Origin: Candidatus Thorarchaeota archaeon
GTDB taxonomy: Archaea > Asgardarchaeota > Thorarchaeia > Thorarchaeales > Thorarchaeaceae
DNA: 39,506 bases
Direction of reading: 5' to 3'
Assembly: GCA_016840855.1 (NCBI GenBank)
Contig: JAEORO010000255.1
Coordinates: forward strand, 1 to 39,506
Within the stretch, counting starts at the first letter, position 1, and the number at the start of each line of letters is the position of its first letter. The position numbers and the translations under genes were made by a program. Below the pieces are notes generated by a model. It saw only the letters and a program-made list of their open reading frames with translations, made no database searches and was not told the DNA's origin. Shown here one piece after another: positions 1 to 39,506 of the stretch.

Positions 1-97
1 CTGTACTACAGCAATTATACCACACATCTCTGAGATACCTCATGTGTAATAGAAGTATCTTGTAGAATCGCGCAAAAAGGGTTTGTGTAAGTGAAAA

Positions 98-409
98 TTA
101 ACCAGTTAATTCAATTTCAATATATACAGAATCTGGAATTCGTACACGCATTATCTGACGAATAGCTCTTTCATCTGCATCAATATCGATTAGTCGTTTG
201 TGGACTCTCATCTCCCACTTATCCCAAGACTCGGATCCTTGGCCACAAGGAGTCTTTCTTGTAGGTACGACCATTCTACGTGTTGGTAATGGAATAGGAC
301 CTGCCATTCGGACACCTGTCTTGCGTGTAATTCTCTTAATTTGGTTACACACACCATCTAGGTGTTCAGTACTTGTGCTAGATAATCTGATTCTTGCTCT
401 TTGTGTCAT
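98..409 (-). CDS. rps10: 30S ribosomal protein uS10
   Basis: ARIRLSS...GPIPLPTRR...RKTPCGQG...[15 protein letters not shown] is the archaeal/eukaryotic uS10 signature; 103 aa. Confidence 0.97.
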
Positions 410-534
410 CTAAGAATCCCTCAATAAGGGCGAGGTGTCCAAAGCTTCCAAATCTGAACCGGATAAAAAGCTTGTCTTGTGTGTGACATATTTTATGCTG
501 GAAGAAAGCAACGTCCATAAGCACCACATATCTT

Positions 535-1347
535 ATGATATATGTGATACAATTGAAGTTTCTTACAATTGTAAAATTAGGTGGATCAGTTATAACCTAC
601 AAATCTTCATCTCCTCCAAAAATTAATGAAACAAACTTAGACCGAATTGCTCATGAACTTCAAGCATATAGAGGAGATTTGATTATTGTTCTAGGCGGTG
701 GTGCTCATGGTCACCAAGCTGCTCATCATCATGGCTTTGCTGACTCTAAAAGTCCTAAAGAACTTCTCTTGAAAGGTATTCCATCAATACGCCACAATAT
801 GTCAACACTAGCATCATATGTTGAATCTAGTCTAAACAAAGTAGGAATCCCAGCCATTGTACTTCCACCATTTTGTTCTGTAATCCTTAGACAGGGTTTG
901 ATACATGAATTTCCAACTAATATCTTTAGAAAGTCATTAGATAATGAACTGGTTGTAGTAACCCACGGAGATGTCTGCTTTGACGAAACTCGTACTGCAT
1001 CTATTCTTAGTGGTGATACAATAGCAGTACATCTTGCAAAACAACTGAATGCGAAATCCATACTTATTGGAACTGATGTTGACGGCGTTTTGGATGGTAA
1101 TCCAAAAGATAACCCATCAGCTAAACATATTCCTATAATAAACCAAGAAAACAAGAAAGTCATTCTATCAAAAGTAGGACCTTCAACAAGCACCGATGTT
1201 ACTGGTGGTATGGCAAAAAAAGTAAGTGAGCTTCTTAAAATTACAAGACCTGATAGACAAATCATTATTTTCAATCTGGCAGTCCCTGACCGTTTGAAAT
1301 CCCTTTTACAAAATGAATCAACTATCTGTACAAGAATTCAATCGTAG
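535..1347 (+). CDS. ipk: Isopentenyl phosphate kinase (amino-acid kinase family); true start possibly TTG at 553
   Basis: IVKLGGSVIT, GGGAHGH (IPK His), HGDV, ILSGD, GTDVDGV and DVTGGMAKK motifs. Confidence 0.88.
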   Translation: MIYVIQLKFLTIVKLGGSVITYKSSSPPKINETNLDRIAHELQAYRGDLIIVLGGGAHGHQAAHHHGFADSKSPKELLLKGIPSIRHNMSTLASYVESSLNKVGIPAIVLPPFCSVILRQGLIHEFPTNIFRKSLDNELVVVTHGDVCFDETRTASILSGDTIAVHLAKQLNAKSILIGTDVDGVLDGNPKDNPSAKHIPIINQENKKVILSKVGPSTSTDVTGGMAKKVSELLKITRPDRQIIIFNLAVPDRLKSLLQNESTICTRIQS

Positions 1348-1348
1348 T

Positions 1349-4300
1349 TCAAATTGCTAAAGCTGATATATTATCATCAATCGTCTTTATAATTAAGTTA
1401 CTTGGAGTTGTTACACTATCTTCAAGATATTCTGATGCAGTTAATACGCACACGACTTTTGTTGATCTGCAATTCCTACATGCTATATCACTATGTAAAT
1501 GAAGAAGTGTATTCAATTGTTGTTGATTTGGAAAGATGACATACGAAATGTTATCTACACAGAGATCATAATATCCATGATTTTTTGAAACCGAAGAGTG
1601 ATGTTTACTCAATTCTCTCTCAATGACAGCAACAGCTTTTTCTTTCAAGCTTTTCAGAACTGATGAATTTACAAGCCAGAGACCTTCAGTCAGCTCAACA
1701 AATTGTGACTCTTCATTCACTCGTAACGCAATTAGTACCTCATCTGCTAACAGCTCTGTGAGAGCACGTTTTCCTTCCTCAATGTTCAATGGTGCTGATC
1801 TTCCTTTCAAAGATTGGAGAGCTGTAGTTTCAATAAACTCTAACAATTCTTCCCATTTAACTTGACCATTAGATATGTCAACCAAGTCCTGAATTAGACC
1901 GAACCATAATCGAATCTGAATAGCTCTATTTGTTGCAGATCCTATATCATGTATTGCGCCAATCAAATCTACATCTTCATCAACATCAGTCGTATCAGAT
2001 AAATTAGTTTGAACCGAGGACTCCTTAGATATACTAGATTCATATGTCAAATTATCAATCACTGAATCTAAAAACCTTGGAAATGCTGATACTACATTAA
2101 CATCGTTAAATTCCTCAGACGAATCCATTAGCTCCCTTAATTTTGCAGCAGCTACACTTCCTCTGACAATGACAAATAGTTCGCTTACACTATTCTGAAG
2201 CTTATTCATATGATTACGTATTTTCTCTAATGCTAAATTCAATGATGATGCTCTAAGATGTTCTGGAATCACTACCACTGCTTTGTTTCCAAAGACAATA
2301 TCAGGTAAACCAGAATTCTCAGAAGAATTATACTCAAGTCCAAGTTTCCCAGATATATATTCAAGAATCACATGTCTGACAGCTTTCAAGACTTGTCCTG
2401 GAAGAGCAAACACAAATCCTCCATTAACAAGTGCTAGAGATTCTCTCTCCATACTACCTAGTGACACAAGATTATGAATTATCTCTGAAATATCATCATC
2501 GACAATACTAGAATCCAGTACAGCAATAAGATTCCTGATTTCTTCTTCCGTTGCCCATCCTTCTGCCGCTAGGAAAGCAATGACGTGACTCCCTAATCGA
2601 TCAGTTCTGTTAAAAACAAGTGTTTGCTCGACAGATTCTTTTTTAGAATCAGGCATATCTATTTGTTTAACAACTTCTTCTACCTTGTCTGTCTTATCAC
2701 TTTCAAAAATTAGATTTGAATCACTTTCAGTAGGAATTGATTCCTCATCTTGTTTTAAAATTGCAGGAAATAGTTTTGTAGCAATCTCAAACGTTTCGGT
2801 GTGAGGTATACTCATCAATGCTCTGCCGCGTTTCAATGTCTTAAGATATTGTTCTTGACTATCAGATAGGGAAAGAAATCTTCCACCAACTTGGCTATCA
2901 TATGGTAAACGAAATACAATTTTTGTTGCAGTATTAGCTAGAATATTCGAGGAGATATTTGGTCTAGTCGATATTACAACAACTCCTTGTCCAGTTGCTC
3001 GTTGCAACATTACCATAGATTCACCAGTTGTTATATCTGCAGCAGATTGTCTTGTATAACTCTCTGGGACAAGATTACTAGCTTCTTCTAACACAACAAT
3101 ATGATGCAAACCTTCTGAAATTCCCCTCCTCATTGCATTATCAAAAATACGTTTGGCAATAAGATTGTAAAGTAGTCTCGCAGAATCCATTCCTCCAATT
3201 CGTGCAACATATGAAAGATCGAAAATAACACGCTTGTTTAATAAATCCGAAAATTGAACGGTCGTTGGTCCTCCTTTTAGGATTGAGCCCAATGGTTCAC
3301 GAGTTAATATCTCAAGGCGATTGAGTAAAGCATCTCTAGTCATAATTCCCGTACGATCATTCCCTGCCAGCTCAATTATCTTACTAATCAGAAATTGAAC
3401 TGAATTCCCTTCATCTAATGTATCTAAGACTCTAAATATAGAGTCTCGAAGTAATTTTTCCATAGCTGGAGAAAGCTCAGAAGAATCACCTCTTTCATTC
3501 AATAACTCTCTCAATATTACAAATGTGGAATGCGCATGGTTTTCATCGTCTGCCATTTCTGTATCAATCAGATTAATCACAAAAGAAACATCAAAACCTG
3601 GCTTTAGAACCATAACATCTGATTCGTCATGACCAACAAGATCAAGATATTCAGATCCTTTAACATCAAATATCAACCAAGGCACACTTGTTTTCTCACT
3701 TAACTGAGCCATAAGATGCTTTACGACTGTTGTTTTTCCAGTTCCTGTTGCTCCTAGAATTGCTACATGTTCTCTTAGCCAATCAATCTCGAGACCTACA
3801 TTAGATAATAGACGACCTCCAAAAACTGCTTTTCCGATAACTAGTTCATTATCTATCAACTCTTTTTTAGGAACTGGGAAAACTGGGGCTTGTTTTGAAG
3901 CGATAACTGGTAACTGTTGAACTGGTGTGTTTACGAAGGATGACAGTTGTGCTGTATGCATTCGTCGACGTTTCAAATGACGACGAGTTAATATCCTAAA
4001 GATTGTCCGCCTTGATATTTTTCTATGAATAAGTTTGATAGAATCTCCGCCACCCCATATTGAATAAACTAATCCACTAATTCCCTCCAAGTGAGTATCT
4101 ACATTTCCATCAATTGGCACGACTATTTTGAAGTATACTGAAGTATCAAACCAGCCTGCTCTATCATGAATCTCTTCATAACGAGCCAGAAGTTTTTTCT
4201 TTGAAGTATGATCTTTAAGTGATTCTTCATTTCGTTTTTCTTTAGCTTGAATATGTTTCCACTGACTTTCAAGAACATGTTTTTCTTTTCCTGGCTTAGC

Positions 4301-5146
4301 TGTAGAAAAAACGCATGTCATACTTGTTGTATATCCTTGCTTAATGGCTGTTGAAATGAAAGTTCCAATCTGAGTTGTTTCTTGAGTAGGAAATATTCGA
4401 GGTAATCCCTGAAAAGATATCAATCTTAGAGAGTGATTCTTCTTTTTAAAAACAAGATTCTGTGAATCAATATAAACATCTTCCATATTAGTTAAAATCG
4501 CATCTTGTAACAAATCGCCATCCAGAAGTTTCAATTCCACATTGTTTAATGAAGACAAAAGAATCGCTTCTGCTCTAGTAGCTTCTCTCCTTAGAATTTC
4601 ATCAATTTGGTCCTTACTAGATCCAGCTGCAGTGATAAAAATGCGTAGGAATGGTTCTCCGTTTGATACACCTGCTTCAAAACCTATATTGACTGATTTA
4701 TTCATTCCTGCACGCATCGCTAATAACATACTATCAATATACCTTGGTTTTCCATTTTCATCTAGGTATATCGAGCCAGATACCGACATAACATCAAGAC
4801 AACATGTCCCAATCACATGATCTCCAAGCGTAACAAAAAATATACTATTCACATTAGATATTACAGGGTTCTGAAGTCGTATTTTCCTCAGAGTCAATGA
4901 TAATCCTGAAAAAACAGGAACGAAACAAATAACCATTTCAACATACCCCTTCAAAGGAACTAAAGGCTGATCTATTAATCCAATCAATGGCAACACATAA
5001 ACAGATAGAAGATAGAGCCACACGAATGTGGTTCCGATTATCCAGATTGGGCTCAAGTATGAGCTTTGTCTACTATCGATACTTCGAGAAACCAATCCTT
5101 CATCTTCCTGTTTCGATAAGCGAAATGGCATCCATAGAATCCTCAC
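1349..5146 (-). CDS. Membrane-anchored HerA/VirB4-like (DUF87-type) ATPase with C-terminal winged-helix-like and nuclease-fold-like domains; start possibly ATG at 5131
   Basis: Two N-terminal hydrophobic helices; HVAILGATGTGKT Walker A; IFDVKGSEY; IVVLEEAS Walker B; VVISTRP; ILANTATKIVFRL; LKRGRALM. Confidence 0.8.
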   Translation of the reverse strand: MRILWMPFRLSKQEDEGLVSRSIDSRQSSYLSPIWIIGTTFVWLYLLSVYVLPLIGLIDQPLVPLKGYVEMVICFVPVFSGLSLTLRKIRLQNPVISNVNSIFFVTLGDHVIGTCCLDVMSVSGSIYLDENGKPRYIDSMLLAMRAGMNKSVNIGFEAGVSNGEPFLRIFITAAGSSKDQIDEILRREATRAEAILLSSLNNVELKLLDGDLLQDAILTNMEDVYIDSQNLVFKKKNHSLRLISFQGLPRIFPTQETTQIGTFISTAIKQGYTTSMTCVFSTAKPGKEKHVLESQWKHIQAKEKRNEESLKDHTSKKKLLARYEEIHDRAGWFDTSVYFKIVVPIDGNVDTHLEGISGLVYSIWGGGDSIKLIHRKISRRTIFRILTRRHLKRRRMHTAQLSSFVNTPVQQLPVIASKQAPVFPVPKKELIDNELVIGKAVFGGRLLSNVGLEIDWLREHVAILGATGTGKTTVVKHLMAQLSEKTSVPWLIFDVKGSEYLDLVGHDESDVMVLKPGFDVSFVINLIDTEMADDENHAHSTFVILRELLNERGDSSELSPAMEKLLRDSIFRVLDTLDEGNSVQFLISKIIELAGNDRTGIMTRDALLNRLEILTREPLGSILKGGPTTVQFSDLLNKRVIFDLSYVARIGGMDSARLLYNLIAKRIFDNAMRRGISEGLHHIVVLEEASNLVPESYTRQSAADITTGESMVMLQRATGQGVVVISTRPNISSNILANTATKIVFRLPYDSQVGGRFLSLSDSQEQYLKTLKRGRALMSIPHTETFEIATKLFPAILKQDEESIPTESDSNLIFESDKTDKVEEVVKQIDMPDSKKESVEQTLVFNRTDRLGSHVIAFLAAEGWATEEEIRNLIAVLDSSIVDDDISEIIHNLVSLGSMERESLALVNGGFVFALPGQVLKAVRHVILEYISGKLGLEYNSSENSGLPDIVFGNKAVVVIPEHLRASSLNLALEKIRNHMNKLQNSVSELFVIVRGSVAAAKLRELMDSSEEFNDVNVVSAFPRFLDSVIDNLTYESSISKESSVQTNLSDTTDVDEDVDLIGAIHDIGSATNRAIQIRLWFGLIQDLVDISNGQVKWEELLEFIETTALQSLKGRSAPLNIEEGKRALTELLADEVLIALRVNEESQFVELTEGLWLVNSSVLKSLKEKAVAVIERELSKHHSSVSKNHGYYDLCVDNISYVIFPNQQQLNTLLHLHSDIACRNCRSTKVVCVLTASEYLEDSVTTPSNLIIKTIDDNISALAI

Positions 5147-5449
5147 TTTACTTATTCAAGTATGATGACCTGTGAAGTCGAACCATCGTACTCCTGTTAA
5201 GCATAAGAACACCCCTAAACAAATCACAAATCATCAACTTCTCTATAGGAGAATAAAAACCCGGAAATAGAATTATGAAATAGTAACAACATTTCAGAGG
5301 TATAACTTCTGTATCTCAATAACTACTAGATTTACCTAGTTATTCCTCTGAATTTCAATCACAGTTTCAACCATTAAGTAAAGCAAACGAATAATTTCCC
5401 CAAGGGGGGATACGTTATCAAAAAATCAAACTGGTACCCGATTATACTC

Positions 5450-7384
5450 ATGATTTTACTCGCATCTTCATTAGCTCTATTTAGTAACTATCCAGTTTCA
5501 GCAGAAGACGAAATATTGGTGACCCGAGGGGACGCAATTACAATAACAGTAACACTTCTTCAAAACAGTAATTATGGAAGTCCTATACCAGATCAAGAAA
5601 TATTCTTTTTTGACCAAACATATGATACGTTTATTGGCATTGATAGAACAGATAGATATGGTATCGCATCTATTGAATGGGACATTCCTCTCAATCATGC
5701 TCTTGGACCAACAACTGTCAATGCAACATTTTATGGTAATGAAACTCTTTCTCTAGCACCTTCAAGTCAATGGACAATTTTGATAATATTATCATCTACA
5801 AATATCGAAGTGAATCAGATTTCTGAGATGCTTGCACCAGAGGATACCTTGTCCTTTTTTGTCCATTTAACCGATGACACAAATTACCCATTGTCAAACG
5901 CGACTATTAAAGTTCTCAAAGACAACATACTACTTTCATCGCACACAACAAATGTATCAGGATACATTCATTTTGAAATTCTATGTAATAGCACATGGAT
6001 TACGCTTGGAAATAATGAGATTCGCGTTGTTTTTGAACAAGATTTGCATAATTACTTGAAATCATCAGAAGTTATGTTCGTAGTCGATATATCAAAAATA
6101 TCAACTACTGTTTCCCTTCAAACTCCCTATCCCACCGAAGTAAAACTCAATGAATTTGTTAATCTATATGCTAAACTCTCTCAATTAAATGACTCACTAC
6201 CTAATGAACCACTCAAAGTATTCTTAGATGACTCATTCTTACTTACTACCACAACCAATAGTTCTGGAACTGCTCCTATCAATGTGAATATTGATGAAAG
6301 ATTCGTACTCGGGTTTCATAAATTGAAAATCCAATATAATGGGACTATTCGGTTCGCTGAATCATATTTTGAACTGCTTTTTTCTGTAATAAGTCCAGTA
6401 CAGATAATTATTGATATTCCCGAATCAGTTGATATCGGTTCAAACATAGAAATCCAAATCAATATCTCTGATTTATTAAATCGTACTATTCCAATTTCAC
6501 AAATTTCAATATTTGACTCAACTTCTAACCAGCAATTTACTTTTACATCCAACTCAATTGGAACAACAAACAATTTTCGATATGAGCTACAAGGACCTCC
6601 AGGAATTCATAGTTTGATTATTGAAATAACAGATAACCCATTCATTATGAATACTAGTTTAACTTGTAATTTTTCGGCTTGGTCTGTTCCAGACATATTG
6701 CTTTTAGATTGTAATGTCGATCAATACGCTTCTCCAGGTCAAGAGGTCTTCTTTGAAATCCAGATGAATGATTGGGCTGGGAATTGCTCTTTCAAACTGC
6801 TTAATCTTCTTATAGATAATGAATTCCAAGTTTCTATGCTTACCAATAATAGTGGTCGAGTAACCTTTGATTTTTCAGTTCCATACGTTGAAAAGCGATA
6901 CAATATATCCATATTCTATACTGGAAACACTTCTCTATTCGAGTGTTCAACCAAGTATGAATATAGTCTCCAAGTTACCAGTCTAATGCCTGTACGACTC
7001 GAACTCGATTTCTATGAAATAGTTAATCCTCTGCGTGAACTTTCTGTATTTCTTATAATAAAAGGTTACAATGGAACACTATTACAGGGAGTTAAAGTGA
7101 GTTTCAATTGGCTTAATTCAATCTTTAATGCAATAAGCATGGAAGGTGGTATGATTATTCTACATCTCACAATCCCAACTGCAGGTGGAAGCTATGTTTT
7201 ATTTTATGAATCCGAAACTTCTAGCTCAGTTCTTTCTGCTAGCGGATTATTCATTATTGAAATAGAAACATCCGACTTGATGTTTCTAGAAGGTGTTGGT
7301 ATCACTGGTTTAGCAATTGTACTTGTTGTTTCTATTGGAATTTCAATAGTTCCTATTATTCATCGAAGATATCTCATAAGTTAG
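5450..7384 (+). CDS. Secreted multi-Ig-like-domain surface protein with C-terminal membrane anchor
   Basis: Signal-peptide-like N-terminus (…PVSA|EDE); repeated beta-rich units with TDRYGIA/TNVSGYI/TNSSGTA/TNNSGRV and FYGN/YNGT/YTGN motifs; C-terminal TM helix followed by HRR. Confidence 0.75.
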   Translation: MILLASSLALFSNYPVSAEDEILVTRGDAITITVTLLQNSNYGSPIPDQEIFFFDQTYDTFIGIDRTDRYGIASIEWDIPLNHALGPTTVNATFYGNETLSLAPSSQWTILIILSSTNIEVNQISEMLAPEDTLSFFVHLTDDTNYPLSNATIKVLKDNILLSSHTTNVSGYIHFEILCNSTWITLGNNEIRVVFEQDLHNYLKSSEVMFVVDISKISTTVSLQTPYPTEVKLNEFVNLYAKLSQLNDSLPNEPLKVFLDDSFLLTTTTNSSGTAPINVNIDERFVLGFHKLKIQYNGTIRFAESYFELLFSVISPVQIIIDIPESVDIGSNIEIQINISDLLNRTIPISQISIFDSTSNQQFTFTSNSIGTTNNFRYELQGPPGIHSLIIEITDNPFIMNTSLTCNFSAWSVPDILLLDCNVDQYASPGQEVFFEIQMNDWAGNCSFKLLNLLIDNEFQVSMLTNNSGRVTFDFSVPYVEKRYNISIFYTGNTSLFECSTKYEYSLQVTSLMPVRLELDFYEIVNPLRELSVFLIIKGYNGTLLQGVKVSFNWLNSIFNAISMEGGMIILHLTIPTAGGSYVLFYESETSSSVLSASGLFIIEIETSDLMFLEGVGITGLAIVLVVSIGISIVPIIHRRYLIS

Positions 7385-7394
7385 AACTGGATTA

Positions 7395-7503
7395 TGGTGC
7401 TCCGGCCGGGATTTGAACCCGGGTCGGGGGATCGAGAGTCCCCCATGCTGGGCCGGACTACAATCGGTATCACTGTAACTAATCTACAATGGTCTACCGG
7501 AGC
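7395..7503 (-). tRNA. tRNA-Glu(CTC) with 31-nt non-canonical intron at 10/11 (7463-7493); CCA encoded
   Basis: Spliced form GCTCCGG TA GTGT AGTCCGGCCCA GCAT G GGGGA CT CTC GA TCCCC CGAC CCGGG TTCAAAT CCCGG CCGGAGC A CCA folds as a complete cloverleaf. Confidence 0.93.
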
Positions 7504-7588
7504 CGTAATGGTATGCCAGTCCGGAGCGCGAGAGGCCACGTCTGGAATTATACAAATAAGCCTTTCCCCAAAGTAAGAACTTTACTGC

Positions 7589-7798
7589 TTATGGCATATT
7601 GAACAGTTGAGTCAGACTGCTCCAACTATCTTGTAGGAGCTGTAGCAACCCCTCTACAACATCTTGTGCCCATCCCGTAGCCTGAAGGATGACTGCTATT
7701 ACAATAGAAACTGTAACAACTGCGAGACCAAGGAGTAGACTTTCCTCAACCAATGGTCCTCCCTTTTCATTCCTAATCAGACTTTTCTTATTTATCAA
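7589..7798 (-). CDS. Small Flp/type IV pilin-like protein with class III signal peptide
   Basis: Basic leader ...IRNEKG|GPLVEE followed by a ~20-aa hydrophobic helix; Glu at +5; 69 aa; directly downstream of a secretion ATPase. Confidence 0.7.
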   Translation of the reverse strand: MINKKSLIRNEKGGPLVEESLLLGLAVVTVSIVIAVILQATGWAQDVVEGLLQLLQDSWSSLTQLFNMP

Positions 7799-7865
7799 AA
7801 ATTTACACCTTAATCACCTGTTTAGACTAATCCTTTTAAAGCCCCCAAAAAGAATCATGTCTATT

Positions 7866-9566
7866 TTACACATCATGTTCTATGTATCTCATTGGATGTC
7901 CATTAAACCACATTTTTTCACTCAACATTTCAAGATCATATTGGTGCAAATTATCGCGAATGACTTCAATCAAATTTTCCAGTGCGGGAACATGACTTTC
8001 CACTCCCAAATCTCTCGCGTGGGTCATAAATGATCCATCATGGGACCAGTTATCGCTTAGTCCTTGACCACTATCATATACTCTATTTAGTCCACAGAAT
8101 TCTAATATGCCATCAACAATGCCTCTTCTTATTTCAACAATCTCTTTTATTCTACGTTCTGATTTACCTGGTATTGGTTTCTCTAAGGTGACTATTAAAT
8201 CCATCAAAGCAAGATTATCATTTTCTATTCCATGACCAAGCTTCCATCGAGAAACTAGACTTGACGCAGAATCACTATGACATGTTTGAATAGTGCGAAG
8301 ACCAGCAGTTATCGCTTGAAATAAAGCTTTACTATGTTCCGCTGTCTGAATCTCTCCAAGAATTAGATAATCCGGTGACCTATGTAGACACTTGATTATT
8401 TCATCACTCTTAGTAAACTTCGATAGCTGTTCATCCATAGAATCTACTCTAAATCGAACTTGGTGGGATCCTACTTGATTTCTACTCTCGATAACATCTT
8501 CAACGTAAATCTTTCTCCACCACTTTGGAGTAGTCATATCTAAAGCATTCAACAGAGTGGTCTTACCAACTCCTGGTCCACCTGTAATTGTAATATTGAA
8601 TCGACATGATATTGCAAAAAGTAATACTGCCGCCGCTTCAAGAGTCATCGTACCATTATCAATTAAATCATTAATTGAGAATGGATGATTTTTAGCTCGA
8701 CGAATCTCAAGATGTAATCCATCGGGACTAAGTGGTGGTACACTCACAGAGAAACGCATCAATGCATTTTGAATTTTCAAATCCATTTTGAGAGACGGAT
8801 TACTTCTATCTAGGTGAAGGTTACTCTCAGCACGTATCAGTGTAATAATTCTTGGTACTTCATGTTCTTGAAAAGTAATATCCGTGATACATCTACCAAA
8901 CTTTTGGTGATCAAAATAAATAGGTTCTCCAGGACGGTCAAGATATATCTCTTCAACCCTGTCATCAAGTATGATTGGCATTAATGCTCCAAGCACACTT
9001 CGACGATGAGCTATAATTTCTGAAAGTAATTTTCTTGTTGTTTCATTAATCTCTGGTATTAGATTTATAATATATTTCGAAACATTCTCAGTTTCTCGTT
9101 CTAGCTTTTGAGTAACACTTTCTCTCAATGATAATGATATTGACTTATCACCAATTTGAACTGACATATGGCTCAAATCATCAATAAGTGACTGCTCTAA
9201 AGCAGTTTTAACTATTGGAACTGTGATATACACTGTCCGATTAGATTCTTTTCTTTTGAAAATGGATAAATGAGGTCCAACTTTGTATATTGATAAGATA
9301 TTGTCTAATTTTTCCAATAATTGGTTATGAACACCTATGAAAACAGTTTCCCATCCCTCAGTTTTCCAAGAAGGCTCATTTCTATCTAAATTATTTAAAT
9401 CACAAAAGTGAAGCAAGCCTCTTTCTGATTCAACTAGAATTATCTGTGATTTTCTATTTCCTAATTTCTTAATCTTACTAAGCCTTAGACAACCTTCTGT
9501 ACTTCTCTGAGGACATGTTTCGCAACGCTTAATCTGACAATGAATTACATGGATATTTGTACTCAC
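7866..9566 (-). CDS. Type II/IV secretion (TadA/VirB11/FlaI-like) ATPase
   Basis: DDRVEEIYLD; PPLSPDG..LEIRR; ITGGPGVGKTTLLNAL Walker A; VEDVIE Asp box; RSPDYLILGEI Walker B; QTCHSDS His box. Confidence 0.9.
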   Translation of the reverse strand: MSTNIHVIHCQIKRCETCPQRSTEGCLRLSKIKKLGNRKSQIILVESERGLLHFCDLNNLDRNEPSWKTEGWETVFIGVHNQLLEKLDNILSIYKVGPHLSIFKRKESNRTVYITVPIVKTALEQSLIDDLSHMSVQIGDKSISLSLRESVTQKLERETENVSKYIINLIPEINETTRKLLSEIIAHRRSVLGALMPIILDDRVEEIYLDRPGEPIYFDHQKFGRCITDITFQEHEVPRIITLIRAESNLHLDRSNPSLKMDLKIQNALMRFSVSVPPLSPDGLHLEIRRAKNHPFSINDLIDNGTMTLEAAAVLLFAISCRFNITITGGPGVGKTTLLNALDMTTPKWWRKIYVEDVIESRNQVGSHQVRFRVDSMDEQLSKFTKSDEIIKCLHRSPDYLILGEIQTAEHSKALFQAITAGLRTIQTCHSDSASSLVSRWKLGHGIENDNLALMDLIVTLEKPIPGKSERRIKEIVEIRRGIVDGILEFCGLNRVYDSGQGLSDNWSHDGSFMTHARDLGVESHVPALENLIEVIRDNLHQYDLEMLSEKMWFNGHPMRYIEHDV

Positions 9567-9640
9567 TCAGTTGGCCACCTTACATTCCTATCTAGTTATC
9601 TAGAGAATTGCAAAATAATCTCATAGATTGACAAAATAAG

Positions 9641-10684
9641 TCATTGAATATCAGCATGAGACAGCTCAATGACTTTTTTCATCATGCCAAAATGATCTCT
9701 GATGCTATACTCAGCCACTTCAGTAGCAGTTGATGCAAGCTTCTGAGTAAGAATTGCCCTTTTTCTATATTCAATAGCAATTAAACGATCACTAGCATAT
9801 GCTGCAGAAACTGTAAATATGAAAGGATTCCTTCCCCCGCGTTTTGAAGCGGGGATTATCCTGAGAATTTCTAGTATCTTGTTTCTAAGAGCATTCTCAT
9901 AGTCTTTTGTTTTCCAGCCCCGTGATTGAATCTTGCTGATCACTCTTGGACTATTCATCAACATAGAAATAACCCTTGGAACATAATCCTCTGGTTTTCG
10001 TATCTCCGGTGAATAACCTGTGATAGATCTTAGCCTAAGAGCCTCTCGCACAATTGCTCTTACGTTAACTCGGTGTCCGCATTTTTCAAACACATCAGCA
10101 ATTTCATCAAGAGTTATTGGAGCTTCTTCCTTGAATTCTCTTACAGCCATAAGAAGACATACTGCAATTAATAGAATATTATTACTAACATTTCCTGTGG
10201 CTTCGTTCACTACTTTCTTGTAAAGATATGCGGTTCGATCACGGACTTGTTCATTAATCATAAGAAGCTTTGATACATGATTGAGTGTTCTGAGAGCTCT
10301 ATATTTCGCTTCATTTTTACCAATTCTGACTCTTGTGCTATATATTGTCTTTAAACGCTTGAACTTCTTTTGCATTCTTCCGGATAATGCTTGTCCCTGA
10401 GCGTCTTGAAAATACTTGTCCTTGTGAAAGCCTATGTAACTTCCAAGACCATCTACAATATGCATCCGGTTTCCCAAGGATACATACATGCTCGCATCCG
10501 GAGAGTCACTGCTAGGTCGTTCTCCCATTTGATATGTGGGTAAAACATATTCCCTTGACAGTACTAAGCCACACTCAGCGCACACTATATGTCCATGACT
10601 AGTGACTATGAAACCACTGCAGTCAGGACAGGATTTCGAATTTGTTAGACGAGATTCACATGTTCCATCAGTCAAAAACCACAC
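9641..10684 (-). CDS. tfb: Transcription initiation factor IIB (TFB) paralog, divergent
   Basis: CPDC...IVCAECGLV Zn ribbon; two cyclin-fold repeats (PITLDEIA; PEDYVPR; GRNP...AAY; LTQKLA...VAEYSIR). Confidence 0.85.
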   Translation of the reverse strand: MWFLTDGTCESRLTNSKSCPDCSGFIVTSHGHIVCAECGLVLSREYVLPTYQMGERPSSDSPDASMYVSLGNRMHIVDGLGSYIGFHKDKYFQDAQGQALSGRMQKKFKRLKTIYSTRVRIGKNEAKYRALRTLNHVSKLLMINEQVRDRTAYLYKKVVNEATGNVSNNILLIAVCLLMAVREFKEEAPITLDEIADVFEKCGHRVNVRAIVREALRLRSITGYSPEIRKPEDYVPRVISMLMNSPRVISKIQSRGWKTKDYENALRNKILEILRIIPASKRGGRNPFIFTVSAAYASDRLIAIEYRKRAILTQKLASTATEVAEYSIRDHFGMMKKVIELSHADIQ

Positions 10685-10857
10685 CCATTAAGAGTGTGCA
10701 CAAATACTCCTAACTAAGTTTCAGATACTAAATATTCACTCACAGATATAACCAGTATATCTAGACGAACTATGAATGACCTTGAGCAGTCTTTTACAGT
10801 CTGGTCAGAAAGAGAGATGACCGAAAGTAATCAAATATTATATTCATGGTTTAGATT

Positions 10858-11223
10858 CTACAAAATGGCAAGGAAAAATCGCTCAGAGCTGAATGTACTG
10901 GCTTGCGTCGGAGTGGGCTTTGCAAGTGTAAATACTAACCGCAACCCACCCACTGATCCTACAACTTCGAGACCATTTCTCTCTAGTTTCTTAAAGACAG
11001 TGCTCTCAACATAGAGCTTTGATTGCTCACCTTTTGTGATTGGTTTAGAATCAATAACAACTGTGATTGCATCATTTGTATTCAATGTATCAGATAGAGC
11101 ATCAGGAAGTTCCAATGTGAGCTTGGCACCATCACTCTTTGAAGAAACTTTTAACAACTTCAGTCTCCTAGTTTCTGTTTCCTCAATAGAGTCAATCACA
11201 GCAGTCTTGAGTCTAATCACCAT
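10858..11223 (-). CDS. rpoG: Probable RNA polymerase subunit Rpo8/RpoG (RPB8-like OB fold)
   Basis: 121 aa, all-beta pattern; LYVESTVFK...GSVGGLRLVF resembles RPB8 YVMYGKVYR...SYGGLLMRL; adjacent to tfb. Confidence 0.65.
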   Translation of the reverse strand: MVIRLKTAVIDSIEETETRRLKLLKVSSKSDGAKLTLELPDALSDTLNTNDAITVVIDSKPITKGEQSKLYVESTVFKKLERNGLEVVGSVGGLRLVFTLAKPTPTQASTFSSERFFLAIL

Positions 11224-11345
11224 TTATACTACACCTCTACGTGCCAGAGTATACAATTGACGGCATGTAATTACGAATTAAACCTACCGTTGAATCCGTG
11301 TGCTGTTTTTTAAGATAGGTAATAACAATCTACCGGTGTAATCAA

Positions 11346-12998
11346 GTGAAACGGAAAGCGACAGCACTTGTACTCGCAACAATCATCCTCCTAACATCCC
11401 TTACTATTTCTGTTTCAGCATTCTATTTTGATTTCCAAGATTTTGAAACAGACAGATTAGTCTATGAAGTAGGAGAAACAATCGATATGGTTGCAAGAGT
11501 CATTGCAGATTTCAGTGATGAAGGATGGTGTTTCGTTTCATTCGCAGTAGTGACCGATCTTGGGCCTTCATTTGCAGATGAATACTTCATAACTTCATCT
11601 CCTGCAGTTCGTTATCTTAATTCATCATATACTATTCTACCGAATCACACTTCTCCAGATATAACAGGTGTACAATCCTTTGTCCTCTTTTCTGTAGAGA
11701 TTTTTGATACAGTGTTTCAGAGTGCTGGGAACAACATCGAAATAACAATCAACAGAGGTCACCTCACAGCTATTCCCTTATCATCTCTCTCTGTGCAATA
11801 TGGACAAAACACATCACTTTCACTAAAAATTGCAAGTGTACTCAATAGTGATATTGTCTATGTAAATGAATTTGTAAATCTAAACGTTGAGGACTCAAAT
11901 TCACAAACAGTACTAAATAAAAATGTGACAACAACTTCAGAAGGAATGCTTCATCTTAATTGGAGTGATTCATTTGGCTCTCCTGGTTTCTACAATCTTA
12001 CAGTTTCTAGTGATGGAAATGAAGATTTTCTTCCCTTTACAGATTCATTTCAGGTCACTGTTCTTCCAGCTACGTCTAACCTGACTATAGTTTCTTTACC
12101 TGTTTCAGTATATTGCATGTCACCAGATGGAGAATACAACGAACAAGCTCTAATGGTAGTAGAACACACTGACTTAGAGTCAAATACTATAGATGACAGT
12201 ACAGTTGAATGGACTGCACTTTTTGGTTCTGGAATATTGACAAATTTAGGGAATGGTCAATATTCAACCATGATTCCTTTCAATACTAGTCCTGGATCTT
12301 ATCAAATCAATCTTACAGCCATAAACTCTCAATACCAACCAGCTAAAACATCAACTTTAGTAAATGTACTTGCCAACCAAATAATGTTCACTCCCACACA
12401 ACCTTATTGGAATGTCACAAAGGGTGAAAATGTGACAATAGAGTTTGTCATTGAATCTTACCTTGATTGGAATCAGTCAATACAATTGCAATTCACTGAT
12501 GAAACTCTAGAGTTTATACAAGTAATTGACATTCAGCCCCAAGTATCTAGTTTTCTTACAATTCCAATCTATCATAGTGTTTCGGTTGGGTTGCATACTG
12601 TAGACATATCATCTGTGAACGAGTTCTATCAGTTTTCAACTATCTTTCAAATCAATTTAGTTGTAACTGGAATAATGAATGGAAATGTATCATCCATAGT
12701 TGCTTTCTATAATGAAAATTTTAAGTTTGATTTAGAAATCCTTGATGACAATAATCAAACAGTGTCTTTTGTAGATATCGCCTTATTCTGCGACTATAAT
12801 ATCACACCTTTCGCAATAATCACTAATGCTAATTCAACCACAACGCAATCCGTTTCCTTACCTGCTTGGATATCTTCTAGCATCCATAATATTACTTTAG
12901 TAATTAGTAAATCATATTTCAAAACAATTAGCTGTTCGATATCTACTAGAGTTTGGATACGGACTACTATTACCATTGTGATTACAAATAATAAATAA
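11346..12998 (+). CDS. Secreted Ig-like/beta-sandwich surface glycoprotein
   Basis: MKRK + hydrophobic signal peptide + VSA; ETDRLVYEVGETI; PGFYNLTV, PGSYQINL, VGLHTVDI strand motifs; many N-x-S/T sequons; no C-terminal TM. Confidence 0.7.
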   Translation: MKRKATALVLATIILLTSLTISVSAFYFDFQDFETDRLVYEVGETIDMVARVIADFSDEGWCFVSFAVVTDLGPSFADEYFITSSPAVRYLNSSYTILPNHTSPDITGVQSFVLFSVEIFDTVFQSAGNNIEITINRGHLTAIPLSSLSVQYGQNTSLSLKIASVLNSDIVYVNEFVNLNVEDSNSQTVLNKNVTTTSEGMLHLNWSDSFGSPGFYNLTVSSDGNEDFLPFTDSFQVTVLPATSNLTIVSLPVSVYCMSPDGEYNEQALMVVEHTDLESNTIDDSTVEWTALFGSGILTNLGNGQYSTMIPFNTSPGSYQINLTAINSQYQPAKTSTLVNVLANQIMFTPTQPYWNVTKGENVTIEFVIESYLDWNQSIQLQFTDETLEFIQVIDIQPQVSSFLTIPIYHSVSVGLHTVDISSVNEFYQFSTIFQINLVVTGIMNGNVSSIVAFYNENFKFDLEILDDNNQTVSFVDIALFCDYNITPFAIITNANSTTTQSVSLPAWISSSIHNITLVISKSYFKTISCSISTRVWIRTTITIVITNNK

Positions 12999-13034
12999 CA
13001 AACTAGGCATGAACTGCTTATTTGTTAAAGAAAA

Positions 13035-14165
13035 TCAAGATTTTACCATTAATGATAAAATCTCATGTGGTTCAATCATGAGTCCACCCCCAATCTTGGT
13101 TAGGGGAACAACATCTACTAATCCTTTTACAGCCCGGCTTACTTCTCCCGATAGCTGACCGAGACTAAGTTCTGGCACCAATATTTTATCAACAGATCTG
13201 GCAAAATCTCTTATCACCTCATCAGGAAATGGCCACAATGTCCTTAGTCTTAAAGAACGAAGTGTCGGCTCTGAGATTATTTCCATCAATTCATCTACTG
13301 ATCTAGATGTGCAACCAAATGAAACAATACCCCATTCAGCTTTACTAGGACCAGCAACCTGATAGTCTTTTAATATGTCATAAGCGTTCCGTATTTTAAT
13401 TGACAATCTACGGACTAAGCTATCATGGACTTTTGGGTCTGCTGTTTTTCGAAATCCCGTATCATTGTGTGTAGATCCTGTTATGAGCAAGTCATGTCCA
13501 TTACCAAATCTTGGCATCAATGCATGGCCGTCAGCATCAATTGCTCCATAGGGCAAATCCCCTCTCGCTGCAAACCGTCTCTTTACTAAAGTGCTTTTAC
13601 TCTTATCAATTACAACTTTTTCTCTTGAATGTGCAATAATTTCATCTGACAATAAAATGACAGGATGTCGTAGTTTCTCAGACAGCTCAAATGATTTTAT
13701 GGTAAGTTCATACGATTCTTGTGCTGAGTTAGGTGCCAGTACAATACTCTCATGGTCTCCATGAGTCCCCCACCGTGCCTGCATGAAGTCTCCTTGAGCT
13801 GCTTTTGTAGCTTGACCTGTACTTGGACCAGCTCTTTGTACATCGACTATAACACAAGGAGTTTCTGTCATGATTGCATAACCAATATTCTCTTGCATTA
13901 GACTAAATCCGGGGCCCGAAGTTGCAGTCATTGACAGTACTCCTCCCCAGGAACTACCAATGACCGATGAGATTGCAGCAATCTCATCTTCCATCTGAAG
14001 ATACACGCCTCCAACTTTGGGGAGTTTTTCGGACATGATTTCCGCAATTTCAGAAGCTGGTGTTATAGGGTAGCCTGCAAAGAACCTACAACCTGCAGCA
14101 ATAGCAGCTTCTGCACAAGCTTGATTTCCTTGCCAGAACTCAACCACTGTGTTATTGTCAGACAT
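13035..14165 (-). CDS. korA: 2-oxoacid:ferredoxin oxidoreductase alpha subunit (start refined to ATG at 14165 after GGAG)
   Basis: GNQACAEAAIAAGCRFFAGYPITP, QMEDE, TATSGPGFSLMQE, VQRAGPSTG. Confidence 0.9.
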   Translation of the reverse strand: MSDNNTVVEFWQGNQACAEAAIAAGCRFFAGYPITPASEIAEIMSEKLPKVGGVYLQMEDEIAAISSVIGSSWGGVLSMTATSGPGFSLMQENIGYAIMTETPCVIVDVQRAGPSTGQATKAAQGDFMQARWGTHGDHESIVLAPNSAQESYELTIKSFELSEKLRHPVILLSDEIIAHSREKVVIDKSKSTLVKRRFAARGDLPYGAIDADGHALMPRFGNGHDLLITGSTHNDTGFRKTADPKVHDSLVRRLSIKIRNAYDILKDYQVAGPSKAEWGIVSFGCTSRSVDELMEIISEPTLRSLRLRTLWPFPDEVIRDFARSVDKILVPELSLGQLSGEVSRAVKGLVDVVPLTKIGGGLMIEPHEILSLMVKS

Positions 14166-14350
14166 AGACATGGCTCCGAGTTGGAGCTGGATAATATAAT
14201 CAAGATAAGTATACAGGTTTGTCCTAACTAGACATAAGCTCATCCACTCAGTAAGAATATAACTCTGACCAAAATTGCTATTTTATCATGAGTCAATCCC
14301 AGCTGTAAGAAACTTCTGTGCGCTGCTCTTCTCCTGTCAGTGTCATCAAC

Positions 14351-14360
14351 AATTTTAAAT
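14351..14360 (+). promoter_or_regulatory. Putative TATA box for tRNA-Gly
   Basis: AATTTTAAAT about 30-40 nt upstream of the mature tRNA 5' end. Confidence 0.45.
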
Positions 14361-14390
14361 CACGACCAGACACAATCGTGTTTTGGAATT

Positions 14391-14465
14391 GCGACCGTTG
14401 TCTAGTGGTTAAGATGCAGGCTTCCCAAGCCTGTGACCCGGGTTCGAATCCCGGCGGTCGCACCA
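14391..14465 (+). tRNA. tRNA-Gly(CCC), intronless, CCA encoded
   Basis: GCGACCG TT GTCT AGTGGTTA AGAT G CAGGC TT CCC AA GCCTG TGAC CCGGG TTCGAAT CCCGG CGGTCGC A CCA. Confidence 0.97.
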
Positions 14466-14507
14466 ATACTTTCGTCAGATTTAAGGGAGAATAATCTATT
14501 ATATTCT

Positions 14508-14582
14508 TGGCGAGCGATGATTTCTATGACCCCTATGAGTCAAAACTGACGATGATATGGATCTTGAGTGAGGAGCTCGCCA
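14508..14582 (+). ncRNA. Candidate box C/D guide sRNA
   Basis: 8-bp terminal stem TGGCGAGC/GCTCGCCA; C-like GCGATGA; internal CTGA-C-GATGA; degenerate D box (GTGA or AGGA); TTTAAG about 25 nt upstream. Confidence 0.5.
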
Positions 14583-14636
14583 TTACTTTCGGCAAACTCC
14601 CCTTTTGTTATACATTTAATCGTACGTTCCGCAAAT

Positions 14637-14646
14637 GCTTTTAAGG
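14637..14646 (+). promoter_or_regulatory. Putative TATA box for a leaderless or short-leader cdc6 transcript
   Basis: GCTTTTAAGG about 30 nt upstream of ATG 14676. Confidence 0.4.
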
Positions 14647-14675
14647 TGCCCAATCAGAATTGCTTCTGGACTGTA

Positions 14676-15893
14676 ATGCCTCATGACTATGTTGAAGACG
14701 AACTTAGCAAACGTAGTGTGTTTAAGTCAGAGCAGTTCCTATCAATCGACTATGTACCTGAAAATCTACCTCATCGCCAAACAGAGATAAGAACGCTTGT
14801 TCAAAGTTTCAAGACTCTGATAAGTTCACCAGGCCGTACAAGTAATAAATTCATTATTGAGGGACCAGTGGGAACGGGGAAGACTGCGGTTGTTAAGAGA
14901 TTCTCTGAACAGATGATTCAAGCTGCAAAAAGACGAAATATCCGGCTTCATAACATCCACATAAATTGTCGCGTCAACAAGACATCATACTTGGTCTTTC
15001 TTCGGGCATTGAGAGAATTCAAACCTAAATTTCCTAGACGCGGTCATTCACCTGATGAATTATTACAAATGCTTGTTGAAGTTCTTGATGATGAGGATCG
15101 ATATCTCCTTTTAATTCTCGACGAGCTTGATTATTTCATCAGACAGAAAGGTGCAGACATTCTATACGACCTCACAAGACTCATGGATGACAGACTAAAT
15201 GCGACGCAACGCCTTTCAATCATAGGAATTGGCCGTAAGATACCTCTGGATGATGATATCCTTGATTCTAGTACACGTAGTACACTTCAACGAAATATTC
15301 TTCGCTTTTCAAAATACAATCATGACGCACTTTATGATATTCTCAGAGATCGTGTAGAAATGGCTTTCGAGAAGAGAGCTGTAATGGATGAAACAATTCA
15401 AGTTATCTGTGACATCGCTTCTGAGCATGGTGATGCACGTTACGCTATAGAGCTTTTATGGCGTGCTGGAAAACATGCTGATAGAGAACAGTCAGACATC
15501 GTAATTCCTGATTTTGCTCGCCGTGCCAAAGCAGACACTCATCCTGAGCTTAGAAAAGAAATCTTTACTACACTACCTATCCAACACAAACTTTTGTTAT
15601 TAGCGGCAGCTAGACAGCTGAGAGAGATTCGTAGTGCATATATCACAATAGGCGAAGTTGAAGAAATGTATCATTCGATATGTGAGGAATATTATGAAGA
15701 ACCACGAGCACATACTCAAATCTGGGAATGGGTTCAAGATTTACATGCTCATGGTATCATAGATACAAAGAAATCAGGCACCGGTCAAAGAGGTCAGACT
15801 ACTCTCATTGGGTTCTCTGAGGTCCCAGCTGATATACTAGAACAATTTCTTTCGGGATTGCTAGACAAGTCCAAGGAGGCAATGAGAAAATAG
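14676..15893 (+). CDS. cdc6: Orc1/Cdc6 replication initiator (start refined to ATG 14676)
   Basis: DYVPENLPHR; GPVGTGKT; HINC; ILDELD; GDARYAIELL; C-terminal wHTH with GQRGQTT. Confidence 0.95.
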   Translation: MPHDYVEDELSKRSVFKSEQFLSIDYVPENLPHRQTEIRTLVQSFKTLISSPGRTSNKFIIEGPVGTGKTAVVKRFSEQMIQAAKRRNIRLHNIHINCRVNKTSYLVFLRALREFKPKFPRRGHSPDELLQMLVEVLDDEDRYLLLILDELDYFIRQKGADILYDLTRLMDDRLNATQRLSIIGIGRKIPLDDDILDSSTRSTLQRNILRFSKYNHDALYDILRDRVEMAFEKRAVMDETIQVICDIASEHGDARYAIELLWRAGKHADREQSDIVIPDFARRAKADTHPELRKEIFTTLPIQHKLLLLAAARQLREIRSAYITIGEVEEMYHSICEEYYEEPRAHTQIWEWVQDLHAHGIIDTKKSGTGQRGQTTLIGFSEVPADILEQFLSGLLDKSKEAMRK

Positions 15894-16178
15894 ATGAACC
15901 CTGAAAGCTCACCTCAAGTTGCCATTGAAGACATATTCTCCTCACGAGGTAGAATCAAGATACTCAAAGAGCTGGCAGCTTCTAATGAATTAAACATCTC
16001 AGAGCTCTGTAGAAGAGTAGACCTTAATCATAGCTCGACGAAATCGCATCTCGAGGTTTTACTAAGATCAGGTCTAATAGAAGAGAAGAAATTTGGTAGA
16101 ATCAAGATATATCGATACAAGATTGAAGATCTTAGAGCGCGGTCACTGAGAAGCTTATTCAATCTTTGGGAGTCATGA
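15894..16178 (+). CDS. ArsR-like winged-helix DNA-binding protein
   Basis: FSSRGRIKILKEL...LNISELCRRVDLNHSSTKSHLEVL...GLIEEKKFGRIKIY. Confidence 0.85.
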   Translation: MNPESSPQVAIEDIFSSRGRIKILKELAASNELNISELCRRVDLNHSSTKSHLEVLLRSGLIEEKKFGRIKIYRYKIEDLRARSLRSLFNLWES

Positions 16179-16193
16179 TGAGGTATCCTTGAC

Positions 16194-17084
16194 ATGACTA
16201 ATTATCTCTCTCGTTTGTTCTATCTTGGTGATAATTATCACGGCTCACAATACCAAACAGGTTTCTCTACAATCCAAGGAGAACTGATTGATGCACTCAC
16301 TAGTTGGAGTGGAGAAAATCACTCTACTCAAACAATTCAACTGTCTGGAAGGACTGACAAAGGAGTGCACAGTATTGGACAATTAGCCCTGATTACTACA
16401 GAAAAGCAATTCAATATTGATAAAATCAATCGCTATCTTCCAGACGATATCATATTGTGGGCATCAACGAAAGCACCTAACAATTTTGTGCCTCGCTATA
16501 GTATACTCATGCGACATTATCGATATTATCTAGACGAATCTTGGGCTAATCTAAATCTTGATAGTGTTAAAGAAGCCGCATCTCTTTTAATTGGGTCTTA
16601 TGACTTTGTTGAACTAGCAAAACCTGATGCTGGTCGAAGCACACTTACCACAATTCTAAACATATCTGTTAATAATTCAGGTGAGTATTATTTCTTGGAT
16701 ATTTTTGGAACTCGTTTCCTTTGGAAACTTGTACGTAAAATAGTCACACTTCTTACAGAAATTGGAATTGAAAGAGTAGGACTTGAAACCATCAGCAACA
16801 TTCTTCTTGGGCAGAAGGTCTTTGCGAGTGGCATTAAACCCGCTCCACCAGAAAACCTAGTCCTTGTAGAAACAATAACACCGATTAAAATGAAGACAAG
16901 TAAATATGCTATCCGCATAATTCAGAAACAGCTGAGCAATAAACTCGAACAATATAAACGATCAATAAGAACCGTGAGTAATCTTATCGATTACTTTTCT
17001 GGTTCAATGATGATTTATCAACATTCAACCAATTCGCGAAATCAGTCAAATATTGATGATTTATCTTTAGAATCTCATGAATGA
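16194..17084 (+). CDS. truA: tRNA pseudouridine(38-40) synthase
   Basis: YLGDNYHGSQ, SGRTDKGVHS with catalytic Asp, LPDDI, RHYRY, FLWKLVRKI, PAPPENL. Confidence 0.93.
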   Translation: MTNYLSRLFYLGDNYHGSQYQTGFSTIQGELIDALTSWSGENHSTQTIQLSGRTDKGVHSIGQLALITTEKQFNIDKINRYLPDDIILWASTKAPNNFVPRYSILMRHYRYYLDESWANLNLDSVKEAASLLIGSYDFVELAKPDAGRSTLTTILNISVNNSGEYYFLDIFGTRFLWKLVRKIVTLLTEIGIERVGLETISNILLGQKVFASGIKPAPPENLVLVETITPIKMKTSKYAIRIIQKQLSNKLEQYKRSIRTVSNLIDYFSGSMMIYQHSTNSRNQSNIDDLSLESHE

Positions 17085-18204
17085 TATCAAGGTGTGTTTT
17101 TCGTACTCTTTTCTTTGAAACGCCTGTCAATTTAGACAAGGATGCCAAAATTTCAGATTGTTTATCCCGTTTTCTGTCACCTTGCCATACTAAAAGAGGC
17201 CATGTAGGTTGTGAATATTTGACGCGCCGAAAAGGTGTTTCTGACCGACTCATAGCTACTCCCATGGACAAGAAATCATAGACATAAGCAAGCAGCTTCC
17301 AGTTCTGATTTATCATAATTCTTCCAAGTGTTAAATCAGCCAGAGAGAGTTGTTCAAATCCATTGTCCAATTCTTTTGGAGTCATAAGATGAAGATGTAG
17401 ATTCTCTTCTAGCCATAAGACCAATGAATCATGATTTAACTCTGATTCAGATAGTACTCTTCTTGCCATTTTCGAATCAGCTGAAGCAAATAAATGACGC
17501 AAAGTTTCTTCATCTCCTCGTTTTGAGTCTCTAACAACTGACTCAACCACTAGAGATGTCAATCCACTCCTTACCTGAGACTCTAAATCTGAAATTGCAG
17601 CCCGTAAGTCCCCCCCGGCGCCTTCAACAATCTCGTCAAGGACTTCGCTAGACACTTCAACATTGTTTTCCAACAATATCTGTTTCAAAATCTTTTCGAC
17701 ATCATTATTCTCAATATGACCAAAAGTGAAAACTTGGCAGACCTTCATCAAATCCTTTAGCCGAGGACTATTTGGGTCATTAGCAGTCATCACAATTGGA
17801 TATACTGAATCCTTGACGACTTTCAGAATTGCTCCAACACCACCTCTATCACTAGTCCCGGACAGACCATCTACTTCATCCAACAAAATTAGTCTAGGTC
17901 TGCCATCAAGAGTTTGTTGTGTAGCTGATCTCCAAACTAGTGTTTCAATACTGTCCCTATTTCTTTTATCACTTGAATTAAATTCAACAAGCTCCATGTC
18001 CAAATCATTAGCCATAGCCCCAATTGATGCAGTTTTTCCTATTCCCGGTGGTCCAATTACAAGAGCAGCTCTTTTACTTGGTATTTTCGATATCCAAGAC
18101 ACAACCCACGACTTCAGTGCCCTAATTGTTTCTTGATTTCCAACTAGTTGCTCAAGTTTTTTAGGACGATGTTTCTCAGGCCAAGGTAAACCTTCGTTAA
18201 TCAT
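16984..18204 (-). CDS. rfcL: Replication factor C large subunit
   Basis: WPEKHRP; GPPGIGKT; EFNSSDKR; LLDEVDG; GDLRAAI; WLEEN. Confidence 0.93.
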   Translation of the reverse strand: MINEGLPWPEKHRPKKLEQLVGNQETIRALKSWVVSWISKIPSKRAALVIGPPGIGKTASIGAMANDLDMELVEFNSSDKRNRDSIETLVWRSATQQTLDGRPRLILLDEVDGLSGTSDRGGVGAILKVVKDSVYPIVMTANDPNSPRLKDLMKVCQVFTFGHIENNDVEKILKQILLENNVEVSSEVLDEIVEGAGGDLRAAISDLESQVRSGLTSLVVESVVRDSKRGDEETLRHLFASADSKMARRVLSESELNHDSLVLWLEENLHLHLMTPKELDNGFEQLSLADLTLGRIMINQNWKLLAYVYDFLSMGVAMSRSETPFRRVKYSQPTWPLLVWQGDRKRDKQSEILASLSKLTGVSKKRVRKTHLDIIHEILKINHQYLTDFANWLNVDKSSLNQKSNR

Positions 18205-18224
18205 TTAGGATCACTACCTCTAGC

Positions 18225-19169
18225 TCACAATCCTATACGTGCTAAAAGCGCTGAAAGTTGAATCTCTCCATTGGCTCCTTCAGACAAACGGAACTCAATT
18301 TCTGCTGTCTGGTTTAATATATCCAGACGTTTTTGATCCGCAAGACCAAGACTGTCTATCTCACGATGTATCTGTTTTACTAGGTCCACAGGCGAAACAC
18401 CCTGCTGATACATAAGATTCCGTAGGCTATCAAGTGACTGAATGTATTTTCCTTCTTGAGCATCATTGAGCATTTTTCTCACAGTTTCTGGGTCAGCTCT
18501 TCCTGAGATTGAGTATACAACCTCATTACTTACCTTCTGATTTGCAGATGATGCTGCCTGAAGAAGATTGATAGCAGCTCTCATATCACCCTCTGCTAGA
18601 TACAAAATTGCTTCAGTACCACTCTTAAGAAGTTTAACTCCCTCTTTGTTGGCTATATGTTCTAGTCTGCTCGCAATGTCATCATTACCAAGTCTCGAAA
18701 AACGGAATATAGCACATCTTGATTGAATCGGTGGAATTATCCTACTTGAATAATTACAAATCAATATCATCCTACATGAAACCGCATATGATTCCATAGT
18801 ACGTCTCAAAGCATGTTGAGCATCTGCTGTTAGGTGATCCGCTTCATCAAGAACCAGTATCTTAAATGGTGCATCGCCTGATGCCATTGTCCTTGCAAAG
18901 TTCTTTATTTGATTCCTCACAACATCGATTCCTCTCTCATCGCTCGCATTCAGTTCCATAAAATTACGTTCAAACGAGTCACCAAAGAGGTCTCTACACA
19001 TAGCCATTGCTGCAGTGGTTTTACTGGTTCCAGGTGGTCCTGCAAACAAGCAATGAGGTACGGCCTTTGTTTCAACAAATTTCTTCAGGCTCTCAATTAT
19101 TGATTCTTGATCTATAATTTCACTCAAGGTTGGAGGTCGATATTTCTCAGTCCACAGGTCTAAATCCAT
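18225..19169 (-). CDS. rfcS: Replication factor C small subunit (start refined to ATG 19169)
   Basis: WTEKYRP; GPPGTSKT; ELNASDERGIDVVR; LDEAD; AQHALRRTME; IQSRC. Confidence 0.96.
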   Translation of the reverse strand: MDLDLWTEKYRPPTLSEIIDQESIIESLKKFVETKAVPHCLFAGPPGTSKTTAAMAMCRDLFGDSFERNFMELNASDERGIDVVRNQIKNFARTMASGDAPFKILVLDEADHLTADAQHALRRTMESYAVSCRMILICNYSSRIIPPIQSRCAIFRFSRLGNDDIASRLEHIANKEGVKLLKSGTEAILYLAEGDMRAAINLLQAASSANQKVSNEVVYSISGRADPETVRKMLNDAQEGKYIQSLDSLRNLMYQQGVSPVDLVKQIHREIDSLGLADQKRLDILNQTAEIEFRLSEGANGEIQLSALLARIGL

Positions 19170-19356
19170 TTCTACTTCCCACCAATATTGATGTCGTGAC
19201 AATCTTCTAAGTCTACAAGATTCTGTGACGAATCTTCCAAAGCGCCTTAAAAGATTCTCTGGCACTAGAACCAATTTGTTCAGATGAGAAACACAATTAA
19301 TCACTCTGGCTCGTTACCACAGAGCAAGGGCTTTATCTCAAAAAACAAACGATGAG

Positions 19357-19926
19357 ATGTGGTTCTTCATGAAGATATGTAGTGAAGTAAAGGATGAAAT
19401 GAAGCGTTTTAAGATGATGTTTCTCAACGAAACCAGAGATTGCATATTTCAAAAACCAATATCTGAGATTGTTGTTGGAGGGAATAAACTAGGTCCTTTC
19501 AAGAAGGGGGATCGTGTTAATCTTCCTAATTGGGTAATAGAGCCACTTCTGAAGCATGAAATTGCGGATGTTGTGCCAGAAGATGCATATGACTCATTAA
19601 GAAGACTTCAGAATCTTTATCGAGAAGAGGAAAAGCAACCTCATAAACTTCAAACATTCCAACCATATCTATATACTGCGCTCAACAGGAAAGTCCTTCG
19701 ACTACAGAGCGATAGAACATCTATAGACCCCAGGAAATATGACGAAATCGAAAAACTTCAGCGTATGATTCCATTTCTAGTAGAAACTCGATTATCTAAG
19801 ATACTTCGAGTTGCTAAATCAGGAGCATACCAAGAGAAGAGGAAACAAATGGCCTATGAAGAACGATGGCTATGCGAAGAGCTAATTGACTTGCTCTCAG
19901 GTTGGCGCCAAAATATTCTGGAATAG
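19357..19926 (+). CDS. GINS subunit (Gins23/Psf2-like, B-A domain order)
   Basis: N-terminal GPFKKGDRVNLPNW B-domain; RLSKILRVA...MAYEER A-domain; immediately upstream of mcm. Confidence 0.85.
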   Translation: MWFFMKICSEVKDEMKRFKMMFLNETRDCIFQKPISEIVVGGNKLGPFKKGDRVNLPNWVIEPLLKHEIADVVPEDAYDSLRRLQNLYREEEKQPHKLQTFQPYLYTALNRKVLRLQSDRTSIDPRKYDEIEKLQRMIPFLVETRLSKILRVAKSGAYQEKRKQMAYEERWLCEELIDLLSGWRQNILE

Positions 19927-20016
19927 GTAATTAGAATTAGTGCCGTTAAATACAAATTAAGAAGAATTAGGAGTTGAATATCGGCAGAAGATTGTGCGTT
20001 CATGAACATAGAATAA

Positions 20017-22101
20017 ATGTCGAGGCTAGTAAAGATGTCCAGTTATGATGAACAAGAAAGATTCGAGGAGTTCTTAAGAACATACAAAGATGAACAAGGA
20101 ACTCTAACTTATTGGTCAAGAATCCAACAAATGTCAATTAATGATGAAATATCACTTACTATCGACTTCCAAGATTTGATAAGCTTTGATAATGTGTTCA
20201 TGGCACTAGCATCAGAAGATCCTCAGAAGTTCCTAGAAATGGCAGACAACGCTCTAATTTCAGTACTTCGTATTGAAGATCCAGATTATGTTAATAGTCT
20301 TGATGCCAGTCTCATCAAAACGCGTTTTGTCAATTACCCCGAGCATGTAGCTTTACGTGCTCTTCGATCCCGTCATATTGGAAAACTGATACACATTAGT
20401 GGAATCATGATGAGAGCTAGTGTTGTCAAGCCACTATTAGTCCAAGCAATGTTCCTTTGCAGAATCTGTCAAGCAGAAATACCCCAACCTCAAGAAGAAG
20501 GAAGATACACAGAACCAGCCTTGTGTCCAGTCTGTACAAAGAAAACACCGATGCGTTTGTTACCTCAAAAATCCCAATTCAAGGACTGGCAAAAAGTGAG
20601 AATTCAAGAATCACCTGAGGAGCTTCCACCGGGTCAGATGCCTAGGTCTGTTGATGTAATTCTAGAGGGTGATATTGTTGATATTTCCAGACCAGGTGAG
20701 TTAGTCAAAGTGACTGGAATACTTCAGACATCTCCTGATTTTTCAAGAAGAGGTGGAAAGCTAGCGACATTCAATGTATTTATTGAAGCAAATGGTATTG
20801 AGATATCTGAAAAAGAGTATGAACAACTTGAGATATCTGATGAGGATGAGAAACGAATAAAGGAGCTAGCTGAGGACCCATATGTTCACGAAAGAATACA
20901 TGCATCAATTGCACCATCTATCCAAGGCCATGAACACATCAAAGAATCAATTGCGCTTCTTCTTTTTGGAGGAGTTGGAAAGACTTTACCTGATGGCACC
21001 CGACTTAGAGGCAAGTCAAACATTCTGATGATTGGAGATCCTGGAACAGGAAAAAGTCAGATCCTCAAGTTTGTAGCTGGACTTGCAGCAAGAGGACTAT
21101 ACACCTCTGGAAAAGGGACCACAGCGGCTGGACTGACCGCAGCTGTTGTTCATGATACCGAATCTGGTGCGATGACCCTTGAGGCTGGAGCTCTAGTGTT
21201 ATCTGACCAAGGAATTGCTTGCATAGACGAATTTGATAAAATGGATCCCAATGACCGCACTGCAATACATGAAGCAATGGAACAGCATACAGTTAGTATA
21301 GCGAAAGCTGGAATCGTTGCAACCTTAAATGCAAGAACTTCTATTCTCGCTGCGGCTAACCCAACATTAGGACGCTATGAATCTTCACTCTCTGTCCAAG
21401 ACAACATAAGGTTACCATTTACTATTCTTTCAAGATTTGATTTAATATGGATCATGGTTGACACTGTGGAAGCAACAAGAGATCGTGAGCTAGCAAAATT
21501 CATACTTGACATGCACCAGATGAAGAAAACACAGGATCAAGGTGCAACACCACCTATTGCTCCTGACTTTTTGAAGAAATATATAGGATATTCTAATCGC
21601 TATGTTATTCCTCAATTATCACCGGAAGCCGCAGAAGTCATTGAAAACTTCTATGTAGATCTTCGAAAAAGTGCTGAAGGGGGAGCTTCGCCAGTACCAA
21701 TTACAGCTCGACAGTTAGAATCACTTGTTCGTTTAGCAGAGGCGCGGGCTCGAATGGCGCTACAGTCTAGAGTTTCCAAAGAAGATGCTCAAGCAGCAGT
21801 TCGTCTCATGGAGGAGTCTCTGCGTATGGTAGCACTCGACAGGATAACCGGGAAAATAGACATCGACCGTCTCGTCTCCAAAATGAGCGCATCACAACGA
21901 AGCTCATCAGACATCATCATCAAGGCTATCCGTGATATGGAGTCTGAAGGAACATCAACTGTGAACAGGGATGCCTTGATTCAAAGAGCTGTTTCAATGG
22001 GCTTACCCCGTGAACGTGCTGAGGAAGTTATAGAGAAACTATTAGCTGAGGGAATATTGTATAGTCCACGCGAGGGTAAAATCAGACATTCTCAAAGTTA
22101 G
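20017..22101 (+). CDS. mcm: MCM replicative helicase
   Basis: CRIC...CPVC Zn finger; QESPEELPPGQMPR; GDPGTGKSQ; IDEFDKM; SRFD; ITARQLE; C-terminal wHTH; no intein. Confidence 0.98.
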   Translation: MSRLVKMSSYDEQERFEEFLRTYKDEQGTLTYWSRIQQMSINDEISLTIDFQDLISFDNVFMALASEDPQKFLEMADNALISVLRIEDPDYVNSLDASLIKTRFVNYPEHVALRALRSRHIGKLIHISGIMMRASVVKPLLVQAMFLCRICQAEIPQPQEEGRYTEPALCPVCTKKTPMRLLPQKSQFKDWQKVRIQESPEELPPGQMPRSVDVILEGDIVDISRPGELVKVTGILQTSPDFSRRGGKLATFNVFIEANGIEISEKEYEQLEISDEDEKRIKELAEDPYVHERIHASIAPSIQGHEHIKESIALLLFGGVGKTLPDGTRLRGKSNILMIGDPGTGKSQILKFVAGLAARGLYTSGKGTTAAGLTAAVVHDTESGAMTLEAGALVLSDQGIACIDEFDKMDPNDRTAIHEAMEQHTVSIAKAGIVATLNARTSILAAANPTLGRYESSLSVQDNIRLPFTILSRFDLIWIMVDTVEATRDRELAKFILDMHQMKKTQDQGATPPIAPDFLKKYIGYSNRYVIPQLSPEAAEVIENFYVDLRKSAEGGASPVPITARQLESLVRLAEARARMALQSRVSKEDAQAAVRLMEESLRMVALDRITGKIDIDRLVSKMSASQRSSSDIIIKAIRDMESEGTSTVNRDALIQRAVSMGLPRERAEEVIEKLLAEGILYSPREGKIRHSQS

Positions 22102-22130
22102 TTAATTTAATCAAATATTGCTAGTATGTT

Positions 22131-24383
22131 GTGGAGAGGAGAAATATTCGACTGGATGAGCTGGACATCAATAAAAAAATAATCACGCATCTTCAAGGTC
22201 AAGGAATCTTAGAGCTCTTTCCTCCTCAAGAAAATGCTTTTAGAACAGGAGTTCTTACTGGTCAGAACCTTGTTCTAGCAATCCCCACAAGCTCAGGAAA
22301 GACCTTAGTTGCTGAAATTTGTATGTTAAAATCTATACTCGGCGGACGTGGTAAAGCGCTTTACCTTGTACCATTGAAATCACTTGCTCGTGAGAAATAT
22401 ACTGAGTTTAAGAAATATGCATCATTAGGTATTACTACAGCAATGTCGGTAGGTGACTATGATTCTCCCGGAAGGAACTTACATGATGCTGACATTGTGA
22501 TAGTGACAACTGAACGGGCTGATTCCTTAATTCGTCATAAAGTTGAATGGATCAATGATATTGGAATTGTTGTCGCTGATGAAATTCATCTCATTAATGA
22601 TTCAAAGAGAGGTCCTACTCTTGAGATGGTATTAGCTAAAATCACCCAAATTGTAAAAGATATTCAAATTGTCGCACTAAGTGCAACTATCTCAAACTCT
22701 AATCATATTGCTGAATGGCTTCGTGCCAAACTCGTGATGGATACTTGGAGACCTGTACCATTAAGTGAAGGTGTCTATTTGGATGGACAAATTAATTTCT
22801 ATAAAGATGGAAGACGCACATCAAAGAGCATCAGTAGGACCCGAAAAGATGAACTAGCAGATGTAGTTTGCGATACGCTTGATGATAATGGCCAAGTTCT
22901 TGTTTTTGTGTCAAGTCGTCGTTCGACCATTGCAGTTGCCAAGAAACTTGCGCCTTTCCTTCGCCGATATTTAACAAATGATGCAATACAACAGCTTTCT
23001 AAAGGAGCATCTAAGATTGGTGGTTTTCCATCAGCTCCCGAGGTTTCTAAAACACTTGCACGACTTATAGCAAATGGTGTTGCTTTTCATCACGCAGGTC
23101 TTGATAACCATGAACGTGCACTTGTTGAAGACTACTTTAAGGAAAATCTCTTGAAAGTAATTGTTGCTACCCCGACTCTCGCTGCTGGAGTAAATCTCCC
23201 TTCAAGACGTGTGATTATTCGTGATTATAGGCGTTACGAACTAGACCGTGGAAGTTATCCAATCCCAACTCTAGAGTACAAGCAGATGGCTGGACGTGCT
23301 GGTCGACCAAAATATGATGAATATGGCGAAGCTGTTCTAATAGCACGAACTGAACCAGAACACGATTTTCTCATAGATAACTATACATTATCAGAACCTG
23401 AAGAGATTACGTCCAAGCTAGCATCTCCGCGTGCAGTTCGCATGCACCTTTTGGCATCTATTGCAACAGAGATGACAACAAACCGTGAAGAGATAGACTC
23501 TCTGATTAGAAGTACATTCTTCTCACATCAATTTGACCAATGGGAGATTAATCATCATATTACATCAGCTCTAGGCTTTCTTGAGGAAGGAAATCTGATT
23601 GAAACCAGTTCTGATGGTTCCTATACTGCGACACTACTCGGTAAGAGAGCATCACAATTATACATCGATCCATATACTGCAATATTGTTTCGTGATGTTT
23701 TATCTGGAACTGACAACCACAGCATTATAGGCATCTTACATCTAATCTGTCATACACCAGACCAGCTACTCACATATGTAACAAGCTCGGAAGCTGAAGA
23801 GTATGAAGTTGCTTTGGACGAGTATCTTGATCAACTTATGATTGAACCACCTTTGGAAGAAAATCCTCGCATCTATTCAGAGTTCTTGGCTCAGATGAAA
23901 ACAGCATTGTTACTTCAAGATTGGATTTCTGAAAAAACTGAGAAAGATCTTACAGAAAAATACAATGTCGGTATGGGTGATGTCCATCGATTTGTACAGT
24001 CTGCAGAATGGTTAGCATATGCAGCATCAGAAATTTCCAGAATATCAAATGCAACCAGTCATATTACTCCTCTCAATAATCTGAAGCTCCGACTTCGTCA
24101 TGGAGTACGTTTAGATATTCTGGAACTTGTAAGTCTTAGAGGAATTGGAAGAGTAAGAGGCAGAATTCTACATAATCACAAGTTAATCAGTTTGTCAGAT
24201 TTATACAATGTCCCTATTGCTGAATTAGCCAGAATACCTACTATTGGTACATCAATAGCAGAATCGATTAAGAAACAGCTTGGTATTGACATTAAACTGA
24301 TACCTACTGATATGGAAGATGTAGATGATTATGATGATGCCATAGATTCAATGCAAACGCTGTTAGAAGACTTTGGTGAGTAG
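22131..24383 (+). CDS. hel308: Hel308/Hjm Ski2-like SF2 DNA helicase
   Basis: PTSSGKT; DEIH; LSAT; FHHAGL; TPTLAAGVNLP; QMAGRAGR; GIGRVRGR HhH. Confidence 0.96.
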   Translation: MERRNIRLDELDINKKIITHLQGQGILELFPPQENAFRTGVLTGQNLVLAIPTSSGKTLVAEICMLKSILGGRGKALYLVPLKSLAREKYTEFKKYASLGITTAMSVGDYDSPGRNLHDADIVIVTTERADSLIRHKVEWINDIGIVVADEIHLINDSKRGPTLEMVLAKITQIVKDIQIVALSATISNSNHIAEWLRAKLVMDTWRPVPLSEGVYLDGQINFYKDGRRTSKSISRTRKDELADVVCDTLDDNGQVLVFVSSRRSTIAVAKKLAPFLRRYLTNDAIQQLSKGASKIGGFPSAPEVSKTLARLIANGVAFHHAGLDNHERALVEDYFKENLLKVIVATPTLAAGVNLPSRRVIIRDYRRYELDRGSYPIPTLEYKQMAGRAGRPKYDEYGEAVLIARTEPEHDFLIDNYTLSEPEEITSKLASPRAVRMHLLASIATEMTTNREEIDSLIRSTFFSHQFDQWEINHHITSALGFLEEGNLIETSSDGSYTATLLGKRASQLYIDPYTAILFRDVLSGTDNHSIIGILHLICHTPDQLLTYVTSSEAEEYEVALDEYLDQLMIEPPLEENPRIYSEFLAQMKTALLLQDWISEKTEKDLTEKYNVGMGDVHRFVQSAEWLAYAASEISRISNATSHITPLNNLKLRLRHGVRLDILELVSLRGIGRVRGRILHNHKLISLSDLYNVPIAELARIPTIGTSIAESIKKQLGIDIKLIPTDMEDVDDYDDAIDSMQTLLEDFGE

Positions 24384-24387
24384 TTCC

Positions 24388-25437
24388 TTACAAAAGAAGA
24401 GACTCCGCTACAACCTTCTCTATTAGCTTTCCTGTATATTCACTTGCCATATTACTTTCTTTGTATGTATCATCAAATGATGTTACACCTAAACCTGCTA
24501 GCTCTTGAACAAGATTCAATGAACACATACCCATTACTTCAAGATTATATCCTCCTTCAAGAAAACATACAATTCTTCCGTTTGAGAATGAATTCGCCAA
24601 TTCTTTCAGCCTTGAATTCATCATCGTGAAACCCGATGTAGTGAGGCCGAGGTTAGTTAAAGGATCCATGAAATGTCCATCATATCCAACGGATACAAGT
24701 ATGAAATCAGGATTATATGAATCTGCAATAGGCTCAACCACTTCCGAAAAAGCACGATTATAAGATATATCTCCTGCTCCTGGATACATTGCAAGATTTA
24801 CTGTATAACCTTCTCCTTCTCCTACTCCAATTTCATTTGGAAAACCTGACCCTGGAAATAATGTTCTTCCATCTTGATGGAGCCCTATGTATAACACATC
24901 TTTAGTAGAGTAAAAACTCCGCTGTGTCCCATTTCCATGGTGCGCATCATAGTCAACTATGAGTACTCGCTTAACTCCATGCTTTTCTAAAAGATGTTTA
25001 GCAGCCACAGCTATATTATTGATAAAACAAAAACCAAATGCTTTCTCGTATTCAGCATGATGACCTGGGGGTCTACACAAAACTAATGCATTTTCAGATT
25101 CTCTTTCTATGACCCTATCAACTGCTTCAATTCCTCCACCTGCAGCATATAACGCTGCATCATACGTGTATGAATTAACAGAAGTATCCATGGTATACAT
25201 TCCTTCCCCCCTCTCTGATCTTGCTCTGATTCCCTCAAGATACTCCTTACCATGAAGCTTATACACTTCATTTAGAGGAGCTTTTCCCGGAGTCAGGAGA
25301 TTTATTCTCTGATTATCTAACAGACCTGCAGATTTAATTGAACTCAAAGCACTTCTCAGCCGTTGGGGGCTCTCCGGATGATTTGTAGACATGACATGCT
25401 CAACGAAGATATCATGATATACTAAATCAGTAACCAT
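24388..25437 (-). CDS. Zn-dependent histone deacetylase-family amidohydrolase (start refined to ATG 25437)
   Basis: HPESPQR; RPPGHHA; GFC; DYDAHHGNGTQ; FPGSG; GYD; LEGGY. Confidence 0.93.
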   Translation of the reverse strand: MVTDLVYHDIFVEHVMSTNHPESPQRLRSALSSIKSAGLLDNQRINLLTPGKAPLNEVYKLHGKEYLEGIRARSERGEGMYTMDTSVNSYTYDAALYAAGGGIEAVDRVIERESENALVLCRPPGHHAEYEKAFGFCFINNIAVAAKHLLEKHGVKRVLIVDYDAHHGNGTQRSFYSTKDVLYIGLHQDGRTLFPGSGFPNEIGVGEGEGYTVNLAMYPGAGDISYNRAFSEVVEPIADSYNPDFILVSVGYDGHFMDPLTNLGLTTSGFTMMNSRLKELANSFSNGRIVCFLEGGYNLEVMGMCSLNLVQELAGLGVTSFDDTYKESNMASEYTGKLIEKVVAESLLL

Positions 25438-25640
25438 TGTGACAACATCTCCGCTCTTGATTACAACTAGTATAGTGATTATGAAGATACTGATAAGTCG
25501 AATCCTTGGTGTTACAACCCAATAAAAAAGGAACACGTGTTCTAAAATCCATACAACCTAGTCAAACAGTGGTAATGTTTATCTTTAATCTAAAACACGG
25601 CACATATAATCATGAGTCATCCTTTCCTCTCATGCAATAT

Positions 25641-25778
25641 GGGTCGGTAGTCTAGCTTGGTATGATTCTTGCTTGGGGCGACTGAGGAACTCACGCCTTA
25701 GGTCACAGAATGCAAGAGACCGGGAGTTCAAACGAGTTGGGATTTTCCCAATCGGAATATGTCTCCCCCGGCCCACCA
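25641..25778 (+). tRNA. tRNA-Pro(GGG) with two introns: 37/38 (25679-25710, 32 nt) and 58/59 (25732-25760, 29 nt); CCA encoded
   Basis: Spliced form GGGTCGG TA GTCT AGCTTGGTA TGAT T CTTGC TT GGG GT GCAAG AGACC GGGAG TTCAAGT CTCCC CCGGCCC A CCA; both inserts form hairpins flanked by BHB-like motifs. Confidence 0.92.
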
Positions 25779-25794
25779 CTTTTACCACAGCCTG

Positions 25795-26355
25795 TTAATA
25801 TATTTCCCACAAAGTTTCGTAGATAGGACCCGAAGAAGTCAATGTGCTCTTCATCATCTTAAATTTCGTAACGGGCATTGTTCCTGCCGCTTCATTTACA
25901 AGATACTCTAGATTGTCAGCAATCCGTTTTGAATCCTTAACAAAACGAACTCTAGCAATGGTAGCATGAGGAGTATATTCTCTCTTCTCCAATTGATAAC
26001 CAATCTCAACCAATGAAGAATCAATTCCATTCTTTAGTTTCAGAACTTCAGATGCATTTTTCGTAACCCCAATCCAAATTATTCTTGGTTTCCGTTTATT
26101 AGGAAATGACCCTACTCCTGCTATTTCAATCTCAAAGGGCATTATCTCAATCCTTTCAAGACATGTCTTAATCTGATCCAACCTATGTTGTGGAGTATCA
26201 CCAAAGAAACGTAAAGTGAAATGAATATCTTTAGGCTTTACAACCTTCATCTTTGCTGCAGTTAGGTCTAATTTTTCCTGAATCACTTGAATTTTGGATA
26301 ATATTGCTTGATCTTCAATATCAATGCTCAAAAAAGCTCTAACTACATCCGTCAT
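25795..26355 (-). CDS. thpR: RNA 2',3'-cyclic phosphodiesterase (2H phosphoesterase)
   Basis: RAFLSID; HFTL and HATIAR HxT motifs; FP...PRIIW; STLTSSGPIY. Confidence 0.93.
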   Translation of the reverse strand: MTDVVRAFLSIDIEDQAILSKIQVIQEKLDLTAAKMKVVKPKDIHFTLRFFGDTPQHRLDQIKTCLERIEIMPFEIEIAGVGSFPNKRKPRIIWIGVTKNASEVLKLKNGIDSSLVEIGYQLEKREYTPHATIARVRFVKDSKRIADNLEYLVNEAAGTMPVTKFKMMKSTLTSSGPIYETLWEIY

Positions 26356-26525
26356 ATCTATGCATCCTCAAGTGATTGACAATATCATATCCTCAATATT
26401 ACAGTGACGCTAGGTGGTTCTAGGCGAATTCTTAAAGGCCAAACGCATGACGAAAGTGTATTGACGCCCATCAAATAATGGGATTTTCGAAATATAACAG
26501 AGCTGAGAGGTTTCTGGTGGGAAAT

Positions 26526-27065
26526 ATGAAACTAGTAATAGTAACTGGTATGCCTGGTGCTGGAAAGAGTGGCGTTGCTCAAGCATTTTACGATGCTGGC
26601 ATTCCAATAATTGTGATGGGTGATGTAATACGTAACGAAACCCGCAGACGTGGTCTTGAACCAACCCCAGAGAATACCAAGAAAGTCATGCTTGAACTTC
26701 GAGAAAAAAGTGGTAATGGCGCAGTGGCCCTATTCTGTATAGATGAACTGAAAAAACTTAGCTCTGAAATGGTTGTAATTGAAGGATGTAGAAGTATCGC
26801 TGAGATTGATGTCTTTGATGACTGCGCTGACTCTGTTGTAATTGTATGTGTTCATGCATCTCCAAAATCACGTTATACAAGACTACGCGAACGAAATCGT
26901 GAGGATGCACCTCCAAGTTGGGACGTGTTTCGAGAACGTGACATCAGAGAAATCTCAGTAGGTCTAGGAGGAGTAATAGCACTAAGTGATATCATGCTTG
27001 TAAATGAAGACACACTGACTGATTTTCAAGAACAGTCAAAAAAATTGGTCGAGAGGCTAACATAA
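26526..27065 (+). CDS. UPF0200-type P-loop kinase (dephospho-CoA kinase-like); start refined to ATG 26526
   Basis: VTGMPGAGKS; MGDVIR; IEGCRS; RD.RE...GLG.VIALSD. Confidence 0.8.
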   Translation: MKLVIVTGMPGAGKSGVAQAFYDAGIPIIVMGDVIRNETRRRGLEPTPENTKKVMLELREKSGNGAVALFCIDELKKLSSEMVVIEGCRSIAEIDVFDDCADSVVIVCVHASPKSRYTRLRERNREDAPPSWDVFRERDIREISVGLGGVIALSDIMLVNEDTLTDFQEQSKKLVERLT

Positions 27066-27066
27066 G

Positions 27067-27492
27067 TTGGAAGTTCTTCTAATATGCCCAGTAAACCCAA
27101 CAGAAGACATCAATAAAGTGACAAAAGCTCTTGAAAATCTCTTAGGCACAGTTGACTCTTTAAAAACAGATAATGATCACGCACAAGAAATCTACCTATC
27201 CTATACTAATCGAAACATACTGAATGTCATACGTCAGACTATTCATGAAACAAGAATTATTGATGCTGCCAGAAAACGATTAAAAAGGAACTGGAATGGC
27301 ACTTCAACAAAAATCTATTTTGATAAACAGGCAGCCTATGCCAAAAAAACACGAATTATTGACGATGATGAGGAGCTGCCGCCTTTAGGTAGTATTGAAA
27401 TCGTTCTTTCTTTTGACTCTGAAACAGAATTCGAGGGATTTGTGAATTGGTTCACGCCACCAACAAAAGATGGAAGAATTGTTCACTACTAA
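27067..27492 (+). CDS. UPF0201/DUF54-type putative RNA-binding protein
   Basis: VNPTEDINKV.KAL.NL; IIDAAR; KQAAY; PPLGSI; WFTPPTKDG; usual partner of the UPF0200 gene. Confidence 0.8.
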   Translation: MEVLLICPVNPTEDINKVTKALENLLGTVDSLKTDNDHAQEIYLSYTNRNILNVIRQTIHETRIIDAARKRLKRNWNGTSTKIYFDKQAAYAKKTRIIDDDEELPPLGSIEIVLSFDSETEFEGFVNWFTPPTKDGRIVHY

Positions 27493-28514
27493 ACACTAAG
27501 TGTAAGTAATTCCCTTACTAATCCGCTATGAACTCTAATCTGAAGAACCTGATTGACTACAAGTCCCATCCTCTCAGCCAAATCTTGAAGGTTCATCTCT
27601 TGGCTTCCACAGATACAGATACTCTCATCACGACGCCGCAGAATAGAATCAACATCTCCAAAGAGCGCTTCAACAAGATCAATAGCTTGAGCGCCTCTAG
27701 TTGAACTTGCTCGTCCATAAGGTGGGTCCGTTATTATAGAGTCACACATACTAACTGGCAATCTTCGAACATCTCCCTGAATGAGATTGTAGTTATTCCC
27801 AATCGAAGAAAGATTCACTTTACTACCAGTAAGCAAACGCCAATTCAAATCAATTCCAACCGTTCTTGCACCTATGAATGATGCTTCACAGAGAATACCA
27901 CCGCCTCCACAGAATGGGTCTAGCACAACTTCGTTTGGTACTACCCGGACAAGATTGCACATTACTCTGGATAAGGTTGTATTCATCATACTAGGATGAA
28001 AGAAAGGTTTTCGTCCTGACTCTCTGCTTCTTAGCATTGGTCTTAGTTTTGATGCAACTGACTTGCATACTCTAACATGCTTCTTAGAAAATATGACAAG
28101 AATGCGTATCTTAGGATAATCGAGATTAACTCTAGATCCAACAACCTGACTGATATGTGCACCAAGCCTGCTTTCAAAATCTAATCGTTCAGCTGCTGAT
28201 GCTCCTTCGCTAGTTGAAATTGTTCTTACAGAAAATGTTTCATCAGAACCGATATTATTTTTCAAAACATCATCGGATAAGCTTTCAATTAAGTCATCTT
28301 GTTCATCTATTTCTGTAAGCACAAGCCCGGCTTCCTTGACCAATGCCGCACGCTCAAGTAAAAATGGAATCATATTCTTTTGAGAATCCATTAGACCAAT
28401 TCGGCCATCCCAATTGAGCACAGCATCACTCTTTGATAAATGAATCAATGCATTTACTTCTGCTTTAGCGGCACTAATGTGCTCACCAGATACATAGACA
28501 AAATATGTGGTCAA
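27489..28514 (-). CDS. trm11: tRNA (guanine-10-N2) methyltransferase, Trm11/TrmG10 (THUMP + MTase); start refined to TTG 28514
   Basis: SGEH; VNLDYP THUMP end; PFFHPS; LDPFCGGGG; TDPPYG; RVHSGL.R. Confidence 0.88.
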   Translation of the reverse strand: MTTYFVYVSGEHISAAKAEVNALIHLSKSDAVLNWDGRIGLMDSQKNMIPFLLERAALVKEAGLVLTEIDEQDDLIESLSDDVLKNNIGSDETFSVRTISTSEGASAAERLDFESRLGAHISQVVGSRVNLDYPKIRILVIFSKKHVRVCKSVASKLRPMLRSRESGRKPFFHPSMMNTTLSRVMCNLVRVVPNEVVLDPFCGGGGILCEASFIGARTVGIDLNWRLLTGSKVNLSSIGNNYNLIQGDVRRLPVSMCDSIITDPPYGRASSTRGAQAIDLVEALFGDVDSILRRRDESICICGSQEMNLQDLAERMGLVVNQVLQIRVHSGLVRELLTLSV

Positions 28515-28521
28515 AAACTCA

Positions 28522-29286
28522 TCACTCGTATAAGTTATCGCCGCCTGCAAAAATACGTTGCATCTCTCCATACAACACATCAATTCCAGTCATTTCTTTT
28601 GCAGAAACTGGCACAATAGCAGTTGCAGTATCCAGTGATTCGAGCATCTCCATGATGGACCTAGAATATTCTCTCCTTAGTCCTTCTGAAGAGGATTCAA
28701 GAGATTCCTCAAGTAGATACAATTCAGAACCCCAGTCTACAATCTCTTCTACTTCCTTCTCAGTTAGAATGTCTGGTTTGCTCAAGACATTTAATTGTGG
28801 GAGACCAAATCGAATGCTAATTGAAATTCCGAGGAGTGTAGATGAAAGATATCCAGTTGGAGTACGCGCTATATTAGAATCAAGCAGATAGAGAGAAAGT
28901 GCTGGGTCATCACCTCTTAGACTAGATACCATCAAAGGTCCCGAGTTACGATATGCAAAAAGCTCCATCTGTCCTGGACAGTCTACAAGCACATAGTCAC
29001 GGTCTGTATCAATAATTTCATCTCTCATATCGTTGACACTACTAACTGCCATATCTAATGAAGCCACCAGAGCTCCATTCGGACCCAAACCAAATGATCT
29101 CATAACTTCGCCATAGTCAACATATTCTCTGATATCAATATCACTTGTATATGGAGGCGAGTCCACACCTGGATCAAGATTCACAACAGCCACACTCAGA
29201 TCTGACCCTACCAGCCACTTTTCAAGGGATGAGGTGAGTAATGACTTTCCTGAACCAGCTGTGCCAACAATGAATGTGAAATACAT
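28522..29286 (-). CDS. GPN-loop GTPase
   Basis: GTAGSGKS; VNLDP; DIR; LGPNG; DCPGQMELF; VLSKPD; VSA. Confidence 0.95.
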   Translation of the reverse strand: MYFTFIVGTAGSGKSLLTSSLEKWLVGSDLSVAVVNLDPGVDSPPYTSDIDIREYVDYGEVMRSFGLGPNGALVASLDMAVSSVNDMRDEIIDTDRDYVLVDCPGQMELFAYRNSGPLMVSSLRGDDPALSLYLLDSNIARTPTGYLSSTLLGISISIRFGLPQLNVLSKPDILTEKEVEEIVDWGSELYLLEESLESSSEGLRREYSRSIMEMLESLDTATAIVPVSAKEMTGIDVLYGEMQRIFAGGDNLYE

Positions 29287-29437
29287 CTATAGTACCGACA
29301 CGAATTGTTAAAGCAAGCTCTTTGAGTTCTTCGGTACGATATCATCTTTCTACAAACTCATCACTTTCAAATTAACCAGCTTCATACAAATTGGTATTTA
29401 CACAACTCTTATAGCGATTCTAAAAGGCTGAGATATT

Positions 29438-30181
29438 ATGGATAATAGTGAGGCTCTCCGAAGGCTAGCAGAAGCAATGGCTGGTGAGATATGCCTCGCA
29501 GAGAATGATCCTGGCGCTGTCATGCGACGATGGCGCGAAAGATTTCATATCTCACAAAAAAATCTCGCCAAGTATCTTAATGTTTCACCTTCTGTCATAA
29601 GCGATTATGAGAGTGGTAGACGAAAATCACCTAGAGTTGAAACCATCAAACGGTTTGTCGAAGGTTTGATTGAGATGGACGCATCTGATGGTGGAAGGGT
29701 AGCTATGGCATTGGAGAAGTTGATTGCTCCCGAAATATCCTCTGATGCAATTCTTGACAGTCGCGAATTTGGATTTCCAATCCCTTCTCGGTTGCTTGTA
29801 GAACACCTCAACTGCAAAGTCCTTACTCATAGGAATTTACTTGATAGGGATATCTATGGCTATACAGCACTTGATAGTATCAAAGCTATTGTTAGTCTCA
29901 CTCCGCAGCAGCTTCTCCGACTTTATGGTGGAACAACTCAACGTGGAGCTATCCTCACTAACGTTACTACTGGCCGTTCTCCAATGGTCGCAATCAAAGC
30001 CAGCCAAATTGGTACTTCTGCTGCAGTAAAACCAGCTGTAGTGATACTTCAAGGAGTGAAAGAGTTAGATCCACTCGCTATCCGAATAGCTGATAGTATA
30101 CATCTACCTTTATGTATATCTGAAATAAGTACAGCAGAAGAATTGGTACGAGAAATTCGGTCATTTAACCCTCAGATGTAA
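29438..30181 (+). CDS. XRE-HTH transcriptional regulator with DRTGG-like C-terminal domain (archaeal COG1709-type)
   Basis: AGEI...PG.VMRRWRE.F..SQ..LA..L.VSPSVISDYESGRRKSP; YGYT.LDS.KAI; VTTGRSPMVAI. Confidence 0.85.
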   Translation: MDNSEALRRLAEAMAGEICLAENDPGAVMRRWRERFHISQKNLAKYLNVSPSVISDYESGRRKSPRVETIKRFVEGLIEMDASDGGRVAMALEKLIAPEISSDAILDSREFGFPIPSRLLVEHLNCKVLTHRNLLDRDIYGYTALDSIKAIVSLTPQQLLRLYGGTTQRGAILTNVTTGRSPMVAIKASQIGTSAAVKPAVVILQGVKELDPLAIRIADSIHLPLCISEISTAEELVREIRSFNPQM

Positions 30182-30206
30182 TACTCATTAAAGAAGGTGA
30201 AATATA

Positions 30207-31502
30207 TTGAAATTTTCTATGGAAATCAATGATCCAATCCATGGTTTTATCGGTATTACTGAAACTGAGGCTAAAATCATCAATTCACTTCCCTATCAGA
30301 GACTACGAAGAATCAAGCAGCTCTCAGGAGGACATTTTGTTTACCCAACAGCAGAACATACTCGTTTTGGCCATTGTATTGGTGTAATGTACCTTGCAGG
30401 GCTCAGCGGTAGAAGGCTTCTGAGTCGAATGGGACTTGGGGATCAGAAGCTACAAGAAGTAAGAATAGCTGGTCTTCTTCATGATATTGGCCATGGTCCT
30501 TTTAGCCATGTCTTTGAGGAAGTTCTCATAGAAAAACGTGGAATGAATCATGAGGATGTTACAGAGTGGATAATACTCAAGAGTGAGTTGGGTGATTTAC
30601 TAGATGGTGATGGAATTCCAAAGAAAAGAATTGCTGACCTCGTTCGAGGTCGCCAAAAGACCAAGAAAGACGCAATCATTGCTGGTATTGTAGCTGGACA
30701 AATTGACTCTGATAAGATGGATTATCTAATTCGAGACTCGTTTTATTGCGGAGTGAATTATGGGCTTGTAGATATTCACCGCCTGATTAATAGTATTGAA
30801 ATCTCAGAGAATTATCAGATGCAATTTGATATCGCGGCTAGAGGTGCATTAGAATCATTTCTTGTAGCAAGGTATGAGATGTTTCTCAATGTATACTATC
30901 ATAAAACGGTACGCAGTGTCGAAGTGATGTTAGTCAAGCTAATAGAGGCTGCGGATAAAGTCCTTGAACTTACAGGTTTCACAGCTCCTGAAGAATTTCT
31001 AAAATTGGATGATATGTCGCTTATATCCAGAATCCGAACTATAGATTCTACTGAATCAGAAGATGCCAAAGAAGCTGTAAAAATGGTCAATCTTCTTGAT
31101 TCTCGTGTCCTATACAAATCCGCCTTTGAAAAAGTCATTCATACACAAGATCGGTTTGTATCTAAAATACTTACGAAAAAGAAGGTACGCGAGAGCATCC
31201 AAGAAGAAATCGCAACGATAGCAGGAGTCAATTGCGATGAGGTGATAGTTGATGTTCCCACTCTTCCCTCAGTTCCATACAACCCTCACCAGCTTGATCC
31301 TATGGAGATAGGTATTTTTGAGGTGTTCGATGGAAAGAAAGTTTCTCACATTCTCTCAGAGTATTCTAATATTGCAGAAATGATGAAAACATACCTTGAT
31401 GTAATTCGAGTATATACGTTCGACAAGAACCGCGTAAAAGTAGGAAGAGCTGCACGTGAAGTCTTCCAAGAAGTTCCTGATACTGCGCTAATACACATGT
31501 AA
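30207..31502 (+). CDS. HD-domain phosphohydrolase (SAMHD1/dGTPase-like)
   Basis: DPIHG; QRLRRIKQL; HTRFGH; LLHDIGHGPFSH; DSDKMDYL.RD; VYYHK. Confidence 0.93.
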   Translation: MKFSMEINDPIHGFIGITETEAKIINSLPYQRLRRIKQLSGGHFVYPTAEHTRFGHCIGVMYLAGLSGRRLLSRMGLGDQKLQEVRIAGLLHDIGHGPFSHVFEEVLIEKRGMNHEDVTEWIILKSELGDLLDGDGIPKKRIADLVRGRQKTKKDAIIAGIVAGQIDSDKMDYLIRDSFYCGVNYGLVDIHRLINSIEISENYQMQFDIAARGALESFLVARYEMFLNVYYHKTVRSVEVMLVKLIEAADKVLELTGFTAPEEFLKLDDMSLISRIRTIDSTESEDAKEAVKMVNLLDSRVLYKSAFEKVIHTQDRFVSKILTKKKVRESIQEEIATIAGVNCDEVIVDVPTLPSVPYNPHQLDPMEIGIFEVFDGKKVSHILSEYSNIAEMMKTYLDVIRVYTFDKNRVKVGRAAREVFQEVPDTALIHM

Positions 31503-31640
31503 TTTTTTCCAAATATATGGTAGTTAATTGTACATTCAACTTGCAAATGAATCATGCAAATTTCTTCATTCTGTGTGGTGGTTATATAGTCACGATATGG
31601 ATTCTACTTTGAACCCAACTTTCCGTCCGGAGCTGAGGAC

Positions 31641-32588
31641 TTGAGCGACGAGCTAACTGAAACTCTTCAGAATATTAAAACCATCACCGGTGTTGAAAAT
31701 GTCGTCTTAATTCAAAAAGATGGGCTCCCTGTAGCAAGCGCAGGAGTATGGTTCAGTAAAGATGAGGTATTTGCTGTAGCATCCTCCACTTGTGCAATCT
31801 TTGGTGTGGCCAAACTTATACATGGAGATTTTAAGTATCTACTAATGGAATCCGATACATCCAAGGTTTTCCTTGCGTCATTACCAAATGATCCAGACTA
31901 CTTTTTAACAGTTACAACAGCGCCTCGTGTTAATCTAGCAGCATTATTCATTGAGATGAAAGACAGCCTCTCTAGGCTATCTTTCCTTCTTAGACAACAT
32001 GTTGATGGAAGACTTCCTCCACTTCGATCGTATAGTCTTGATGAAACTCAAAAAGTCCTCCGTGGATTTGCTGTAGCTGAAGGTCGTGGTACGAGCTATG
32101 GTCTCTCGCGTTCTATGATTTCACTTGATCGATCTCAAGCACTTAGTCTCAGAGCTCTCTTACGTCAAGTCCATGACTGTATCCCTAACATCGGATCAGT
32201 TTTCCTATCCTTGAGCGGTGGAGTCCGAGTTTCATTAGAAGGATTTACTAATGATCGATTGGCTGCAATGTCTTTCGCACTTCATGATGCATCAGAACGA
32301 GTTGTACGAACACTTCGGAACAGCTCACTTCAAACAGTTCTATGTGAAACGGATGAAACACGCCACTTCATCTATGCGGTTCCAAACGGTGTGTTTAGTT
32401 TATGGGTGGACAAAGATAGTCAGAAGCTTGGTTTGATGAGGCTTTTGCTGAAACACTACATTGATGAAATAAGACGAGTCTTAGCAGCAGCAGCAGCAGT
32501 AAAGCCTGCAGTACCAGATGATTTGAAAGAGTTGCTTTTGTCGGGGGGTTCAGACGGCGGCTTGATGTTAACGAGGAGAGAGCCATGA
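31641..32588 (+). CDS. Tandem roadblock/LC7 (MglB-like) domain protein
   Basis: Two repeats: LQNIKTITGVENVVLIQKDGLPVAS...FAVASS...VNLAALFIEM, and LRQVHDCIPNIGSVFLSLSGG...LAAMS...LGLMRLLL. Confidence 0.8.
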   Translation: MSDELTETLQNIKTITGVENVVLIQKDGLPVASAGVWFSKDEVFAVASSTCAIFGVAKLIHGDFKYLLMESDTSKVFLASLPNDPDYFLTVTTAPRVNLAALFIEMKDSLSRLSFLLRQHVDGRLPPLRSYSLDETQKVLRGFAVAEGRGTSYGLSRSMISLDRSQALSLRALLRQVHDCIPNIGSVFLSLSGGVRVSLEGFTNDRLAAMSFALHDASERVVRTLRNSSLQTVLCETDETRHFIYAVPNGVFSLWVDKDSQKLGLMRLLLKHYIDEIRRVLAAAAAVKPAVPDDLKELLLSGGSDGGLMLTRREP

Positions 32589-33505
32589 CATATTCAATCA
32601 TGAAACTAATTGAACTGATGGACGACCAATTTCCACTCCTACTAAACACAATGTTAGAAAGAATACCAGTAATTGTAGCAGGAGAGGATATCGAGCTAGT
32701 TGATGATATCACAGAAAGTTTGACCACCTTATGCGCCCATCGACACAAATTGGTTTTTTGGCGTGATTTCACATCTGAATCAGAGATTCTAGCAGTATGG
32801 GAGGAAGAAAAACACAACTACGAAGTCAGTAGAACTATTGTGTGTGGTCTATCAGGGAATCTTCGACTCGCTATGGACAGAATCTCACATTTTGCAGGTT
32901 GGATTCTTGCAGTGCCATTAGGTATAACAGTACTAGGAGTGCAAGTAACTGAGGGCACACTTCAAGATGTCACTTCTCAAATTCTAAAAAACTCGGCCAA
33001 CTGCGGAATTTTAAGAGTTAGTTCGCCTTCATCTATAAACTTCTCACTTGTCAGACCTTCAAATAGCAGTCTTGAAGTTGAAAAGAAAATTGTAAACAAA
33101 ATTCTGGTCCGAAAGAAGCAATCACTAGAACGTATTAGACGGCTTCTTACAAAATCACTTCGCGGTCTTAATGTATCAAACCATATCCTTACTGCAGTAC
33201 TCAAACTTGATGATGAATCTGAGAAACTCACACAGGATGTTTTCGAAGAGGAAATCAATAATTATGTTCACGCAGCTCGTAGGGCTGTTACTTTACTGTC
33301 ACGTATCCGACTGGCAAGAGAGCTAGGAGCATCCTCTACCTTAACAGAAAGAAACCTCTATGAGGCCATCGGGTGGGATGGAGGAGAACTACCTGATCTG
33401 ATTCAATTCATTAGAGCCGAATGGCATGAAGATTTCTCTGATTGTGTAAAAAGCGGAGCCTTATCGGGTCTAGGAGCATGGGTAGATAGTATGTGGGGGA
33501 CATAA
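32585..33505 (+). CDS. Hypothetical protein, DENN (cDENN/dDENN)-like
   Basis: FPLLLNTMLERIPVIVAGEDIELVDDITESLTTL matches the helix-strand-helix start of core DENN folds; helical C-terminal half; ATGA overlap with the upstream gene. Confidence 0.55.
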   Translation: MTYSIMKLIELMDDQFPLLLNTMLERIPVIVAGEDIELVDDITESLTTLCAHRHKLVFWRDFTSESEILAVWEEEKHNYEVSRTIVCGLSGNLRLAMDRISHFAGWILAVPLGITVLGVQVTEGTLQDVTSQILKNSANCGILRVSSPSSINFSLVRPSNSSLEVEKKIVNKILVRKKQSLERIRRLLTKSLRGLNVSNHILTAVLKLDDESEKLTQDVFEEEINNYVHAARRAVTLLSRIRLARELGASSTLTERNLYEAIGWDGGELPDLIQFIRAEWHEDFSDCVKSGALSGLGAWVDSMWGT

Positions 33506-33519
33506 TTGGAGGTAAAAAA

Positions 33520-34101
33520 ATGATAATCGACTATGGGAATCGTACAGTAGGACTCAAAATAGTCTTTTTTGGACCTGCAATGAGTGGAAAGACAACTTCG
33601 ATTCGATGGTTATTTTCAACTCTGGACTATGCAGAGAAGCTGACCTCAATAGAAAATACTGTAGGACGAACAATGTTTTGTGATTTTGGTACTATTCCTT
33701 TTTCATTGAGTAATAGCTGGACAATAAATGCGCATATCTGGTCAGCTACAGGTCAAGATTTCTACAGGTCAACGCGAGAGGTTGTGTTAGTTGGAGCTGA
33801 TGGAGTGATTTTTGTTGCAGACTCTCAAAAACATCTTTTAGATGAGAATCTCGCAAGCTGGAATGAGCTAATGTCAATGATTGAAGAAGAAGAACGACCT
33901 CTTCCATTAATTGTATGCCTCAATAAACAAGATCTTCGGGACGCAATCCAAGAAGGACAACTTAGAATGCATTTGAGAATACCGCCATCTATACCCATCT
34001 TCAGAAGTGTAGCAAGGGAAGGTCACAATATCATGGAAGCTTTCCAATATCTTTTTCAAAATGCTATGCGCGCAAGCGTTCTTGCCCAACCAATATCATG
34101 A
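33520..34101 (+). CDS. MglA-like small GTPase (start refined to ATG 33520 after GGAGG)
   Basis: KIVFFGPAMSGKTT; GRTMFCDF; SATGQDFY; GADGVIFVADSQ; NKQDL; SVA. Confidence 0.9.
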   Translation: MIIDYGNRTVGLKIVFFGPAMSGKTTSIRWLFSTLDYAEKLTSIENTVGRTMFCDFGTIPFSLSNSWTINAHIWSATGQDFYRSTREVVLVGADGVIFVADSQKHLLDENLASWNELMSMIEEEERPLPLIVCLNKQDLRDAIQEGQLRMHLRIPPSIPIFRSVAREGHNIMEAFQYLFQNAMRASVLAQPIS

Positions 34102-34233
34102 GCGCGAAACTTGCATGTTGGAAATTACCGAGCAAACCATTTATACGACTAGATATGATTTTAGTCGCAGTTCTAGGCTTGGAGAATATATGTTCCCCCA
34201 AAATTATTTCTGAGGCTGTTGATGTTGGATTCT

Positions 34234-35904
34234 ATGCAAAGAAAACCAAATTTTGTATTCGTTACAGGCGGTGTTCTTTCTGGTATTGGAAAAGGAGTCA
34301 CTACTGCGTCTATTGCTAAACTATTCCAATTTCGTGGATTCAATATTCGAATAATCAAGATTGATCCATATCTGAACATTGATCCTGGTACTCTGAACCC
34401 TATCGAGCATGGAGAGGTTTTTGTAACAGACCAAACTTGGATGTTTCAACCAGTTGATAATTTTGAATTCAGAATATCTGAGATTGACCTTGACTTCGGG
34501 ACTTATGAACGATTCACTGGGTTGGAGGTTCATCCATCTCAGAACATCACATCAGGGCAGATATACCTCTCAGTCATTCTTGAAGAGAGAAAAGGAGGTT
34601 TTCTTGGACGCACAGTTCAAATTATCCCACACATAACAGACAGAATTAAACAAAGAATTTGGGAAGTAGTGAAAAAGGAACCAATACCGGACATTCTTCT
34701 TGTAGAAATTGGCGGTACTGTGGGGGACATTGAAGCAATGCCATTTCTTGAGGCTGTCAGACAGCTTGTTCATGAGCTAGGCCATGCTCGTACTGCTGTT
34801 ATACATGTCACCTTAGTACCCTACATCAAAACTGTAGGAGAGTTCAAGACTAAACCAACTCAGCACAGTGTTAGAACTCTTCAGAGTCTAGGTCTCCAGC
34901 CAGATGTTACCATTTGTAGAGCTGAGAGAAAACTCCCAGACTCTGTGAAGGAAAAAATCGCTTTATTCTGTAATGTCCCAAAAGAACATGTTATTTCGAA
35001 TCCAGATATTCCTGTAATTTATCAACTTCCACTATTATTTGAGGATGAAAATCTTGGAAACATACTGGTTGATTACTTTGGGTTAGAATCAAGAAAACCC
35101 GATATAGAATCTTGGTCTAGGATAGTCCGTTCCTTTGACGAAGCATCTGAAACAGTAACAATCGCAATGCCTGGGAAATATACCACACTTGGTGACTCCT
35201 ACAAGAGTATCAATCAAGCACTAGCAGATGCTGCAGCTGCCTGTAGTGCCAAAGTTGAGATAAAATGGATTGAAACAGAAGAACGAAGTACAGAAGATTG
35301 TTTCACCAGTGACCTATCAAATGTAGACGGAATGCTTCTAACTCCTGGTTTCGGAGAACGTGGCGTTGAAGGTATGATCTGTGCAGCTACAATCGCTTTG
35401 AAATCCAAAATTCCTCTCTTGGGCATCTGCTATGGTGCTCAGCTTTCCACAATTGCATTTGCTAGAGTCATTATGGGTTGGAAAGGAGCTCACACAACAG
35501 AAGTAGACTTTGATAGTCTGTATCCTGTTGTTGATTTGATGGATGAACAAAAGCTTACAGAAGATAAGGGTGGCACAATGCGTCTTGGAAGTCATGATGT
35601 TCACATTATAGAAGGTACTTTATTGCACAAAATTTATGGTGAAACCAAGGTCCGTGAGAGATTTCGTCATAGATATCATTTGATAGATCGTTACCTAACC
35701 AAGATGCAAGAAAAAGGCCTGAAGATTTCAGCCTATGACTCCACTAAGAAAATAATCAACGCAATAGAGCTTGCTAATCATCCTTTTTGGATTGGTGTAC
35801 AATATCATCCAGAGTTCAGGTCTCGGCCCGATAACCCTCATCCTCTTTACTTGGGTCTAATAAGGGCCGCAATTGAATACAAAAAGATGAGAGTGAAGAA
35901 ATAG
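34234..35904 (+). CDS. pyrG: CTP synthase (start refined to ATG 34234)
   Basis: VTGGVLSGIGKG; KIDPYLNIDPGT; EIGGTVGDIE; KTKPTQHSV; GICYG; RHRY; QYHPEF. Confidence 0.97.
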   Translation: MQRKPNFVFVTGGVLSGIGKGVTTASIAKLFQFRGFNIRIIKIDPYLNIDPGTLNPIEHGEVFVTDQTWMFQPVDNFEFRISEIDLDFGTYERFTGLEVHPSQNITSGQIYLSVILEERKGGFLGRTVQIIPHITDRIKQRIWEVVKKEPIPDILLVEIGGTVGDIEAMPFLEAVRQLVHELGHARTAVIHVTLVPYIKTVGEFKTKPTQHSVRTLQSLGLQPDVTICRAERKLPDSVKEKIALFCNVPKEHVISNPDIPVIYQLPLLFEDENLGNILVDYFGLESRKPDIESWSRIVRSFDEASETVTIAMPGKYTTLGDSYKSINQALADAAAACSAKVEIKWIETEERSTEDCFTSDLSNVDGMLLTPGFGERGVEGMICAATIALKSKIPLLGICYGAQLSTIAFARVIMGWKGAHTTEVDFDSLYPVVDLMDEQKLTEDKGGTMRLGSHDVHIIEGTLLHKIYGETKVRERFRHRYHLIDRYLTKMQEKGLKISAYDSTKKIINAIELANHPFWIGVQYHPEFRSRPDNPHPLYLGLIRAAIEYKKMRVKK

Positions 35905-37067
35905 TGGAAAGAACCCTCGATAAACTACTATCAAAATTAGTCGAAGAAATTGAGCACATCGAGGTGACAAGAGAAGGATTTGGGGAAGTTCTCAGAAATA
36001 TCAGAAATCAAATCGATTTGAGTAGATTTCCAGGAATCGCAACAAATATTATCGATAAACAGCTATACACAAAGATAGAACCTACTAGCCTTTCAGGTCT
36101 TCGAATAGCTGGAATAGATGGGGGTTTAGTCCGGAAACGTTTCAGGTCTATGGATTTAGTTTTGACGAGGGGCGTTGCAGTTGTATTTCAATTTGGTGCA
36201 GAAGAAGGTCCTACTGTTGATTTCTATCCAGATGCTTTTCCAGAACCAAAAATCAGTCCATTACTTCTAACACTGTCTGCAATAGAGCTGGAACAGCTTG
36301 CTTCACTAGAGCGTATTGCAGCGGAACTTAAAGTTGCGTTGTCAATTCTTGAGGAATACCGTTCAGATTTGGTTCTTCTCGATGGATCGTTGTTTTATCA
36401 TCCTAGAGACCGCCCTCCAGCTGGATCTATCGTTTATGAGAAGTTTCAAGAAATCCTATCATTGTATAAACAACTATATCACAAAGCTCGGAAAAAAGGC
36501 ACAACTTTAGTAGGCATAATCAAAGATAGTAAATCAACACGAGTCGCGGCTATAATGGGAGAGATACTACCACACATTGTTCGAAAACCTGCTATTTTTG
36601 AAATGATGCAAGGTGTTGACTATAGATGGCTGCTCAAGATATCAAGAGACTGTGATTTACTTGACACATTTCTTGAACAAGGAGAGCGGTCTTTCGTCTT
36701 CCGATACTCATCAGAACTACTCTACAATGCAAACTCAATGAGTGACACTTCTTCGAACTGGGCATCATCAATCTGGGTCACTTATCTGAAAACAGCAAGA
36801 GATGATTTGCCAATAAGAGTAGAGTTCCTTTCAGCAGGGGATGATGAAACAACCACTGATAGATTAAACAAGGCATTATCAGCAATACTTCCACTTTCAT
36901 CTCAACACCCCGAATATGGTATTCCTGCTCCGATTCTTGAAGCTGATGCTCGAGCAAAGATAACTGCAAATGAAACTCGTTTAATCATAGACCGGCTAAT
37001 GGCACTTTCTGGACTCACTTACCTGACCCTTGAAAAAAGACGTTCAAGAAACCCGTTTGGAGGCTAA
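35904..37067 (+). CDS. nurA: NurA-family 5'-3' nuclease
   Basis: IAGIDGG; LLDGS; VGIIKDS; YGIPAPILEAD.RAKI; upstream of herA. Confidence 0.9.
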   Translation: MERTLDKLLSKLVEEIEHIEVTREGFGEVLRNIRNQIDLSRFPGIATNIIDKQLYTKIEPTSLSGLRIAGIDGGLVRKRFRSMDLVLTRGVAVVFQFGAEEGPTVDFYPDAFPEPKISPLLLTLSAIELEQLASLERIAAELKVALSILEEYRSDLVLLDGSLFYHPRDRPPAGSIVYEKFQEILSLYKQLYHKARKKGTTLVGIIKDSKSTRVAAIMGEILPHIVRKPAIFEMMQGVDYRWLLKISRDCDLLDTFLEQGERSFVFRYSSELLYNANSMSDTSSNWASSIWVTYLKTARDDLPIRVEFLSAGDDETTTDRLNKALSAILPLSSQHPEYGIPAPILEADARAKITANETRLIIDRLMALSGLTYLTLEKRRSRNPFGG

Positions 37068-37070
37068 CCA

Positions 37071-38585
37071 TTGACTGAGTTTTCACCACCTACGCGACTA
37101 GGAACTGTTGTATCGACTGACTCTGGCCCTAATGTTATGGAGTTCTCTTTTGTACTAGAGGGCGGTTCTCGAGAAATTATTGCCCGACGTGGCGAGTTTG
37201 TATCCGTTGTCACTGATGAAGGAACAGTGATAGCAAGAGTCCAAAATCTTGTACGTACAAACCGATACTATCAACATGCTGAAGCAGTTCGTGAATACCA
37301 GTCGAGAGGTGAACCCCTCAGATCGATATTTCCAACAGACCGTTGGCAGTATACTGTTGCTATGGCTCGTGTATTGGGTCTATGGAGTAACGGCCGTACA
37401 ATCAGACCATATTTTGCAGTGTCTCCTGGAGCTGTTGTTAGAAGTGTTGATGAGGATGTTCTTGCTTCGTTTCTGAAGCTTGATTTAGAAAAGGGTCTTC
37501 ATCTTGGCCAATTATCATATCAGAATCTTGCGTTTTCGCCATCCATAGACCGGTTGCTATCTAAGCATCTAGCGATTCTAGCGATGAGTGGAGCGGGGAA
37601 ATCTTACTTTGTATCTGTTCTCTTAGAAGAGTTACTATCCCGTCCAAAGGAAAGTGGTCGTCTCTCTGTTGTGGTTATTGATGTACATGGAGAGTATACC
37701 TATCTGAAAGACATCACCCCAGAATCTGTTGGGCTTTCTAAGGGTCAATTCGAAGTTGAACATATACGAGGATCACACTTTCAAATTCCTGTTCAGATGC
37801 TTTCTGCCGAGGCAATTGGAGCTCTTGTTTCAGACATGAGCTCGATTCAGATTCGAGACCTACGTCGAGTTGTATCTGAGATAAAGGACACATTGAAAGA
37901 AGGATATACCTTGTCAGATATTGTTGAATATGTACAACACGATGAAAAAATAAGCAAAAACACACGGGAAGCTCTCACAGGTTGGTTGATTAATCTCGAT
38001 GAAACAGGTCTCTTTGGAAAGGAAGCTGTCCCAAATATCAAGAATATTGTGAAATCTGGTAGAATCACATTGATCGATCTAAGTGATTTCATCAGTCTCA
38101 AGAAGAAGCAGATAATCGTTTCTTACCTAGCAAATGAACTACTTCATTTACGGAGACGTGAAGCAATTCCGCCATTCTTGCTAGTCCTTGAGGAAGCTCA
38201 TCAGTTCTGTCCTGAGAGCAGACATGAGCTCGCACTCCCCAAAAGTCGCATAGAAACCATTGCACGAGAAGGGCGGAAATTCTATGCACTACTTTGCCTA
38301 ATATCACAAAGACCTGTGAAACTCTCGACTACTGTTCTAAGTCAGTGTAGTAATCAAGCAATTTTTAGATGCACAAATCCTTATGATTTAGACCATATTG
38401 GAAAATCAAGTGAAGGTATTGATCGATCATCACTCGATGCGATTACGACATTAGAAATTGGAGAGTCGCTTTTTGTTGGTGAAACCGTATCAGTTCCCAC
38501 ATTTGTTAAGATACGACAGAGAAAATACGAGCCAGTTGGTATACTCAAGAGTCTTTCTGAGGCTGTGAAGAAATCTGATAAATGA
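37071..38585 (+). CDS. herA: HerA ATPase/helicase (HAS barrel + FtsK/HerA ATPase)
   Basis: N-terminal HAS-like barrel; KHLAILAMSGAGKS; IDVHGEY; LEEAH; IAREGRKF; ISQRP; SQC. Confidence 0.93.
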   Translation: MTEFSPPTRLGTVVSTDSGPNVMEFSFVLEGGSREIIARRGEFVSVVTDEGTVIARVQNLVRTNRYYQHAEAVREYQSRGEPLRSIFPTDRWQYTVAMARVLGLWSNGRTIRPYFAVSPGAVVRSVDEDVLASFLKLDLEKGLHLGQLSYQNLAFSPSIDRLLSKHLAILAMSGAGKSYFVSVLLEELLSRPKESGRLSVVVIDVHGEYTYLKDITPESVGLSKGQFEVEHIRGSHFQIPVQMLSAEAIGALVSDMSSIQIRDLRRVVSEIKDTLKEGYTLSDIVEYVQHDEKISKNTREALTGWLINLDETGLFGKEAVPNIKNIVKSGRITLIDLSDFISLKKKQIIVSYLANELLHLRRREAIPPFLLVLEEAHQFCPESRHELALPKSRIETIAREGRKFYALLCLISQRPVKLSTTVLSQCSNQAIFRCTNPYDLDHIGKSSEGIDRSSLDAITTLEIGESLFVGETVSVPTFVKIRQRKYEPVGILKSLSEAVKKSDK

Positions 38586-38668
38586 TGTATCTCCTAGTAA
38601 CCCTGATAAGACGAAAAAATGGTGTTCCACTTGGATACGATAAGAAATGAACTGGGGAATCTGTAAAG

Positions 38669-39223
38669 ATGTCAGATGAAAATCTAAACGAGATTAAACA
38701 ACTTATCGATTCAATGCAATCAAGTCTTGTTGAGCTTTTTGATCAACTCCGCGAACTGCGTAATCGCCTGAATCTTGTTTCCAACACTGTTTCAGATACC
38801 TCCCCCTCAATTCTCCCTCTTTTCTCCGAAATCAAAACGCCAGATTCAGAGGTTGATTCAACCCCCGCCTCAGAAGATAAGGAAACTCCTATTCTCGTTC
38901 CGGAAGATGAAGTTCATACAGATACTGTAATAGACGTCGATTCGGATACTGGAAACAACGCCAAAGTAAATCGAGTTCTTGATCCAATTTCCCACGAGTT
39001 ACGTACTGGCGAGGCTCCTGCAGAGATAATCTATGAATACCTGCAAGCTGCAAGAGAATATCTAATTGATGATGATACCGAACCTCAAAAACAGAAAGTT
39101 GCAAGAGATATTGATATTGTTCTTAATTTCTTGAAAGCTCGTGGGAAGCGAACAATTCGTCCTGATGAGCGCGATAATATTCTAAAAAGAATTCGTCGTT
39201 GGAAAGCTCATCTAGCTGTTTGA
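38669..39223 (+). CDS. Hypothetical protein (N-terminal coiled coil, acidic linker, helical C-terminal domain)
   Basis: 184-aa ORF with heptad pattern, D/E/P/S-rich linker and basic amphipathic C-terminal helices. Confidence 0.65.
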   Translation: MSDENLNEIKQLIDSMQSSLVELFDQLRELRNRLNLVSNTVSDTSPSILPLFSEIKTPDSEVDSTPASEDKETPILVPEDEVHTDTVIDVDSDTGNNAKVNRVLDPISHELRTGEAPAEIIYEYLQAAREYLIDDDTEPQKQKVARDIDIVLNFLKARGKRTIRPDERDNILKRIRRWKAHLAV

Positions 39224-39263
39224 GTTAACTTTCCAACTGACTTGACTGCTACGATTGATAGAA

Positions 39264-39506
39264 CTATTCTAGGTCTATGATGATGCGTTTAACCTTGGTC
39301 CATGAAATCTTCTTGAGACCGTGCTGACCTGGTTCATACCTACAATCCAGTAAATCCGCATCTTTTAATATCTTAATCTGGGCGCTGGCATTGGCTTCGG
39401 TTCCGCCGAGGTGTCTAGCCACTCGTGTCACGTCTTTTTCTCCCTGAAGCAAAATCTTCAGTACCTTTAGCCGAGTTCCTGATGAAAGAGCTCGTCCTAT
39501 TCGCAA
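39264..39506 (-). CDS. ArsR-family HTH regulator (5' end may extend beyond the window)
   Basis: ALSSGTRLKVLKIL...DVTRVA..LG.TEANASAQIKILKDADL. Confidence 0.8.
   Translation of the reverse strand: MRIGRALSSGTRLKVLKILLQGEKDVTRVARHLGGTEANASAQIKILKDADLLDCRYEPGQHGLKKISWTKVKRIIIDLE

Follow-up and report, generated by a model that had tools for sequence, protein, structure and literature searches.

Introduction

In eukaryotes, membranes and nutrient signaling are organized by Rab, Arf and Rag GTPases, and these in turn are regulated by proteins of the DENN, longin and roadblock types. In the accessible part of its description, the DENN module is tripartite, and is made up of longin/u-DENN, DENN and d-DENN domains (Zhang et al., 2012, PMC3521125). 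A related prokaryotic system is a predicted operon that, in the portions of the preprint that were available, is conserved in the majority of Asgard archaea and comprises a Roadblock-superfamily protein, a small GTPase and a DENN-domain protein, for the last of which a GEF-like role was proposed by analogy with folliculin (Liu et al., 2020). Excerpts of further studies name DENN domains as part of the set of Asgard homologues and delimit groups of Asgard MglA proteins (Vargová et al.), discuss Asgard longins of the folliculin/SMCR8 type (a Traffic paper of 2025), describe solved structures of Asgard roadblock and Rab-like proteins and a core fold common to roadblock and longin (Tran et al., 2024), and mention that a roadblock dimer from Thorarchaeota has been modeled on its GTPase with AlphaFold3 (an MglA-MglB paper of 2026). 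No biochemical study of an Asgard DENN protein was found in literature searches on Asgard and DENN. A DENN protein from a prokaryote, with a roadblock protein and an MglA-type GTPase encoded alongside it, is a simple setting in which direct measurements could reveal what the DENN fold originally did, whether as an exchange factor, as a GAP scaffold or as an adaptor.

The locus considered here lies in a 39,506-nucleotide stretch of Candidatus Thorarchaeota DNA (contig JAEORO010000255.1), termed the window. It resembles the operon of Liu et al. (2020), as far as the latter is described in the available text, in possessing three adjacent, co-oriented and conserved genes, with the correspondence being one of composition and not of accession. 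Thus, judged from the same text, the three-gene Asgard operon and its conservation are already in print, and the analogy between the operon and folliculin also is not new. Since the operon and its conservation have already been published, the value of the window lies in confirmation rather than discovery. The data presented below indicate that the central gene very probably specifies the DENN-domain subunit, with core DENN and d-DENN domains and no longin/u-DENN domain, of a conserved Asgard module in which the other members are a tandem roadblock protein and an MglA-type GTPase.

Results

Identification of the DENN Gene

The locus consists of three tightly packed open reading frames on the plus strand:

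31641..32588, plus strand: tandem roadblock (MglB/LAMTOR2-like) protein, first gene of the operon, 315 aa, TTG start
32585..33505, plus strand: gene for a predicted longin-less DENN protein (core DENN plus d-DENN), 306 aa, assigned from the ORF, the AlphaFold2 model and structural matches to DENN modules
33520..34101, plus strand: small GTPase of MglA type by profile match to MglA, third gene of the operon, 193 aa from ATG 33520

The DENN reading frame extends from the ATG at 32585 to a TAA stop codon at 33503-33505 and encodes 306 residues, among which the peptide FPLLLNTMLERIPVIVAGEDIELVDDITESLTTL that was quoted in the initial annotation occupies positions 16-49. The choice of start codon is supported by a ribosome-binding-like run, GAGGAGAGAG, at 32573-32582 ahead of the ATG, by the sequence ATGA at 32585-32588 in which this codon overlaps the TGA of the upstream roadblock frame, and by homologues of ~287-311 aa that align from residue 1 in a 36-sequence alignment (A1). 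The G+C content of the whole window is ~35-42%.

A word-indexed search identified 227 relatives of the DENN protein at E ≤ 1e-3 among 2874 candidates. The best 120 of these 227 are 278-306 aa in length and 77-94% identical to the window protein, and the named entries among these 120 are all designated 'hypothetical protein' from Candidatus Thorarchaeota, with one labeled Odinarchaeota. An exhaustive HMMER search of 1.84 billion representatives of 50%-identity clusters recovered 63 relatives at E ≤ 1e-3, 44 at ≤ 1e-10 and 20 at ≤ 1e-30, of which the full-length matches are ~290-310 aa with identities down to ~20%. Residues R26, P28 and E75 are invariant in A1 (n = 36), and R53, R83, W106, E166, E211 and E279 are retained in ≥90% of its sequences. 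The A1 profile detected the family in 169 of 301 sampled Asgard genomes, mostly as one copy per genome, including 67 of 90 high-quality genomes and 38 of 70 genera. In view of the numerous relatives and of these matches within the same phylum, the DENN gene is real and not a chance ORF.

Predicted Fold of the DENN Protein

An AlphaFold2 model of the DENN protein that was built on A1 has a mean pLDDT of 89.3 and a pTM of 0.85, with values below 50 confined to residues 293-306. Two domains are apparent in the model:

32585..33064, plus strand: predicted core DENN α/β domain, ~residues 1-160, with a conserved RxPIxVxG strand motif in which R26 and P28 are invariant
33074..33439, plus strand: predicted helical d-DENN domain, ~residues 164-285, from the helices of the model

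The core domain comprises H5-24, E29-33, H36-50, E54-58, H65-77, E84-88 and H90-99, followed by more strands, H123-136 and strands to residue 155, and the d-DENN domain is formed by H164-192, H199-205, H209-246, H255-262 and H269-280. The first three elements, of which the strand reads PVIVA, reproduce the succession of helix, hydrophobic strand and helix that had been deduced for the start of the protein from its letters. As the first helix begins at residue 5 of 306 and the first strand is located at 29-33, there is no space for an N-terminal longin domain (~120-150 aa). Of the elements of the tripartite module, an N-terminal longin in the same chain is therefore missing, and on the evidence of the model the protein has no longin/u-DENN domain within its own polypeptide. 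The earlier proposal to this effect accordingly stands, both in view of the model and of homologues of ~290-310 aa that align with the window protein from its first residue. Relatives of 537-2000 aa were absent among 5415 candidates, which is weak evidence on this point.

The model was compared with solved structures. DENN-module proteins furnished the eight best of 987 chains in one comparison and the five best of 48,161 chains in a second, and in both cases only DENN-module matches covered both domains, from residue 1 to ~285. A Foldseek search of the PDB gave no match at E ≤ 1e-3. The top five rows of this search were all folliculin C-terminal (DENN) chains with E values of 6.1e-3 to 8.2e-3 and probabilities of 0.92-0.99; C9orf72, DENND1A, DENND10 and DENND1B appeared lower down, among many low-probability AAA+/RecA-like ATPases. 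Thus, the check by structure prediction and Foldseek that was suggested in the initial annotation ranked folliculin first and C9orf72 and DENND1B behind it. The mixture of DENN chains and ATPases in the search implies that the N-terminal domain, as modeled, is a common P-loop-like α/β sandwich, with the two-domain arrangement being the feature of the model that is specific to DENN proteins. PilT- and CpaF-type ATPases were situated further down the Foldseek list with probabilities of 0.47-0.63.

Sequence-based family assignments were sparse. The window DENN protein matched none of the Pfam families at E ≤ 0.1. Two of the 36 family members matched Pfam Folliculin_C below threshold (best E 4.8e-4); in one member, P0131, residues 5-62 align with positions 4-62 of the 227 in Folliculin_C with 20.2 bits versus a cut-off of 27 bits. 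The matching part of P0131 is the same stretch that the initial annotation had singled out. Pfam DENN was matched by one of the 36 members at E 0.093. An NCBIfam scan of the DENN protein produced solely a chance-level match to CobZ (E 0.056), and sequence searches of the PDB with the protein and with its profile similarly yielded chance-level matches only (DipZ, E 2.4; ferritin, E 0.015). Look-alikes of the protein that were retrieved with a protein language model belong to C9orf72-like, Folliculin_C/SMCR8_C, SPA, DENND11 and Avl9, which are families of the DENN clan. Njmu-R1, for which the clan was unchecked, also was among the look-alikes.

An alternative interpretation is that the protein is not homologous to DENN, but instead joins a degenerate P-loop/RecA-like ATPase core, of the secretion ATPase or RuvB-like helicase type, to an unrelated helical bundle, in which case the likeness to DENN would be convergent or confined to the level of the fold. 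This interpretation is very improbable. A Walker A motif does not follow strand 1 in A1, the top ranks of the two structural searches are occupied by DENN modules that span both domains, and the Foldseek probability reached 0.99 for folliculin, whereas the clamp-loader and ClpB chains that come next in the list do not exceed 0.41. Moreover, with Njmu-R1 set aside, the language-model look-alikes are exclusively DENN-clan families, the Folliculin_C match in P0131 is collinear, and the neighboring genes encode a small GTPase and a roadblock protein as expected for a regulator of GTPases. The reading of the N-terminal domain as a P-loop ATPase was rejected on these grounds. Overall, the product of the ORF can be designated with high confidence as a predicted core-DENN plus d-DENN protein in which, as in the DENN superfamily, an α/β core DENN domain precedes an all-helical d-DENN domain and the whole can be superposed on solved DENN modules. 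The DENN-like identity that was first suggested from the sequence is upheld by the structural searches, the clan of the look-alikes and the two sub-threshold Folliculin_C matches, and the portions of the literature cited above are in agreement.

Upstream Roadblock Protein

The product of the first gene matches Pfam Robl_LC7 at residues 7-91 (E 1.4e-10). A profile of 19 roadblock orthologues (A2) extended the assignment to both halves of the protein: positions 8-121 match the Thorarchaeota roadblock protein 7f8m_A (E 1.4e-6), positions 172-292 match the Prometheoarchaeum roadblock protein 9jue_D (E 5.1e-9), and positions 163-298 match MglB (6hjm/6h5b/6izw) with E values of 4-6e-4. The AlphaFold2 model (pLDDT 78.2) contains two α-ββ-α-βββ-α units, the first with H2-13, E18-25, E30-35, H40-61, three strands and H99-121, and the second with H164-180, two strands, H205-226, three strands and H263-285. 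A disordered linker (145-156) lies between the units, and a short helix of low confidence is located at the C-terminus. The best Foldseek matches of the model were Asgard roadblock proteins, LAMTOR2/p14 and MglB, with E values of ~1e-6 to 2e-5 and target TM scores of 0.7-0.86. Thus, the upstream product is a tandem roadblock protein according to Pfam, the orthologue profile, the model and Foldseek, and the roadblock pair noted initially at this position is confirmed by the last three of these. In longin domains the order of secondary structure is ββ-α-βββ-αα, without an N-terminal helix. Both halves of the upstream protein, as modeled, open with a helix, which is the roadblock order and not that of longin.

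Downstream MglA-Type GTPase

The DENN and GTPase genes are separated by 14 nt. The sequence GGAGGT is contained in this gap, at 33508-33513, and precedes the ATG at 33520. Eleven of 19 orthologue rows begin at the methionine of this ATG, the window protein having been entered from that residue and the remaining rows having been called as longest ORFs. The longest version of the ORF would instead begin at an in-frame GTG, at 33493.

The GTPase scored against the Pfam small-GTPase models Arf, Roc, Ras and Gtr1_RagA. A profile of the 19 GTPase orthologues (A3) matched MglA (3t12_A) at E 4.3e-43 with 150 bits, and the next family was Rab11B at E 1.3e-13. In a pairwise alignment the GPxxSGKTT, switch I RT(M/L)F.DF, TGQ/PGQ and NKxD motifs are in register with those of Thermus MglA 3t12. 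Residues R50, T51, G78 and Q79 are invariant in A3, with S/T-A-T-G-Q at G3. The R50-T51 pair of switch I and a Thr/Ser, in place of Asp, at the start of the xxxGQ sequence of G3 are features that we take to be hallmarks of MglA, and the GTPase combines both with a best profile match to MglA and an adjacent roadblock gene. MglA uses a switch I arginine and a glutamine, both of which are kept in the window GTPase. A Rab-, Arf- or Rag-like identity, as the Pfam matches might have implied, was rejected on the basis of the far better profile match to MglA, and the protein is classified by its profile as an MglA-type and not a Rab-like GTPase. From the profiles of the neighboring genes, the products of the operon are therefore an MglB-like pseudo-dimer in a single chain, a DENN protein and a GTPase of the MglA type.

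Conservation and Setting of the Operon

The order roadblock-DENN-GTPase on one strand was observed with phmmer in all 18 distant Asgard loci considered, which derive from ten family-level groups, nine of them in addition to that of the window. With starts taken from the longest ORFs, the roadblock and DENN genes are ≤23 nt apart in 17 of the 18 loci and overlap in eight. At the level of family groups, the DENN gene was detected in 74 of 76 genomes of the window's own group, 57 of 68 in f9, 15 of 19 in f12, 4 of 4 in both f3 and f15, and 5 of 7 in f24; the A1 profile did not find it among the searched genomes of f5 (0 of 28), f14 (0 of 11) and f27 (0 of 11). The tandem-roadblock profile matched 208 of 301 genomes at E ≤ 1e-10. 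Strong matches (E below ~1e-80) occur in the same families as DENN, and those at E ~1e-11 in other families look like other roadblock paralogues. Of the three f12 loci examined that hold a second tandem-roadblock gene, two (L052 and L053) have an MglA-type gene immediately behind it and lack a DENN gene; a GTPase ORF was not detected at the third (L055).

The operon is flanked by unrelated housekeeping genes:

27489-28583, minus strand: RMKL-like methyltransferase
28522-29286, minus strand: GPN-loop/ATP_bind_1 GTPase
29438-30181: XRE-type HTH protein
30207-31502: HD-domain phosphohydrolase
34219-35904: CTP synthase
35904-37067: NurA

A scan of 31300-34400 for sigma-70 promoters and intrinsic terminators, which is not designed for archaeal promoters, returned four and two candidates compared to 7.4±2.5 and 2.2±1.5, respectively, in shuffled sequence.

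Discussion

Proposed Function of the Three Proteins

The three products of the operon may jointly constitute a GTPase switch. Judged from its homology to MglB, the tandem roadblock protein would be a preformed pseudo-dimer that binds to the GTPase and regulates its hydrolysis of GTP, and the DENN protein would be a second regulator within this switch. One option is that the latter is a nucleotide exchange factor which grips the switch regions with the core DENN domain in the manner of DENND1 and Rab35. Alternatively, it might be a scaffold that joins the roadblock unit in a two-part roadblock-plus-DENN regulator, by analogy with folliculin-FNIP or C9orf72-SMCR8. At the genomic level, the DENN gene is linked to that of the GTPase in all 18 loci. 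Direct regulation of the co-encoded GTPase by the DENN protein, whether as exchange factor or as scaffold, is somewhat favored.

Proposed Relationship of the Roadblock Pair to the Missing Longin

The initial annotation further envisaged that the roadblock pair provides the longin function in trans, as a pre-fusion state of the longin-DENN architecture. The tandem roadblock protein would then bind the DENN protein in place of the missing longin/u-DENN domain to generate a split regulator of the GTPase, probably a GAP, akin to folliculin/FNIP or C9orf72/SMCR8, and the adjacent genes would be the ancestral unfused form of longin-DENN. We regard this explanation as unlikely. Its attraction is that the gene order from roadblock to DENN equals the order from longin to DENN between N- and C-termini, that the stop and start codons of the two genes overlap in the window and in the eight distant loci noted above, that the roadblock orthologue and DENN have a common phyletic pattern, and that roadblock and longin share a core fold according to the available part of Tran et al. 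(2024). Against this, both upstream domains have roadblock topology with the N-terminal helix first and not longin topology, so that simple read-through would not give a longin-DENN protein; there are two roadblock domains, not one, ahead of DENN; the partner expected by homology for an MglB-like roadblock pseudo-dimer is an MglA-type GTPase; and the paralogous operon of tandem roadblock and MglA genes exists without a DENN gene. A predicted complex of the roadblock and DENN proteins from A2 and A1 gave run scores of 0.01 and 0.29 compared to a mark of 0.32, without controls, and counts neither way.

Distant relatives in two further family-level groups also bear on the origin of the architecture. 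In f22 and f30 the only A1 matches are weak (E 1e-4 to 9e-7) and are found in five ORFs of 297-397 aa, of which four measure 361-397 aa. The N-terminal motif of DENN aligns at residues 155-278 of these proteins, and at 155-216 in those of 361-397 aa, with 150-215 residues ahead of it. The N-terminal parts weakly match Folliculin (E 0.0047) or C9orf72-like (E 0.0099), below the Pfam thresholds, and for this reason the relatives look like fused forms. A pre-fusion history would accommodate these proteins as follows. DENN would have originated alongside an MglA-type GTPase and a pseudo-dimer of roadblock domains, as their partner, translational coupling of the roadblock and DENN genes would have led to a two-part regulator, and proteins of the folliculin/FNIP, C9orf72/SMCR8 and DENND types would descend from fusion of the pair, with the relatives of 361-397 aa and their additional N-terminal part as intermediates. 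However, the putative fused relatives have no roadblock or GTPase gene as a neighbor, none of their domain calls reaches the Pfam thresholds, and no phylogeny roots the split forms before the fused forms. Physical pairing of the roadblock and DENN proteins appears doubtful, and descent of eukaryotic longin-DENN regulators from a roadblock-DENN-MglA operon as their ancestral unfused form is decidedly unlikely. The interpretation in the initial annotation, taken as a whole, is supported in part. Tight linkage, in the form of invariant order in 18 of 18 loci, overlapping genes and phyletic pattern, is compatible with its trans-longin proposal, and roadblock topology, MglA as the expected partner and the DENN-less paralogous operon speak against that proposal. 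In its strict form the proposal is slightly disfavored.

Comparison with Known Systems

The module in the window has a bearing on the origin of the longin-DENN architecture and is an attractive target for bench studies. Three details can be added to the published picture, namely that the GTPase of the operon is of MglA type rather than Rab-like by its profile, that a paralogous operon of tandem-roadblock and MglA genes without DENN is present in one Asgard family, and that distant, longer and apparently fused DENN relatives exist outside such operons in two other families.

In folliculin a longin domain is present at the N-terminus of the same chain, and the partner of folliculin, FNIP, likewise is a longin-DENN protein. 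The C-terminal DENN domain of folliculin (3v42; FLCN-FNIP2 in 6nzd, 6ulg and 8dhb) is 12-14% identical to the window protein, and the partner GTPases of folliculin are Rag heterodimers, whereas that of the window operon is MglA-type by its profile. The GEF modules of DENND1A/B with Rab35 (3tw8, 6ekk) and DENND10 in Commander (8p0v) possess their own N-terminal longin/u-DENN lobe, and their identity to the window protein is 9-10%. The title of entry 8p0v describes DENND10 only as part of the Commander complex.

With the operon described in the accessible text of Liu et al. (2020), the locus shares the same three components in a putative operon, occurrence in many Asgard lineages, a DENN protein that is not fused to a partner in the eukaryotic manner, and a GTPase outside the Rag family. 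Within the scope of that text there is probably no essential difference, apart from the MglA-type rather than Rab-like GTPase and a tandem roadblock protein that is closest to Asgard roadblock proteins, LAMTOR2 and MglB.

The bacterial MglA-MglB switch (3t12, 6h5b, 6izw) provides the remaining comparison. The word 'DENN' does not occur in the available portion of one paper on the bacterial MglA-MglB system. The window GTPase shares the P-loop, the switch I Arg-Thr pair and the TGQ/PGQ motifs of MglA, and roadblock domains resembling those of MglB make up the upstream protein. Unlike the bacterial switch, the window locus combines the two roadblock domains in a single chain, and its DENN gene separates the roadblock gene from that of the GTPase.

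Start of the GTPase gene and surroundings of the operon

The longest open reading frame for the MglA-type GTPase in the window begins at a GTG codon at 33493, which would produce a 13-nt overlap with the DENN gene. The ATG codon at 33520 is preceded by GGAGGT at 33508-33513 and coincides with the initial methionine in 11 of the 19 rows of the GTPase orthologue alignment, a count that includes the window GTPase itself as entered from this ATG. Judged by the aligned sequences, the ATG at 33520 fits better as the start codon than the GTG at 33493.

The tandem roadblock protein encoded upstream ends in the following element.

Window 32517-32588, + strand: C-terminal end of the tandem roadblock protein (residues 293-315), with a short low-confidence helix

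The helix spans residues 293-300, C-terminal to the second roadblock domain, and has the consensus P..D.K..L..L. A 2026 MglA-MglB paper describes C-terminal helices of archaeal roadblock proteins as predicted binders of their GTPase.

The operon is flanked by housekeeping genes (27489-31502 and 34219-37067), namely those for an RMKL-like methyltransferase, a GPN-loop (ATP_bind_1) GTPase, an XRE-type HTH protein, an HD-domain phosphohydrolase with an HD_assoc_2 region, CTP synthase and NurA. The GTG start of NurA at 35904 shares one nucleotide with the CTP synthase stop codon.

Related loci in other Asgard families

Family-level group f12 possesses second tandem-roadblock genes that were recovered by hmmsearch against A2, the profile of 19 tandem-roadblock orthologues, with E-values of about 1e-89 to 1e-91.

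L052:1492-3031, + strand: second tandem-roadblock gene and MglA-type GTPase gene
L053:1498-3024, + strand: second tandem-roadblock gene and MglA-type GTPase gene
L055:1489-2469, + strand: second tandem-roadblock gene

In L052 and L053 no DENN gene separates the roadblock gene from the GTPase gene, which follows it within 7-8 nt, and no GTPase ORF was detected 3′ of the roadblock gene in L055. The DENN profile search gave no matches in two f12 genomes with second roadblock genes (81% and 84% complete).

Families f22 and f30 encode distant DENN relatives of 361-397 amino acids.

L063:1030-2115, - strand: distant DENN relative
L064:1147-2340, - strand: distant DENN relative
L066:871-2046, + strand: distant DENN relative
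L067:1084-2181, - strand: distant DENN relative

The start of the DENN N-terminal motif in these proteins falls at residue 155-216. The Pfam matches of the N-terminal parts, to Folliculin (E 0.0047) or C9orf72-like (E 0.0099), are sub-threshold. The adjoining genes specify an ArsB-like transporter, a DNA methylase and UbiA, and are unrelated to GTPases. The preprint by Liu et al. (2020) mentions fused longin-DENN proteins, and these longer relatives may be those proteins.
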